A DNA stretch of 64,000 nucleotides from contig CAIMDG010000002.1 of assembly GCA_903839725.1 (NCBI GenBank), positions 1,078 through 65,077 on the forward strand. Reading direction: 5' to 3'. Within the stretch, counting starts at the first letter, position 1. The number at the start of each line of letters is the position of its first letter. Made by a program: the position numbers and the translations under genes. The DNA comes from an uncultured bacterium. Its GTDB lineage: Bacteria; Patescibacteriota; Minisyncoccia; Phycocordibacterales; PALSA-1337. The notes beneath the pieces were generated by a model that was given only the letters and a program-made list of their open reading frames with translations, did no database searches and was not told where the DNA came from. Below, in pieces: positions 1 to 64,000 of the stretch.

Positions 1-96
1 CTCCCATTAGCTGTTCCTTCCAACTTATAGGATTCATTTCATGAATTCGGGAATTGCTGTTTCAAAAAAACAAACAAAGCAACCATAAAAAGCTGA

Positions 97-933
97 ATGA
101 AAAAACCCAAATGGATCAGTGTCGGCGGTGGACCGAACTGTGGCAAAACTACGGCGCTCAGGCTCCTGCAAAAGGCATCAATCTACGTGCATGGATTTGT
201 CTACGCGGACATATCTGATGACATCATCAAATTTCATCGCGATCCTCTGAACCAGTCACCTTTCAAAGAAGCCTTCGACAGCGTCGAGCATCTCCGGAAA
301 ATCGGCAAATTGCTGAGCAATGACCTTGTCTATGAGGCGCTGCTGTATTATCTGGACATTCGGAAATCGGCTATCGAAGCCGAGGACGGACATGTCCGTC
401 AAATCACACTTTCTGGATTTGGTCGCACATTCCCCCAAAAGGGGAAGATTTTGGAACAAGACCCTGAAGCTCGCTTTTTCCACATCACCTGCACCCGTGC
501 GATTGCCAACCAAAATCGCCTCGGGCGTATCAAGCGTGGTGAACCGCGTCCTGACGACCTCGACGAAAAGATCTTCAACGAACGTTGGGATAATTTCGAC
601 GAGAATGGTCTCAAAGTCCTTGAATCCTGCGAAGCAGAATACAAGGAGCTCGGCCGGTTCAATTCGGCACCGTTCATGAATTCACTCCGTAGCAAGGCCC
701 TGGCTCTGATGCGGACAATGAATCTGACCACTGCAGAACGTATCTCAATTCGCGGTCAGCTTTGTAATCCCAATTCAGAAGCTGGAAAATACATCACCGA
801 GATCGAAGGTGGCAGCAAACCCGCTCACCCGACTCGCCTGGCTCCAGCTGAAGGACACGACAAGGCGCGCACCGCGACCGTCAATATCCCAGCCGGCGCG
901 GACGCAAAAGTCCCCGCTCGCATGGCGACCTGA
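97..933 (+). CDS. P-loop nucleoside-monophosphate kinase (adenylate-kinase-like) with C-terminal extension
   Basis: ATG at 97. Walker A GGGPNCGKTT at the N-terminus. GFGRTFPQ (NMP-binding GFPRT-like) and RIKRGEPRPDDLDEKIFNERW (LID-like R..DD motif) resemble the adenylate kinase family. Coding GC is visibly higher than in most neighbouring genes. Confidence 0.5.
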   Translation: MKKPKWISVGGGPNCGKTTALRLLQKASIYVHGFVYADISDDIIKFHRDPLNQSPFKEAFDSVEHLRKIGKLLSNDLVYEALLYYLDIRKSAIEAEDGHVRQITLSGFGRTFPQKGKILEQDPEARFFHITCTRAIANQNRLGRIKRGEPRPDDLDEKIFNERWDNFDENGLKVLESCEAEYKELGRFNSAPFMNSLRSKALALMRTMNLTTAERISIRGQLCNPNSEAGKYITEIEGGSKPAHPTRLAPAEGHDKARTATVNIPAGADAKVPARMAT

Positions 934-1035
934 TCGCTTCTCGATCCTTAGAACAATAGCCCCACCGACCACCATATCGGCGGGGCTTTCTTTATTCCTA
1001 GTAAGATTACATTACTGAAAATGTAGGAAGCTCAC

Positions 1036-1153
1036 AGCCACAGGGGTGGCACATACTCATTTTCCTCAGAAGTTTGTAAACATTGGGGTACGCGGTGTAA
1101 TGTACATGTCTCTAAACTTCTGAGGAAAATGAGTATGTGCCACCCCTGTGGCT
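1036..1153. repeat. Palindromic element copy 1: 39-bp perfect inverted repeat (1036-1074 / 1115-1153) around a 40-nt conserved core
   Basis: The reverse complement of agccacaggggtggcacatactcattttcctcagaagtt equals aacttctgaggaaaatgagtatgtgccacccctgtggct exactly. The core is tgtaaacattggggtacgcggtgtaatgtacatgtctcta. A weaker outer inverted repeat (gtaagattacattac / gtaatgtaatcttaac) lies at about 1000-1192. Confidence 0.85.
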
Positions 1154-1256
1154 ACAGACTTTGACAAAATGCCTCATGTAATGTAATCTTAACGTTCCTT
1201 ATATACATTCATATATTCAGGTTTTATCAATTAAAAGCCCCAATTAAAGCTATTCT

Positions 1257-3044
1257 ATGGATATTCGAAACATCGCCATCATCGCACACGTGGACCACGG
1301 CAAGACCACACTCACCGACGCTATCATGACCCAATGCGGGCATGGTGATGAAGGATCCATGGACTCAAACGCTCTCGAACAAGAACGTGGTATTACTATT
1401 TACGCAAAGAATACATCGATCAACTACAAAGGTACCAAGATCAACATTGTGGATACTCCGGGTCACGCGGACTTCGGCTCAGAAGTTGAACGCGTGCTTC
1501 GCTCAATCGATACCGTTCTTCTCGTCGTTGATGCACAAGAAGGTCCGATGCCTCAGACTCGTTTCGTGCTCAAGAAATCTCTCGAACTTGGTCTCAAACC
1601 AATCGTCATTTTGAATAAGATCGACAAGCCTGCTGCAAACCCGGCTCGTGCACATGATGAAGTCCTCGAACTCTTCATGGAACTTGGTGCGAATGATGAA
1701 CAGCTCAACTTTCCTACTATTTATGCTATTGGTCGCCAAGGAGTTGCCATGAAAACACTCACTGAAACTCCGAAGGATCTCACTCCTCTTCTCGACATGA
1801 TCATCGAGCACGTCACCCCTGCAAACAAAAGTGCAACAGCACCTCTTACTGCACAAGTATTCAACCTCGGCTATGACAACTTCCTTGGTCGTCTCGCTAT
1901 TTGTCGTGTCTATGAAGGAACAATCAAAGATGGTCAGCAAGTGTTCGTAAAAGATATTCATGGCAAGACATTCACCGGAAAAATCACCAAACTCTTTACG
2001 TTCGAAGGTAAAAAGCGTGTTGAAATTCCACAAGCAGAGTCAGGAGATATTGTGACTGTTGCAGGAATCCCTGATATCTATATCGGAGAAACTATCGCTG
2101 ACAATGAAGCAACAGTCGCTCTTCCTGCTATTACTGTTGATGAACCAACTATTTCCCTCCAATTCCTCGTTAACAATTCACCATTCGCAGGACGTGAAGG
2201 TACGTTCGTCACTGGTCGTCAGATCCGCGAACGTCTCGAGAAGGAACTTGAAACAAACGTTGGTCTCAAAGTCGATTTTTCATCAAATGAATATTTCACC
2301 GTCTTCGGACGTGGAGAACTTCACATCGCTATTCTTTTGGAAAATATGCGTCGTGAAGGATATGAAGTTCAGATTTCTCAACCAAAAGTTATCATTCGTG
2401 AAGAGAACGGTGTGAAGCATGAACCATTCGAGGAAGTTATTATCGATACCCCTCAGGAAACATCAGGTGTTATCATCGAAAAGCTCGGTAAGCGCAAAGG
2501 TATTATGAGTAATATGACCACCCACGGAAACCAAGTCCGTATGGTTTTCGAAATACCAACTCGTGGTCTTCTTGGATATAAAAATATATTTACTATCGAT
2601 ACCAAGGGTGAAGGTATCATGTCGAGTCGCGTAGTCGGATTCAAGCCATACGCCGGCGAAATCGAGAAACGTGAAAGTGGTTCTATGACCTCGATGGAAT
2701 CTGGTAGAACATTTGGTTTCTCACTCTGGAATCTCCAAGACCGTGGTCGTCTCTATATTGGTCCAGCTATTGAAGTATATGAGGGTATGGTTATCGGTGA
2801 CACATCAAAGGGTGACGATCTCGACGTGAATCCATGTAAAGCAAAGGCTATGAGTAATATGCGTTCTTCTGGTAAGGATGAAGCTCTCATGCTTGTCCCA
2901 CCATTCGAACTTACTATCGAACGTGGTATCGAACTCATGCGTGATGACGAGTATCTCGAAATCACCCCTATCAATGTCCGTTTGCGTAGAAAATTCCTCA
3001 CGGAATTGGACAGAGCAAAATCACGAAGAACAGATTTGAAATAA
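1257..3044 (+). CDS. typA: Translational GTPase TypA/BipA
   Basis: N-terminus IRNIAIIAHVDHGKTTLTDAIM and DTPGHADFGSEVER G-domain motifs. Length 595 aa with an EF-G-like domain order typical of BipA. Confidence 0.9.
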   Translation: MDIRNIAIIAHVDHGKTTLTDAIMTQCGHGDEGSMDSNALEQERGITIYAKNTSINYKGTKINIVDTPGHADFGSEVERVLRSIDTVLLVVDAQEGPMPQTRFVLKKSLELGLKPIVILNKIDKPAANPARAHDEVLELFMELGANDEQLNFPTIYAIGRQGVAMKTLTETPKDLTPLLDMIIEHVTPANKSATAPLTAQVFNLGYDNFLGRLAICRVYEGTIKDGQQVFVKDIHGKTFTGKITKLFTFEGKKRVEIPQAESGDIVTVAGIPDIYIGETIADNEATVALPAITVDEPTISLQFLVNNSPFAGREGTFVTGRQIRERLEKELETNVGLKVDFSSNEYFTVFGRGELHIAILLENMRREGYEVQISQPKVIIREENGVKHEPFEEVIIDTPQETSGVIIEKLGKRKGIMSNMTTHGNQVRMVFEIPTRGLLGYKNIFTIDTKGEGIMSSRVVGFKPYAGEIEKRESGSMTSMESGRTFGFSLWNLQDRGRLYIGPAIEVYEGMVIGDTSKGDDLDVNPCKAKAMSNMRSSGKDEALMLVPPFELTIERGIELMRDDEYLEITPINVRLRRKFLTELDRAKSRRTDLK

Positions 3045-3056
3045 TATAGATCAATC

Positions 3057-3084
3057 AAAAACCCGACACTTTGTCGGGTTTTTG
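3057..3084 (+). terminator. Rho-independent terminator downstream of typA
   Basis: aaaaacccgacactttgtcgggtttttg: GC stem, small loop, flanking A and T tracts. Confidence 0.7.
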
Positions 3085-3234
3085 ATGTTTAAATCAAGAC
3101 AAACCTTAGTGAATACATTTAATATAATATTACAAATCTAAAAGGATATTTTGGTTTTATAAAACTAAACAACCAACAGGAATTAATTTGGATAAATAAT
3201 ACTCCAAATAAACTATCAATGACTATCAAAATTA

Positions 3235-4617
3235 TCAATTCCCCGTTGTGGTAATATGCAACTTCCAGCTCTCCAAATTACCTTCAGGACCACCACTGGC
3301 CCAGTCTCTAATCCATAAAAACCATATTCCGTTCGGTGATTTTCCATTAAATATTGATAGGTCATCTACAGGATGATATGTACCCGTAACAGGACTTATC
3401 AGTGGTGAATTTTGAATATTTACTTGGGCTGTATCCGCAAGTGTAACATCAAAACCTGCAATGTTATCGAGCATTTTCAAAACATCTCCATGATCTACAC
3501 CAAACAATCGCTGTCTAAGTGATGCAGGATAAGACCATGCCCCGAATATCACCTGTTGGACCTGATCTGGACTAAATAAAATCGCTTCTAAATCTCCATT
3601 AATACCTCCGTTAATTTTAACATCAACAGTCATATTTGATACAACACCAGATAGTCCGCTGACATTTAATTGATAAACATTGTACCTCCCATTAGGAATG
3701 ATTCCGCCACTAGAACTACTGAATACCATTGGTACCGGGTCTGCAACTGTCACCGTCACACCAAGTGTTTGTGTTTGTGCTGATCCGCCATTTCCAGTGA
3801 CTGTCGCAGTAACATTATATGTACCCGCCGCACTGTATGTATGAGTGAATGTGACTGGAGTTGTAATAGTATTTTGTGTACCTGTTGTTGTATCTCCCCA
3901 ATCGATAGAATACGTGAGCGAATCAGCATTTGGGTTTGAAACAGTTACTACCCATGTACCACCAGTAACAGTGGTAAGTGTACCTGGACCAGTGAAACTG
4001 CTTATTGTGGGTGCCGTAACAAACGTTTCTCCTGGATACCCATCACCAGAATATGATGAATAATTTGCATCACCGATCGGAATAGTTATAACTGTAGGAT
4101 TGTCTAGCGGATTAAGTGACTTGAGTTCACTTACATAATCAAAAGAAGCAGTTGGGGTGATTGCTACAGTAGTATCATTAGCTCCCGGAGTTACACCTGT
4201 CGAAGGTGCAGTTACGTAGGTGTATTCAAGACCACTTGTATTGATCATGTCGACAGGGATATGAGAGATGTATCCACCATCTACGAGAGGTTTGAGGACA
4301 CCTAGACCTAAATCAGGAACACCGTTTGCATTTGTAATACCTCTACATACAAATGAAGTTGTTCCGCTGATGATTTGAGGAGTACAACCTGCTACATTTT
4401 GCGCACCTGCTGGAACACCACCATGATCATTTGCGTATAAAGCCAACGCATTACGAACCTGAAGCGCATTTGAATTTCGCACAGAATCACGACCACTTGC
4501 TTGAGCAGCTCTAACTCCCACCAAAATCACTGAGGCAAGTGAGGCGATGATCGAGATGACGACCATGATTTCGATGAGGGTGAATCCTTTATTTTTGTAA
4601 TCTATAGCATGAATCAT
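3235..4617 (-). CDS. Type IV pilin-like protein with PKD-like repeat and C-terminal proprotein-convertase P-domain-like region
   Basis: N-terminal prepilin cleavage/methylation motif KGFTLIEIMVVISIIASLA. YSIDWGDTTTG PKD-like signature. C-terminal ...GDLEAILFSPDQV...GIWFLWIRDW...NLESWKLHI resembles a P-domain. Confidence 0.8.
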   Translation of the reverse strand: MIHAIDYKNKGFTLIEIMVVISIIASLASVILVGVRAAQASGRDSVRNSNALQVRNALALYANDHGGVPAGAQNVAGCTPQIISGTTSFVCRGITNANGVPDLGLGVLKPLVDGGYISHIPVDMINTSGLEYTYVTAPSTGVTPGANDTTVAITPTASFDYVSELKSLNPLDNPTVITIPIGDANYSSYSGDGYPGETFVTAPTISSFTGPGTLTTVTGGTWVVTVSNPNADSLTYSIDWGDTTTGTQNTITTPVTFTHTYSAAGTYNVTATVTGNGGSAQTQTLGVTVTVADPVPMVFSSSSGGIIPNGRYNVYQLNVSGLSGVVSNMTVDVKINGGINGDLEAILFSPDQVQQVIFGAWSYPASLRQRLFGVDHGDVLKMLDNIAGFDVTLADTAQVNIQNSPLISPVTGTYHPVDDLSIFNGKSPNGIWFLWIRDWASGGPEGNLESWKLHITTTGN

Positions 4618-4655
4618 ATGGTTTTATATATAAACCCGTACAACAAATGTGTTTC

Positions 4656-6170
4656 TTAACGTACACATCGAGCATATCTCAAATTATATTTATCATATGT
4701 TTCTATTTGTGGTGAACAACTAGTGGTTGAGAGCATCGGTACTCCATTTGCCCCCATAGACCACGATTTAGAACATGCCCATGCAAAACCACTTCTTCCT
4801 GAAAATTCTTCACTCGTCCAATACGGTGCAGTTTGTGTTGCTGATAACATTTTTGGTTGTACCAATGAGCCATCTTGCAGACCAGTCTGAAGCTCAGCTC
4901 GTGTAGGTAAATGCCATCCCGTCGTACCTCCACTACTTACACCAAAATTTGGGTCCGAACAAGTGCTTAAAGCATAATTCCATGAAGCAGAATTATACTG
5001 ACTAAAATCATATATAGACCACTTCGGTGCAAAGTACGCAACAACTGTTCGTGGAACACTCATGTCAACAACACACGTAGGATTGGTACCGGAAGAAGCA
5101 CAGTCACCTGCCCATCCATCAAAGAGACTAGCGTATGATGTTGATGCTGTAAGAGTAACTGATCCTGAGATTGTCGCCGAACAAGGATACTTGGATCCAA
5201 AAGAACCACTATTTTGACAATTGATACCACCGACCGAACTCGTAATAGTTCCGCCACCACCAAGTGATGAATAAGCTCCAGGACCTGGGAAACTAGGTAA
5301 ACCTGTCGTACTCACAGTAAGTAATTGTGTAACCGGCGCCGTCACAACTGTCTGCGTTGAAGCTGAAATCTGAGAATTAGACCCTGTCAAAGTCACGACA
5401 ATAGTGTAAGTACCCGCAGCTGCATATGCATGATAGGCATCAAACTTTGTACTTGATGATATAAGAAGATCACTTGTTGAATCTCCCCAATCATACGAAT
5501 ATGTCAGTGTAATCCCTGCTGGATTACGAACACTTGCAGTCCATGTTCCAGAAACACCAGACAAGATGGTAGAAGGTCCAGTAAAACCAGTGATTCCTGG
5601 TTGGATAACAATATTCGCAATTGGATATCCTCCATTTGGATACAATGCGGTGTTTTCTTCACCAATATATGTTGGAACAATCACAGGATCAGTAACCGGA
5701 TCAGCAGACTTGAACTCACTAACATAGTTGAATTCAGCTGTTGGTGTGATTGCTACAGTTGTACCGTTAGCTCCTGGGGTTACACCTGTTGTTGGTGCAG
5801 TTACGTAGGTATATTCAAGGCCATTGGTATTGATCATGTCGACAGGAATATGAGAGATGTATCCACCATCTACGAGAGGTTTGAGAACACCTGATTCCAA
5901 ATCACCTTTACATACATATGAAGTTGTTCCACCGATAGTCTGAGCATTACAACCTGCTACACCAGCACCTGATGGTACACCGCCATGGTCTGTTGCATAC
6001 AAAGCGAGTGCATTACGTACTTGCAAAGCACTTGATTGACGTGCAGAATCACGACCACTTGCTTGAGCAGCTCTGACTCCCACCAAAATCACTGAGGCAA
6101 GTGAGGCAATAATCGAGATAACAACCATAATTTCGATGAGGGTGAATCCGGTACGTAATGTGTGCTTCAT
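4656..6170 (-). CDS. Type IV pilin-like protein paralog with PKD-like repeat and C-terminal DUF1566/Lcl-like domain
   Basis: N-terminus TGFTLIEIMVVISIIASLASVILVGVRAAQASGRD is nearly identical to the neighbouring gene for about 165 aa. YSYDWGDSTS PKD-like. C-terminal WHLPTRAELQTGLQDGS...YWTSEEF is DUF1566-like. Confidence 0.8.
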   Translation of the reverse strand: MKHTLRTGFTLIEIMVVISIIASLASVILVGVRAAQASGRDSARQSSALQVRNALALYATDHGGVPSGAGVAGCNAQTIGGTTSYVCKGDLESGVLKPLVDGGYISHIPVDMINTNGLEYTYVTAPTTGVTPGANGTTVAITPTAEFNYVSEFKSADPVTDPVIVPTYIGEENTALYPNGGYPIANIVIQPGITGFTGPSTILSGVSGTWTASVRNPAGITLTYSYDWGDSTSDLLISSSTKFDAYHAYAAAGTYTIVVTLTGSNSQISASTQTVVTAPVTQLLTVSTTGLPSFPGPGAYSSLGGGGTITSSVGGINCQNSGSFGSKYPCSATISGSVTLTASTSYASLFDGWAGDCASSGTNPTCVVDMSVPRTVVAYFAPKWSIYDFSQYNSASWNYALSTCSDPNFGVSSGGTTGWHLPTRAELQTGLQDGSLVQPKMLSATQTAPYWTSEEFSGRSGFAWACSKSWSMGANGVPMLSTTSCSPQIETYDKYNLRYARCVR

Positions 6171-6201
6171 ATTATATTAATATTAAAAAAATAATGAATA
6201 A

Positions 6202-6405
6202 TTATACATTCAAGAATGACCAAATTTCACGCATAAACATAATATTGTATATAGCAAGAATAAGACATCCGACAATTATGACAAAAAGAAGGAGTATCGC
6301 TTCCCATTCTTTCTTAACAAAACCTCTTTCGAGTAACCAGGTTATAATTCGAGGAGGTGTACTACTGGGAGTGAAGCGGCCATACAGTATGTGTTTGTGT
6401 TTCAT
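6202..6405 (-). CDS. Small hypothetical membrane protein
   Basis: 67-aa ORF with one hydrophobic helix, ending 32 nt upstream of the pilin gene start, in an AT-rich region. Weak support. Confidence 0.25.
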   Translation of the reverse strand: MKHKHILYGRFTPSSTPPRIITWLLERGFVKKEWEAILLLFVIIVGCLILAIYNIMFMREIWSFLNV

Positions 6406-6503
6406 AATATAAAAAGGAGCGATGTATTGTTAATGAATCAATTATACCGTTATTGAACGCCATAAAGAAAGTGGGATATCCACTACTAACTTTCAGCTCA
6501 AAA

Positions 6504-7256
6504 TTATATTCCCGATGTAGGCAGATATACCTTCGTCCTCTTGATATTCAAAGCAAAAGCTCCAACTTTCAAGTCGGCACCAATTCTATGTACCAAAGAA
6601 CGCATATAGGTACCGCTCGAACATTTCACTCGAATAGTTATTCGTGGCCAAGACTCTCCTTTTTCGACAAGGGTAGACCTTGAAAATACCTCTTCCCACC
6701 TTCTTTTAATTTCTTCCTGACGGAAATCACCATGTACCAAAGCAATATTACTGAAAATACGTTGCTTCAATTCTAGACTTAAAATGTTTGAAGCTTTTCC
6801 GACTTGTACAATAGAATATATTTCAACTTCCTTTGTTGGCATTTCATCTGGCAACTCATTATTGCGAGCACGTTCGTGAAGTTGAATCCCATCAACCGTC
6901 TTCGATGAATACGCCGGATATTCTTGTAAAAATCGTCCAACATACTTTGAAAAATCTACAGTATTCAAATCATGTACCAATCTCTCATCTCGAACATCCG
7001 TAACTAGTCCCAATGCATCATATGTATCTGTAGAAATGCCACATACTATTTCAACTTCATATTCTTTGTCTAAACCAAGATATTTCTCTTTTTGTTTACA
7101 TTCCTCACCAATCAATATCAGTAATTCCCCTTCCGCCAAAGGATCGAGTCGACCAGCATATGTCATCGGAATACCTTCCAAATCAGGTCGTGTGGCACGA
7201 AAACGCTCCAATGCTTCAAGGGGTGTCTCACCGATGTTCTTGTAGATACTAACCAT
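6504..7256 (-). CDS. truB: tRNA pseudouridine(55) synthase TruB
   Basis: GRLDPLAEGELLILIGEECK ... GISTDTYDALG motifs of TruB. Start chosen at the internal ATG (MVSIYKNIGETPLEALERFR), not the longest ORF (7298), to avoid overlap with divergent hisS. Confidence 0.75.
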   Translation of the reverse strand: MVSIYKNIGETPLEALERFRATRPDLEGIPMTYAGRLDPLAEGELLILIGEECKQKEKYLGLDKEYEVEIVCGISTDTYDALGLVTDVRDERLVHDLNTVDFSKYVGRFLQEYPAYSSKTVDGIQLHERARNNELPDEMPTKEVEIYSIVQVGKASNILSLELKQRIFSNIALVHGDFRQEEIKRRWEEVFSRSTLVEKGESWPRITIRVKCSSGTYMRSLVHRIGADLKVGAFALNIKRTKVYLPTSGI

Positions 7257-7289
7257 CTTTTCTTGTTTACCATTCATATATTGGCTACA

Positions 7290-8597
7290 ATGTATCACAT
7301 GAGCTTACACAAACCCAAGAAACTTTCTACTGACGCTTACAAAGGCGTGCGTGATTTTTTTCCTACAGAAATGGCTGTTGAAAAAAAGATATTTGATATC
7401 TGGCGTACTACTGTCGAAACCTATGGCTATGAAGAGTACGGTGCTTCTGTTCTCGAACCAGCTGAACTCTATCGTGCAAAGTCTGGTGAAGAGATAGTGA
7501 ATGAACAAACATATACATTCACTGATCGTGGAGATCGTGAAGTCACACTTCGTCCCGAAATGACCCCAACTCTTGCGCGTATGGTAGCAGCCAAGAAACG
7601 CGAACTCGTTTTTCCTCTTCGTTGGTATTCGATTCCGAACTTATTCCGCTATGAACAACCTCAGCGTGGACGTGTCCGTGAACACTGGCAATTGAATGTC
7701 GACATATTCGGCGTCGAATCTATCAATGCTGAAATTGAAACCATCAATATTGCATGCGATATCACTCGAGCATATGGTCTCAAGGATACTGATTTTGAAG
7801 TACGTCTCAACAATCGCAAGGTCATGAATTATGTGACACGTGATGTGTATGGCTTGAATGAGGACGCAGCTCACAAACTTTCGAAACTGATAGACAAAAA
7901 AGACAAAATCAAACCTGAAGCATTCGAAATGGGTGCAACAGAACTTCTTGGTGATAAAGCACAGTCATTCTTGACTCTTCTCAACTCAAAGAACTTCGAA
8001 GATTTCACTTCAAATCTTCCTCAAACAAAGGAGGAGCATGTAGGACTTGCTGAGATTCGATCAGTTATTGATGGTCTCGAAAAACTTGGTATTACCAATG
8101 TGCGCTTTGATCAGACACTTATGCGTGGTTTTGACTACTACACAGGTGTTGTATTCGAAGTATTTGATCTCAACCCGATCAATCGTCGCGCAGTCTTCGG
8201 TGGTGGTCGTTATGATGACCTCCTTTCCCTTTTCGGTAATGGAAAAGTGTCTGCGGTTGGTTTTGGAACCGGTGACGTGATTGCTCGGGATCTCATGGAA
8301 ACATACAATACGGTACCAAGCTCAACCCCATCAGCTGATATTGCCCTCATTATTATTGGTGAGCAAAACACTCCTTTTGCTCTCGACCTTGCACAAACTC
8401 TTCGATCAAAGAAGATTCGCACGGTAGTGGACCTCTCCAACAAAAAGATTAGTGACCAAATAAAAAATGCTGACAAGCGTTCTATTCTGCGCATTATCTG
8501 TATTGGCGATGAAGAAGTAAAAACTGGAAAACTCAGAGTCAAGAATATGAGTACGGGTGAAGAGATTGTATGTACTGAAGAAACAATATCACTCTAA
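7290..8597 (+). CDS. hisS: Histidine--tRNA ligase
   Basis: KGVRDFFPTEMA ... TLRPEMTPTLARM ... FRYEQPQRGR ... GGGRYDDL class II aaRS motifs plus a C-terminal anticodon-binding domain. First in-frame ATG used; the ORF-track start at 7263 is TTG. Confidence 0.85.
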   Translation: MYHMSLHKPKKLSTDAYKGVRDFFPTEMAVEKKIFDIWRTTVETYGYEEYGASVLEPAELYRAKSGEEIVNEQTYTFTDRGDREVTLRPEMTPTLARMVAAKKRELVFPLRWYSIPNLFRYEQPQRGRVREHWQLNVDIFGVESINAEIETINIACDITRAYGLKDTDFEVRLNNRKVMNYVTRDVYGLNEDAAHKLSKLIDKKDKIKPEAFEMGATELLGDKAQSFLTLLNSKNFEDFTSNLPQTKEEHVGLAEIRSVIDGLEKLGITNVRFDQTLMRGFDYYTGVVFEVFDLNPINRRAVFGGGRYDDLLSLFGNGKVSAVGFGTGDVIARDLMETYNTVPSSTPSADIALIIIGEQNTPFALDLAQTLRSKKIRTVVDLSNKKISDQIKNADKRSILRIICIGDEEVKTGKLRVKNMSTGEEIVCTEETISL

Positions 8598-8729
8598 TTG
8601 AGTCATACCGGCCTCCGCCGGTATCCAGAATTACTAACATTATATTCTGTTTGTACTTCTGGACCCCGACCTTCGTCGGGGTGACACGCTTCATGCTATA
8701 ATTCAAGCACTATACATTAATATATATCT

Positions 8730-9581
8730 ATGGAACCAAAACCAACCAATCCACTCGTAAATCTTCCTGGTGCAATCATCATCGCTGCAGCCATCATTGC
8801 AATCGCCATCATCTGGGCAAAGCAACCTATTCCAAAACCAGTTGTTGCCGAACCTGCTGCCACAAATAAAAACATTGTCACTCTTTCACCGGTCAAAACT
8901 ACTGAACATGTTCTCGGCAATCCAGCAGCAGCTATTGTATTTGTTGAATTCTCGGACCCATCATGCCCATACTGCAAAAACTTTAACCCAACAATGGAGG
9001 ACGTTATAACAAAATATGGAGCAACGGGAGATGTTGCATGGGTCTATCGCCATTATCCACTTGATAAACCTGATGCAAATGGAAATGTTCTTCATGCCAA
9101 CTCAGGACAACAAGCAGAAGCACTCGAGTGTTCTGCATCACTCGGTGGTAATGCAAAATTCTGGGAATTTGAAAAAGCATGGTATGCATCTATCCCTCTC
9201 GATGGTGCTGGAAGATCAAGTACAGTAGACAAACAAGAGATTCTCAAAGTTGCAAAAAATGTTGGTCTCGACACTGTTGCTTTCAACGACTGTATCGCAA
9301 ACAATCGCTTCAAAGATGTTATTGATGCAAACTTCCTTGATGGTGTAAATGCAGGGGTTAATGGTACACCTTCAAGTTTCCTTGTTCTCAGTAAGCCAGC
9401 TGGTGCTTTTGTCGAAAAGTTCATCTCAAGTGCTACACTCCAATATCGTTTGAGTGCCGATCTACTCACACTGAGTGGTGACAAAAAAATTATCTCTATG
9501 AATGGAGCAATGCCTGCACCACTCGTTAAAAGTTTGATAGAAGCAATTCTTACAGAAAGAAAGGCTTCTGTTACTCAGTAA
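8730..9581 (+). CDS. Membrane-anchored DsbA-family thiol:disulfide oxidoreductase
   Basis: N-terminal TM helix, then FVEFSDPSCPYCKNF (thioredoxin-fold CxxC active site). DsbA-like length. Confidence 0.7.
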   Translation: MEPKPTNPLVNLPGAIIIAAAIIAIAIIWAKQPIPKPVVAEPAATNKNIVTLSPVKTTEHVLGNPAAAIVFVEFSDPSCPYCKNFNPTMEDVITKYGATGDVAWVYRHYPLDKPDANGNVLHANSGQQAEALECSASLGGNAKFWEFEKAWYASIPLDGAGRSSTVDKQEILKVAKNVGLDTVAFNDCIANNRFKDVIDANFLDGVNAGVNGTPSSFLVLSKPAGAFVEKFISSATLQYRLSADLLTLSGDKKIISMNGAMPAPLVKSLIEAILTERKASVTQ

Positions 9582-9660
9582 ACAAATTACCTTCTTTGAA
9601 TTTAACAAAAAAACGATTCTTCACTGAATTGTTTTTTTGTTAAGTCGATCCTATTCAAAA

Positions 9661-12606
9661 CTAGATATTTCGCATACCACACCATTCACATTTTTCATCA
9701 GAACATCTTCCTTCAAGAATCTTTCCACTCCACACACTTTTGATAAGTAATTGTATTTCACTTTGCACGCGAGTAATATCAGCAGTTTCAATATCGATTG
9801 CCACTATTGGACAACGACCCTTATCATCCGGTGATACGAATACCAAGGCAGGCAGAACATTCCTGCCTCTCCAGCGAATATCACCACCAACCAGCATCTT
9901 ATAGAAAATCAACTGACGAAAATAACTACCGTCATCTGATTTGGTGAGACCCTTGATCGCATTCACTGACATGGCTTGCTTTGTCTTGTAGTCAAACACA
10001 CGAGCCTCCGTACCAGTATCTACGAGTGCATCAAGTTTGCCGTGAATAGGAATACGGACTGATTGACCTTCATGTGTTCCTAGAAATTCGTGCTCAACCC
10101 AGGATTCCGTGAACACTGTTCCTTGTGTAGCAAAATGTGATTCCAGCTCTTTTGCAACATCTGACACTGTTTCGAGTAATTCTTTTTGTGCAGATTTCTT
10201 TTCAGAAATAGGCAAGAATGATTTCGCAAAAAATTCAGTAATTGTTGCACTCAATATTGTTTCAATTTCCTTCACAGTTCGAGACTCTGATTTCCAAACA
10301 CGCGATATACCTTCATGCATTGCCGTTCCCTTTTCCGCAGAAACTGAAGGAGCCTGTGGCAATTTCAATATACTGTTATATATAAAACGATTTGGACATT
10401 CCATAAAGTGACTGAGTGCAGTCACTGACAATCCTTTTTCTGTAAGTACGTGTTTGATAACATTGTGTAATGCTACATCCTCACTTTTTTTATACGAATC
10501 AGCAGAAGCAAGAGTATTATCGTGAATTTTATACACTTCTTCAATGCCAATTCGTGGAATAGTACTGCGAACAATATGCTCAACGGCCAATTCATCGATG
10601 AAGCGTAGTGGTGTGAGTATTTTTCCATCAGATTCTTCGAGAGCAGTGATGACAGTCACCTGTTTTCGCGCGCGAGTGAGGGCTACATAGAACAAACGTC
10701 TCACATCTCGAATATCACTGTCGGTTGTTTGTTTCTTTGGTAATACAAATGATGATCCTCGAGGTCTACCGACCCATGATTCTTCGGTAGCATATGGAAT
10801 AAAGACATAATCAAACTCAAGACCTTTACTTCCATGTGCAGTCATTGCTTTGATTGGTACATCAGGTGCACCAACAGTAACTTTCACGATTCTTGATTCT
10901 GCAGACGTTCGATATGCGAGCATAGCTTTGATGAGTTCAAGCGGATCATGAATATCACTTTCACGCACGACTGATTCCGCAAGAGAAATGATGCCACGCC
11001 ACACATATACATATGCAGGATCTTTTGAGATAAGAGAAATGAAACCAGATTCTTGTGCGGCATGAATAAGAAAACCAACCGCACTGTCATTCAAAATCTT
11101 TCTACGAATATGGAGAAGTTGTGGAAGCAATCGTTCAACAGTATCTTGACCACTTTTCAATGCTTTTACCAATTCGAGGCTTTTTTCAAATGGTAATCCC
11201 CACATACCAGAAACTACTGTCTTTGCCAATGCGTCAGCACGTGATGGATCAGCAATGTATTCGATCAAATCAAAAAATGTTCGACCGACGGGATGACTAA
11301 ACATATCAATACTTCGTTCAGATGAGACAGGAATAGCGTGCGACTCAAGTAAGCGGATTACACGATCGAGATCACGATTTCTACGTACAATAACCGCCAC
11401 ACTTGCATGAGGTTCATTCTTGGAAAGTGTCTGTAATTCACGCACAAGTTGAAGTTCACTTGCTGAAACATTTTCACCGGTCACAATACTGACTGCCTTT
11501 GCTGATCCATTATTTTCTTTTGCTCGACCTCCTTTCAAGCGAATACGCAAATCCTGATGTTCACCTTCTTCATAGTTATGTTCTATCATCGCAAAACTTG
11601 CTTCGAGAATACCTGTATGTGAACGATAGTTAGTATCGAGTGATATGAGTTTCATCATCGGCCAATGCTTTTGTAGTTTCAAGAAATTCTCAACAGACGC
11701 TCCTTGGAATCGGTAAATAGCCTGTTTCTCATCTCCGACAATAAAAATGTTTGGCGTTTCAAAGAATTCAGCAATAAGTCCAATAATAAAATTCTGAGCA
11801 TCGTTGGTATCTTGATGTTCATCAACGTGTATGTACAGATATTGTTCTTGAATGAGTCGGAGCAACAATTCATCATTACGTAATGCAAATAATAATTCGA
11901 AAATAAGATCATTGAAATCCATCTTATTTGCTTCACGTTTCTTGGTCTCATAGAGTTCATATACTTCTGCAAAAAGTTTTGTTCGTTCACATTTTTCAAT
12001 AGCATCTTTGGCATCAGCTTTGAGTTGACCTTTGGTTGCACCACGACTTGAAATAGAACTTTCATCATTCTTGATACGAGTAATTTCGTTGATAGCATGT
12101 TCACGTACCATATCAGGTGTCAGTGCTTCGCGTTTTGCATCATCAATACTTCGCATGATGCCCATAATATAGGCATCAGGCTTTCCTGCAGGACGAACAT
12201 CTGAGAAGTGTGGGTCAGAAATAATCGCACGGACCAATGATTCTTGCTCAATATCAGTCATCAGCTTCATATCACTCATCTGCACAAAATGATCGGGGTG
12301 TTGGTTGATGACCATCTGAGCAAAACCGTGAAATGTAAAAATACCCACATCGTGTGCACGCTCACCAATTACATTTTGTAATTTATGACGCATCGCTTTG
12401 ACTCCTGCGTCAGTGTACGTAATAGCGAGAATACCGTTTGCAGGAGTGTCAGTACGTTTCAAAATATTTGCAATACGAAGTGTGAGTATTGTGGTTTTAC
12501 CTGTGCCTGGACCAGCAATGACCATCACTGGACCTTCGATAGTATCCACTGCTTCCTTTTGTGCTTTATTTAGACGTGTATATTGCTCGGTGAATAGGTC
12601 GGTCAT
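9661..12606 (-). CDS. UvrD/PcrA-like superfamily-1 helicase fused to a C-terminal RecB-family (PD-(D/E)xK, DYKT motif) nuclease with a Cys cluster
   Basis: Walker A VIAGPGTGKTT, DEHQDTN (motif II), and UvrD-like motifs through about 650 aa. C-terminus has CPNRF..., ...FDYKTKQ (RecB nuclease DYKTG-like motif) and terminal CSDEKCEWCG cysteines, as in AddB/Cas4-type Fe-S nucleases. Confidence 0.8.
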   Translation of the reverse strand: MTDLFTEQYTRLNKAQKEAVDTIEGPVMVIAGPGTGKTTILTLRIANILKRTDTPANGILAITYTDAGVKAMRHKLQNVIGERAHDVGIFTFHGFAQMVINQHPDHFVQMSDMKLMTDIEQESLVRAIISDPHFSDVRPAGKPDAYIMGIMRSIDDAKREALTPDMVREHAINEITRIKNDESSISSRGATKGQLKADAKDAIEKCERTKLFAEVYELYETKKREANKMDFNDLIFELLFALRNDELLLRLIQEQYLYIHVDEHQDTNDAQNFIIGLIAEFFETPNIFIVGDEKQAIYRFQGASVENFLKLQKHWPMMKLISLDTNYRSHTGILEASFAMIEHNYEEGEHQDLRIRLKGGRAKENNGSAKAVSIVTGENVSASELQLVRELQTLSKNEPHASVAVIVRRNRDLDRVIRLLESHAIPVSSERSIDMFSHPVGRTFFDLIEYIADPSRADALAKTVVSGMWGLPFEKSLELVKALKSGQDTVERLLPQLLHIRRKILNDSAVGFLIHAAQESGFISLISKDPAYVYVWRGIISLAESVVRESDIHDPLELIKAMLAYRTSAESRIVKVTVGAPDVPIKAMTAHGSKGLEFDYVFIPYATEESWVGRPRGSSFVLPKKQTTDSDIRDVRRLFYVALTRARKQVTVITALEESDGKILTPLRFIDELAVEHIVRSTIPRIGIEEVYKIHDNTLASADSYKKSEDVALHNVIKHVLTEKGLSVTALSHFMECPNRFIYNSILKLPQAPSVSAEKGTAMHEGISRVWKSESRTVKEIETILSATITEFFAKSFLPISEKKSAQKELLETVSDVAKELESHFATQGTVFTESWVEHEFLGTHEGQSVRIPIHGKLDALVDTGTEARVFDYKTKQAMSVNAIKGLTKSDDGSYFRQLIFYKMLVGGDIRWRGRNVLPALVFVSPDDKGRCPIVAIDIETADITRVQSEIQLLIKSVWSGKILEGRCSDEKCEWCGMRNI

Positions 12607-12723
12607 GAAAGTATTATAGCAGGTATTCTAGAGCCGTATTAAGCTCTTCCCGAGAGATTGACTTTATATAGAAAAGTGATATAATACTGTCATCGGTTAG
12701 TTGAACATTCCCAATTACATATT

Positions 12724-13032
12724 ATGTGCACCAAAAAAAATGGCTTCCAAGCCCCGAAGTGGCTCTCCTTCACTGGTCAAGAGAGCATCGCGAGTGAACT
12801 CGATCGCCTCCAACTGTTCGTTGAAGAAAAGGTGATCGAAGTTCAGATCGTTCAAAGTGACGAGCGGATCATCGTCGGCGTGTTGCAAAGATCAACGCAC
12901 CCTGGACGCGTTCGTATCCAGTCAAACTGCCATGGACTGGTCATGGTCCTCTACACGCAAATTGTGGACCTGATCCACGACCTCACCCCGGACCGCACCT
13001 CGAGCTTGTCTCGGGAAGGTTCGAATTCTTGA
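12724..13032 (+). CDS. Hypothetical small protein in a GC-rich island
   Basis: 102-aa ORF preceded by a tataat at about 12682. No recognisable motifs. The region is about 10-15% higher in GC than its surroundings. Confidence 0.25.
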   Translation: MCTKKNGFQAPKWLSFTGQESIASELDRLQLFVEEKVIEVQIVQSDERIIVGVLQRSTHPGRVRIQSNCHGLVMVLYTQIVDLIHDLTPDRTSSLSREGSNS

Positions 13033-13125
13033 TGGCTCACACCATCAAACAAACCGCCAGTCTCGCAAGAGGCCGGCGGTGTTTTATTTACCCAACTGTC
13101 CTACATGCGTAGGTAGGTTTCCCTT

Positions 13126-14337
13126 TTAATAATTCTTCAATCTATTTATATTGTCATGCTGACGAATCTTTTCGTGAGCCTTCGCTTCAATCTGACGAAT
13201 ACGTTCACGAGTAACACCGAACTCTTTACCTACTTCTTCAAGTGTATGAGTGATGCCATCATTCAAGCCATGGCGCATCTCGAGAATCTTACGTTCCTTT
13301 TCAGAAAGGTCATTCAAAATGAGATTGACTTGATCACGGAGAATACGACGTGATGATTCTTGTTCTGGTGAAAGTATCTTGTCATCAGCAATGAAATCAC
13401 CGAGTGTAGACTTGCCATCATCATCGTCACCAACAGGATTTTCGAGTGAAAGAACGTCTTGTTCGATCTTTTCGATCTGATAGATCTTGTCGACATCCAT
13501 ACCCATCTCTGTTGCAATCTCGTCAGGAAGAGGTTCACGACCGAGGTCATTGGTCAAACGACGAACGACTTGTTTGTACTTTGCGATTGTTTCCACCATG
13601 TGCACAGGCACACGGATCGTACGTGATTGGTCAGCGAGGGCACGAGTGATGGCCTGACGAATCCACCAGGTAGCGTATGTTGAAAATTTAAATCCTTTTG
13701 TCCAATCGAACTTATCGACGGCGCGAAAGAGACCGAGGTTACCTTCTTGAATGAGGTCGAGCAAGGTAAGATCGGGACTGCGACCAACATATTTCTTGGC
13801 AATAGAAACAACGAGACGAAGGTTTGCTTTTGCAAGAAGATTTTTTGCTTCCATATCTCCTGCAAGAATACGCTTGGCAAGATCTTTTTCTTGACCAGCA
13901 TTGATGAGTGGATATTGACCGATCTCTTTCAAGTACATCTGAATAGAGTCATACGCAGAATCAGATCCACGAGATGAGTGGCTCGGTTTCTTTGGAGTTA
14001 AATCTTCTACTTCGAGCAAGCCTCCACCTTCGAGCACGTCAACATTGGCAGTAGTAAGTTTGGTATACAATTCATCGAGGAAAATAATATCATTTTCAAT
14101 TTGTGGAAATTCCTTCAGAATCTCGTCATAGGTAACGAAACCACGATCACGACCCTTGGTGATAAGCTTATTTGCTTTGGTTTCAAACTCACTCGCTTTA
14201 TTAGCTTTCGACTGCTTTCCTGCCTTAATAGGCTTCTTTCCTGCTTTCACAGGTGCCTTTTTAACTGGCTTGGCCTTTTTCACAGGACGGCGGACTGCTT
14301 TACGAACCTTATTGGTCGCTTTTTTGTTTTTACTCAT
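13126..14337 (-). CDS. rpoD: RNA polymerase sigma-70 factor RpoD with Lys/Ala/Pro-rich N-terminal tail
   Basis: Region 2 ([40 protein letters not shown]), region 3 and region 4.2 ([23 protein letters not shown]) signatures. Confidence 0.9.
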
Positions 14338-14400
14338 AAGGAGTGATTAGGGTTAAACGTAAGGGTTATTGTAAAGTATTTACGGAAAGGACGCAAGTTT

Positions 14401-16218
14401 TTATCTCTTCTTCCCTATTTCAGCCTTTTTAATAGATAATATCTGACATTTCTTGGCTAACTCAGAGACTCGAGCAGTATCACCAGCTTTTTCAGCTATT
14501 TTCAATTCTTGCATAGAATCAATAAGTTCTTGATTGACGAGATCTGTTTCAAAGTTGGTGATGAGTTCTGTCATGTGGATATTCCAACGATCTGTATCTG
14601 ATCCAAACATGGCATCAGCCTCGAATAGTATGTCACTTGAAATACTATCTATACGAGCACATCTATCTGCATATGATCCGTCACATATTTTTTGTATACG
14701 AGCACGATAGTCGGCTGCAATTGGTATTTGCTCTTTCTCCATTAACATCAAAAGACCGAACATGCGTCTTTCAACGAGGTCGATTCGGGAAGGGACAGCG
14801 ACACCGTCTCCTCTCGGCGACAGTGCATCTCTCTTCGTTCTCCCGTCGGTCGAAGTCGAGAGATCACTCTCGCCTGCGGAGACGGCTGACGTAGTACTTC
14901 CCGAATTTGAGACCCGCTCCTGTTTTATTTTTTCTTCGACAGCGCGAAGATCTTGCCAGATGGAGTCTTTGCCGATATTTGCTTTGTCGGCAATGAGTTG
15001 GACGAAATGATCTTTATCCATCTGACTATCTATTCTCGCCAAGAATGGAAAGACACGGTCGCGCAATGCCCGAGCGATTTTACGGTGATCTGGAGTGTCG
15101 TTGATAACATTACTCAATTCAAATTCAATAATAGGTTTTGCGGTACGAAGTGCAGTTTTCCAATCTTCAGGATTATTAAGGACGAGATCGGCAGGATCTT
15201 TGCCACCAACAAGGTCAGCAATCTTCACGTCCATACCCATAGAGAGGGCTATACCCGCTGCGCGTAATGCAGCCTTTCTTCCTGCAGTATCTGAATCAAA
15301 AGCGATAATAATATTTGGTGACAGACGACGAACGAGACCGAGATTACTGACGGCCCCTGTCTCACTGAATGCTTCATCAGTTAGAGCAGTTCCTGAAGAT
15401 GCTACAGTATTCTTGATACCTGCTTGATGTGACATAACCAAGTCCATCTGCCCTTCTACGAATATAGAATATCCGAGTCGACGAATATCACTCTTTGCCT
15501 TATCGAGTCCATAGAGCACTTGAGATTTGTCGTACAAAGGAGTATCAGGACTATTCAAGTACTTTGCTGACTTACCATCATCTTTAAGAATACGGCCAGA
15601 AAATGCGACGACACGGCCACTGGAATCATTGATTGGGAATACAACACGTCCTCGGAAACGATCATAGAATTTTCCATCTTCAGTCTTTTTTCCTAGACCA
15701 GCTTTTTCAATTAACATATCTGAATATTTCTTGGCACGTAAATGATCAATCAAATGTTGCCATCCTTCAGGAGCCCAACCAATACGAAATTCTGCACGAG
15801 TCTCATCTTTGATACCGCGACGCTTCACATAGTCCGTTGCTTCTGTATTTTTGGAAAATTGCCCTTCAAAGTATTGAGTAGCGTCTTCCATGATTTGGAA
15901 CAATCGCTCACGCTCCCCATCTGCCTTCTGATCAAAGACGAGTTTGACGCCAGCCTTCTCTGCGAGAATCTTGAGCGCACCACGAAAGTCGAGACCTTCG
16001 AATTGTTCGACGAATGAGAAAATATCACCCTTTGCTCCGCAGCCAAAACAATAGTATCCTCCACGATCTGGTGATACGAAAAATGATGGCGATTTCTCGT
16101 TATGAAATGGGCATCTCGCCTTGAATGACTTACCGGCCTTTTCAAGCTTCACATATGAGCCAATAAGCTCATCTATAGAAATGCGCTCTTTGATCTGTTC
16201 AACTGCGGTGCGGTTCAT
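14401..16218 (-). CDS. dnaG: DNA primase DnaG
   Basis: Zinc-ribbon CPFHNEKSPSFFV...YYCFGCGAKGD, TOPRIM region (VFVEGQMD...DSDTAGRKA). Start at ATG 16218 (MNRTAVEQIKERISIDEL); the longer ORF-track start at 16254 is TTG. Confidence 0.85.
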   Translation of the reverse strand: MNRTAVEQIKERISIDELIGSYVKLEKAGKSFKARCPFHNEKSPSFFVSPDRGGYYCFGCGAKGDIFSFVEQFEGLDFRGALKILAEKAGVKLVFDQKADGERERLFQIMEDATQYFEGQFSKNTEATDYVKRRGIKDETRAEFRIGWAPEGWQHLIDHLRAKKYSDMLIEKAGLGKKTEDGKFYDRFRGRVVFPINDSSGRVVAFSGRILKDDGKSAKYLNSPDTPLYDKSQVLYGLDKAKSDIRRLGYSIFVEGQMDLVMSHQAGIKNTVASSGTALTDEAFSETGAVSNLGLVRRLSPNIIIAFDSDTAGRKAALRAAGIALSMGMDVKIADLVGGKDPADLVLNNPEDWKTALRTAKPIIEFELSNVINDTPDHRKIARALRDRVFPFLARIDSQMDKDHFVQLIADKANIGKDSIWQDLRAVEEKIKQERVSNSGSTTSAVSAGESDLSTSTDGRTKRDALSPRGDGVAVPSRIDLVERRMFGLLMLMEKEQIPIAADYRARIQKICDGSYADRCARIDSISSDILFEADAMFGSDTDRWNIHMTELITNFETDLVNQELIDSMQELKIAEKAGDTARVSELAKKCQILSIKKAEIGKKR

Positions 16219-16270
16219 AGGTGCATTATAGAGGGAAATGCAGGATATCGCCAACTATATCTGTTGTGTA

Positions 16271-17125
16271 CTATTTAACAGCGATCGTGTGAGTCGGGAG
16301 ACCTTCGGCGTAAAGTTTTTGAACTTCAGAAGCAGTTAAGGTACTTCTGTATATCCTGAAAGTATCGAGATTGCCAACTATAGAACCATAGTAGTTGGGC
16401 CAAGAACAAGCTACAGCTATAGCTGTTATATTATTTACAGTACTCGAGATATCAATTATGGTTGGTCCAGATATTGCTACACCATCAACATATAAAGTAT
16501 TAGCTTTTGTTGTGTTGTTATAGTCCCATGTAATGTTATGCCATGTATTGATATCAGAACATGCAGGAGTTGGAATATCAAAGATTGTATTACTACTGAT
16601 TTTACCCAAGAACCTACCACCTAAACACGACAGATAACTAAAACTATTAACGCTGTTGAAGTTTACAGCAAACTCTTGAGGAGAGGGCCCAGAAACTGCT
16701 TGATTATTAATCCAGTAAGTAATTGTAAAACCATTTTGCGCCGTGCCCATAAGTGAGTCCTGTGGAAAAGATGCAAGAGTATAAGCATATGCTGTCGCAG
16801 TTGATTTTAAGGAAGAACCGTGACCATTGGGGGTATTTGTAGTATCAATTGAAATACTCGAGCCAGAAAAAGTCAAATTATAATTATTACCAGAGCTATC
16901 TAATCCGGGGTTCGAAGCACTATCAAACTGATAATCTACAAATTCATCTACACCTAATTTGTGGTGATTATGATCAGCAAAATTCAACCCTGCAGCAACT
17001 CGTGCTTTGGATTTTGCAGTACTTAATGCCGCCAAAACAACACTACTCAACAACCCAATAATAGAAATAACCACCAGAAGCTCAATGAGAGTAAATCCTT
17101 TTCTTTTTAAATGCAAAAGACCCAT
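16271..17125 (-). CDS. Type IV pilin-like protein (prepilin N-terminal domain plus lectin/LamG-like C-terminal region)
   Basis: KGFTLIELLVVISIIGLLSSVVLAA prepilin cleavage/methylation motif. Asn/Ser/Thr-rich beta-rich C-terminus. Confidence 0.7.
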   Translation of the reverse strand: MGLLHLKRKGFTLIELLVVISIIGLLSSVVLAALSTAKSKARVAAGLNFADHNHHKLGVDEFVDYQFDSASNPGLDSSGNNYNLTFSGSSISIDTTNTPNGHGSSLKSTATAYAYTLASFPQDSLMGTAQNGFTITYWINNQAVSGPSPQEFAVNFNSVNSFSYLSCLGGRFLGKISSNTIFDIPTPACSDINTWHNITWDYNNTTKANTLYVDGVAISGPTIIDISSTVNNITAIAVACSWPNYYGSIVGNLDTFRIYRSTLTASEVQKLYAEGLPTHTIAVK

Positions 17126-17149
17126 AGTTAAATTATATCACAATTGAAA

Positions 17150-17794
17150 CTATGGACTTGTTACACAATAGTAATAAAAAGGAGGGCCAAAACTAAAAAT
17201 ACTATCAGAATTATACCTATCAGTGACTGATCCATCAGGTGCTATCTCAGTAACATGCGGTAGACTAAGAGTCGCTGAAGGGCTACCAACATATAACACA
17301 TACAATTTTGAAAATGTTGATACCCCACCGCATCCATATGTATTATTGGCATTCCACCAGGTTCCAAGTCTGTTAAAGAGATCTGTCTCGTATTCAAAAT
17401 AATACTTTGTATTATTTGGATAACCAGGATAATCAACTATTTGAGAAATGAATTTATTTGTTACCAAGGGATTAAGTCCATTCCGAAAAGCAGGGCCCTG
17501 TCCATTAAGTGCGGAAATAGACAAATCATTTATATCAACACCATCTGGGTTTGCTACAGTTTTTTGTAAAGGATACTGTCCAAATTGACTGTAATACAAC
17601 TCCAACGCATTTTGTAATTGTTTGAAAGATGCAATAATCTGAGCATCTTGAGCTCGCTGTCGAGAAACAGAAAGAGAAGCAAAGACAATACTTGTAAGAA
17701 ATCCAACAATAGCAATCACCACCAATAGTTCAATGAGGGTAAATCCCTTGACACCTTCTTTGGATTTATTTTTAAACCTAGAAAAATATTTCAT
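17150..17794 (-). CDS. Type IV pilin-like protein
   Basis: KGFTLIELLVVIAIVGFLTSIVFASL prepilin motif after a short basic leader. Confidence 0.7.
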   Translation of the reverse strand: MKYFSRFKNKSKEGVKGFTLIELLVVIAIVGFLTSIVFASLSVSRQRAQDAQIIASFKQLQNALELYYSQFGQYPLQKTVANPDGVDINDLSISALNGQGPAFRNGLNPLVTNKFISQIVDYPGYPNNTKYYFEYETDLFNRLGTWWNANNTYGCGGVSTFSKLYVLYVGSPSATLSLPHVTEIAPDGSVTDRYNSDSIFSFGPPFYYYCVTSP

Positions 17795-17807
17795 ATATGT
17801 AATTATT

Positions 17808-18092
17808 CTATTGGGAAGATGGTGGTACTTTTAGGAAAAAACCCTTTTGGCTATTTGATTGTTCATTTGGACTTGTAATAGTCATACGATATATAAAAAT
17901 ACTAGCAATGATCAAAACAACCACTATTCCCAGCAATATAAAATTTGCCATCTGTTCTGACTTTACCCCCCTTCTCATCAACCACAAAACCATTGCAGGT
18001 GGTTGGCTACTTCTTTTAAAACTGCCGTAGAAAACACTTCCTCCTCTGCGTGGAGCATCCTGATTATCGCCATCAAAGATAACTTCTGACAT
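17808..18092 (-). CDS. Hypothetical small membrane protein
   Basis: 94-aa ORF with one TM helix, 14 nt upstream of the pilin gene on the same strand. Confidence 0.3.
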   Translation of the reverse strand: MSEVIFDGDNQDAPRRGGSVFYGSFKRSSQPPAMVLWLMRRGVKSEQMANFILLGIVVVLIIASIFIYRMTITSPNEQSNSQKGFFLKVPPSSQ

Positions 18093-18128
18093 ATAGACAA
18101 TAATACCAAGACTGGTTTGTATTAGCTA

Positions 18129-18620
18129 TCATTTCAACAAGGTCAATACCTCTTTCCATCCACGAACTACGGACACTTTTGGCAAGAAAACCTTGAATTC
18201 ATCTACTTCTTTCTGATCTGGTTGGAATAAGAATAAATGTGGTGTTGATTCAATCATATAACTCAATACTTCGAGACGATCATCAATAAAATGAGTAATT
18301 CCCAATTTCTGACATACTGCATCTTTCTCATTTCGTTCACGAACAAAATAAACGTTCTTCGTATCTATACCAGTCTTCTCAAAAAAATGATTATCTTCAA
18401 ACCATTTCATAATTTTTATTTCGGCCCATTCAGTACATTTTGATATGAGATACACTTCCCCTTTGAAAGAATGGTTAAGTTCATTCAAGGCTTCATAAAC
18501 GCCTTCACTTGCAGGAATAGTTGAATATCGCTCTTCATGAAGCGTTGTATCATGCGGATCAGAAAGACGGTGATTGATAATAACATTGCCAATATCAACA
18601 CCGAGTGCTTGTTTTTTCAT
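18129..18620 (-). CDS. Hypothetical protein, possibly HAD-like 5'(3')-deoxyribonucleotidase-like
   Basis: N-terminal LGVDIGNVII resembles a degenerate HAD motif I. Size 163 aa. Confidence 0.35.
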   Translation of the reverse strand: MKKQALGVDIGNVIINHRLSDPHDTTLHEERYSTIPASEGVYEALNELNHSFKGEVYLISKCTEWAEIKIMKWFEDNHFFEKTGIDTKNVYFVRERNEKDAVCQKLGITHFIDDRLEVLSYMIESTPHLFLFQPDQKEVDEFKVFLPKVSVVRGWKEVLTLLK

Positions 18621-18640
18621 AGGGATAATCTTAGCACATA

Positions 18641-18666
18641 AAAAAAGCCCCTGAGCGGGGCTTCTC
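18641..18666 (-). terminator. Rho-independent terminator after the DUF5684-like gene
   Basis: aaaaaaagcccctgagcggggcttct; on the minus strand the stem is followed by a T-tract. Confidence 0.6.
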
Positions 18667-18673
18667 TTACTAT

Positions 18674-19210
18674 TTATACTACTGGTGGAGGTGTTACTGG
18701 TGCCGAAGATTCTGCATATATATACGTCGACTTTCCAAACGCTAACATTGGATAGAAGATAAATGGTAATACTATAAGCCCGACAGTGAATCCAACATCC
18801 TTACCAAATGCTTTTGCAAATTCATAGGTAACCATAATACTAGTAATCATGTTCACAAATGGAATAAAGATACCAAAAACCCACCACGTTGGTTTACGTG
18901 CAATTTCCAGCATTACAATAAGATTATAAATGGGAATGATTGCAGCCCAACCCGGCTTGCCTGCTTTCTTGAAAACTTTCCACATAGAAGCAACCATGAT
19001 AACAGCAACTACAAGACCAAGTATCGAAAAAATAGCAAAAATACCCAAAAATGCTGGACCCAAATTATCTAACCACTCAGGACATTGGACTACTTGTCCA
19101 TTTACCTTACAAGTTGCTGCAGCACTCGCCAATGGAGAAAAAGCTGAGTATGTATTTGCTACTAAGTATGAGGCTATATCGTTCATATAAAATATAATAC
19201 TAATTACCAA
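18674..19210 (-). CDS. DUF5684-like integral membrane protein
   Basis: KVFKKAGKPGWAAIIPIYNLIVMLEIARKPTWW motif and multiple TM helices. Confidence 0.55.
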   Translation of the reverse strand: MVISIIFYMNDIASYLVANTYSAFSPLASAAATCKVNGQVVQCPEWLDNLGPAFLGIFAIFSILGLVVAVIMVASMWKVFKKAGKPGWAAIIPIYNLIVMLEIARKPTWWVFGIFIPFVNMITSIMVTYEFAKAFGKDVGFTVGLIVLPFIFYPMLAFGKSTYIYAESSAPVTPPPVV

Positions 19211-19290
19211 ACAACATTATTAACAGTATAATTATACAACAGACCTATCTTACTGTCTCAATAAATGCGCATCAATTCCCCCTCAGTATG

Positions 19291-19326
19291 ACAAAAAAGC
19301 CCCTGTACGGGGCCTTTTTGTTTCTT
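19291..19326. terminator. Bidirectional hairpin terminator downstream of rpoC
   Basis: aaaaaagcccctgtacggggcctttttg flanked by A and T tracts on both strands. Confidence 0.7.
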
Positions 19327-19335
19327 ATAAAATTA

Positions 19336-22300
19336 TTATTCTTCTGCTGGACGATTTGCACTGAGTGCATCAACCATCGCTTTCTTTGGTGATCCTGGAT
19401 AACCAGAACCAGCGGGAACGAGACGACCGATGATAACATTTTCCATAAGACCGGTGAGATCATCATCAGCACCACGAACGGCATTTGAGATGAGGACACG
19501 AGTGGTGTGCTGGAATGATGCGGCTGACAAGAAACTCTTACGTGAGAGAGATGTTTCTGTAATACCCATCACCAACTTCTCAACCTTTGCTGCAGAACCT
19601 CCAGCTGCCTTGGCGAGACTATTCTCTTCTGAAAGATGTGTCTCATCGACAATCATTCCTTCAGTGAGGTTTGTATCACCTGCATCCTTGACGCGACGGC
19701 GACTGAACATTTGCTTCACGATAAGCTCAATGTGCTTACGAGAAACTGTTTCACCCTGGAGTTCGTAAATCTTTCCAACTTCACCGATAACGTATTCCTT
19801 GGCACGCTCTTCACCGCCAAATTCAAATACTTCTTCAATATCAGCAGAACCGTCTGTGAGAAGATCTCCCTTCTTCACGCGATCACCAATCTTGACGAAG
19901 ACTGTACGGCGATATGCGAATGTGTATTCAACTTCAGCTGCCTTTTTATTGCCCTTATCTTCGAGCTCAGGAAGAACCTTGATAAGTTTTTCCTTGCCCA
20001 TTTCTTTGACGTCTGTAACAACACCGTCAACAGAAGCAACAACGGCTGGGTTCTTTGGACGACGCTTTTCGAAGATTTCTTCAACACGAGGGAGACCTTG
20101 AGTAATGTCTCCACCAGCTGAAGCGGCTCCTCCGGCGTGGAATGTACGCATTGTAAGCTGTGTTCCTGGTTCACCGATAGCTTGTGCAGCAACAGTACCG
20201 ACAGCTTCACCGAGTGCAATCATGCCATTTTTACCGAGGTCGAGACCGTAACATGTTGAACATACACCGCGTACTGTTTTACATGAGAGTGGTGAACGAA
20301 CTTGGACAGCAGTGATTCCCACTTCTTCTACCTTTGCAGCATCCAACTTTGAAAGTAGATGACCCTTCTCAAAGAGAACCTTGCCTGAAGCATCAGTGAT
20401 ATCTGCAGCGATCACGCGACCACGAATGTTCTTTGAAAGTGGAATTGCGAGACCTGACGCTGTTTGCTTCTTGATAGTAATAGAATCCTTTGTTCCGCAG
20501 TCTTCTTCAGAGACAACGACATCTTGAGCAACGACGAACAACTTACGAGTGAGGTATCCGGCCTTCGCTGTGTTGAGCGCTGTGTCTGTAAGACCCTTAC
20601 GTGAACCGTGTGTCGTAATGAAGTATTCAATTGGAGTCAAACCTTCCTTAGCACATGAGAGAATTGGGAATTCAATAGTTTCTCCTGAAACCGAAGCAAT
20701 GAGACCCTTCATACCTGCCATGATAGTGATCTGTGAGAGAGAACCGCGGGCTCCAGAGTTAACCATGTCATAGACTGATCCATTCTTATCGAGAGATGCA
20801 GGAATAGTCTTTTCAACTTCACTCTTGGCATGCTGCCAGATTTCAATATTCTTGCGGATACGTTCCTCTTCAGTGAGCAAACCGTCAGCAAACTGGTTTG
20901 TAACATTTTCTGCACGAACCTTAGCAGCCTTGATAATGGCATGCTTTGCTTCTGGAATCATGATGTCATCAATACCCCATGTTGTACCTGAAAATGTTGC
21001 ATACTTGAATCCGAATGCCTTGATGCTGTCCAAAATTGGAGCAACATGTTCTGCGCCACGAAGTGTGATCATGTCATCGATAATTGAAGAGATGCCCTTG
21101 CGACCCACTTCAGCATTGATGAATGCGTAATCTTCTGGAAGAACATTGTTGAGGAGGATACGGCCAACTGTTGTTTCGAAGATTTTGCCCTTGAATGCAG
21201 CGTACTTCTTTGTATCTGGTGCGAGCACGCGAACCTTGGCACGAAGATCAATATGCTTGAAACTGTGTGCAAGAATCGCAGCATCAGGAGTTTCGAACGC
21301 TTTACCTTCACCGAGAGATCCAGCCACCATCTTTGTAACCCAGAAACATCCGAGCACAATGTCGAGAAGCTTTGCAGCAACTGTTGGATCATTGTTACCT
21401 GGCTTCAAGATATTTCTATCAGATGCCATGATCATCTTTGCTTCGAGCTGAGCTTCTTCTGACAATGGAACGTGAACGGCCATCTGGTCACCGTCGAAGT
21501 CAGCGTTGAAGGCTGTACAGACGAGTGGGTGAACGTGAATAGCATTACCTTCGATAAGGATAGGCTGAAAGGCCTGAATACCGAGACGGTGCAATGTAGG
21601 AGCACGGTTCAAAAGAACGTACTTACCCTTGATAACTTCTTCGAGAATTTCCCAGACTTCCTTGGCACCATCATCGATGAGACGATTTGCACCGCGGATA
21701 TTGTATGCGAGTTCTCTCTTCAAAAGACCTGCAATAACGAATGGGCGGAATAGTTCGAGAGCCATGTGCTTTGGAAGACCACATTGATCAAGACGGAGTT
21801 CTGGACCAACCACGATCACTGAACGGCCTGAATAGTCCACACGCTTACCGAGCAAGTTTTGGCGGAAGAGACCACGCTTTGATTTCAAACTATCTGAGAG
21901 TGACTTGAGCGCACGCTTCTGAGCCGCAGCTGCAGCAGCACCTGCTGATGAACTGTGACGAATTGAGTTATCGATAAGAGCATCAACTGCTTCTTGGAGG
22001 ATACGCTTTTCATTGCGGAGAATAACTTCTGGAGCATTGATTTCTTTCAATTTCAAAAGACGATTGTTGCGGTTGATCACACGACGATAGAGGTCATTCA
22101 CGTCTGATGTCGCATAGCGACCACCTTCGAGGGCAACCATAGGACGGAGACCTGGTGGAATAACTGGAATACGAATGAGGAACATCCATTCTGGACGGAC
22201 CTTTGCTTTGATCATCTGCTTCACGAGTGAGAGACGCTTTGAAAGCTTCTCACGATCTGCTGAACCAGCATTGTCATGAGCTTCAGTGAGTTCTTTCTGG

Positions 22301-23004
22301 AGCTTGTCGAGATCAACTTTCTTCAAGAGATCATAGACTGCTTCTGCACCGATAGTAGCTTCAAAAAGTGAACCATACTTCATGGCAAACTTGTGATATG
22401 TTGCCTCATCCATAACTGTACCTGGTACGAGACTCTCGATTTCCTTGCGAGCATTGACGACAAGTTCTTTCAAAGCTTCCTTTGTCTTGTCATCTTGAGC
22501 TGTCTTCACCTTACTCTTGTATTCACTATCGAGATCCTTGAGGAACTGTTCTTTTTCTCCTTCATGAACCTTGTTGATCATGTATCCTGCGAAGTAAACA
22601 ACCTTTTCGAGATCAGATGTTGTCATGCCGAGCACGAGACCGATACGTGAAGGAACTGAACGGAGGAACCAGATGTGAGATACCGGTGATGCAAGTTCAA
22701 TGTGACCCATGCGTTCACGACGAACGATAGAACGAGTTATTTCAACTCCACATTTTTCACAGACAATTCCCTTGTAGCGAATGCCGCGATACTTTCCGCA
22801 GTAACACTCATAGTCACGATCTGGACCGAAGATGCGTTCATCGAAGAGACCACTCTTTTCAGAGCGCTGAGTACGATAGTTAATAGTTTCTGGCTTGGTA
22901 ACTTCACCATATGACCATTCGATGATCTTGTCAGGTGACGCCAATGTCAAACGAACGACATTGAAATTCTGAGGATCAAGTGCTTTTTTTGTGTTGATTT
23001 CCAT
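19336..23004 (-). CDS. rpoC: DNA-directed RNA polymerase subunit beta'
   Basis: Zn finger CYCGKYRGIRYKGIVCEKCGVE, NADFDGDQMAVH catalytic motif, full-length homology. Start set to ATG 23004 (MEINTKKALDPQNF), 11 nt after the rpoB stop, not the longest ORF (23055), which would overlap rpoB. Confidence 0.95.
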   Translation of the reverse strand: MEINTKKALDPQNFNVVRLTLASPDKIIEWSYGEVTKPETINYRTQRSEKSGLFDERIFGPDRDYECYCGKYRGIRYKGIVCEKCGVEITRSIVRRERMGHIELASPVSHIWFLRSVPSRIGLVLGMTTSDLEKVVYFAGYMINKVHEGEKEQFLKDLDSEYKSKVKTAQDDKTKEALKELVVNARKEIESLVPGTVMDEATYHKFAMKYGSLFEATIGAEAVYDLLKKVDLDKLQKELTEAHDNAGSADREKLSKRLSLVKQMIKAKVRPEWMFLIRIPVIPPGLRPMVALEGGRYATSDVNDLYRRVINRNNRLLKLKEINAPEVILRNEKRILQEAVDALIDNSIRHSSSAGAAAAAAQKRALKSLSDSLKSKRGLFRQNLLGKRVDYSGRSVIVVGPELRLDQCGLPKHMALELFRPFVIAGLLKRELAYNIRGANRLIDDGAKEVWEILEEVIKGKYVLLNRAPTLHRLGIQAFQPILIEGNAIHVHPLVCTAFNADFDGDQMAVHVPLSEEAQLEAKMIMASDRNILKPGNNDPTVAAKLLDIVLGCFWVTKMVAGSLGEGKAFETPDAAILAHSFKHIDLRAKVRVLAPDTKKYAAFKGKIFETTVGRILLNNVLPEDYAFINAEVGRKGISSIIDDMITLRGAEHVAPILDSIKAFGFKYATFSGTTWGIDDIMIPEAKHAIIKAAKVRAENVTNQFADGLLTEEERIRKNIEIWQHAKSEVEKTIPASLDKNGSVYDMVNSGARGSLSQITIMAGMKGLIASVSGETIEFPILSCAKEGLTPIEYFITTHGSRKGLTDTALNTAKAGYLTRKLFVVAQDVVVSEEDCGTKDSITIKKQTASGLAIPLSKNIRGRVIAADITDASGKVLFEKGHLLSKLDAAKVEEVGITAVQVRSPLSCKTVRGVCSTCYGLDLGKNGMIALGEAVGTVAAQAIGEPGTQLTMRTFHAGGAASAGGDITQGLPRVEEIFEKRRPKNPAVVASVDGVVTDVKEMGKEKLIKVLPELEDKGNKKAAEVEYTFAYRRTVFVKIGDRVKKGDLLTDGSADIEEVFEFGGEERAKEYVIGEVGKIYELQGETVSRKHIELIVKQMFSRRRVKDAGDTNLTEGMIVDETHLSEENSLAKAAGGSAAKVEKLVMGITETSLSRKSFLSAASFQHTTRVLISNAVRGADDDLTGLMENVIIGRLVPAGSGYPGSPKKAMVDALSANRPAEE

Positions 23005-23014
23005 GGTCGTGATG

Positions 23015-26000
23015 TTATTCCTCGTCAGAGGTCTTAGTCTTGTTAATAAGCTCAATGTTCAATGCCAATCCACGCAATGTCTTCAACAAAACGTTGAATG
23101 ATGCAGGAAGGTTCGGCAATCTCATATGTTCACCCTTCACGATTGCATCGAAGGTCTGTGAACGACCGATAATATCGTCGGACTTAACAGTAAGGATTTC
23201 ACGGAGTGTGTGTGCTGCACCGTGACCGAGCAATGCCCAGACTTCCATTTCTCCAAAACGCTGACCTCCTCCTTGAGCTTTACCTCCGAGTGGCTGTTGT
23301 GTAATGAGAGAGTATGGACCAACTGAACGCATGTGGATCTTGTCTTCCACCATGTGGTGCAATTTGAGGATATACATGTATCCGACAGCAATAGGCTTGT
23401 CGAAGTGTTCTCCTGTGCGACCGTCGCGGAGTAACATTTTTCCCGATGCATCGTAGCCTGCCTTCACCAATTCTTGCTTGATTTCAGCATCAGTTGCTCC
23501 AGTGAATGGAGGAACGATAGCTTGATATCCGAGAGCATTGGCAGCGAGACCGAGGTGCAATTCGAGAATCTGTCCGAGGTTCATACGTGATGGCACGCCG
23601 AGTGGTGTGAGGATCACATCAACTGGAGTTCCATCTTCCATGTATGGCATATCTTCTTCAGGAAGGATGCGTGAGATAACACCTTTGTTACCGTGACGTC
23701 CGGCCATCTTGTCACCAACTGAAATATTACGAACTTGAGCGATCTCAACATAAATCTTCTTGATGATACCTGATTCGAGCTTATCACCCTTCTCACGTGA
23801 GAATACTTTGACTGAAATAACGCGACCACGCTTGCCGTTTTCCATACGCTTTGATGTGTCCTTCACATCGCGTGCCTTTTCTCCGAAAATCGAACGGAGC
23901 AAACGCTCTTCAGGTGTGAGTTGTGTCTCACCCTTTGGAGAAATCTTACCGACGATAATATCGCCTGGACGAACTTCTGCACCGATGCGGATAATACCTT
24001 CTTCGGTGAGGTTCTTGAGTTTTGCTTCACCAACGTTTGGAATATCGCAGGTAGTAACTTCGGGACCAAGTTTGGTGTCGCGAACATTCACGACGAACTC
24101 TTCGATATGGATAGAACTCCACTTACTATTCTTGACGACACGTTCTGAAAGGATGATCGCATCTTCGTAGTTATTTCCAGACCATGACATGAATGCAACG
24201 AGTGCATTGTGACCGAGGGCAATCTGACCATTTTCTGATGTTGATGTATCAACGAGCACATCACCCTTCTTAACCTTATCGCCGAGATTGACGATTGGAC
24301 GCTGGTGGAATGCGGTGAAACCGTTGGTACGCTGGAAGAGGACGAGATCAAAGACATGACTCTTTCCTGTTTTCTTTGACTTGAATGTCAATTTCTTTGC
24401 ATCGATATGTGTGATTTCACCATCTTCTGGTGCAACGATCACGCGGCCAGTATCGATAACTGCCTTTGCTTCAATACCTGTAGCAACAAATGGTGCTTCA
24501 GGAACGAGACATGGAGTTGCCTGTTTCTGCATGTTAGATCCCATGAGTGCGCGGTTCGCATCGTCGTGGTTCAAGAATGGAATGAGTGATGTTGCAACTG
24601 AGAACGCTTGGTTCGCAGCGACGTCCATATAATCAACTTCATTCTTGTGGGCCATGACTGGCTTACCATTCAAACGAACTTCAACGTCTTCAACGGTGAT
24701 AGTTCCATCTGCATCGTGAGGAGTTGCGGCGTGTGAGATGCGGAAGTTCTCTTCTTCAAGAGCATTCATGTACACAATTTCCTTGGTGACCTTACCATTC
24801 TTAACCTTGGCATACGGAGTCTCGATCATGCCGAAATCGTTGATACGAGCATACATAGCAAGACGAAGCACGAGACCGATGTTCGGACCTTCTGGTGTGT
24901 GGATAGGACAGAGGCGACCATAGTGAGATGGGTGCACGTCACGAACTTCGAAGCCTGCACGTTCACGTGAAAGACCTCCGGGTCCGAGAGCAGTGAGCTG
25001 ACGAAGGTTTTCGATTTCAGCAAGCGCATTTTCTTGTCCCATGAATTGAGACAATTGGTTGGTGGTGAAAAATTCCTTGATACGTGCCTGGAGAGGACGT
25101 GGATAAATAAATGAAACAGGAAGAGTCACATCAGGTTCAACAGTAGACATCTTGTCCTGAATGTTACGCTTCATCTGTGTAAGACCGAGACGGATACGCT
25201 GTTCGAGGAGTTCACCAACATATCTCACGCGGCGTGAACCGAGGTGATCGATGTCGTCAGCCTGCATGTCAGGAGTGATCGAAAGAGTTACCACGTGAGC
25301 AATGGTTGTTGCAATATCGTCGAGAGACAATGTCTTGCGTTCGAGTTCCTTTTCTTCCATAGACTTACCAAAACGCTTGTTGAAACGGAAACGACCAACA
25401 CGTGAGATATCATAACGATCTGGTGCGAGCAATGCTTGCATGAAGTTGCGTGCATTGTCTGCAGTTGCCAAATCACCATCACGAAGACGCTTGTGTATCT
25501 CTATATATGCTTCATCAACAGTCTTTGCATGATCCTTTGAAAGAGACTGTTCGATAGATTTGAGAGCATCAGGATTTCCCTTGAAGAGGTCAAGGATATC
25601 AGCATTTGTCTTTGCACCGAGGATGCGGAGCAATGATGTAACGGGAAACTTTCTCTTACGATCAATACGACAATAGATAGTACTATCACTATCGGTTTCA
25701 ATTTCCATCCAGACACCGCGAGCTGGAATGATCTTGGCACCGAAGTAATTCTTGCCCTTGAGTTCAGTAGCAGTAAAGAAAATACCAAATGAACGAGCAA
25801 GTTGAGGAGTGATGACACGTTCAACACCATTGATGATGAATGTACCGTGATCAGTCATAAGAGGAAAATCAGCCAAGAACATCTCTTGTTCTTTGACGAC
25901 ATTCAAGGACTTGTTCTTCAAAATAACCTTGACCTTGATTTGACCCTCGTAGTTCAACTTATTGTCCTTGGCGTAATGTTCACCAAATTTTGGACGAACG

Positions 26001-26206
26001 AGTTCGAGACCTCCGATCGAGAGTTCGAACTTTTTGTTGGCATAATCTGAAATAGGAGAAAACTCCTTGAGCAGATTTGAAAAGCCGTGCTCCATGAGCC
26101 ATGCGAACGAGGTGAGTTGTGACTCAACCAAGTGTGGCATCTCTGTGAGAGGTGCTTGGTAGCGTGAAAAGAATTTCTGCGGACGTGCGGTGTTGTGTAT
26201 CGACAT
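23015..26206 (-). CDS. rpoB: DNA-directed RNA polymerase subunit beta
   Basis: Full-length beta subunit: rifampicin-cluster region, GRHGNKGVIS and C-terminal conserved blocks. Confidence 0.95.
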   Translation of the reverse strand: MSIHNTARPQKFFSRYQAPLTEMPHLVESQLTSFAWLMEHGFSNLLKEFSPISDYANKKFELSIGGLELVRPKFGEHYAKDNKLNYEGQIKVKVILKNKSLNVVKEQEMFLADFPLMTDHGTFIINGVERVITPQLARSFGIFFTATELKGKNYFGAKIIPARGVWMEIETDSDSTIYCRIDRKRKFPVTSLLRILGAKTNADILDLFKGNPDALKSIEQSLSKDHAKTVDEAYIEIHKRLRDGDLATADNARNFMQALLAPDRYDISRVGRFRFNKRFGKSMEEKELERKTLSLDDIATTIAHVVTLSITPDMQADDIDHLGSRRVRYVGELLEQRIRLGLTQMKRNIQDKMSTVEPDVTLPVSFIYPRPLQARIKEFFTTNQLSQFMGQENALAEIENLRQLTALGPGGLSRERAGFEVRDVHPSHYGRLCPIHTPEGPNIGLVLRLAMYARINDFGMIETPYAKVKNGKVTKEIVYMNALEEENFRISHAATPHDADGTITVEDVEVRLNGKPVMAHKNEVDYMDVAANQAFSVATSLIPFLNHDDANRALMGSNMQKQATPCLVPEAPFVATGIEAKAVIDTGRVIVAPEDGEITHIDAKKLTFKSKKTGKSHVFDLVLFQRTNGFTAFHQRPIVNLGDKVKKGDVLVDTSTSENGQIALGHNALVAFMSWSGNNYEDAIILSERVVKNSKWSSIHIEEFVVNVRDTKLGPEVTTCDIPNVGEAKLKNLTEEGIIRIGAEVRPGDIIVGKISPKGETQLTPEERLLRSIFGEKARDVKDTSKRMENGKRGRVISVKVFSREKGDKLESGIIKKIYVEIAQVRNISVGDKMAGRHGNKGVISRILPEEDMPYMEDGTPVDVILTPLGVPSRMNLGQILELHLGLAANALGYQAIVPPFTGATDAEIKQELVKAGYDASGKMLLRDGRTGEHFDKPIAVGYMYILKLHHMVEDKIHMRSVGPYSLITQQPLGGKAQGGGQRFGEMEVWALLGHGAAHTLREILTVKSDDIIGRSQTFDAIVKGEHMRLPNLPASFNVLLKTLRGLALNIELINKTKTSDEE

Positions 26207-26430
26207 GTTGTTGATAAAAATTATTAAACGGACATCGTTGCCATTGAATAGTAGTTTCGCAGAACGTAAAAGGCGCTCTCAGGGACGAGAACGTTAGAGA
26301 TGCACGTTACTGCAATTGAATATTCACTGGGTAGGATTAATGATAGACCTTTCTAATCCCTCGCTGTAAGGCAGAACACAATCTGCGAAGTTAGGAGAAC
26401 CCTATCATATAGGCAGAGAAAGTCAAGTAA

Positions 26431-26554
26431 ACAAGGCGGGAGGGGTGTGCATACTCATTTTCTGCACTAGTTTAGAGACATGTACATTACACCACGTACC
26501 TCGATGTTTACAAACTTGTGCAGAAAATGAGTATGCACACCCCTCCCGCCTTGT
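26431..26554. repeat. Palindromic element copy 2: 37-bp perfect inverted repeat around the conserved core in inverted orientation
   Basis: acaaggcgggaggggtgtgcatactcattttctgcac / gtgcagaaaatgagtatgcacacccctcccgccttgt are exact reverse complements. The core tagtttagagacatgtacattacaccacgtacctcgatgtttacaaactt is the reverse complement (about 90% identity) of the copy 1 and copy 3 core. Confidence 0.85.
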
Positions 26555-26665
26555 TTGAAATGACCTGCAATTAGGTCTGCTATTACCAATATATTGACAT
26601 CATACAATTAATATGATTATATTTCATCAAACAACCGAACATTACCAACAAGAAAGGCTACTACT

Positions 26666-27154
26666 ATGGTCTGGAATAGTGCAACAATTTCACAGGCAAG
26701 TAAGACGGACGCCCGATTGATGACACACGTAACACAAGCCAGGGCCTGCATTGAAGAGTGGAATGATGATCCGAAACAGTCCGATGCTTTCCTAGATTAT
26801 CAGTGTCACTCTATCTGTATTGCTTTAGCATCAATTATTCCTGGCCTAACTGTAGTTCACGGATGCTATTGCGGCTTAAAACAAAAATGGCACAAGGGTA
26901 AATTTGTAGACCTTGCATGGACCGCCAAAGATCATTCTTGGTTAACGACCCCAAATGGCAACATCATTGATCCTCATCCCGTAGGCATCATTGCCACAGA
27001 ACCGTTGCTGGTAATCGGCCGAGGTAAAAATGTAGCCTTCGGTGCTGGTCTATACTTCAAAGGTCATATCCAGAAAAGAAAATACTGTAACAAAAAAGTT
27101 GCGCAACAAGTAAAGGTTCTCATAACATTTTTGGAGAGTCGTCGCGCGAAATAA
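26666..27154 (+). CDS. Hypothetical Cys/His-containing protein
   Basis: 162-aa ORF with CH..C...HGCYCG residues. No confident family assignment. Confidence 0.4.
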   Translation: MVWNSATISQASKTDARLMTHVTQARACIEEWNDDPKQSDAFLDYQCHSICIALASIIPGLTVVHGCYCGLKQKWHKGKFVDLAWTAKDHSWLTTPNGNIIDPHPVGIIATEPLLVIGRGKNVAFGAGLYFKGHIQKRKYCNKKVAQQVKVLITFLESRRAK

Positions 27155-27174
27155 TCCAAGCGAAAAACTTTCAC

Positions 27175-27202
27175 GAGGCACCTCACGGTGGCCTCGTTTT
27201 TT
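27175..27202 (+). terminator. Hairpin terminator between convergent genes
   Basis: gaggcacctcacggtggcctcgttttttatt. Confidence 0.6.
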
Positions 27203-27224
27203 ATTACCAACCTTTCGACAAGGC

Positions 27225-27941
27225 CTACCCTTGTCGTTTCTTCTGATCCCCATCAGCCCGAACCGCTGTTCGCCACTCCTCTATATCCTTGTGATTCCCT
27301 CCCAAAAGCACCTTCGGCACACGATATTTCTTCTTTTTATACTCAATTACTTCAGGACGTGTATACACATCAGGACTAGCCACACGTTCTTCTTCGAGTG
27401 ACTGAATATCACCCAATACTCCAGGAATACGGCGAGTGATCGTATCAATCATAATCATGGCGGGAAGTTCGCCGCCCGTAAGTACGTACGGACCAACTGA
27501 TATATCGATCATAGGAAATGCTTTTTTCACACGAGCATCGATGCCTTCATAGCGGCCACAAACAAAAACAATATCTGTATACACCTTGAATGAGTCAGCA
27601 ATCTCATTGGTAAACTGTTGACCTGATGGACTAAAGAAAATAATTTTGACTGACTTTTTCCCTTTGGCTGTTTTAATTTTATTCCCAACCGCTTTTTCGA
27701 TTGCCTTAATAATGGGAAGTGCTTCAATCACCATTCCTGGACCTCCTCCATATGGGCGATTGTCGACACGTCGATCTGCATAACTTTGTTCTTTGTTCTT
27801 TTTTGATGAAACCGTAAAGTCACGAGGATTGTAGTATTTGATAGCGATTGCGCCTTTTTCTTGGGCACGCTTAACAATAGAGGCATTGAGATATGACTCG
27901 AACGATTCCGGGAATAGGGTTATAAGGTGAAAGGTAATCAT
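27225..27941 (-). CDS. trmD: tRNA (guanine37-N1)-methyltransferase
   Basis: MITFHLITLFPESFESYL ... GGGPGMV ... VCGRYEGIDAR SPOUT/TrmD motifs. Confidence 0.9.
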   Translation of the reverse strand: MITFHLITLFPESFESYLNASIVKRAQEKGAIAIKYYNPRDFTVSSKKNKEQSYADRRVDNRPYGGGPGMVIEALPIIKAIEKAVGNKIKTAKGKKSVKIIFFSPSGQQFTNEIADSFKVYTDIVFVCGRYEGIDARVKKAFPMIDISVGPYVLTGGELPAMIMIDTITRRIPGVLGDIQSLEEERVASPDVYTRPEVIEYKKKKYRVPKVLLGGNHKDIEEWRTAVRADGDQKKRQG

Positions 27942-28020
27942 GAATTAAAAAATCGTAGCACAGAGACTGTACCACGATTTCACGAACCTGTCAGCAAGCA
28001 CGATATTATCAGAGAAATAA

Positions 28021-28377
28021 TTATGGTAACGGAGGATGAATGACCATCGGGTTACGTTCCATAGCAAGACGATTTTGTTCGGTGAACCATTGCTCAACTT
28101 CGGGTGAAAAGCTTGTTCTAACCGCAACAACTTCCCTGCAATCAAGGCAGAATTTTGAATGTGGACCAGGAACAACAGCGTTTCCATGTGAACAAGTATC
28201 CTTCATCACTTGAATCTCCTGCGCAACCAATGTTGCTTCATGGAACAGTTTTTCGAAGCGTTCATTAAGCTCCCCGAGACGCGTTTGGAACTTGAGTGAA
28301 TCCATCTCTAGAACTGATTTCTTAATTCGATTCTTTTCGTCTGGACGAAGTTCAACAGTGCTATTTATAATATTCAT
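28021..28377 (-). CDS. Hypothetical small protein with Cys/His cluster (position usually held by rimM)
   Basis: 118 aa; CSHGN...C..C residues. Predicted coiled N-terminal half. No PRC-barrel/RimM signature. Confidence 0.4.
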   Translation of the reverse strand: MNIINSTVELRPDEKNRIKKSVLEMDSLKFQTRLGELNERFEKLFHEATLVAQEIQVMKDTCSHGNAVVPGPHSKFCLDCREVVAVRTSFSPEVEQWFTEQNRLAMERNPMVIHPPLP

Positions 28378-28414
28378 ACTAAAATAAAGCGTACACTAAG
28401 ATATTTATATAGTC

Positions 28415-28450
28415 AAAAAACAGAGCACGTTCATGCTCTGTTTTTTATTC
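28415..28450. terminator. Hairpin terminator between the KH gene and the downstream gene
   Basis: aaaaaacagagcacgttcatgctctgttttttatt. Confidence 0.65.
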
Positions 28451-28466
28451 AAGTAAATTTGACGTA

Positions 28467-28820
28467 TTAATCTAATTTCAAATCCGCCATAGCCTCATCA
28501 ACTGTCTTTGAGTTTGGAGTTGAAAGTGGAACTGCAGGTGCTGTCATACCCATGCGCTCTGGATCCTTGAGTCCACCTACTGGTTCGTTAATCTTCAAGT
28601 TGACGCGTGAATTGTGCTTCATACCCACAACGCGAAGAAGGGTTCTAACTGCCTTGGCAGTATTGCCCTGACGACCAATGATCTTACCCATATCTGCTGC
28701 ACCACATTCGAGAGTGAGAAGAACTCCCATCTCATCTACTGTGCGAACTACCTTTACCTGATCTGGATTGTCGACTAATGCCTTAATAACGTATTCGAGA
28801 AACTGCTGATCTGTCTGCAT
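28467..28820 (-). CDS. KH-domain RNA-binding protein (YlqC/UPF0109-like)
   Basis: GKIIGRQGNTAKAVRTLL GxxG KH motif. Conserved position downstream of rpsP. Confidence 0.7.
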   Translation of the reverse strand: MQTDQQFLEYVIKALVDNPDQVKVVRTVDEMGVLLTLECGAADMGKIIGRQGNTAKAVRTLLRVVGMKHNSRVNLKINEPVGGLKDPERMGMTAPAVPLSTPNSKTVDEAMADLKLD

Positions 28821-28913
28821 AATCGTAATATTAAATTTCGTAATCGTACAGATGACTGCTGTACTGAAAGTATTGTAACAAAACCCCTATATTGAGCAAA
28901 CTGAGACTGTTGA

Positions 28914-29273
28914 CTACGCAGCTGGTGTAGGAACAACTTCTGGAGCTGGAGCGGCAGCTGGCTTTGCAGCTTCTGGTGCAACTTCCTTCTTGATAGGAGT
29001 GTGCAATGGGAGAGCATTCAACTTCTTGCCTGTGATAACTTTGTTATGAACGAGGTAATTGTGAAGTGTAAGAGAAAGCTTTGCACCCTTTGACATCCAA
29101 TACTTGATTGCTTCTGTATCTATCTGCTCTGGCTTATTTTTAATACGAGTATCATACCAACCCAAATTCTTGAGATATTTTCCACTCTTTGGACCATTCT
29201 TGGAATCGGTTAATACAACACGGAATGTTGGTTCGTGTTTGCGGCCTGTTCTTTGTAAGCGGATCATTAACAT
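28914..29273 (-). CDS. rpsP: 30S ribosomal protein S16 with Ala/Pro-rich C-terminal extension
   Basis: MLMIRLQRTGRKHEPTFRVVLTD matches the S16 N-terminus. The longest ORF (to 29354) runs into the palindromic element, so the start is set at ATG 29273. Confidence 0.85.
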   Translation of the reverse strand: MLMIRLQRTGRKHEPTFRVVLTDSKNGPKSGKYLKNLGWYDTRIKNKPEQIDTEAIKYWMSKGAKLSLTLHNYLVHNKVITGKKLNALPLHTPIKKEVAPEAAKPAAAPAPEVVPTPAA

Positions 29274-29321
29274 ATGTGGGTGAAAGCTTATCAGAATCGA
29301 TAATAAAACGCAAGATGTAGA

Positions 29322-29437
29322 GGCACACAGGGTACATGCACTCATTTCTCGCACAAGTTTGTAAACATTGTGGTACGCGGTGTAATGTACATGTCTCTAA
29401 ACTTGTGCGAGAAATGAGTGCATGTACCCTGTGTGCC
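29322..29437. repeat. Palindromic element copy 3: 38-bp perfect inverted repeat (29322-29359 / 29400-29437) around a 40-nt core; outer imperfect inverted repeat 29303-29456
   Basis: ggcacacagggtacatgcactcatttctcgcacaagtt / aacttgtgcgagaaatgagtgcatgtaccctgtgtgcc are exact reverse complements. The core tgtaaacattgtggtacgcggtgtaatgtacatgtctcta differs from copy 1 at one base. Confidence 0.85.
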
Positions 29438-29481
29438 CTGCTACTTTGCGTTTTATATAGTTCTGATATACTTTCACCATT

Positions 29482-30171
29482 ATGAAAGTACTCATCGTAG
29501 AAGACGACGTTGCAACAGCAGAAATGGTACGCAATGGTTTGGCGTCGTATCTATATACGACTGACGTCTCATTCGACGGTGCTGATGGTTCATTCATGGC
29601 TCGTAGCTATGAATACGACGCTATTGTACTCGATCATTCCCTACCAAAGAAAAGTGGTCTCACTGTATGCAAAGATATTCGTGCGGCCGGCAAAACTACA
29701 CCGATTATTTTCTTATCAGGACTTGATGCAGTAGAAACAAAGATAGAAGCACTCGAACATGGTGCTGATGATTATATGACAAAACCGTTTTCTCTCGACG
29801 AACTTGATGCACGTCTCAAGGCTCTTGCGCGTCGTCCTATTCAAATCCAAGAACGTATTCTGCAAGTACATGACCTTACACTCGATACACAGACACATGT
29901 AGTCACACGTGGAGGAAAAACGATTCATATGACCAAAAAAGAATTTGGTTTACTTGAATATATTATGAAGCACAAAGGCATCGTACTCTCACGAACATCA
30001 ATTATTGAGCATGTATGGGCTGCCGAAAATGACCCATTCTCAAATACAGTTGAAGCTCATCTACGCAACCTTCGTAAGAAAATAAATTTTGGTAATAAGC
30101 CAGACCTCATACGCAATCTCCCTGGTAGAGGTTATATTATAGACACTCCTGAACATCTTGCGCGTCTATAA
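29482..30171 (+). CDS. OmpR-family two-component response regulator
   Basis: MKVLIVEDDVATAEM receiver N-terminus, conserved Asp in VLDHSLP, K in MTKPF. C-terminal winged-helix (LTKKEFGLLEYIMKHKG...PGRGY). Confidence 0.85.
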   Translation: MKVLIVEDDVATAEMVRNGLASYLYTTDVSFDGADGSFMARSYEYDAIVLDHSLPKKSGLTVCKDIRAAGKTTPIIFLSGLDAVETKIEALEHGADDYMTKPFSLDELDARLKALARRPIQIQERILQVHDLTLDTQTHVVTRGGKTIHMTKKEFGLLEYIMKHKGIVLSRTSIIEHVWAAENDPFSNTVEAHLRNLRKKINFGNKPDLIRNLPGRGYIIDTPEHLARL

Positions 30172-30465
30172 TACCCAATAATCACATGATAAAGGATATT
30201 TCTTCATCAAAATTTTATCCTTTCTTCATTACATCTTCATTTCACATTGTTACGATGCATGTGGTTACTTGTCGAAGTAACTTTTATAAACACAAAGTGG
30301 TAGGCCTGATATGCGTAGTATTTCGTATTCTACAGACCCGAACTGTGCGGATACATCTTCCCACTTATAACTGCGTGAATAGCCGAGAGCGTATATCGTT
30401 GGCAGACGCATGTACGCACCCAATCCACCGACCTTCATTTTCATCACAGTGGTCGGTGAGGCTAT

Positions 30466-31389
30466 TTGCTTTATATGACATTCAATTTTGAACTACTTAC
30501 TTATACAGGTATTACCTCATGTGTTGGGTTTATTTTTCTATTGTTCAATAAGCGTATCCATTCATCGTCAAAATTCACGCAACAATCTGATGATATGCTT
30601 ACACAAGAAATGAATCAACTTGAAAAACGTATATCTGAGCGTACTCAAGAATTACTTCATGTTGAAAAAGAGAGATACCAAGAATTGGAACGAGTTGCAC
30701 AATTCGGTGCACTTTCACAAGGATTATTTCATGATCTTATGAGTCCACTTACGTCCATATCACTCTATTTGGAACGCATCAAAACAACTCATGATACAAA
30801 TGAAGTTCAAGATATGTTACAAAAAACTGTACAGGCTTCACGTCGCATGAATTCATTCATGCACAACATACGGAAATCAATCGAGATACCGGAACATCAC
30901 GCAACTACATCCGCTAACGTATATGACGAACTTTCTGTTGTTCGAGATATGTTGATATACAAAGCACGAACAACAGGAACAACTATTCGTATTCCTGACC
31001 AATCTACAGATCACCCAATTCATATTAGTATTCATCCTGTCAGAATTCAACAACTTTTTATAAACCTTATTTCAAATGCAATCGACGCATGTGAACAAAT
31101 ACAGATAGAACATACAAAAGAAAACGAGCAATCTGTTACTGTTTCCCTTCTGGAACATACTGAAGGTATTACTATCAAGATAATAGATACCGGCTGCGGA
31201 ATATCTCCGGAGCATGTGGATCATATTTGGACACACTCTTTTACTACAAAACCAAAAGGAACAGGGATGGGACTTGCGACTGTGAAAACTATTGTGGAGC
31301 ATGAGCTTCATGGTTCAATCACTGTTCAAAGTCGTAAAAAACAAGGAACAACCTTCACTATTCATATTCCAACGAGCCAGCTGGCATGA
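30466..31389 (+). CDS. Sensor histidine kinase
   Basis: N-terminal TM. HisKA H-box FHDLMSPL. HATPase_c N-box (LISNAIDA) and G-boxes (DTGCGI, GTGMGL). Confidence 0.8.
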   Translation: MLYMTFNFELLTYTGITSCVGFIFLLFNKRIHSSSKFTQQSDDMLTQEMNQLEKRISERTQELLHVEKERYQELERVAQFGALSQGLFHDLMSPLTSISLYLERIKTTHDTNEVQDMLQKTVQASRRMNSFMHNIRKSIEIPEHHATTSANVYDELSVVRDMLIYKARTTGTTIRIPDQSTDHPIHISIHPVRIQQLFINLISNAIDACEQIQIEHTKENEQSVTVSLLEHTEGITIKIIDTGCGISPEHVDHIWTHSFTTKPKGTGMGLATVKTIVEHELHGSITVQSRKKQGTTFTIHIPTSQLA

Positions 31390-31435
31390 ATAAAATACTG
31401 TGCTAGCATTGATACATACAAGCTAATATACACAT

Positions 31436-31840
31436 ATGTCAATCAATATATGGTCAATTCTCGTAGCGGCTGTTGTTAGTTTTATTATCGGAGCAGTTTG
31501 GTATTCACCAGCTCTCTTCGGAAAGCAGTGGATGACCCTCACCAATACAGGGATTATTACCCCTGAACAAAAGAAAGGAATGTGGAAACTATACGTAACA
31601 CAGTTTCTACTTTCAGTTGTAACCATGTGCATTCTTGGTTTTGGTATTGCTGCAATGCAAATTTCTAGTGCAATTGATGGCGCAACACTTGGACTGCTCG
31701 CATGGATTGGTTTCTACGCCACAACTGGTGCCGGAAATCTTCTCTGGGAACGCAAGCCTCTCAAACTTGTCCTTATCGCTACAGGATCAATACTTCTCAT
31801 CCTAATTGTCGGTGGAGCAATCATTGGTGGTTGGAGATAA
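31436..31840 (+). CDS. DUF1761-like membrane protein
   Basis: GAVWYSPALFGKQW motif and four predicted TM helices. Confidence 0.55.
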   Translation: MSINIWSILVAAVVSFIIGAVWYSPALFGKQWMTLTNTGIITPEQKKGMWKLYVTQFLLSVVTMCILGFGIAAMQISSAIDGATLGLLAWIGFYATTGAGNLLWERKPLKLVLIATGSILLILIVGGAIIGGWR

Positions 31841-31862
31841 TTCTTCTACACATACAGTTAAC

Positions 31863-31895
31863 AAAAAAGAGACCTCAGTGGGTCTCTTTTTTATT
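31863..31895. terminator. Bidirectional hairpin terminator
   Basis: aaaaaagagacctcagtgggtctcttttttatt. Confidence 0.7.
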
Positions 31896-31902
31896 TGACA
31901 CA

Positions 31903-32901
31903 CTATCCTTGAATCGGAGGTGTATTTTTTCTGAACTTTCTAAATGCCTTTACAAAAACTTTGACAATAACCCATACAATTCCAACAAATATTGCTATCT
32001 TGATAAGAATTCCAGGTAATGCAAATACAAACCATACCAACCAATCAACTATTCCTGTAAGATCGCTTAATAGATTTTTGAATGATTGCTTCACAACAGT
32101 GAGAGGTCTCCATGTAATACCAAATACCTGAACTTCAGCTTCTGATGTAAGTGAAATACTGATAGTCGACATTGAAACTTGGCGAGTAAGATAATTCATC
32201 TGCGCCTGCAACCTCTCTATTTCTTCACGAACTGAATCAAGATACTGGTGAACCTGGATGATTTCGTCTACTTTGACAGCCATATTCAACAATACTACAT
32301 ATTGGGATTCGACTGATTTTTTATTCTTCAATCGAGCTTCGAGATCAACATATTGAGCTGAGACATCCTGACTTGAAACAACTTCTCTATTTACTTTGGT
32401 ACCAAGTGCTTTTATTGCTTCAAATACAGTATCGAATTGTTCATTGGGGACGCGAATGGTGATTGAGCCAGCTTTTGTATCACTACTTACATTATAAATA
32501 TTTGTACCTTCAACAATTCCGCTATATTTTAATGCTATAGCTTGGACATTATTTGCAGTATCTTCAACCTTTGTTACAAGCATATCGATTGAACCTGATC
32601 TTACGATCTTTCTATCAGCAGCAGGAATACTTGCACTAGAGCCACTCTTTGAACTTACAGGTGAATATGAATTATTCACCGCCATCATAGGAGCAGCAGT
32701 TGGAGCATATGACTCACTTGAATAATCGGCCATTGTATTTGAATAGCCTGATCGATATGAGCCTGAGGTATTACTCATCATGAACAAAACTGCCATGATG
32801 ATAGCAACAATAACGAGGACAATGAGAATAATGAGAGGAAGAATAAACAACACTTTCTTTCCTGACATATCCGCGAGCAATTGACGTAGTCTATTAGGCA
32901 T
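31903..32901 (-). CDS. DUF4349-like membrane-anchored protein
   Basis: N-terminal TM, central coiled region (EARLKNKKSVESQYVVLLNMA...EIERLQAQMNYL) typical of DUF4349, C-terminal TM pair. Confidence 0.55.
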   Translation of the reverse strand: MPNRLRQLLADMSGKKVLFILPLIILIVLVIVAIIMAVLFMMSNTSGSYRSGYSNTMADYSSESYAPTAAPMMAVNNSYSPVSSKSGSSASIPAADRKIVRSGSIDMLVTKVEDTANNVQAIALKYSGIVEGTNIYNVSSDTKAGSITIRVPNEQFDTVFEAIKALGTKVNREVVSSQDVSAQYVDLEARLKNKKSVESQYVVLLNMAVKVDEIIQVHQYLDSVREEIERLQAQMNYLTRQVSMSTISISLTSEAEVQVFGITWRPLTVVKQSFKNLLSDLTGIVDWLVWFVFALPGILIKIAIFVGIVWVIVKVFVKAFRKFRKNTPPIQG

Positions 32902-32986
32902 AATATTTGTATTTATAAATATGCATAATTATACTACGCATTCCTCCTCTACGAGGAATACTTATGCACAGATACATATACAAATA

Positions 32987-33436
32987 CTACAAGGCGCTTT
33001 TTATATTATCTCGAACTTTCAATAATTCCTGTTCACTCGTAGGTTCACGATCTCCTGTCCGATACAACATACTTCGAGGATCGTAGCCGAGAAGTCCCGT
33101 ATCACCTTCTTTACGAGGAATAATATGCAAATGAAAATGGGGTACTGATTGTCCTGCAAGTTTTTCCTGATTCCAAGCACAATTGAAACCTTCCACGCCA
33201 TATATTTTTTTCAGAGCATTCATCACCTGATCTGCAAGATCAAGAACTGCCAACCTCTCCTCTGTTGTCAGATCTGAAAGCGTCTTTGCACAACGAATCG
33301 GAGAAATAAGTGTATGTCCTGGAGTAATAGGAATATTCGTCGGAAATGCCCATGCCAAATCATTGTGAGCAATTTCACGATTTTTTATTTCAGGGAGAGT
33401 GCAGTACGCACAGGGTTTTAGAGTTTGTGATGTCAT
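32987..33436 (-). CDS. HIT-family (histidine triad) nucleotide hydrolase
   Basis: HFHLHIIPR histidine-triad motif. GHTLISP upstream. Confidence 0.8.
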   Translation of the reverse strand: MTSQTLKPCAYCTLPEIKNREIAHNDLAWAFPTNIPITPGHTLISPIRCAKTLSDLTTEERLAVLDLADQVMNALKKIYGVEGFNCAWNQEKLAGQSVPHFHLHIIPRKEGDTGLLGYDPRSMLYRTGDREPTSEQELLKVRDNIKSAL

Positions 33437-33469
33437 TGTGGTATGTAGGATACGTGAACAAAGAATTAT

Positions 33470-34261
33470 TTACAAATGTGAGAAGAGTGGATGTGCATCT
33501 TCATCGTCAATACGAATACTGCCCTCAAGATAACCTCTCATCTTTTCAATAATACCGCGTATAACTGATTCTTCTTTTTCTGATATATAGTCTGGTAACG
33601 GAGCGTCGAGAATTTGTTGAATAACATCTCGAGCTTCAGTAAACTCTGTACCATATTTCTTTTCAGCTGATGACATATGACGAAAAAGCCATACGACAAC
33701 ATTATATAAAGCAAATTTTTCACTTCTAATATACAAATCTGTATCGACTAAATATATCTTTGGTATTTCATCACCTTTTCTTTTTCCATATACATATTGA
33801 GTCGTATTATTTAGATCCGCTAAATATGGTTCATCTTTTTTTGAAAGCTTGCTTAAATAATACCGAGCGATCTTTGCGTACAATTTTTCTACTTGTTCAG
33901 TTATTTCTGGAGTTGGTTCAATCTTATTCAAATCTGCGCCCTCAATTTTATCTGTAATGCCATAAATAACATCTTTATTACGACCATGTTTTCCAATAAC
34001 AAATTCAACTGGTACAACAACCCCGTAATCACGTTCAAATTCTGCATATAATTTTTGTCCCAATTCAGCCACAGCAATCGGATCAATTGCTCCTTTATAC
34101 CTCTTCTCGAGATCTTTAAAACTTTCCATTCTGACAATTTTGTCAGGATTATTCCTAATCTCAAATAATTTATCTCTACCTTCATGCGCCGAAGATATGT
34201 TGCTCTCAACCAAATGATCACTGAATGATATTTCTCGAGGTTGTGATTCAAAATCTTTCAT
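33470..34261 (-). CDS. Hypothetical protein, separated by 1 nt from the livF-like stop codon (possible translational coupling)
   Basis: ATG 34261 sits 1 nt after the upstream gene stop (34263). No confident motif. YLVDTDLYIRSEKF could be a kinase-like catalytic segment (speculative). Confidence 0.4.
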   Translation of the reverse strand: MKDFESQPREISFSDHLVESNISSAHEGRDKLFEIRNNPDKIVRMESFKDLEKRYKGAIDPIAVAELGQKLYAEFERDYGVVVPVEFVIGKHGRNKDVIYGITDKIEGADLNKIEPTPEITEQVEKLYAKIARYYLSKLSKKDEPYLADLNNTTQYVYGKRKGDEIPKIYLVDTDLYIRSEKFALYNVVVWLFRHMSSAEKKYGTEFTEARDVIQQILDAPLPDYISEKEESVIRGIIEKMRGYLEGSIRIDDEDAHPLFSHL

Positions 34262-34262
34262 A

Positions 34263-34985
34263 CTATTTATTTCCAAGAAATACTTGTTCCAACACTTTTT
34301 TTTCAATCAATTCTTTTGGATTACCCTCTGCATATATTTTTCCTTTATCCAATACATATGCTCTTGTAGTTATTTCGAGAAGTGACTTCAAATTGTGTTC
34401 GACGATGAATATGGCCGTCTTTCTGCGTTCATTAATTTCTCTGATTTTCTGGAAAACTTCCTTAACAATCTTTGGTGATAATCCAAGTGATGGTTCATCA
34501 AGCAGAAGTACCTTGGGATCCGTCATGAGTCCTCGGGCGATAGCGAGCATCTGTTGTTGTCCACCAGAGAGAGTACCTGACTTTGCTTTGAGTTTTCCTC
34601 GAAGTGCCGGGAACAATTCAAGTACATTTTCGATTCGCTCCTTACGTTCATTACTACTTTTAACATTAAATCCTCCGATCTCAAGATTTTCAAGGACAGT
34701 AAGGTGGTGAAAAACTCGGCGACCCTGCGGTACGAATGATACACCTCGTTCAACTACCTCATGCGATATAGGTTTGAACTGTTGACCTTCCCAAAAAATA
34801 TGTCCAGAACCAATAGGAGCTAAACCAAATATAGCTTTGAGAATAGTAGATTTTCCAGCACCATTTGGACCCATAAGTGCAACAATTTCTCCTTCATCGA
34901 TGAATACCGATGCTCCATCGAGTGCTTTAACGCCACCGTAATGGACGTGAATATTTTTGAGTTCGAGGAGATTTTTTTGTTTCAT
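34263..34985 (-). CDS. livF: Branched-chain amino acid ABC transporter ATP-binding protein (LivF-like)
   Basis: GPNGAGKST Walker A, LSGGQQQM signature, LLDEPSLGL Walker B. LivF-like length (240 aa). Confidence 0.85.
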   Translation of the reverse strand: MKQKNLLELKNIHVHYGGVKALDGASVFIDEGEIVALMGPNGAGKSTILKAIFGLAPIGSGHIFWEGQQFKPISHEVVERGVSFVPQGRRVFHHLTVLENLEIGGFNVKSSNERKERIENVLELFPALRGKLKAKSGTLSGGQQQMLAIARGLMTDPKVLLLDEPSLGLSPKIVKEVFQKIREINERRKTAIFIVEHNLKSLLEITTRAYVLDKGKIYAEGNPKELIEKKVLEQVFLGNK

Positions 34986-35065
34986 GGACTGAATTACGAT
35001 ACTACTTTATCTAGTAGGCATATTCTACCATGTATACCTGAAATGAGAATATTGTGAACTGAAAC

Positions 35066-36136
35066 CTATTTTTCGAACATTTTGAGATATTGATCTGCCA
35101 TTACTTCACCATTTTTGGTAAATGAATAACTAGACATACCACCAGTTACTCCGCCGAGAAAATATGTCTTGAGTCCAGAAGCAATATTGTTTGTCGAGTG
35201 ACTTTTTGCATATACATCAATGAGTTTGAAAATATCATACGTTACGGAATCATAAAATGGCGACGCAGATTCTATTCCGTACTGTGTTTTGTATACCACC
35301 AAGAAATCTTTGTAAGCTTGAGTTTCTGTAGTAAATCCAGCATCAAAGCAAACTGACTTTAAACCAAATTCTTTTGGTGTAGGTGTATATTCACAGGCAT
35401 TCACATCGCCTATCAGAAGTGGCCTATAATTCAGGACGTCCAATTCCTTGTAAACCAATCCTACTGCTTTGCCACTCGTTGGAACATAAAACAAATTATT
35501 GATGCCTTGCGACTTTAATTTCATGAGTTGTGTGCGGAATGTATTGTCAGTTGCTGAATATGTTTCCTGGCTAATAATTTTTGCACCTAGTTTGTCTTGC
35601 AATGTCATCGCCACGGACTTTGAATAATCTTGCGCTTCATACAAAAGACCAATTTTTGAATCCACTGGTAATTTCAAGGCATAATTTGCCATTGCTCCAG
35701 CGATCGAGAGTGCGTCTGGTATAAATCGGATAACTTCGTCGCCTGTCTTGCGTATTTCAGATGAACCCGCGTATGCGGTGAGAATAAGATTACCACCAGT
35801 TTTTGCAAGTGGTGCCAGGGCCAGAACACTTCCACTGCAACTTACATAGAATACATGAACGTCTTGTTGTGTGAGTTTCAAATATAATGATACAGCTTTC
35901 TTGGTATCACATTGATCATCTTCGAAAATGAGTTGGAATGAAGTCGAACTTGCGAGCTTGATAGAGTTCGCAACTTCCTCGCCAATAAGTCCTGCCGGAC
36001 CACTGAGTGGACCAATTATGCCGATCTTTATTGGCTGATCAATAGAATGGTTTTGCTTTTTAGTAGTGATTACCCAAATAAGAGCCATTATAATAAGAAT
36101 GGAAATTATAATTAGACTAGTGCGAGATGGTTTCAT
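35066..36136 (-). CDS. ABC transporter substrate-binding protein, type I (LivK/Peripla_BP_6-like), membrane-anchored
   Basis: N-terminal TM anchor then IKIGIIGPLSGPAGLIGEEVANSIKLA, the typical start of Leu/Ile/Val-binding-protein family receptors. Confidence 0.75.
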   Translation of the reverse strand: MKPSRTSLIIISILIIMALIWVITTKKQNHSIDQPIKIGIIGPLSGPAGLIGEEVANSIKLASSTSFQLIFEDDQCDTKKAVSLYLKLTQQDVHVFYVSCSGSVLALAPLAKTGGNLILTAYAGSSEIRKTGDEVIRFIPDALSIAGAMANYALKLPVDSKIGLLYEAQDYSKSVAMTLQDKLGAKIISQETYSATDNTFRTQLMKLKSQGINNLFYVPTSGKAVGLVYKELDVLNYRPLLIGDVNACEYTPTPKEFGLKSVCFDAGFTTETQAYKDFLVVYKTQYGIESASPFYDSVTYDIFKLIDVYAKSHSTNNIASGLKTYFLGGVTGGMSSYSFTKNGEVMADQYLKMFEK

Positions 36137-36149
36137 ATATCAAAAATAA

Positions 36150-36902
36150 TTATTCCCCCAAATAAGCTTCAATAACATCCTTCCTCGCCAACACCACACT
36201 TGGTGCACCTTCTGCCAAAAGTTCACCAGAATCTAGAACGTAAATATGATCCGACAATTCACGGATAAGTTCCATATTGTGTTCCACTAGAATGACAGCT
36301 TTACCTTGATCGCGAAGTTCCCTCATGACAGTTACAACCGTTTTGACCATTTCTGGAAAGAGTCCGGCAAATGGTTCATCGAAGAAAATAACATTAATAT
36401 CTCCAACTCCCGAATGAATGATAGCAAGAATACGCGCAATCTCGAGAAGTTTACGTTGTCCATATGAAAGATTTTTAGCGAGTTCACCTCTCTTTTCCCA
36501 GAGACCAACTTTCTTCAACACTTCTTCGGCTTTTTCGAGGTGAAGTTTGCTGTGCTTTTCGAACAATGATTTCCAAATACTTCTTTCGGTGAGTACGACA
36601 AGAATATTGTCGAGGACGAGCATCTGCTCGAATAATCTCACATCTTGGAATGTTCTCGTAATACCAAAGAGTGGTACCTCGTGGGCATTCATTCTCTTGA
36701 GTGTTTCAACACCAGCAATGATTATTTCCCCACCATCCGCAGGAATCATACCTGTCAAAGTGTTGATGAGTGTAGACTTACCCGAACCATTTGGACCGAT
36801 GATGCCCGTAATTTTTCCTGCCTCAAATGAAATCGAAAGTTTGTTAACAGCATGAACGCCGTCGAAGTTTTTGCTTAGTTTGTTGGTGGAGAGGATGGGC
36901 AT
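36150..36902 (-). CDS. livG: Branched-chain amino acid ABC transporter ATP-binding protein (LivG-like)
   Basis: GPNGSGKST Walker A, LSYGQRKLLEIAR signature, IFFDEPFAGL Walker B. Start at ATG 36902 (MPILSTNKLSKNF) to match the LivG N-terminus and avoid overlap. Confidence 0.85.
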   Translation of the reverse strand: MPILSTNKLSKNFDGVHAVNKLSISFEAGKITGIIGPNGSGKSTLINTLTGMIPADGGEIIIAGVETLKRMNAHEVPLFGITRTFQDVRLFEQMLVLDNILVVLTERSIWKSLFEKHSKLHLEKAEEVLKKVGLWEKRGELAKNLSYGQRKLLEIARILAIIHSGVGDINVIFFDEPFAGLFPEMVKTVVTVMRELRDQGKAVILVEHNMELIRELSDHIYVLDSGELLAEGAPSVVLARKDVIEAYLGE

Positions 36903-36916
36903 GTTACACAAATTAC

Positions 36917-38077
36917 CTATTTCAATTCCTGCCACATTTCTTGACCTTTACTGTCAAAATAATGAAGACCAATAGGAACAACAGGATTAACATTCGAGCC
37001 GAGCGTCAATGATCCTGCAGCCCCATTCCAATCCTTAATGGCAGCTAGGTAGTTTTTTATACATACTGTATCTGTTGAACTCTTACATGATTCCATTGCT
37101 TCTTTTACGAGATATACTGCATCATACGAAGTTGCCAAATACGCAATATTTGTTGGAGGTAATTGTTTGTATGCAGTTTTATATGCTTCTATGAATGCAG
37201 CTGTTTTTGAGTTGGCTGAACTTACGAAAGCGTCAGTCGTGAATATGCGAGGATTATTAAGCAATCCACCAGATTGATCATTGATAGCTGCGGACAATGA
37301 TTGTGCACCAGCAATTATTGGATACGTACTGAGCAGACCGAGCTCTTTCATTTGCTTGTAGAATGTAACACTTGCACCCGCACCCTGAGATGCAAATAAT
37401 ATTGCATCTGGCTTTTGTTTATTGATCTTCAATATATATGATCGCAAATCATTTACATCAGAATTGAATGCATCATTCGAAATGACTTGTCCACCCAATT
37501 TCACGAATTCGGCCAAGAATGCTTTGTACACTCCAACTGGAAAATCTTTATTTTCATATAATGCAGCTACTTTTCTATATCCCTGTGAATATGCATACGC
37601 AGCTGACTTGGCAGTATAGAACTCACTCGAAGGAGAATTTCGGAAAATATAACTGCCTGAATTCGTGACTGCAGGTGAAGAAGTAATTGAGGCAATAATG
37701 ACTACTTTGGCTTTTTCTACGATTGGGGCGATAGCGAGAGTCTCGGTACTACAATGTCCACCAAGAATAACATTAACCTTATCTATATTGATCAACTTAT
37801 TTGCAACAGTTGCTGAAGTTGCCCCATCACACTTACCATCTTCAACTATGAGATTCAATTTCTTTCCGAGAATACCTCCGGCTTGATTAATTTCATTCTG
37901 AGCGATCAAAACTGACTGCATTGCTGGTTCTCCGTAACTTGCAGCAGAGCCAGTGAGTGGTGATATAAGACCGATACTAATTTGATTACCCTGATCTTTT
38001 TTGAAGACACCAGAAACCGCAATCACAATAATAATGATAACAATAATCCCCCAAGTTACTTTTTTATTCATGCTCAT
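36917..38077 (-). CDS. ABC transporter substrate-binding protein, type I (LivK-like), membrane-anchored
   Basis: TM anchor then ISIGLISPLTGSAASYGEPAMQSVLIAQNEINQAGGILGKKL. Confidence 0.75.
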   Translation of the reverse strand: MSMNKKVTWGIIVIIIIVIAVSGVFKKDQGNQISIGLISPLTGSAASYGEPAMQSVLIAQNEINQAGGILGKKLNLIVEDGKCDGATSATVANKLINIDKVNVILGGHCSTETLAIAPIVEKAKVVIIASITSSPAVTNSGSYIFRNSPSSEFYTAKSAAYAYSQGYRKVAALYENKDFPVGVYKAFLAEFVKLGGQVISNDAFNSDVNDLRSYILKINKQKPDAILFASQGAGASVTFYKQMKELGLLSTYPIIAGAQSLSAAINDQSGGLLNNPRIFTTDAFVSSANSKTAAFIEAYKTAYKQLPPTNIAYLATSYDAVYLVKEAMESCKSSTDTVCIKNYLAAIKDWNGAAGSLTLGSNVNPVVPIGLHYFDSKGQEMWQELK

Positions 38078-38130
38078 AAATTAGGTTGTAATACCTAAAA
38101 TATACCAAGAATACGATCTTTGAGCTATAG

Positions 38131-39246
38131 CTACCTCCACACCCCTAACACCCCATCTTTCATCACCTGAACCTGTACGTTGATATCTTCAACTGAATGA
38201 TTTGGTGCAAAACTGATCGTACCATTTGGAGTCGTGAACTTTGTTTTGGCGATATAACTAGCAACCTGTGAATTATCAGAACTATGTGCAATAGCTTGTG
38301 CCAAGACGTACGTAGCATCAAAGAATTTATCAACGGACTTTGTAGCCGTCATGTTATAAGCCTTCTGGTACATATCCGCGAATAATTTCGTGGTAACTTC
38401 CCAGTTCAAGATTACAACATTGTTGAGTGGACTCTTGTCAGTCTCATTGGCAAAAGCATCGAGCGCTCCGTTGTATGACATAACGATTGGGGTGAAACCA
38501 AGTTGCTTCGCTTGTTTGAGGAACGTGAGCGGATCATTTCCGACCATGTCGAGGAATACGCCATCCACACCTTTATTCTTTAATTTGATAATTGTAGTTT
38601 TCCAATCATTGTCACCAATCTGTGTATATGGGTTGTCGATAACATCTGCACGACCAAGATCCTTCATGACACCAGCGAGCGTCTTTTCGATTTCAACACC
38701 GAAGCTCGACTGATAATGAACAACAGCCAATTTCTTGATTGTGCTTGAGGCGATGAATGGTTTGATCTTCTGAATTGTCTTGTCGAAGTCTGTAAGCATC
38801 ACGAAACTCTGATCATTCAAGTCAAAGCCACCCGCAATACGGAAGTTCGAAGGAGAAACAAAGGCAATCTTGTCATTCAAGGCAATTGGCAGAATAGGTT
38901 GGGCGGTGAAGTCAAAGACGCCACCAATAACACCGTTTACATGATCGATAGTTACCAGTTTGTTAAAAGCTGAAACTGCCAACTTACCGTCAGTGTGATC
39001 ATCTTCGAAAATGACTTCAACTTTTCTACCGTTGATTCCACCTGCGTCATTGATATTCTTTACTGCCAAGTTAATACCATTCTTGCCATATTCACCCCAA
39101 GGTGCAGCGAAACCTGACAAAGATAATACAGCCCCAATCTTTATTGGATTATTACTTTGTGGCTTTTGACTAGGTCTTGAAACAGAAACACCGATAATCA
39201 CAATGATAATAATAGCGACGACGGTCCATATAATTTTTTTATTCAT
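38131..39246 (-). CDS. ABC transporter substrate-binding protein, type I (LivK-like), membrane-anchored
   Basis: Start at ATG 39246 (MNKKIIW...). IKIGAVLSLSGFAAPWGEYGKNGINLAVKNINDAGGINGRKVEV. Confidence 0.75.
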   Translation of the reverse strand: MNKKIIWTVVAIIIIVIIGVSVSRPSQKPQSNNPIKIGAVLSLSGFAAPWGEYGKNGINLAVKNINDAGGINGRKVEVIFEDDHTDGKLAVSAFNKLVTIDHVNGVIGGVFDFTAQPILPIALNDKIAFVSPSNFRIAGGFDLNDQSFVMLTDFDKTIQKIKPFIASSTIKKLAVVHYQSSFGVEIEKTLAGVMKDLGRADVIDNPYTQIGDNDWKTTIIKLKNKGVDGVFLDMVGNDPLTFLKQAKQLGFTPIVMSYNGALDAFANETDKSPLNNVVILNWEVTTKLFADMYQKAYNMTATKSVDKFFDATYVLAQAIAHSSDNSQVASYIAKTKFTTPNGTISFAPNHSVEDINVQVQVMKDGVLGVWR

Positions 39247-39342
39247 ATATTTTAGGTACATTAAAAGCCGCTTGTGGCGACTTGCACATAGTATATACTC
39301 GTGATATATTATGTCCATAATTCGGCGAAAAGCGAATACTAT

Positions 39343-40107
39343 ATGAATACAAGCTTTCTAGATATATTCAATTTAGGAGACACGTCCAAGGAGGTGCTTC
39401 TTGATATCATCGCCCATGGCGTTTCCTCTGTGGCTGTTATTGCCCGTCGCCTCGGTATGCCAAAGTCGACTGTATATGACGCCATTACCCCCCTTTTGGA
39501 CCAGAGTTTGGTGAATGAATACAGCAATAACCACGGTAAAACCTTTGGTATCTCCGACAATGAACAGCTCAAGCGTGCCCACGAAGAAAAGATCAATGAG
39601 CTCAAAAAGGCCCAGTCTTCCCTGCTCTCATTCATCGGTACACATAACCAAAAAGAAAGTTCAGTTTCTCCGAAGGTAAAATTCTATGCGGGTAATCTGG
39701 GTATCAAGCAGGCGTTCCGCGATATGATGTGGGAAAAGAACATCACCGAAACGTATCTTTTTTGGCCAGCCAAAGAGATGCTCGATATCGACGAAGACTT
39801 CTTCAAATGGCACGGTACTCAGCGTTTCAAATATGGTGTTTACATATATGCGATCGAGACATACAAGGACCGTATCATTCAACGCAATGCGAAACAGAAA
39901 TGGATGCACAATACCAAAGATAGTTTGTCTGAAGCTCGCTATCTACCAAAAGGTGTAAATTGCAAAATGAGTTTCTGGATTTATGGTGACAAATGTCTCT
40001 TTGCTTCTGGCGGTAAAGAAAAGATTGCGTTTGCAGTTCACAGCAAAGAATTCTCGTCCCTGATGAAACTCCTCTGGAAAAATATGTGGGAGAATGCGGA
40101 GAAATAA
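39343..40107 (+). CDS. TrmB-family transcriptional regulator
   Basis: N-terminal HTH LGDTSKEVLLDIIAHGVSSVAVIARRLGMPKSTVYDAITPLLDQSLV plus about 170-aa TrmB-type C-terminal domain. Divergent from the SBP gene at 39246. Confidence 0.7.
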   Translation: MNTSFLDIFNLGDTSKEVLLDIIAHGVSSVAVIARRLGMPKSTVYDAITPLLDQSLVNEYSNNHGKTFGISDNEQLKRAHEEKINELKKAQSSLLSFIGTHNQKESSVSPKVKFYAGNLGIKQAFRDMMWEKNITETYLFWPAKEMLDIDEDFFKWHGTQRFKYGVYIYAIETYKDRIIQRNAKQKWMHNTKDSLSEARYLPKGVNCKMSFWIYGDKCLFASGGKEKIAFAVHSKEFSSLMKLLWKNMWENAEK

Positions 40108-40136
40108 AAAACACCGAATGATCGGTGTTTTTTATT
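40106..40136. terminator. Bidirectional hairpin terminator
   Basis: aaaaaacaccgaatgatcggtgttttttattttt. Confidence 0.7.
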
Positions 40137-40137
40137 T

Positions 40138-41217
40138 TTAATTCGGCAACTTTCCTCCCTCAATCGTTCCAATCTTTAATTCTGGAATGCGCACACCATT
40201 TTCATCAAACACAATCTTTCCATCAGCCCCGACGAGGGTGACATGCTTCATATTGTTCACCCATGTAGCCTTATCTGAATTGTAACTTTGAGCTAGAAGC
40301 ATAAAAGCATTGTAACCAGTCTCTGAACCGATCGCCGGTTCGACACCATACATTTTCTTGTAAGCCTCATTGAACGTACTGCGGTACACGTTTGGAACGG
40401 TATAGAGAATACTTCCATTTAACACATTCATATTTCCGAGCACTTTCGCATAGTCACCAAATCCTGTTTGGATATTTGCGTCGAATACATACCGATATTT
40501 TGTGTGTGAGATTGAACCGAGCTCCTTTGCAAGAAGTCCGCCAGAAGTTGGTTTGACGATAAACACGATTACGTCTGGCTTGAATGAGATCGCTTTCAAA
40601 GCACTTGATTTGATATCCCGACCATCAGCTGAAACTTGGATTTCGTTGTATGGCATAGCAAATCCTTTTTCAAAACCTTGAGCAAAACGTTCAAAAGCCG
40701 AAGATCCTTTGTCGACAAACACAACGGCATTCTTGAATCCTTTACCAGCAACGTATTTACCAAGCTCAACTTCAGCTGGCACACTTCCTGGCCACAACTG
40801 AACAATGTTGTCATTCGCCGCTTCAATTCCTTGTTCAAAACCGAGAGCAACTGGCATACCAGTCTGCACAACGTCTCCATAGATCGAATCAATTGTAACC
40901 GTTGTCATGTTAATGAGACCATCAACATGATCAATACTTACAAGTTTCTTGTAGGCCGAAAGTCCTTTCTTGGAATCAAAACTGTCATCTTCAGTTATAA
41001 GCGAAATCTGTTGATTTATATGTGAACTATTCCATTCAGCCTGAGCGAGCTTTGCACCTTTGGCAAAACTATCACCGACAGCGGCATAATCACCGGTCAT
41101 TCCAGCAATCATGCCAAATGTGAGCTGTGTGGTTGGTTTCTTCGTATTAAACAAACCAATCATCACAATAACTAGAATTACCACAACTAGGCCTGAAATT
41201 TGATATTTTTTATTCAT
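40138..41217 (-). CDS. ABC transporter substrate-binding protein, type I (LivK-like), membrane-anchored
   Basis: Start ATG 41217 (MNKKYQISGL...). LTFGMIAGMTGDYAAVGDSFAKGAKLAQAEWN. Confidence 0.75.
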   Translation of the reverse strand: MNKKYQISGLVVVILVIVMIGLFNTKKPTTQLTFGMIAGMTGDYAAVGDSFAKGAKLAQAEWNSSHINQQISLITEDDSFDSKKGLSAYKKLVSIDHVDGLINMTTVTIDSIYGDVVQTGMPVALGFEQGIEAANDNIVQLWPGSVPAEVELGKYVAGKGFKNAVVFVDKGSSAFERFAQGFEKGFAMPYNEIQVSADGRDIKSSALKAISFKPDVIVFIVKPTSGGLLAKELGSISHTKYRYVFDANIQTGFGDYAKVLGNMNVLNGSILYTVPNVYRSTFNEAYKKMYGVEPAIGSETGYNAFMLLAQSYNSDKATWVNNMKHVTLVGADGKIVFDENGVRIPELKIGTIEGGKLPN

Positions 41218-41387
41218 ATAATGTGATTTATTTGTAACAATATTAGTATACATATATCAAATATAATCAAGAAATAAATCATAACTTTGAATATATACAT
41301 GAATTATATCCATATGTATCAATCCATATCTAAATATTAGTATGTCAGGAATATTGACACTTTCATACATAATGCTAGAATCTACAC

Positions 41388-42203
41388 ATGAAAATCAAAC
41401 AAAGTTCAATCATAGACCTCCTACAGCTCAGCAAAAAAGAGCAGGTCATTTTCAACCTACTCAACAATGAATCATCCACACCTGTATCACTAGCCAAGAA
41501 ATGCTCTATCCCCCGCCCTACCATATATATCACTCTCGAAAAGCTCCACAACCGTGGCTTAATCATAAAAAAGAAAATCTCACACAAAACCTACTGGCAA
41601 AAGAATTCTGATGATGAAATCGAGAGTCTCGCCTACCGATTCAAGGAGTTGCTTTCAGCAAGTAGTGCTACAAAGCAAGAAAAGATTTCCATCACTGATT
41701 CTTCACAGGTCGTTGTTCATCGTGGACAAAAAGCTATCTTCAAACTATTCTCCAGTCTAGTTGACGAACACGCTGGTGAAAAGATGATCGCACTTCAGGG
41801 AAATCTTGCAGGATATGCGTGGAGTAAGTTATTTAACGTGCAAGAAATTAACATCATCAACCAGAAGATTAAGAAAAATAAAGTTATTACGGAACTTGTT
41901 ACTTCTAGGGAGTGGTTCAAGAGTCAAACTGAACTCTTTGGTACAGGTTGGGCCAAAAACTTTGAAGGTAGAACGATTCGTATGCAGGATGTTGGGAACC
42001 AGTACTTGAATTACGCTAGTCAGATATTTATTTTCAGAGACAAAGTATATATTGACGCAATGTCGGATAAAGTCTTCATCGAAATAAAGAACCCAGAGAT
42101 TGCGAAGCTGCTGGTTTCAATTACGCAGTTTGTTCAAGATCATTCGGAGGTGTTGGATGCGAATAAACTTCTCAGAGAACTGATCAGTAACAATTCAAAA
42201 TAG
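41388..42203 (+). CDS. TrmB-family transcriptional regulator
   Basis: HTH LSKKEQVIFNLLNNESSTPVSLAKKCSIPRPTIYITLEKLHNRGLI plus TrmB C-terminal domain. Confidence 0.7.
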   Translation: MKIKQSSIIDLLQLSKKEQVIFNLLNNESSTPVSLAKKCSIPRPTIYITLEKLHNRGLIIKKKISHKTYWQKNSDDEIESLAYRFKELLSASSATKQEKISITDSSQVVVHRGQKAIFKLFSSLVDEHAGEKMIALQGNLAGYAWSKLFNVQEINIINQKIKKNKVITELVTSREWFKSQTELFGTGWAKNFEGRTIRMQDVGNQYLNYASQIFIFRDKVYIDAMSDKVFIEIKNPEIAKLLVSITQFVQDHSEVLDANKLLRELISNNSK

Positions 42204-43070
42204 TTATAACCTATACTCCCCAACCAAACCCTGTGGCCTATACAACATCAACAGTATCAATATAACACCATACACCACTTGACGCATTTGCGCTGCAATG
42301 TCATCTGGAAAACCGACGAAGCGCAGGACTTCCGGCAAAAGGATGAGACATATTGCCCCGATAACTGCACCCTTGTTATTCGCCATACCACCCAAGATAA
42401 CCACAGCCAGAATGAAGATGGATTCCGTCAAAGTGAAACTCGATGGATCGATAAATGTAATGTACGAAGCAAAAAGTGAGCCTGCCACTGCCGCCATTCC
42501 TGCCGAGACAACGAAGATGGCGAGCTTGTACCAGAGAACGCGGTAACCAAAGACTTGAATAGCTTTTTCATCTTCACGGATAGCCTTGAGCACACGACCA
42601 AACGATGAATTCGTAATGTAGTGACAAACACCAAAAACAATCAGAGCACAGACAACCGCAAGAACAAGGAACCAACTATTTTCAGAGAAAGTAAAACCGA
42701 ATATGCTTGGGCGAGGAATTCCAGGAATACCGAGCGGACCACGTGTGAGCGACTGCCAATTCAAGAAAATACTATAAATGATGACGTTGAAACCAAATGA
42801 ACCCAGTGCATAATAATCATCTTTGAATTTTGAAAGCACAAAACCTATCGCTAGACTCAACACTGCGGTAATGATAATACTGAAAAGCATAGCGAGAAAG
42901 AAATTCATGCCAACTGAAGTAAGCAGGATTGCTGTCACATATGCACCAATACCATAGAATGCTGCTTGAGTAATACTGAGCAGACCTGTGAATCCTACAA
43001 TCAAGTTCAAAGAAAGACCGAGAATGGCGTAGATCGAGATCAGGATGGCAATGTGTATGAGATATTCCAT
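42204..43070 (-). CDS. livM: Branched-chain amino acid ABC transporter permease (LivM-like)
   Basis: Eight or more TM helices. GIPGIPRP and EAAFYGIGAY-type motifs of the LivM family. Confidence 0.8.
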   Translation of the reverse strand: MEYLIHIAILISIYAILGLSLNLIVGFTGLLSITQAAFYGIGAYVTAILLTSVGMNFFLAMLFSIIITAVLSLAIGFVLSKFKDDYYALGSFGFNVIIYSIFLNWQSLTRGPLGIPGIPRPSIFGFTFSENSWFLVLAVVCALIVFGVCHYITNSSFGRVLKAIREDEKAIQVFGYRVLWYKLAIFVVSAGMAAVAGSLFASYITFIDPSSFTLTESIFILAVVILGGMANNKGAVIGAICLILLPEVLRFVGFPDDIAAQMRQVVYGVILILLMLYRPQGLVGEYRL

Positions 43071-43071
43071 A

Positions 43072-43938
43072 TTATTTCTTTAATATTCCCTGTGGTCTAA
43101 ACAACAAAAAAATAATCAATACTCCGAAGGCAATCGCATCTTTCCATTCACCGGAAATCTGCCAGATACCAAAGTTCTCGATAAAGCCGAGGAGGAATGC
43201 ACCGAGTACACCGCCATATACATTGCCGATACCACCGATGATACACGCAATCACACCTTTCAAGAGAAGTGACAATCCCATCGTTGGTTCTATACCAGTA
43301 TCAAAGCCAACGAGAATACCAGCGAGACCGGCGATCGCTGAGCCTATAAAAAATGTCCATCCGATAACTCTAACAGTATTGATACCAACGATCTTCGAAA
43401 CTTCCTCATCATCCCCCACTGCTTTGATAGCTTTACCGAACAATGTGTACCTGAACATGAGACCAATACCAACCATGATGAGAATTCCGAGAATGAGAAT
43501 GATAAGTTGTGTCTGCGTGATCACTCCGCCAAAAACGGTATATACCATTTCACTACCCGCATTTTTCGAAAGTGTCTGGAATTGACTCGTAAATAAAATA
43601 GCAATAATAGCCTGTAATGCTGTCATCACTCCGAGAGCAGCAACCAGAAGAACCATGCTTGATGATTTGCGAGTACGTAGTGGTGCGTATACAAAATGAT
43701 ATATAAGTACCCCAATAGTTCCTGCAATGAGAATACCGAGAGCAACAGAAACGAATATATCTAAACCGAGTATTTTATAGAAGAAGAAAACAGTATATCC
43801 ACCAACCGCCGCAAGAGCACCGTATCCCAAATCAAAGAATTTAGCTGTACCGTAAATCAGATTGAAACCGAGAGCGACCATGGCATATATCGCTCCAGCA
43901 ATGATTGAGTTGACGATGAGTTGAGGGATGATGTCCAT
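43072..43938 (-). CDS. livH: Branched-chain amino acid ABC transporter permease (LivH-like)
   Basis: Polytopic membrane protein. GYGALAAVGGY and EPTMGLSLLLKG motifs of the LivH family. 1-nt gap to livM. Confidence 0.8.
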   Translation of the reverse strand: MDIIPQLIVNSIIAGAIYAMVALGFNLIYGTAKFFDLGYGALAAVGGYTVFFFYKILGLDIFVSVALGILIAGTIGVLIYHFVYAPLRTRKSSSMVLLVAALGVMTALQAIIAILFTSQFQTLSKNAGSEMVYTVFGGVITQTQLIILILGILIMVGIGLMFRYTLFGKAIKAVGDDEEVSKIVGINTVRVIGWTFFIGSAIAGLAGILVGFDTGIEPTMGLSLLLKGVIACIIGGIGNVYGGVLGAFLLGFIENFGIWQISGEWKDAIAFGVLIIFLLFRPQGILKK

Positions 43939-44160
43939 GAATGTATGTAATACAGCTAAGTATACCCATTAAATAGGTACTTGAAAATAGACCATTATTT
44001 GATATCCTAAAGACTGAAAGGACCTCTATGAAATACGATCGACCAACGTGCACCTCAGCAACAACAACTCGGCCACCCATTTCGGCGAATTTTTCACCGC
44101 CACCCGCGGAACCCCGCCCGAAACCGGCTGCCAAACCGAAAAAGTAGGGACCGAAGCTGC

Positions 44161-44194
44161 ACAACAAAAGCCCACGAACTTGTTCGTGGGCTTT
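44161..44194 (-). terminator. Rho-independent terminator after the SBP gene
   Basis: 11-bp stem agcccacgaac/gttcgtgggct followed, on the minus strand, by ttttgttgtg. Confidence 0.65.
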
Positions 44195-44220
44195 CATACT
44201 AATACAATTAACTAATCAAC

Positions 44221-45333
44221 TTACTGAACATCTACAAACTTACCATCTTTGGCGATTTTTATCATTGCAGGTTTCTGAACATCTCCATTTGATTCAAATG
44301 TAATAACGCCACTTGCGCCTTGATAATTATTACCAATCTTTAATAAATTTTCTTTTATTGAATCACCAGAAGTTCCCCCAGCTTTGATAGCTCTAAGTAA
44401 CAAGGTCATAGCATCATACCCTTCTGCGGTATACATTGTTGGAGCATTTCCAAAACGAGCCTTGTATCTTTCCGTAAAAGTTTTACTTGCTTCATTTGTT
44501 GGAACCACAGTGGCTGAAACTAAAACCCCATTTACATCCTTTCCTCCAACATCGAAGAATTCTTTTGTATCTACCGATTCGTCCAGAGCTGCAAATTGAA
44601 CATGTAAACCTAGATTCTTTGCTTGCTTAAAGATTAAATTGAATTGCTTATAAAATGACGCGACGAAGATTACATCAACTCCAGCCCCCTTCGCCTTTAA
44701 TAATTGAGTTCTAAAATCTGTGTCTTTTGCATTAAAGGTATCTTTTGTCACAACTTGACCACCTGCTTTAGCAAAAGTATCACTAGCATCACTAACTTCT
44801 TGGACCATCGTATCCTGACTATTGTCGTTTATGAAAGCTGCTTTTTTAAAGCCTTTTGAATACACGTACTCTGCCAAAGAATTTGCCCTGACTGAATCTG
44901 AAGCAATTGTTCTGAACATATATTTACCAGCATTAGTCAAAGTCTTTGAAGTTGCTGCTGGTGTAATTATCAATATTTTTTTAGGATCGGTAATTGGTAA
45001 TACTGATAAAACTTCAGAAGAACATACTGGGCCATACAAAGCATCTACCTTATCAATATTTAATAACTTAGATACAGCAGTAACACCATCTGCTGAGGCA
45101 CAATTGTGATCATCTTCAATAATGAAATTAACCTTATCTTTCATACCACTTTCTTCAATTGCCATAATAGCAGCATTGCGAGAACTTTCAGCATATGAAG
45201 CCAAATCTCCAGAAAGTGGCAATACGGCTCCAATCTTAACAGGACCAATCTCAGTATTTGAATTACGTGTTGCAGAAATAATGATTATCACAACCACAAC
45301 AATTCCAATCACCCACCAAATACCTTTTTTCAT
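44221..45333 (-). CDS. ABC transporter substrate-binding protein, type I (LivK-like), membrane-anchored
   Basis: TM anchor then VKIGAVLPLSGDLASYAESSRNAAIMAIEESG. Confidence 0.75.
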   Translation of the reverse strand: MKKGIWWVIGIVVVVIIIISATRNSNTEIGPVKIGAVLPLSGDLASYAESSRNAAIMAIEESGMKDKVNFIIEDDHNCASADGVTAVSKLLNIDKVDALYGPVCSSEVLSVLPITDPKKILIITPAATSKTLTNAGKYMFRTIASDSVRANSLAEYVYSKGFKKAAFINDNSQDTMVQEVSDASDTFAKAGGQVVTKDTFNAKDTDFRTQLLKAKGAGVDVIFVASFYKQFNLIFKQAKNLGLHVQFAALDESVDTKEFFDVGGKDVNGVLVSATVVPTNEASKTFTERYKARFGNAPTMYTAEGYDAMTLLLRAIKAGGTSGDSIKENLLKIGNNYQGASGVITFESNGDVQKPAMIKIAKDGKFVDVQ

Positions 45334-45390
45334 AATAAAGAATAATTACAAATAATATGTCAATTATAGTTGATACTCCCATTTCTGCAA

Positions 45391-45422
45391 CAACAAAAAA
45401 CCACCCTCTCGAGTGGTTTTTT
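45391..45422. terminator. Hairpin terminator (sequence duplicated at 47512)
   Basis: caacaaaaaaccaccctctcgagtggtttttt. The identical 32-mer recurs at 47512-47543. Confidence 0.7.
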
Positions 45423-45437
45423 ACTGTTCAAATTAAC

Positions 45438-46538
45438 TTATGGCTGTATTGTTATTGGTTTACCATCTTTAATCATACGTATTACCGCTCCAGAAACAAC
45501 AAGTCCATCAGAATCAATACTAAGATTCCCCAAGGCCCCTTGAACGTTTTTGATTGTATACAATTTTTCAGCAATCTGTTCTGACGTCGGCAATGTATTT
45601 GAGTCTACTTTTTCTGCAGCATCTGAAATTAAATGAATTATATCGTAAGCGTTTCCTGCCCCGAGTGAAGGTGGTTTATTATAGATTTTTGAATAAGAAT
45701 CTATAAATGATAATGTTGTATCAGCACCATTTACGTACCAATCTCCTTCATATATTTCAGGATGATCACTTTGTTCAAACGATTCTATAGAAGTAACAGG
45801 CGTAGTGATTCCATTTTCTTTAAGTTGTTTTGCAATAAGATCCAATTCTGGACTAAAGGCAAACAATACGTATATATCCGGATGATTGGATTGTGCCTTA
45901 GCAATCATCGTTCTAAAATCTTTTGTGCCAAAATCAAACATTTCTTGATCTACTATCTGTATGTCTGTATTTTGTATATCTTTTTGCAAAGAATGTATCA
46001 CGGCCGTTACACCTTGTATTTTAGCACCCAATATTGCCACCCTATGATATCCTCGCTTTTGTAATTCTGGCACAAAGATCTTCGTCTCCTCATAAGGTGG
46101 GGTCCAGTGAATAAAATTATAATGGCCATTTGCGACATTTGGATCAGAAGCAATACCAAACTGAATAACACGTGCTTTTTCAGCAACTGGATTGACCGCA
46201 TTACCTGCTGCCGAAGCAAGTGTGACGATTGCCGCTACATGATCAATAGATATAAGTTTTTGGGCTGCACTTACTGCCTTTGACGCATCAAATGAATCAT
46301 TTTCAAGTATTACCTTGTATTGCCATTTATTATTTGTAGTTGAAGCCAACTCAGCTTCAGCCATGCGAACCGCGTATTTAATCCCATCGCCCAAAAAGGC
46401 AACATTTCCAGTTAAAGGTGCGATGACACCAATTTTTATTATTTTATTATCATTTAATACTATGTGCTTAGAGTAATTAGCTCCAATCAAAATACCGGCC
46501 AAAATGACGATTATTACGACAAAAATCTTTGTTTTCAT
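45438..46538 (-). CDS. ABC transporter substrate-binding protein, type I (LivK-like), membrane-anchored
   Basis: TM anchor then IKIGVIAPLTGNVAFLGDGIKYAVRMAEAE. Confidence 0.75.
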   Translation of the reverse strand: MKTKIFVVIIVILAGILIGANYSKHIVLNDNKIIKIGVIAPLTGNVAFLGDGIKYAVRMAEAELASTTNNKWQYKVILENDSFDASKAVSAAQKLISIDHVAAIVTLASAAGNAVNPVAEKARVIQFGIASDPNVANGHYNFIHWTPPYEETKIFVPELQKRGYHRVAILGAKIQGVTAVIHSLQKDIQNTDIQIVDQEMFDFGTKDFRTMIAKAQSNHPDIYVLFAFSPELDLIAKQLKENGITTPVTSIESFEQSDHPEIYEGDWYVNGADTTLSFIDSYSKIYNKPPSLGAGNAYDIIHLISDAAEKVDSNTLPTSEQIAEKLYTIKNVQGALGNLSIDSDGLVVSGAVIRMIKDGKPITIQP

Positions 46539-46714
46539 ATATACATATTATTAGTAGTAATATGTATCCTTAATATCATTACCCCAAAACTTGTTTATAT
46601 CTTTAGAAGAGTAGCTAAATATATATTCATATTTAAAGCCATATTTTGATATAAAATTTAATAGTGTGCGTCCATAGTGACAAAATCTGTATATGTGATA
46701 ACATATATATCATT

Positions 46715-47509
46715 ATGTCAATGGATACAAAAATATACAAAGAATTAAACAGGTTCGGCTTATCAGATAAATCAGCCAAAGTGTATGCTGTTCTACTTGA
46801 TCTTGGTGGAGCCTACCCTTCACGTATAGCTGAATCAGCCCATCTAAACCGTACAACTGTTTATAAAATATTAATTGATCTTTCCATAAAAGGTCTAATA
46901 AATGAAATAAACAAAAATGGTAAAGTCTTCTATCAAGTAGAACGTCCATCTCAGCTTATTAAATATGCAAAAAATCGTAGGGATACAGCGGATGAACAAT
47001 ACGAGAGAATAAAGAATCTTATGCCAGAAATAGAAGGTCTGTACTCACTCACGCCCAATAAACCAAAGATACGATACTTTGAGGATAGCTCTAGTGTCGC
47101 CTCTATATTCGAAGATCAAGTCGATGTAAAGAAACCTTACGAAATGGTGGGTTTTGCAAATATTGAAAGGCTTGAAAAATTTCTAAAACCTTCATTTATA
47201 AAATGGTATATAAAAGAAAAGGAAAGAAAAGGAATTACTACCAGAGGAATTCTGCCTGACACCAAATTAAACAGAACATACAATGAACGTGTATACAAAG
47301 TTATAAACAAAAAATTCCAGTTAAATAACATTCGCTACATTCCGAAAGAAGAATTTCCTTTTAATGGTGAGATAACGATTTACGGAGAAAACAAGATGTC
47401 TATAATTAATTTTATTGACGAACAAGCTGTGGGGATTATTATCGAAGACAAAGCAATTCACGACATGATGGTTAGAATATTTGAGCTCTCTTGGAAAGGT
47501 TCCCAGTAA
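46715..47509 (+). CDS. TrmB-family transcriptional regulator
   Basis: HTH LSDKSAKVYAVLLDLGGAYPSRIAESAHLNRTTVYKILIDLSIKGLI. Start at the internal ATG (MSMDTKIYKEL), not the longest ORF. Confidence 0.7.
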   Translation: MSMDTKIYKELNRFGLSDKSAKVYAVLLDLGGAYPSRIAESAHLNRTTVYKILIDLSIKGLINEINKNGKVFYQVERPSQLIKYAKNRRDTADEQYERIKNLMPEIEGLYSLTPNKPKIRYFEDSSSVASIFEDQVDVKKPYEMVGFANIERLEKFLKPSFIKWYIKEKERKGITTRGILPDTKLNRTYNERVYKVINKKFQLNNIRYIPKEEFPFNGEITIYGENKMSIINFIDEQAVGIIIEDKAIHDMMVRIFELSWKGSQ

Positions 47510-47511
47510 CC

Positions 47512-47545
47512 CAACAAAAAACCACCCTCTCGAGTGGTTTTTTGT
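47512..47545. terminator. Hairpin terminator (duplicate of 45391)
   Basis: caacaaaaaaccaccctctcgagtggttttttgt. Confidence 0.7.
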
Positions 47546-47562
47546 TCTACGACTTTTACCTT

Positions 47563-48681
47563 TTACTGTCCTAACGTAACCGGCACACCACCTTTGATCA
47601 TTCTGACAACCGCCTTTGAGTTAACTAGATGGTCAGTTCCCATATTCAAGCCTGTTCCGAGAGCCCCATCAAAGTTTTTGATACTTGAAACCTTGGCATT
47701 GATTTGCTGACTGGTTGGGATGGTCTTTCCATCACCTGCTGCTTCGATAGATTGTACGAGCATGTTGAGTGAGTCGTATCCGTTGGCCGCACCGAACTTT
47801 GGTGCTTGACCGTATGTCTTTGTGTAGAGATCTACGAACCACTGTGTCGCGTCCGCATTATTCACGTACCACATACCTTCGAAGAGTGAGAGCTGATCTG
47901 AGAACTCGAATGTTTCCATTGTACTTACTGCGGTTTTAACACCTGCTGTGCGTAACTGTGTTGTAACCAATTCCAATTCTGGTGAAGAAAGTTCGAGGAC
48001 ATAGAGTTCAGCACCGAGATCTTTCACTTTACTGATCTGAGTACGGAAGTCGCGTGTTCCGGTAGTGATCATTTGAGTCGAAACTACTTGAATCCTTGAT
48101 TTACCGATTTCACTCAAGAAAGCATTAATGATCGCTGCACTTCCTGGGTTATCCTGCTGACCGAAGAAGACAATCTTATTGATATTACGTCTCTGTAATT
48201 CAGCAACGAACAACTTGGCATCTTCGTACGCTGGAGTGTAGTCAACATAGTTATATTCACCTGTTGCTACATGTGGATCTGAAGCAAAGTCATTGATATG
48301 AGGTATTTTTGCAGCTTCTGTGATTGGACTCACTACATTACCAACTGGTGAACCAAATGAGATGAGTGCATTCGCCTTATCAACACTGATGAGCTTATTT
48401 ACTACAGTTGCTGCATTTGATGGCTTGAATCCATCATCTTCAATCACAAGCTTGTAACTATACTTGAGATTCTTTGTGTCCAACTTACTGTATGCGAGCT
48501 CAATAGCATTTTTATTACTTTGACCAAGCATTGCTATGTTTCCGGTAAGTGGCAATGTAACTCCGATAGTAACAACTGGCTTTTGTGTGTTCGTACCTGG
48601 ATTTCTTGTAGAAAAACCTATAATACAAGCCACGATTACTATTCCAATAATACCTAATATGATTTTTGTTGTTTTATTCAT
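47563..48681 (-). CDS. ABC transporter substrate-binding protein, type I (LivK-like), membrane-anchored
   Basis: TM anchor then VTIGVTLPLTGNIAMLGQSNKNAIELAYSK. About 50% identical to the 45438 paralog. Confidence 0.75.
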   Translation of the reverse strand: MNKTTKIILGIIGIVIVACIIGFSTRNPGTNTQKPVVTIGVTLPLTGNIAMLGQSNKNAIELAYSKLDTKNLKYSYKLVIEDDGFKPSNAATVVNKLISVDKANALISFGSPVGNVVSPITEAAKIPHINDFASDPHVATGEYNYVDYTPAYEDAKLFVAELQRRNINKIVFFGQQDNPGSAAIINAFLSEIGKSRIQVVSTQMITTGTRDFRTQISKVKDLGAELYVLELSSPELELVTTQLRTAGVKTAVSTMETFEFSDQLSLFEGMWYVNNADATQWFVDLYTKTYGQAPKFGAANGYDSLNMLVQSIEAAGDGKTIPTSQQINAKVSSIKNFDGALGTGLNMGTDHLVNSKAVVRMIKGGVPVTLGQ

Positions 48682-48855
48682 ATATTTACTATTAATTATT
48701 AATGTGGTGAAATTATAACACGCAAATTGATTTTGTTATTTTTAAATATTAAATTGATGTATAAATACGGCTTATAATATAGGGTATTGTAGTTATCCAC
48801 ATATTTTGTTCGTTAAAAGTGACAAAATACATCATTCCTGCTATACTGTATACAT

Positions 48856-49653
48856 ATGAAAAATGAAACTATTATTCGTCATTTACAAAAGACTGGTCTG
48901 AGTGAAAAAACAGCTATAATTTACGCTACTCTCCTTGAATTGGGCGGTGCCTACCCTTCCCGCTTGGCTGAAGTGACCAAGCTCAATCGTAGTACCATAT
49001 ATAAAATTCTCCTTGAATTATCGATCAAAGGTCTCATTACCGAAATTGAACGTGGTAAAAAACTCTTCTACCAGATCGAAAATCCTGCGAAGCTCATTCG
49101 TTTTACAAAAACTCAGTCAGACATGGCACAAGAAGCATATGAAAAGACCCGTGACCTCATTCCTGAACTCGAAGGTATCTTTGCCATGAATCCAAACAAA
49201 CCTATCATCAGATACTTCAATGATGCTGATGGTATTATTTCCATCTATGAAGAAATGGTCTCACAAAAAAAGAAATACGAGATGATTTCATTCTCGCATG
49301 GTCAGGCTTTCAAGAATTATCTACCAGCAAAATCACTGTATACATTCGTCAAAGCAAAAGAGCGCTTTGGTATTACAACTCGCGCTATCATCCCAGATAC
49401 TGCCGAAAACAGAAAATATGACGAAGAAGTATTCAAGGGCCTAGACAAAAAAGCTTGGCCGGATATTCGTTACGTACCAAAGGAAGTATTCCCCTTTGAA
49501 GCGGAAATGACTTTGTACGACAATGACAAGCTTGCCATCACCAAACTTACTGGCGAAAAACTTATCGGTATTGTTATCGAAGACAAACTTGTTCACGACA
49601 TGTTCAAAATGATTTTTGAACTCCTCTGGAAGTCAGATCAAGTTAAGAAATAA
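48856..49653 (+). CDS. TrmB-family transcriptional regulator
   Basis: HTH LSEKTAIIYATLLELGGAYPSRLAEVTKLNRSTIYKILLELSIKGLI. About 55-60% identical to the 46715 paralog over full length. Confidence 0.7.
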   Translation: MKNETIIRHLQKTGLSEKTAIIYATLLELGGAYPSRLAEVTKLNRSTIYKILLELSIKGLITEIERGKKLFYQIENPAKLIRFTKTQSDMAQEAYEKTRDLIPELEGIFAMNPNKPIIRYFNDADGIISIYEEMVSQKKKYEMISFSHGQAFKNYLPAKSLYTFVKAKERFGITTRAIIPDTAENRKYDEEVFKGLDKKAWPDIRYVPKEVFPFEAEMTLYDNDKLAITKLTGEKLIGIVIEDKLVHDMFKMIFELLWKSDQVKK

Positions 49654-49665
49654 ATCTATATCTAC

Positions 49666-50019
49666 TTATTTCTGCACAGTCGCCTGAGGAGGAGTTTGGG
49701 GAGGATTCTGAGTATTTTGTGTTGCACCAGATTGATTGATGGCTCCGGTTATAGCTCCTCCTATAGTATTTCTTACGCTTGAAGTGATACTCCCTCCTGT
49801 TCTGCCGATAGCAGCATCTATAACTGCTCCAGTAATATTACCTCTGAGAATATCATTTCGAACATTATTATTCATAAGTGTGCTTTTTATAACTGGATCT
49901 TGCACCTTATTAATGGCTGTGTTGATGACGTTGTTGGTCATCTTGCGGAAGTACGAGCGTACCCAAGAAATGACGACTGCAATAATAATTAATACCACTA
50001 TTCCGAGAATTTGATTCAT
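49666..50019 (-). CDS. Hypothetical small membrane-anchored protein with Gly/Thr-rich repeats
   Basis: 117 aa. N-terminal TM, then repeated ...AI(D/T)GA... segments. Confidence 0.4.
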   Translation of the reverse strand: MNQILGIVVLIIIAVVISWVRSYFRKMTNNVINTAINKVQDPVIKSTLMNNNVRNDILRGNITGAVIDAAIGRTGGSITSSVRNTIGGAITGAINQSGATQNTQNPPQTPPQATVQK

Positions 50020-50052
50020 GGGAACATTATAACATATTCAATTTTTCGCTTG

Positions 50053-50139
50053 CGGAGGGTAAGAGATTTGAACTCTTGATACCCTTTCGGGTATACCACC
50101 TTTCCAAGGTGGCGCACTAGACCACTATGCGAACCCTCC
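50053..50139 (-). tRNA. tRNA-Ser (anticodon GGA)
   Basis: Minus-strand sequence GGAGGGT..ACCCTCC acceptor stem. Anticodon stem CCACC/GGTGG with loop TTGGAAA (anticodon GGA). Long variable arm TATACCCGAAAGGGTATC. T-arm AAGAG-TTCAAAT-CTCTT. Discriminator G. CCA not encoded. Confidence 0.85.
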
Positions 50140-50175
50140 TTCGAAATACCATCGTATCATAAAAGATACACAACA

Positions 50176-51060
50176 CTACCACTTCCCACTCGCTCCACCA
50201 CCACCTGAAGATCCACCACCAAAACCTCCGAATCCACTACCCCCTGAACCACCGCGACCGCCACCAAAGAAGATAGGCCAGAATCCTCCGCCACTACCAG
50301 GACCTGGTGGATGCTTCGAGACAATGTAGTCAAATATCAAACCAATGATAGTCAGAATAACAATTGCACCAAAACCGATGAATACGAATCCGAAGATAAG
50401 ACCAATAACGATTCCTACCCCAGCACCGAGCACACCACCGAGCCACCATGATTTGGTACTACCGAGAATACGAGCAAGAGCATTTGCGGCAATAATTATA
50501 AAGAAGAAAACAACACTCAGATTTACATGCGAACCAGAGGTATTCGACTGAGTTTGGGTTGAATAATACCGCTCGGCTTCAGGAGAACCTTGAATAAGTA
50601 AACTAACTCCCGCAACTGCACTTTTTATTCCCACACCATAATCCCCCGCCTTGAATGCGGGAATCATCGTCTTGTTTACTATATTTCCTGCTTGAATATC
50701 AGTAACAGCACCTTCAAGTCCATATCCTACTTCAATACGTGCAGCACGATCATTGGGAGCGACGAGAATGAGGAGACCATTATCTTTTCCTTTTTGGCCA
50801 ATTCCCCATTCTTGGAATAACTTCGTCGCATAGGTTTCAATAGTTTCGTTACCAAGAGCTTGAATAGTCACAACGGCAACTTGAGCACTGCTTGAATTCT
50901 GAAGTGCCTGTAGCTGACTATTCATCGTCTGAATATCAACCGCTGACAAAATACGCGCAAAATCACTCACAAATCCTTGAGGTTTGCCTGGACTGGTATA
51001 GGCGAAAAGACTTACAGGAAATACGATGAACACGCCGATACATAGGAGGATTTTTTTCAT
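50176..51060 (-). CDS. TPM-domain (TLP18.3/YgcG-like) protein with C-terminal TM segment and Gly-rich tail
   Basis: Signal/TM, then FVSDFARILS...QVAVVTIQAL...GLLILVAPNDRAARIEVGYGLEG TPM signature. Terminal GGGRGGSGGSGFGGFGGGSSGGGG. Confidence 0.7.
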   Translation of the reverse strand: MKKILLCIGVFIVFPVSLFAYTSPGKPQGFVSDFARILSAVDIQTMNSQLQALQNSSSAQVAVVTIQALGNETIETYATKLFQEWGIGQKGKDNGLLILVAPNDRAARIEVGYGLEGAVTDIQAGNIVNKTMIPAFKAGDYGVGIKSAVAGVSLLIQGSPEAERYYSTQTQSNTSGSHVNLSVVFFFIIIAANALARILGSTKSWWLGGVLGAGVGIVIGLIFGFVFIGFGAIVILTIIGLIFDYIVSKHPPGPGSGGGFWPIFFGGGRGGSGGSGFGGFGGGSSGGGGASGKW

Positions 51061-51075
51061 ACCACAAAACGAAGT

Positions 51076-51630
51076 TTAGAACTTCACCTGAGGAGCATTT
51101 TCAGCACCAGCAGCGGCGTTGAAATACTGTCGCTGAGAGAAACCGAAGATTGATGCGATGATCGAACTTGGAATACGCATTACTTTGAGATTGTATGCCT
51201 GAACACTTTCGTTAAAGCGCATACGTTCAACACTGATACGATTTTCAGTTCCTTCGAGAGATACCATGAGTGCTTGAACTGTTTCAGATGATTTGAGTTG
51301 AGGATAGTTTTCAGTGATAACCAAGAGTCTTCCAAGAGCACTTTCAACCTGACTAGCAGCCGCAGCTTTCTGGTCTGGAGTTGTGGCACCAGCATAATGA
51401 GTACGAGCATCAGCAATAGCAGTGAAAACTGCTTGTTCCTGCTTCATGACTCCTTTTGCAGACTCTACAAGGTTAGGAATCAAATCAAAACGAAGTTGAT
51501 AGCGAGCCTCGACTTGTTTCCACTGCGTATCAGCACCAACGTTGAGTGTAACGAGACTGTTATATGTACCAAATCCATAGAGGACAACCAGTACGACAAT
51601 GACACCAATGATAATGAGTGTTTTCTTCAT
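51076..51630 (-). CDS. lemA: LemA-family protein
   Basis: TM then YNSLVTLNVGADTQWKQVEARYQLRFDLIPNLVE, characteristic of LemA. Conserved pairing with the TPM-domain gene. Confidence 0.8.
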   Translation of the reverse strand: MKKTLIIIGVIVVLVVLYGFGTYNSLVTLNVGADTQWKQVEARYQLRFDLIPNLVESAKGVMKQEQAVFTAIADARTHYAGATTPDQKAAAASQVESALGRLLVITENYPQLKSSETVQALMVSLEGTENRISVERMRFNESVQAYNLKVMRIPSSIIASIFGFSQRQYFNAAAGAENAPQVKF

Positions 51631-51635
51631 ATATG

Positions 51636-52322
51636 TTATTTCTTTACTGGAGCAACTGTTGACTCATCAACACCGACAGCACTCGCAACGAAGGTGAATG
51701 ACTTGACCATGTCTGTGAATGCAGTATCTACAGTATTGATGATTGCCTTGTTGTTATTTTGAGCTTGAATAATATTTGAGCCAGTAAGATTCTTGGTCTC
51801 TGGAGCAAGAGTGACAGATGAGAATGTGAAGACGTAACAAACATTACCCTTTTGGAGGGAGTACATGCGATTGAAATATCCACGACCTTGAACTGTATTT
51901 GAGATTGAAATTGTATTGAAGGTATTATCTCCGACAACAACTGTGCCACGATCCTTCACAGTTATAACTGGTGGGAATGAACACTTTCCTGAACCAACAC
52001 CAATGTCGATTTGAAGTTTATTGAGTGTTGAAACTTGCGTATTGTCGATAGGAACAATGAATGAGACTCCATCATTTGCCCCTTCCTTTTCCCATGCTGT
52101 TGGGTATTTAACTGAAAAACCAAGTTCAGCATTTTGATAACTTGAGAGTTTGTCTGAAACCTTTGTCACCGCTGTTGCGGGTACAGATGTAGCATTTCCG
52201 GAATTGTCCGTAGCTACTGATGTAGTATCGGTAGTTGTTGGAGATGATGCGGACTTAAACCATATAATTGCAATAACGATGACGACAATAATAACGATGA
52301 TACTTATAGTTGTTTTTTTCAT
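51636..52322 (-). CDS. Hypothetical membrane-anchored secreted protein
   Basis: N-terminal TM anchor, Thr/Ser-rich linker, beta-rich body. No family assignment. Confidence 0.5.
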   Translation of the reverse strand: MKKTTISIIVIIVVIVIAIIWFKSASSPTTTDTTSVATDNSGNATSVPATAVTKVSDKLSSYQNAELGFSVKYPTAWEKEGANDGVSFIVPIDNTQVSTLNKLQIDIGVGSGKCSFPPVITVKDRGTVVVGDNTFNTISISNTVQGRGYFNRMYSLQKGNVCYVFTFSSVTLAPETKNLTGSNIIQAQNNNKAIINTVDTAFTDMVKSFTFVASAVGVDESTVAPVKK

Positions 52323-52416
52323 ATAATTACGGTTAATGTTTAATACCCCTTCGTGTACAATGATTTCGCTATTATAACATATAGCTCCTTTTTGGGAATG
52401 AGGTTGAAATTACACA

Positions 52417-53121
52417 CTATAACTGACCAACAATACGAAACTTCGTAACCACCTCATTAAATAGTTCGATAATTGTCTTCATATGTGTAGCATGAGCATC
52501 GTCGTATCGTTTGATAAACGCTTGATCATCAACATACAGACCTGCACCATTTGAGCCATGATCAAATAAGTAGATGCTATAGCATATGCCCTCCTGACTT
52601 GTTGTTGTATACATAACTTCTAGGTAGCGATTGCCTGCAGCAACATCCTGACTTATATGACGAGTGAATGTATACCCATTCAATTCAACAGAAGATGATG
52701 TTGCCATAGCGTCATTCAACAGACTTGAACATGTTGAACTCGCGGCGATAGTAATTTTTACATCATCGAGAAGTGGCCAAGAAAAATACGTTTCTTTTGG
52801 AAAGGCGAGTATGGTACTTGATTGATCACCATTCAAGATGAGATCAGGTGGATATGAAACCTGAAATCCCAACGTATCGTGTGTATATGTTTTCCATGAA
52901 GAAGTATCGAGCGTTGAAGATGCCATAGTGCCCACATCGGCTCCAAATAGTGAAATTGTACTCGTGGCTTGTTGGTCGCTAACTGTTATAGAAGAATCTA
53001 TTGGTGTGAACAATGGCGTTCGCTTCTTATTCACATATTGATAGCCCAGCCAAACAACCAAAGCAATAATCAAGACGACAATAAGTACAGCTATAGATTT
53101 AAATAGAGATTTCATGCACAC
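52417..53121 (-). CDS. Hypothetical membrane-anchored secreted protein
   Basis: N-terminal TM anchor. No family assignment. Confidence 0.5.
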   Translation of the reverse strand: MCMKSLFKSIAVLIVVLIIALVVWLGYQYVNKKRTPLFTPIDSSITVSDQQATSTISLFGADVGTMASSTLDTSSWKTYTHDTLGFQVSYPPDLILNGDQSSTILAFPKETYFSWPLLDDVKITIAASSTCSSLLNDAMATSSSVELNGYTFTRHISQDVAAGNRYLEVMYTTTSQEGICYSIYLFDHGSNGAGLYVDDQAFIKRYDDAHATHMKTIIELFNEVVTKFRIVGQL

Positions 53122-53171
53122 AATTGTAGCAATTCGTTCCCCAATATACTATTCCTTGTTACAATTCAAAT

Positions 53172-54089
53172 ATGAAATTACGTGCAAAGGAAATATATAC
53201 TGTATGTATTCTCTTTATTGTACTGATCATTATTCTCGGAATAGCTGATATAAAAAAACAACGTGTAGCCTCTTTGGATACCACATCGATGAAAAGGCAT
53301 GTTGTGGACATTATACTGTCACCGCACTATGACGATGCAGTACTTTCCCTCGGCGGAATGATAGATGCGCATACAAATAAAAAAGTAATCGCTACATTCT
53401 TCACGTCCGACTCACGCGGTGTATCACATACACAGTGGGATACGTGGTCAGGATTTTCGAATAGCCTTGAATTGGTGCGTGCGCGAGCACAAGAGAATGC
53501 CAATGCGCTTTCACATTTCAAAGATACAAATCTCGTCAATTACACATATTCTGATTTTCAATACGACAATAGAACAAGCTCGAGTTCAGAATCACTTAGA
53601 AAAAATATAGTAACTGATATCAATCACCTTCTCACCATGTATGGCGACACTGAAATACACATATATGGGCCATCATATTTCGGCACACGTATCACACACC
53701 CCGATCACGCCCTGTTACACAGTGCATTTATCGAACTATTCAAAAACACACACAATACTCATATAACATTTTATCTGTATGAGGATTTCCCCTATATAAA
53801 CCGTTATTTGAAAGAAGTACCGAATGTACAGCTAGATACGTATATTGCAAACAGTGACGGGGTCGATCTACATCCGTATCCGGTATATCTGAATCAAGAA
53901 AATGTATTACACAAAAATGATGCTCTGCATGAATATGTGTCACAAATACGAGCACTTTCACGTGGGGTAAAATCTGACATAACGACCTTAGATACTATTT
54001 TCAACGAACAAAGATGTTCAAAGGACCCCATAAAGCCATATGCATGCGAGATTGTGTATGAACTATCTCATAAAATAGAGACTCGATAG
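53172..54089 (+). CDS. PIG-L/LmbE-family N-acetylglucosaminyl deacetylase-like protein
   Basis: TM anchor, SPHYDDAVLSLGG (HxDD zinc-binding motif) and HPDHALLHSA (second His motif). Confidence 0.6.
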   Translation: MKLRAKEIYTVCILFIVLIIILGIADIKKQRVASLDTTSMKRHVVDIILSPHYDDAVLSLGGMIDAHTNKKVIATFFTSDSRGVSHTQWDTWSGFSNSLELVRARAQENANALSHFKDTNLVNYTYSDFQYDNRTSSSSESLRKNIVTDINHLLTMYGDTEIHIYGPSYFGTRITHPDHALLHSAFIELFKNTHNTHITFYLYEDFPYINRYLKEVPNVQLDTYIANSDGVDLHPYPVYLNQENVLHKNDALHEYVSQIRALSRGVKSDITTLDTIFNEQRCSKDPIKPYACEIVYELSHKIETR

Positions 54090-54352
54090 TATTATAAATG
54101 CCAATAACTTAAGACGATTATTATTAACCACAAAGGTCAAATCTGTTGTGCTTCAAGTTGAATCTGTTCCTGATGTGAATATTTGACTTATACTATAATA
54201 TATGTCATTATTGCACAGTAATAGTTTTTTGACATCCCTATTGGTGTTGGACGTATCTTCAAGCACATAATTATGTTCTGGAAGATACGGCTAACTGAGT
54301 TGCGAAACACAAACATCAACCAATACATATAGACGAAAGGATAAGAATACTT

Positions 54353-54847
54353 ATGGATAGAAATCAAATCATTGCAATAATCATATTAGTTCTTGGTGCA
54401 GTTGGATTTATTATCTGGTGGTTATTCTACGGAATGCCCGAATCTCGCTATAAAATTCCTTCAAAGGAAGAATCTGAGCAAGAAGAACTACAGGGAAAAC
54501 GTGGAAGCAAAAAAGAAGAGTTTATCTCAACTTTTGGATTCGAACCGGGTCTATTGTCCCAAGATAGATACAAGAAGGAGGTCTTGATAAAACTCGGACT
54601 ACTCGCAGAAGCATTGCAAGTAGCTGGACAGGAAGCATTAAAAAACCCTGGTTACTCATATTATAGAGGGTTCTACGACGAGCGCTCCGCATCATACAGT
54701 GAAATGCTTCAGCTTATAGGTCTTTATGATGCTGAATTCCAAAGAAACATCCCTCACTGGACAGAACTGCCAGTGTTTGCTCATGGATGGCTCGATGGGA
54801 AAAAGACCCGGAATAAAAATAGTAAAGCAACAGTCGAATGTGACTAA
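54353..54847 (+). CDS. Hypothetical membrane-anchored protein
   Basis: N-terminal TM (IIAIIILVLGAVGFIIWWLFY). No family assignment. Confidence 0.45.
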   Translation: MDRNQIIAIIILVLGAVGFIIWWLFYGMPESRYKIPSKEESEQEELQGKRGSKKEEFISTFGFEPGLLSQDRYKKEVLIKLGLLAEALQVAGQEALKNPGYSYYRGFYDERSASYSEMLQLIGLYDAEFQRNIPHWTELPVFAHGWLDGKKTRNKNSKATVECD

Positions 54848-55096
54848 TGACAAACACGAAAGCCCCGCGCTACGTTCTAATCGTAGGCGGGTTTTCTTTT
54901 ATATAAACAACGATATTAACGACATATTCCCCACCACAACAGAAAGATAAATCAAACTAATGAAAGTAAATAAGTGACCCTCTTTTTTGTTGTTTCTAAA
55001 TCACCGAAAACTTTGAACTACTCAAAAGTATGAAAATTAGCCCTCCAAACGAGTAAACTTGCAAAAAAATAGTCAAAATGATACGATATTTCTCAC

Positions 55097-55318
55097 ATGA
55101 AGTCCCTTCTCCCCTATATTCAGATAATCATATCCGTTATTTTAGTTGCACTCATCCTTCTTCAGCGTACTGGAGCACAAGTAGGTGGCGCATTTGGCGG
55201 TAGTGACAATCTCAGTTCTGCATATCATACCCGTCGTGGATCGGAAAAAGGACTTTTCATTGCAACAATTGTACTTGCTATTATTTTTGCTGTTTCAGCT
55301 TTGATTAACTTATTGTAA
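55097..55318 (+). CDS. secG: Preprotein translocase subunit SecG
   Basis: 73 aa, two TM helices flanking a Gly-rich loop (LQRTGAQVGGAFGGSDNLSS), matching SecG topology and motif. Confidence 0.7.
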   Translation: MKSLLPYIQIIISVILVALILLQRTGAQVGGAFGGSDNLSSAYHTRRGSEKGLFIATIVLAIIFAVSALINLL

Positions 55319-55438
55319 TTTTTAATTACTCAACTATATAGTATCGATGCGACTGCGATTATTCGCACATATGCGGATATATCGCATTATCCTACAATTC
55401 CAGGAAACTCAATCGCATTGATATAATAAACAATCAAC

Positions 55439-57178
55439 GTGTCTACACAACCACACAAAGAATTACGCATTAAACGCGGTTCTCATATACTTGAATATAT
55501 TCGCGCATTTTCAGCTACCGAAAAAGCAATCTTCGGTGTATGTGTATTGATTGCGCTGTATACATCCCTTATGTTGCTTTCTTCAGTCAATACATATTTT
55601 ATGACTGATATTCCTGCACACGGTGGTGAATTACGCGAAGGTATGATCGGTCTTCCTCGAACCATCAACCCTATATTTGCACTTTCAGGAACTGATCGGG
55701 ACATATCGACACGTGTATATTCTGGCCTCATGAAATACCAAGGTGACACGTTGGTAGGTGATATTGCAAAATCATACAATGTATCAAGTGATGGTCTCAC
55801 CTATTCATTTGTTCTTCGTACGGACGTACAATTCCAAGATGGTACACGTCTCACTGCAGATGATGTGGCATTTACGATCCAGAAAATTCAAGATGCAGCT
55901 CTCAAGAGTCCTCACAGATCTGATTGGTTGAATGTTGGAGTCAAAGTAACTTCACCTTCAGAAATACAATTCATCCTCAAACAGCCATACAGTCCATTCT
56001 TGGCAAATACAACTATCGGTATTATTCCAAAACATATTTGGGGAGGTGTGAGTGATGATCAATTTATTTTCAGTCAATACAATATCGAACCAGTTGGTTC
56101 CGGACCTTACAAAGTGACAGGAATTGTTCGCGATGCCGGTGGTATCCCCACAACATACACCCTTTCAACATGGAACGGATACTACGGAACAATACCGTAT
56201 ATACAAACTATCACTCTCGTATTCATAGCTGACGAAACAAATGCCATGAGTGCAATCGATGCAGGAACTATAGATAGTCTTGCGTCGGTATCACCACTTG
56301 AAGCAAAGCGTCTTGCAGGCGAAAAAGCAGGCAGTTACAGCGTACTTTCAAGTCCACTCCCAAGAGTGTTTGGTGTCTTTTTCAATCAAAATCAAAACAT
56401 TGTTCTTGCTGACAAGAATGTACGCCAAGCTCTCGATATGTCTGTCGATCGTACGGGCATTGTCCAAAAGATACTTGGTGGATACGGCGAACCTATTCAA
56501 GGACCTTTGCCTCACGGCATGGGCACGACAGTCGACACAAATGATCTTCCTGATATTGCCGGTGCACAAGCACTTCTCGAAAAAAATGGCTGGAAGAAAA
56601 ATGCTGATGGTATTTACGCGAAGATAAGTAAAGATAAAAAGACTTCTCAACTACTTTCATTTGATATTGATACCGCAGATACTCCTGACCTGAAACAAAC
56701 TGCAGAGCTCGTGAAAAATTCATGGACGGCTCTCGGTGCTCAGGTAGATATCAAAATATTTGAATCAAGTGACCTCTACCAAAACATTATTCGCCCACGA
56801 AAATATGATGCACTCTTATTTGGAGAGCTCATCGGAAAAGATCGTGATCTCTATGCATTTTGGCACTCTTCACAGAGAAATGCCCCAGGTTTGAATGTCT
56901 CAATGTATACAAATACAAAAGCAGACAAACTGCTTGATGACATTAGAACGACAAGTGACGAATCAGTACAAACACAAAAATACACACAGTTCGAAAAAAT
57001 TATTCACGATGATATCCCCGCAGTCTTCCTCTACACTCCAGATTTCATCTACGTAGTTCCCAAATCAATCCACAATATTTTTATTAATAACATATCAACA
57101 CCAGCAGATCGATGGAATTCCATGCAATCATGGTACCTAGAAACAGAAGCTGTATGGAATATATTCGCTAATAAGTAA
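55439..57178 (+). CDS. ABC transporter substrate-binding protein, family 5 (oligopeptide/nickel-type), membrane-anchored
   Basis: TM anchor. PRTINPIFALSGTDRDISTRVYSGLM ... YSFVLRTDVQFQDGTRLTADDVAFT, typical of SBP_bac_5. No cognate permease or ATPase genes nearby. Confidence 0.7.
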   Translation: MSTQPHKELRIKRGSHILEYIRAFSATEKAIFGVCVLIALYTSLMLLSSVNTYFMTDIPAHGGELREGMIGLPRTINPIFALSGTDRDISTRVYSGLMKYQGDTLVGDIAKSYNVSSDGLTYSFVLRTDVQFQDGTRLTADDVAFTIQKIQDAALKSPHRSDWLNVGVKVTSPSEIQFILKQPYSPFLANTTIGIIPKHIWGGVSDDQFIFSQYNIEPVGSGPYKVTGIVRDAGGIPTTYTLSTWNGYYGTIPYIQTITLVFIADETNAMSAIDAGTIDSLASVSPLEAKRLAGEKAGSYSVLSSPLPRVFGVFFNQNQNIVLADKNVRQALDMSVDRTGIVQKILGGYGEPIQGPLPHGMGTTVDTNDLPDIAGAQALLEKNGWKKNADGIYAKISKDKKTSQLLSFDIDTADTPDLKQTAELVKNSWTALGAQVDIKIFESSDLYQNIIRPRKYDALLFGELIGKDRDLYAFWHSSQRNAPGLNVSMYTNTKADKLLDDIRTTSDESVQTQKYTQFEKIIHDDIPAVFLYTPDFIYVVPKSIHNIFINNISTPADRWNSMQSWYLETEAVWNIFANK

Positions 57179-57180
57179 TT

Positions 57181-59235
57181 ATGAACCCAATAACACCACA
57201 ACCCAATAACGCTCCCGAAGCCAAGAAGACGACACCAGCAGGTGCACCTCGTCCTACCGGACAGACGCATAGTCGTAATGCATTCTTCCATAAGCATCGT
57301 CATTCGAATTCAACTCTTCATACCCGCACACTTCGTGCACCAGAATCCCCTGCACGCGCAAGTTCATCTACGTCACAGCACGGAGCTGCTGCGCCTCGTA
57401 TGGTGCTCGGTAAAGGTGCTCACAAGCATCCAGAAGTAGTGAAACATATTGCAGGCGCTCGCATGCAAATCGTCCGCCCAGATGCTGCTCGACCAATGCG
57501 TCGCAGTACTCCAAAACCTCTCGTACGTCGTGAGGGAGACACAATTCCTGCTCCTGCAGCTGATACCGTTCGTATCATTCCTCTTGGTGGTGTTGAGGAA
57601 ATCGGCAAGAATATGACCGCCATCGAATATGGTGGTGAAATTATCGTTATTGATATTGGGTTCGGATTCCGTGATGAAACTACACCAGGTATCGATTTCA
57701 TATTGCCCAATACAAAATATCTCGAAGAAAGACAAGATAAAGTTCGTGCAGTTATTATTACACACGGACACTTGGACCATATCGGAGGTATTCCATTCGT
57801 CATGCCACGTATAGGCAATCCACCGATCTATACTCGTCTACTTACCTCTGTACTTATTTCAAAGCGCCAAGAGGAATTCCCTCATGTACCGAAGCTCAAC
57901 ATCAAGATTGTTGAGAAAAATGAAACTATTACTGTTGGTAAGCTCCGCATCAAATTCTTCGCAGTGACCCACACGATTCCTGATGCTATGGGAGTTATCA
58001 TTGAGACTCCATATGGATCAATCGTTCACACAGGAGACTTGAAACTCGACCACGTCGCTGGTGTTCCTACGGAAGAGGAAGAGGCCGAATATGATCGCGT
58101 ATTCAAGAATGAAAAAGTACTCATGCTCATGGCTGACTCAACCAACGTCGAAAACCCAGGCTTCTCTATTCCTGAAAAGACTGTTCACAAAAATATCGAG
58201 GAAATCATTCGTACAGTTCAGGGTCGTCTCATCATCAGTACATTCTCATCCCTTCTTGAACGCTTGCTCAAGATCGTTGAATTCGCGGAGAAATACAATA
58301 AAAAAGTTATTGTCGAAGGACGAAGTCTCAAACAAAATATTGAAATCTGTAAACATATTGGTCTTCTCAAAGCCAAAAAAGAAACCCTCATTTCAAGTGA
58401 TGATATAGACAGTTACCCACCAGACCGTATCATCATTCTTGCTACAGGAGCTCAAGGCGATGAATTCGGAGCTATCATGCGCATGTCGAACAAAACACAT
58501 ACCAAGATTTCCATCAACCCTCGCGATACCATCATGCTCTCTTCATCAGTTGTCCCTGGCAATGAACGTGCAGTGCAGAAGCTCAAAGATAACCTTTCAC
58601 GCCAAGGTGCAAAGATTATCCACTATCGTATGGCAGAAATTCACTCATCTGGTCACGCCAATCGTGATGAGACAGCCTGGATTCATCGCAAGATACATCC
58701 GAAGTTCTTCATGCCTGTGCACGGCTATCACTACATGCTCCGCGTTCATGCAGATATTGCAAAGGAGACCAATGGTCTCACCGAAGCTGATGTTGTCATT
58801 CCAGACAATGGAAGTGTTATCGAAATTCAAAATGCCGGAACCAAGCTCGCTCGTCTCAAAGAGAAGGCTGCTTCAGGACTCGTGCTTGTGGATGGATTCT
58901 CTGTCGGAGATGTGCAGGATGTTGTCATTCGTGACCGTCAGGCCCTCGCCAAGGATGGTATATTCATCATCTTCGGTATCATGAATGGTCAGACTGGTAA
59001 ACTCAAAAAGTCTCCTGATATCATCTCTCGTGGTTTCGTCTATCTCCGTGAGTCACAAGATTTGCTCCATGAAGTACGTCTCCTCATCAAAGATACTGTT
59101 GAAAAGTCAGCTCGTGGACAAAATCCGATCAACATTGATTTCATTAAAGACAATGTCACTGACGCCGTCGCCAAATTCTTGATGCAAAAGACTGCAAAGA
59201 GACCGATGGTTATCCCCGTTATCCTTACTATATAA
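57181..59235 (+). CDS. rnj: Ribonuclease J with about 125-aa basic/His-rich N-terminal extension
   Basis: IIPLGGVEEIGKNMT ... ITHGHLDHIGG metallo-beta-lactamase motifs, beta-CASP and C-terminal domain. N-terminal 125 aa is low-complexity (R/K/H/P/A-rich). Confidence 0.85.
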   Translation: MNPITPQPNNAPEAKKTTPAGAPRPTGQTHSRNAFFHKHRHSNSTLHTRTLRAPESPARASSSTSQHGAAAPRMVLGKGAHKHPEVVKHIAGARMQIVRPDAARPMRRSTPKPLVRREGDTIPAPAADTVRIIPLGGVEEIGKNMTAIEYGGEIIVIDIGFGFRDETTPGIDFILPNTKYLEERQDKVRAVIITHGHLDHIGGIPFVMPRIGNPPIYTRLLTSVLISKRQEEFPHVPKLNIKIVEKNETITVGKLRIKFFAVTHTIPDAMGVIIETPYGSIVHTGDLKLDHVAGVPTEEEEAEYDRVFKNEKVLMLMADSTNVENPGFSIPEKTVHKNIEEIIRTVQGRLIISTFSSLLERLLKIVEFAEKYNKKVIVEGRSLKQNIEICKHIGLLKAKKETLISSDDIDSYPPDRIIILATGAQGDEFGAIMRMSNKTHTKISINPRDTIMLSSSVVPGNERAVQKLKDNLSRQGAKIIHYRMAEIHSSGHANRDETAWIHRKIHPKFFMPVHGYHYMLRVHADIAKETNGLTEADVVIPDNGSVIEIQNAGTKLARLKEKAASGLVLVDGFSVGDVQDVVIRDRQALAKDGIFIIFGIMNGQTGKLKKSPDIISRGFVYLRESQDLLHEVRLLIKDTVEKSARGQNPINIDFIKDNVTDAVAKFLMQKTAKRPMVIPVILTI

Positions 59236-59260
59236 TTCACAGAAACAATAAAAACCGCCA

Positions 59261-59291
59261 CAGCGATGTGGCGGTTTTTAGTATAAAGGAA
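59261..59291 (+). terminator. Rho-independent terminator downstream of rnj
   Basis: aaaaaccgccacagcgatgtggcggttttta. Confidence 0.75.
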
Positions 59292-59306
59292 TACTTTCAC
59301 GAGTAG

Positions 59307-59428
59307 AGAACAGACGTAATATGCACGGTTTTTAAGACCCTTCGGAGCCACGAAGAGTGGCGAGAATGAGTGCGCGTTCAGCAGAACGCGACACGTGTCT
59401 TAAAAACCGTGCATATTACGTCTGTTCT
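59307..59428. repeat. 122-bp palindromic element with nested internal hairpins (candidate structured ncRNA)
   Basis: 32-bp perfect inverted repeat agaacagacgtaatatgcacggtttttaagac / gtcttaaaaaccgtgcatattacgtctgttct enclosing 58 nt with two sub-hairpins (cttcg-gagcca-cgaag and cgcgttc-agca-gaacgcg). Confidence 0.7.
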
Positions 59429-59442
59429 AAACCAAAAACGTA

Positions 59443-60822
59443 CTACAACTGGTTTATATTCTGCTGAATTATATTCGCCTGATTTATTGCATTGGTACCA
59501 TACCCAGCAATCGCTCTTGATTTAGTACATGAACTACCTGAATAATATTTACATGCAGCATTTCTTTCGGCTGTATATCCACCATTTCCTGCACCAAGAT
59601 CATCTAGATACAATGCTGAAGCCATGAATGCATGCGCAGGGTTCCATGGGTTTGGTTCGTCAGCTATACCAAGAGCTCCACGAAGACGATCGGTAAACAA
59701 TGCCCACGTTGAAGGAATAAACTGCGCAGGACCCATCGCACCTCCCCAACCACCGACAGATGCCTGCTGACATGAAACAACTGTCTTCATCGGATCAAAA
59801 CCAAGTGATTTCGTAATTTCCAAGAATGGTTGAATGTCACGAGTTGGTTTCATAACATTCGGACTGAAACTCCCTGTCTTAATATTGATGCCATCTCCAG
59901 TTGAAAGATTTGAAATATAACACTGACCAACGTTCGCCCCGAGAGCTGATTCATTCGTAAGGATGGCGAGCAAGAATGCAGGTCGTACACCAGTCTTCGC
60001 TGATGCAGCTTGTGCATAGGTGAGAGCCTGACCAAACGGAATCTTTACTCCACCAGCCAATGGGAATAATGCCGCACGAATCTTCGCAGCTTGTGATGCC
60101 TTTTGCGCAGCAAGAGATGAGTACGCCTTTTCATTATCCTTACTCAGTGCAAGAAGTTGTTTCTGGGTCTTCTTATCAGTCTCTATATTCTTTTGTTGCT
60201 GTTGAATAATATATCGCGCATCCATTTCAGTATTTTGTCGCACTTCAAGAGCGTCTTTTTCAGCGGTAGTACTTGCTTGATCTGTGCGAAGTTGTTCGAA
60301 TACTGTTTTTAAACTTTCTTGCACAGACTGAAATGTATCAAGATCTTGGAAGAAACCAGCCACTGATGTTTGAGATAAAGCAACTTCAGGGAATGAGTAT
60401 GCATCGACTTCATTTGTCTTGCGCATAATGGCGGCGAGAGTCGCTTTGCCTGAATCAATACGACTTTCTAAATCATCAATATGAGCTTGCTTCTGAGTAA
60501 TGTTATTACTCAATGTTTGTATCAAGAGATTCTTTGCTTTTATTTGTAGTTCAGCCGCCTTGATCTTTGCATCAAGCACTGCAATATCATTCGTCAACGA
60601 AGAACTCTTGGCTTGAGCGGCAGTGAGTTGATCTTGAGCTGCCTGATATTCAGCATTACATGCATTGTATACAGCCGTCAGACGGTCTTTACGTTGCTGA
60701 GAACTCTCACCTGGCAATGAGTCAGGCGCCTCACTACATGTCACCGCTTGTGCATGTGCAAAAAAAGGTGTGGTGAACAATAAGAAAACCGCCAGAACGG
60801 TGAAGCGAACATGCATTTTCAT
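59443..60822 (-). CDS. Secreted coiled-coil protein with C-terminal MltB-like lytic transglycosylase domain
   Basis: Signal peptide, about 230-aa coiled-coil. C-terminal ...AILTNESALG...GAMGPAQFIPSTW motif of the family-3 (MltB/Slt35-like) lytic transglycosylases. Confidence 0.6.
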   Translation of the reverse strand: MKMHVRFTVLAVFLLFTTPFFAHAQAVTCSEAPDSLPGESSQQRKDRLTAVYNACNAEYQAAQDQLTAAQAKSSSLTNDIAVLDAKIKAAELQIKAKNLLIQTLSNNITQKQAHIDDLESRIDSGKATLAAIMRKTNEVDAYSFPEVALSQTSVAGFFQDLDTFQSVQESLKTVFEQLRTDQASTTAEKDALEVRQNTEMDARYIIQQQQKNIETDKKTQKQLLALSKDNEKAYSSLAAQKASQAAKIRAALFPLAGGVKIPFGQALTYAQAASAKTGVRPAFLLAILTNESALGANVGQCYISNLSTGDGINIKTGSFSPNVMKPTRDIQPFLEITKSLGFDPMKTVVSCQQASVGGWGGAMGPAQFIPSTWALFTDRLRGALGIADEPNPWNPAHAFMASALYLDDLGAGNGGYTAERNAACKYYSGSSCTKSRAIAGYGTNAINQANIIQQNINQL

Positions 60823-60874
60823 ATGTATATATTATAGCAACAAGGTCTACCCTTGTCGCTATAATTCTGTATCA

Positions 60875-60903
60875 AAAAATCAGCCCACCTGGGCTGATTT
60901 TTC
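60875..60903 (-). terminator. Rho-independent terminator downstream of rplY
   Basis: aaaaaatcagcccacctgggctgattttt. Confidence 0.7.
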
Positions 60904-60916
60904 GTAAAATTAAAAC

Positions 60917-61591
60917 TTACTTTTTCTCTTCCTTTGCTGGAGCATCAGCACCAGCTTCACCTTCCTTCACTTCCTTGCCCTTTGCATCAGAAACTTCAAT
61001 AGCTGACATATCGATAGCTGTAGGAGCCTCTTCCTTCTCTTCCTTAGGCTCAGAAACTGAGGCGACAACTTCTTCTGGACTGATCTTGAGATCAACACCT
61101 GCGGGAAGCTTCAAATCCTTTGCATGAATAACATCGGAAATTTCGACGAGCTTTGAAATATCAACTTCAATCTCGTGTGGGAGATCCTTTGGAGCTGCTT
61201 CAATTTCGATTTCACGCTGAACCTTCACGAGGATACCGCCCTTGTCCTTGATAGCTGGAGCAACACCAACGAACACAAGCTGAACTGCAACCTGAACTTT
61301 CTTGCCCTTTTCGAGAACATAAAAATCAGCATGGCGAGGTTCGCCTGAAAGTGGATGAACATCAACTTCATGAATGAGAGTCTCGTGTTCACTTGAACCT
61401 TCTTTGATGATAACAACTGATGATTCACCTGCCTTTTTCCAGACTTTCTTGAATTCTACCAATGATACTGAAACAGGAGTTGAAGACTCTTTGGGACCAT
61501 AAAATACAGCGGGCATACGGCCAGCCTTACGAAGTACATCGAGATTTACCTTTACGTCACGCTTTTCTGCGGTTAGATTGAATGTTGCCAT
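60917..61591 (-). CDS. rplY: 50S ribosomal protein L25 (Ctc/general stress protein form)
   Basis: MATFNLTAEKRDVKVNLDVLRKAGRMPAVFYG N-terminus. Long form with acidic C-terminal tail. Confidence 0.85.
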   Translation of the reverse strand: MATFNLTAEKRDVKVNLDVLRKAGRMPAVFYGPKESSTPVSVSLVEFKKVWKKAGESSVVIIKEGSSEHETLIHEVDVHPLSGEPRHADFYVLEKGKKVQVAVQLVFVGVAPAIKDKGGILVKVQREIEIEAAPKDLPHEIEVDISKLVEISDVIHAKDLKLPAGVDLKISPEEVVASVSEPKEEKEEAPTAIDMSAIEVSDAKGKEVKEGEAGADAPAKEEKK

Positions 61592-61686
61592 AGGTCTCTA
61601 AGAATAATATAAGTCAGCCAAAAAGGCAAGTTCCTTGGCTATAATTCATGAAAATATGAATCTTGCGAGAAATTGAGTAACTACTG

Positions 61687-61893
61687 TTAGAACACGAAGA
61701 AATAAATAACTGAAGCAGCAATAGCAAAATTGATGACAACAATTGCTATGAGAATTGGTTTTGCTCCTGCGTCGTCTTTCACAATACCACGACGAATGAG
61801 CCAACCTGCTATACCTGACTCACGAGACTGGCCAGGAAATTGTCGCGAGGTAAATTGACGTGCTTGTTGATCTGTATCAAATTCAATAGACAT
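61687..61893 (-). CDS. Hypothetical small protein with C-terminal TM helix
   Basis: 68-aa ORF. Weak support. Confidence 0.3.
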   Translation of the reverse strand: MSIEFDTDQQARQFTSRQFPGQSRESGIAGWLIRRGIVKDDAGAKPILIAIVVINFAIAASVIYFFVF

Positions 61894-61919
61894 ACGAGTA
61901 ATAATTACTTTGTATATTT

Positions 61920-62888
61920 CTAGTATACCATGTTTGCAGGAATACCACTTTCGAGAGTTGTGATGATATTTTGAGCTGACAAAATAGCCATATCCAGCCG
62001 AGCTTGTTCAGTTGCTGAGGCAATATGAGGTGTAATAACAACATTTGACAACCCTACGAGACCGGGAGTAAGAGCGGGTTCATTTTCAAATACATCTAAC
62101 CCTGCACCAGCGATCACCTTATTCTTGAGAGCATTCACCAATGCCGCCTCATCAACGATTGGTCCGCGTGCAGTATTGATCAAGAGTGCACTTGGCTTCA
62201 TCAATTTCAAATGACTTTCATTGATAAGGTGATGGGTTGATTCATTCAAAGGCACATGAATCGAAACAACATCAGCCTGCTTCATAACATCTTCGATCAT
62301 TGGCCAAAATGAAGCTCCGTGAATACTTTCTATTTTTTCATTACGAGTTATATCGTGATACACGACACGCATACCAAATCCTCGAGAAGCTATCCGAGCA
62401 ACTTCTGTACCAATTCTTCCTGCGCCGATAAGTCCCATCGTCTTTCCTGCAATCTTGGTTCCGTGGAATATCATCGGATCCCAGCCCTTATATTTCCCTG
62501 CACGAAGAAATGTATCCCCTTCAACAATCCTACATGACAATGCAAGGATAAGTGCCCATGCATGTTCCGCAACACGATCTGCTCCACCTCCGGGAGTATT
62601 GGTCAAATATACACCACGCTTCTTACCTTCTTCTACATTAAAATTATTGAAACCTATAGCGTAGTTAGCAAATATTTTAACAGAGGGTGCCGCCGCAAAT
62701 ACTTCAGCATCAATAGTATCAGTCAACAAAGTAAGCACTGCATCATATGGTTTTGCTTTCAAGGCCACAATCACTTCTTGCTTGGTAAGTGGGCGATCAA
62801 GTGGACTTACATCTACCGCATACCCACGATTCGTGAGCATTGATATACCAATATCGGGAATTTTTCTTGTGATAAATACTGATTTCAT
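61920..62888 (-). CDS. D-isomer-specific 2-hydroxyacid dehydrogenase (glycerate/hydroxypyruvate reductase-like)
   Basis: NAD-binding GLIGAGRIGTEVA, catalytic region ...NTARGPIVDE...ITPHIASAT. Confidence 0.8.
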   Translation of the reverse strand: MKSVFITRKIPDIGISMLTNRGYAVDVSPLDRPLTKQEVIVALKAKPYDAVLTLLTDTIDAEVFAAAPSVKIFANYAIGFNNFNVEEGKKRGVYLTNTPGGGADRVAEHAWALILALSCRIVEGDTFLRAGKYKGWDPMIFHGTKIAGKTMGLIGAGRIGTEVARIASRGFGMRVVYHDITRNEKIESIHGASFWPMIEDVMKQADVVSIHVPLNESTHHLINESHLKLMKPSALLINTARGPIVDEAALVNALKNKVIAGAGLDVFENEPALTPGLVGLSNVVITPHIASATEQARLDMAILSAQNIITTLESGIPANMVY

Positions 62889-62892
62889 AAAA

Positions 62893-63753
62893 CTATAATC
62901 CGTTTACGATTCTCAACTTCTCTTCAACTACCTTTCGCATTGCCATCTTGGCTGGTCTCAAATATTTGTATGGAGCGACTTCATCAGGATTTTCAGAAAG
63001 AGCTTTCACAAGTCCTCCACGATACGCCACACGAAGTTCGGTATTCACATGAACAATAGCTACACCGCCCTTGATACAGCCGCGTATATCATCAGCTGTA
63101 TTCCCTGAAGCACCATGAAGAACCAACGGCACCTTGGTTACTGTAGAGATTTCTTGAACACGCCCGATATTCAATGCAGGCTCACCTCCGCGAATCAAAC
63201 CATGAATATTACCGACAGCAGGAGCAAGCATGTCGACACCAGTTTCTTGAATGAAAGACAGTGCTACTTCAGGTTTTGTCATATTCTCAGCACCAACGAT
63301 AGCGCCGGCAGGAATAGCATCAAGTAATTTCGAAGAAGTTCCAATAAACCCAAGCTCACCTTCAACGAGCACGTCACGTCCAGAAGCGCGCGCATATGCA
63401 ACACACTTTTTTGCGGCCGCCACATTGTCTTCAAAAGAAAGTTGTGCCCCGTCAAAAATAACTGAATCAAAACCAGCATCAATCGCTTCCTTAACTCGTT
63501 CGAATGAGTAGGTGTGATCTGCATTCAAGAAAATTGGCTGTTTTCTCTGTTCACGAATACTTTTGACTACAGCTGCGATTTCATTCACGCCAACATAATC
63601 ACGTTCACCTTCTGAAACACCAATAATAACTGGGACCTTGAGTTCCTTTGCTGCATCAGCAACTGCCCAAACTCCATCGAGTGTTGAAATATTGAAATGT
63701 CCTATCGCTACCTTTTTACTAATGGCTTCTTGAATATGTTCACGTAATGTCAT
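62893..63753 (-). CDS. Class II fructose-bisphosphate/tagatose-bisphosphate aldolase family protein
   Basis: VAIGHFNISTLDG, NADHTYSFE, LVLHGASG, IVHVNTEL motifs of class II aldolases. ATG 63753 (MTLREH...) is preferred from N-terminal alignment logic; a GTG at 63774 would give the longer ORF-track product. Confidence 0.75.
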   Translation of the reverse strand: MTLREHIQEAISKKVAIGHFNISTLDGVWAVADAAKELKVPVIIGVSEGERDYVGVNEIAAVVKSIREQRKQPIFLNADHTYSFERVKEAIDAGFDSVIFDGAQLSFEDNVAAAKKCVAYARASGRDVLVEGELGFIGTSSKLLDAIPAGAIVGAENMTKPEVALSFIQETGVDMLAPAVGNIHGLIRGGEPALNIGRVQEISTVTKVPLVLHGASGNTADDIRGCIKGGVAIVHVNTELRVAYRGGLVKALSENPDEVAPYKYLRPAKMAMRKVVEEKLRIVNGL

Positions 63754-63783
63754 GTGATTATTATACCTTGCCACAGTTGTTTC

Positions 63784-63903
63784 GCGAAGCAGGAGGGTGT
63801 GTACTCATTTTTCTCTTATAGGTTAGAGGCCCTCACATCACTCCGCATACCACATTGTTTTTAACCTATGAGAGAAAAATGAGTACACACCCTCCTGCTT
63901 CGC
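63784..63903. repeat. Palindromic element copy 4: 42-bp inverted repeat (1 mismatch) with homologous arms but a different 36-nt core
   Basis: gcgaagcaggagggtgtgtactcatttttctcttataggtta / taacctatgagagaaaaatgagtacacaccctcctgcttcgc. Arms share the GGGTGTG.ACTCATTTTC motif with copies 1-3. Core gaggccctcacatcactccgcataccacattgtttt. Confidence 0.8.
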
Positions 63904-63923
63904 CCCTATGATATAATCAACAC

Positions 63924-64000
63924 ATGTTCAAGAAGTCACTCGATGTTCTCGCTATAGGCGACCTCGCCACCGATGCTTTTATTCGTCTCGAAAAAGCAGA
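63924..64000 (+). CDS. Partial CDS (5' end only), possibly PfkB-family carbohydrate kinase
   Basis: ATG 63924 preceded by tataat at 63912. N-terminus MFKKSLDVLAIGDLATDAFI resembles a ribokinase/PfkB N-terminal beta-strand. Truncated by the window end. Confidence 0.3.
   Translation, partial: MFKKSLDVLAIGDLATDAFIRLEKA

Follow-up and report, generated by a model that had tools for sequence, protein, structure and literature searches.

The spacer between two convergent genes, encoding RNase J and an SLT-domain transglycosylase, holds an intrinsic terminator and, beyond it, a long nested hairpin (the element). All coordinates refer to the 64,000-nucleotide stretch of DNA that was analysed, called here the window. 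The features of the locus are:

57181–59235, + strand: RNase J (rnj) open reading frame, Pfam domains RNase_J_b_CASP, RNase_J_C and Lactamase_B
59249–59280, both strands: canonical bidirectional intrinsic terminator from the terminator scan, common to rnj and the SLT gene and outside the element
59307–59428, + strand: the element
59443–60822, − strand: SLT-domain transglycosylase open reading frame from the list of reading frames, Pfam domain SLT_2

The reading frames, their Pfam domains and the terminator bear out the original prediction, which placed the element between convergent rnj and transglycosylase genes and after the rnj terminator. That terminator has a perfect stem of 14 bp, an A-tract and a T-tract and lies 26 nt from the 5′ side of the element, and the SLT stop codon is 14 nt away from the 3′ arm. 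The immediate flanks of the element are GAGTAG (5′) and AAACCA (3′). It was also said to lack a U-tract of its own, and this is so: the 3′ flank, AAACCAAAAACG, contains no T-run. In a terminator scan of the locus only the hairpin at 59249–59280 scored, and the element shows no terminator signature.

The two arms, each of 32 nt, are 100% complementary and enclose 58 nt, at exactly the positions predicted. The arm sequence does not recur in the 64-kb window at up to three mismatches (0.00 matches expected from shuffles). The minimum free energy of the + strand is −76.3 kcal/mol, compared with −29.3 ± 3.5 for 200 dinucleotide shuffles (z = −13.6), none of which is as stable. The − strand is nearly equal, at −75.1 kcal/mol. 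The parts of the fold, all on the + strand, are:

59307–59338: P1, 5′ arm of the long stem, 32 nt, perfect inverted repeat; sequence not conserved among related copies
59339–59340: C59339, partner of G59395 in the closing pair of the junction; C59340, sole nucleotide of J1/2 (covariance-model alignment)
59341–59366: P2 arm, whole (fold and covariance-model alignment)
59341–59343 / 59364–59366: P2a, 3-bp helix TTC/GAA
59344: G59344, extra base of the P2 arm
59345–59346 opposite 59362–59363: tandem G·A
59347–59351 / 59357–59361: P2b, 5-bp stem GCCAC/GTGGC with loop GAAGA at 59352–59356
59367–59369: J2/3, TGA in this copy (family consensus CGA)
59370–59394: P3 arm, whole (structural scan and covariance-model alignment)
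59370–59372 / 59392–59394: P3a, GTG/CAC, three pairs reached across bulged A59391
59373–59379 / 59384–59390: P3b, 7-bp stem CGCGTTC/GAACGCG with an AGCA tetraloop at 59380–59383
59395–59396: G59395 (partner C59339) and bulged T59396; family consensus G-T-G (covariance-model alignment)
59397–59428: P1, 3′ arm, perfect inverted repeat

Both inner hairpins of the prediction, with 5-bp and 7-bp stems, are present in the fold and in the covariance-model alignment. Beyond them there are three more P3 pairs over the bulged A, which make P3 a 10-bp hairpin in all (7 bp and 3 bp), as well as P2a with the tandem G·A, and the C59339–G59395 closure. The closing C–G pair is seen in 87 of 90 family members.

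By its RNase J relatives the window, from a freshwater metagenome-assembled genome, belongs to Patescibacteria/Parcubacteria (Paceibacteria, Taylorbacteria-like). The closest species representative is L006, with about 92–93% amino-acid identity. The content of the rnj/SLT spacer varies with distance from the window (W), as follows:

W: terminator and element
L210–L213 (RNase J about 95% identical to that of the window): terminator and element
L006 (about 92–93%): terminator and element
L207 (88%): terminators plus a further gene (134 aa), element absent
L208 and L209 (86%): one long terminator-like hairpin, element absent
L009, L013, L014 and L016 (73–79%): a single bidirectional terminator
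L007, L011, L017 and L018 (74–82%): short spacer with little or no hairpin
L010, L012, L020 and L057 (74–81%): unrelated palindromes
L024 and L026 (72–77%): long GA-rich inverted repeats enclosing a larger insert, which in L024 encodes a Pfam 23S_rRNA_IVP protein

The comparison with sister genomes that had been suggested thus finds the element in L210–L213 and L006 and not in L207–L209. The element was gained in a recent ancestor that the window organism shares with its closest relatives; at greater distance, relatives have a terminator only.

Stem and core have evolved very differently since then. Between W and L210 the RNase J proteins are 95.2% identical in amino acids and only 55.8% of four-fold sites are identical, a synonymous divergence of 44%. 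In P1, 10 of the 32 pairs have been swapped for other Watson–Crick pairs, and two further pairs differ in one arm only (G·U and C·A in L210). The core, by comparison, is identical at 61 of 64 bases, and none of the 18 pairs of P2 and P3 is changed on both sides (hypergeometric p ~0.006 against P1). The stems of the neighbouring terminator likewise turn over with compensation. Hairpin stems of this lineage drift, still paired, at close to the synonymous rate, and at the rnj/SLT locus the core has been under purifying selection while P1 drifted. L006 shares the outer arm ends GCAAGA(A)CA with W and L210, yet it carries the canonical P2b/P3 variant, known also from distant genomes; its core may have been replaced by, or converted from, another copy. 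Insertion of the core into the loops of pre-existing terminators was considered and rejected, since the elements of W, L210 and L006 adjoin an intact terminator, which is present alone in relatives. Formation of the arms anew from target DNA at each insertion is not needed either, because the W and L210 arms simply drift with compensation and whole-hairpin duplicates exist in L143 and L052.

The L006 orthologue provided the lead to a wider family. It lies at the same spot, with the rnj terminator on one side and the SLT stop codon on the other, and has the same architecture. In sequence its stems have nothing in common with those of the window element, but the nucleotides of its junction and loops are the same. 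A structural scan (3 bp, bulged A, 7 bp, AGCA loop) found more copies at other positions and in other Parcubacteria. A metagenome scan with the pattern CGAGGA-N7-ASCA-N7-ATCCGTG hit at least 120 stretches, with 124 matches among those listed, and the seven unspecified pairs of P3b are fully paired in 101 of these 124. Upstream of the pattern, where nothing was constrained, nearly all listed copies carry C-TTGNGA, a 4-bp hairpin with loop GAC(T)G, and GAGCA. Well over 100 copies belong to the family; their hosts are Parcubacteria (Patescibacteria) of groundwater, lakes, peat and soil. A copy has the shape of a rod, its P1 stem (about 11–45 bp in this sample) capped by a three-way junction of about 58 nt. 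P1 differs in sequence in almost every copy. The arms have a median length of 18–19 bp and a maximum of 44 bp, and the 32 perfect pairs of the window copy fall in the upper quartile. A large subclass has a second module, an internal loop with CGTTGAAGGC on the 5′ side and GCCGAGAAAG on the 3′ side, 18–19 bp from the junction, with an outer helix AAACTC/GAGTTT beyond it. The window copy is without this module.

A covariance model (R2) built from 101 metagenome copies, with the window sequence and its orthologues left out, matches the window at 59327–59408 with 55.5 bits (E = 7.7e-13) over model positions 1–78 of 78; P1 is represented in R2, as in a companion model R1, by its inner 10 pairs only. 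The next-best R2 match within the window scores 14.8 bits. The full-length match and the low score of the runner-up make the window element a single divergent but clear member of the family, with no second copy. The window copy escapes a profile HMM built from the sequences alone of 86 canonical copies, so its membership rests on structure and on the invariant nucleotides. A search for further copies, which had been proposed, therefore found only one in the 64-kb window itself and many in other Parcubacteria genomes and metagenomes.

Covariation supports all four helices. The alignments comprise 90 cores (A2) and 101 model-derived copies (A3), with 94% of cells paired. Compensatory change on both sides is seen in 25–26 of the 28 modelled pairs, in sequences that are related (effective number ~3). 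The covariation score is 0.55, compared with 0.16–0.17 in shuffled alignments, none of 500 reaching the observed value, and with at most 0.155 when the partners are slid by 1–3 columns. The search pattern left the columns of P1, P2a, P2b and the tandem GA free and fixed those of P3a, loop, bulge and GTG; these fixed P3 and junction columns are independent only in the copies found with covariance models (W, L052, L063, L065 and L075). P2b covaries at four of its four modelled pairs and is 97–98% paired. The GA/GA on either side of it is near-invariant in columns free of pattern constraint. The fold has been maintained through compensatory change.

The unpaired nucleotides are strongly conserved too. 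In the family consensus they are a T in J1/2, the tandem GA/GA, the G-A-C..G of the P2 loop, YGA in J2/3, the AGCA loop, the bulged A, and G-T-G at the 3′ junction. Near-invariant unpaired columns that the pattern left free include T16 (86 of 90), G20 (87), A21 (89), G27 (89), A28 (77), C29 (86), G32 (88), G37 (85) and A39 (89). The consensus can be written CUUGNGA-[P2b]-GAGCA-CGA-[P3]-GUG, in which UGN and GCA covary as a helix. The window copy matches 15 of the 17 consensus unpaired nucleotides, and departs in its P2 loop (GAAGA for GAC(T)G) and in TGA for CGA. One claim of the original prediction is weakened by this alignment. The segment gagaatgagtg had been taken as an echo of another palindrome family in the window, and it does match the palindrome copy at 29399–29437 at 14 of 15 positions. 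It aligns, however, to the conserved GA-GCA-CGA-G string of the present family, and R1 and R2 score the palindromes at no more than 15 bits; the echo is probably a coincidence.

Several collections were searched for relatives of the family. The Rfam search that had been suggested returned no match for the window element among the 4227 models of Rfam 15, neither at gathering threshold nor at E ≤ 10, and the same holds for a canonical copy. A literature search found no description of a three-way-junction hairpin family. The element has no blastn match in phage and plasmid collections. An exact 20-mer of the arm has no match in 185,579 species-representative genomes, so that the arm is not a repeat there, and the core pattern gave one chance match in viral contigs, in a G+C-rich coding region. 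The family is probably old; it is widespread in Parcubacteria/Paceibacteria and has no counterpart in Rfam 15 or the literature searched.

The two strands of the hairpin are not equivalent. In the inner ten pairs of P1, read on the strand that carries the AGCA loop (+ in the window), G·U mismatches outnumber A·C by 33 to 17 and G·A outnumber C·U by 56 to 9. In the outer stem, with symmetric scoring, G·U outnumber A·C by 27 to 4. The G·A mismatches are often tandem GA/GA. Copies antisense to the adjacent gene (n = 24) have 15 G·U, 4 A·C, 16 G·A and 1 C·U, and copies in the sense orientation (n = 9) have 6, 1, 10 and 1. G·U and G·A are in excess whichever way a copy faces the adjacent gene, which indicates one structured strand, independent of host transcription; the AGCA-loop strand is the folded one. 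In single-stranded DNA, too, G·T and G·A are the most stable mismatches, and the bias by itself is for this reason no proof of RNA. It favours RNA and is compatible with single-stranded DNA. With a family of more than 100 copies, compensatory changes, strand-specific mismatches and selection on the core at the locus, the structured element with a three-way-junction-like fold that had been proposed is well supported.

Copies are scattered, and they tend to lie where genes end. In 717 kb of rnj-centred loci from 80 species, picked via rnj and independently of the element, there are eight copies with E < 1e-3. In L052, whose RNase J is 73% identical to that of the window, a copy again lies just downstream of rnj. 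Density in the metagenome loci reaches five copies in 13 kb (L133), and in the window it is one in 64 kb. Copies stand beside stop codons 47 times and beside gene starts 17 times. A gene on the opposite strand has its stop codon no more than 60 nt from the 3′ side in 32 copies, and a gene on the same strand has its stop codon within that distance of the 5′ side in 15; orientation relative to neighbouring genes is balanced overall. Six close pairs (less than 500 nt apart) are all back-to-back, (−) then (+), and a seventh back-to-back pair, in L140, flanks a tRNA gene. No gene family recurs in more than five loci within 1.5 kb of 93 copies, where only housekeeping genes are found, and no transposase was seen over the same distance. 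Flanking direct repeats of the 93 copies are no longer than in shuffled sequence (longest 5 nt, once). A promoter search of both flanks found no motif at a fixed position. There are no conserved terminal repeats; the arms differ in nearly every copy and only the innermost 2–4 bp recur. The family thus sits at gene 3′ ends, in either orientation and without a linked gene. Whole hairpins duplicate, as seen in a pair of copies in L143 and another in L052, and paralogues on one contig are often quite diverged. In a crude scan, one that missed known A/T-paired terminators, most copies appear to be the sole large hairpin of their intergenic region.

One copy lies inside a 23S rRNA gene. The family member of L116 (5770–5848, or about 5720–5890 overall) replaces the hairpin loop of helix 25, a classical site of intervening sequences, where the Rfam LSU alignment places an insertion of about 140 nt (model positions 583–587). 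The copy is antisense to the rRNA. Short uncharacterised insertions at intervening-sequence sites have been reported in the rRNA of the candidate phyla radiation (PMC11270868). No RNase III signature was seen in the window and the loci, where only about two rnc genes would be expected.

This copy invites comparison with the 23S rRNA intervening sequences themselves. Like them, the family forms an extended stem-loop of about 100–170 nt with sporadic occurrence, the L116 copy replaces the helix 25 loop in the same way, and in L024 the rnj/SLT spacer is occupied by an element of the intervening-sequence type with its 23S_rRNA_IVP gene. Nearly all copies of the family are intergenic, however, that of the window included, and they are set apart by the conserved three-way-junction apex, a feature that to our knowledge has not been described for intervening sequences.

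The ERIC/IRU elements, the Correia elements of Neisseria and the pneumococcal BOX and RUP are also non-coding hairpin repeats of 100–170 bp at gene ends in both orientations. They are co-transcribed with their neighbours, and some influence mRNA stability or are RNase III substrates. In these families the arms are conserved and TA or other target sites are duplicated; in the present family the arms are free, the apex is conserved and there is no duplication. REP and REPIN sequences, mobilised by RAYT, resemble it as vertically persistent gene-end hairpins with a strand-specific fold and long-retained orthologous copies. What is conserved in them is a palindrome of 20–40 nt with a GTAG/CGTC tag, and the spacer or loop varies, the reverse of the situation here. 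No REP-type tag is enriched in the flanks of the family and no RAYT gene was seen near the copies; GTAG precedes only the orthologous copies of W, L210 and L006. Integron attC sites, too, lie at gene 3′ ends, fold into hairpins in a strand-specific way and keep their structure better than their sequence. Their basal R and L boxes are conserved, their tips vary, and they occur in cassette arrays with an integrase, whereas here the tip is conserved and the base varies. The attC boxes RYYYAAC/GTTRRRY are absent from the element, whose outer ends are AGAACAG and CTGTTCT, and the neighbours are housekeeping genes, not arrays. The hammerhead ribozyme is likewise a compact three-way junction that occurs scattered and in many copies; it too has conserved purines at the junction and tandem sheared-type G·A, in its case next to helix II. 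Its core, CUGANGA...GAAA, differs from the CUUGNGA...GAGCA of the family, which has in addition the covarying helix P2a and no Rfam match. SRP RNA, 6S RNA and Y RNA, considered for their rod shape, were rejected; the family is multi-copy, has no Rfam match and carries different motifs.

Most likely, the copies are structured RNA modules which the host maintains at the boundaries of transcripts and which spread when a whole hairpin is duplicated. Tentatively, the element may well act there as RNA; the stem would be the part that halts nucleases or is processed, and the apex the part to which a factor docks. When a copy is transcribed, the long stem would form a double-stranded structure that blocks 3′ exonucleases, or that serves as an RNase III-type substrate like the 23S rRNA intervening sequences, and would so mark the transcript boundary between tightly packed genes. 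The apex on the AGCA strand, with its tandem G·A, AGNN-type tetraloop and bulged A, could dock a hypothetical conserved Parcubacterial factor, which would explain the constancy of the core. The main difficulty for an RNA role is orientation. A purely cis-acting mRNA element would be expected in one fixed orientation, and the presence of both orientations, together with the antisense rRNA copy, counts against it. Across the family the 3′ side faces an opposite-strand stop codon twice as often as the 5′ side follows a same-strand gene. In W, L210 and L006 a strong bidirectional terminator stands between rnj and the element, and the AGCA strand is probably weakly transcribed there. At the window locus the opposite strand is part of the SLT 3′ UTR, and AGCA-strand RNA could, to judge from the layout of the locus, come only from read-through of the rnj terminator. 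The 3′-UTR stabiliser of the original prediction accordingly agrees with the gene-end position and disagrees with a core that is specific to one strand in both gene orientations.

Copies in both orientations would also fit a family of selfish, non-autonomous mobile DNA of the REPIN, intervening-sequence or MITE kind, with the folded AGCA strand recognised as single-stranded DNA. An enzyme acting in trans, such as an HUH/Y1 transposase or a structure-specific recombinase, would recognise the junction, and gene ends and rRNA tips would be harmless landing places. The reading is doubtful overall, and the evidence is divided. The element is patchy at one orthologous spacer that also hosts unrelated palindromes (L010, L012, L020 and L057) and, in L024, an inverted-repeat-flanked 23S_rRNA_IVP gene; copy number varies between the window and L133 as given above; whole hairpins have duplicated in L143 and L052 and one copy has entered 23S helix 25; the strand bias is independent of the direction of host transcription; and L006 has the outer arm ends of W and L210 around a canonical core, as if the core had been replaced. 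On the other hand, the 93 copies examined have no target-site duplication beyond chance and no recurrent gene or transposase within 1.5 kb, the unconserved arms cannot be transposase-binding terminal repeats, and the diverged paralogues on single contigs give no sign of recent bursts. A dead copy would also not be expected to keep an orthologous core 95% identical at 44% synonymous divergence unless it were continually converted. As for the distinct MITE that had been suggested, the family lacks its target-site duplication, conserved arms and nearby transposase, although it is dispersed, and multi-copy in some genomes. A related and unlikely proposal is that the junction is the active centre of something new, either an RNA that catalyses its own cleavage or insertion, or the cis-site at which an undescribed mobility system acts to copy hairpins. 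In the latter version the whole hairpin, with one folded strand, would be copied to the ends of genes and the tips of rRNA helices, and no target would be duplicated. Were either version true, the origin of 23S intervening sequences would be linked to dispersed elements of the candidate phyla radiation.

The remaining explanations are less likely. It is distinctly unlikely that the copies are stand-alone small RNA genes, each giving a rod RNA of about 120–170 nt, excised from longer transcripts and acting in trans as a subunit or decoy of a Parcubacterial protein, in the manner of a multi-copy Y-RNA-like or 6S-like family. The strand-specific structure with non-canonical motifs, the diverged paralogues that are each conserved, and the second module and outer helix, whose fixed distance gives the molecule a defined length, would suit such an RNA. 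The flanks hold no recognisable promoter, however, which also weakens the small RNA of the original prediction; there is neither a terminator nor a promoter motif at constant distance, and the window copy is without the outer module. The back-to-back pairs abut (L159) and leave no room for promoters, and the 23S copy, being antisense to the rRNA, cannot be expressed as a small RNA. A new class of self-cleaving ribozyme that would process gene-end transcripts is, from the sequences, very improbable. Its compact junction with about 17 near-invariant unpaired nucleotides has the conservation typical of catalytic or ligand-binding cores, and no protein partner is evident. Hammerhead and twister ribozymes are scattered, multi-copy and found in both orientations, and the family resembles them in this. 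Against it, no Rfam ribozyme matches at E ≤ 10, the hammerhead core is not present, UGN pairs with GCA by covariation, and catalysis does not need a closing stem of 20–40 bp. An ordinary bidirectional terminator, or a chance palindrome whose core has no specific function, is scarcely credible. A place between convergent genes and the apparent lack of another large hairpin around most copies (in the crude scan) would suit a terminator; the window copy has no T-tract and lies beside a canonical terminator, and a conserved, strand-specific junction would be superfluous. Chance is excluded by the shuffled folds, the uniqueness of the arm and the covariance-model match, and conservation across the family contradicts it.

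Genomes of the candidate phyla radiation are tiny and tightly packed, and very few non-coding elements have been described in them. The hairpins of this family are also under-represented in metagenome-assembled genomes, because public assemblies break inside them. The family has a core that equals those of ribozymes and riboswitch aptamers in conservation, and it falls outside all known models. This makes it a covariation-supported target for RNA biochemistry, for example in a protein pull-down or a cleavage assay. The L116 copy ties short 23S intervening sequences to intergenic hairpin repeats at the level of sequence, and the origin of intervening sequences thereby becomes testable. The rnj/SLT spacer is, in addition, a clean natural example of stems that drift at nearly the synonymous rate and are still paired.

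The three-way-junction family, relatives of the 122-bp element that join a stem of free sequence (P1) to a conserved apex (P2, and P3 with its AGCA loop), includes a subclass with an extra conserved internal loop. This loop is G·A-rich (5' CGTTGAAGGC, 3' GCCGAGAAAG) and is found at a fixed distance from the junction, 18-19 bp. The same molecules, ~150-170 nt in length, also have an outer helix, AAACTC/GAGTTT. The constant spacing suggests that a single partner gauges both the junction and the internal loop. Examples, among many, of the subclass are:

L113:1060-1220
L092:2270-2440
L052:5780-5960

Copies can also be arranged in close pairs (less than 500 nt apart). With orientation given by the AGCA-bearing strand, all six such pairs are back-to-back, the 5' sides face to face, and none has another arrangement:

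L133: 2340 (-) and 2457 (+)
L127: 2985 (-) and 3120 (+)
L159: 4749 (-) and 4855 (+)
L145: 1062 (-) and 1182 (+)
L158: 1802 (-) and 1930 (+)
L146: 662 (-) and 1149 (+)

None of the explanations tested accounts for this rule in the six pairs. In the L159 pair each copy adjoins the stop codon of the gene lying 3' of it. Near tRNA genes, the AGCA hairpin module occurs in tandem or as part of larger structured regions (L163:1700-1940, L140:8970-9460 and L191:1470-1640), and in L140 a tRNA gene is flanked by two elements.

One family member has been detected inside a 23S rRNA gene, antisense to the rRNA:

L116:2807-6471, - strand, 23S rRNA gene
L116:5720-5890, family member, a ~140-nt insertion at LSU model positions 583-587

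Since this site is the loop of helix 25, the copy is an intervening-sequence-like insertion. The spacer between convergent rnj (RNase J) and SLT-domain transglycosylase genes, where the element itself lies, is a hot spot, with unrelated palindromic insertions in L010, L012 (5869-6038), L020, L024 (5968-6446), L026 and L057. In L024 this spacer has GA-rich inverted repeats of ~40 nt on both sides of a 124-aa ORF. The ORF has a Pfam hit to 23S_rRNA_IVP (E = 2e-32) as well as a weak match to bAvd, and is thus an intervening-sequence-type protein gene located outside any rRNA gene.

The canonical terminator of the same spacer was compared between the window (59249-59280) and the sister genomes L210 (3567-3601) and L006 (6065-6105). 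Its stems are almost wholly exchanged yet still pair, which shows that hairpins of this lineage turn over rapidly and with compensation.

Of five retrievable public contigs with the identical rnj, four stop within the element (L001, L003, L004 and L005, at 30, 83, 45 and 30 nt into it, respectively), and five metagenome copies (L112, L152, L176, L179 and L206) are likewise truncated by contig ends. Assemblers break at these structures, so that counts of the elements in metagenome-assembled genomes are probably too low.

A second, unrelated palindrome family has four copies in the 64 kb of the window:

1036-1153
26429-26556
29303-29456
63784-63903

Its inner arms (..ACTCATTTTC..AGTTTGTAAACAT) and 22-nt loop (inverted in one copy) are conserved, while the outer arms differ in each copy, a 'conserved apex, variable base' layout like that of the element. 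The original prediction called the two unrelated in sequence apart from a gagaatgagtg echo, and neither covariance model of the three-way-junction family matches these palindromes. The echo, GCGAGAA(A)TGAGTGC, is shared between the element (59360-59375) and the right arm of the copy at 29322-29437 (29399-29437) at 14/15 positions with one indel. It may be a coincidence, because the same element positions form the family-conserved GA-GCA-CGA-G string.

Other hairpins were observed as well. L012:7490-7619 is a 130-nt hairpin with perfect 31-bp arms, of which the covariance model recognises no more than P3 (21 bits). Its AGCA-looped hairpin precedes the G+C-rich one in the apex, which makes it a possible permuted relative of the three-way-junction family. 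A further hairpin family occurs in L053 (7214-7280 and 9575-9642), in which variable 22-23-bp arms, A/T-rich at their ends, enclose a conserved apex, GAGACGATYGTAAGTCTC.
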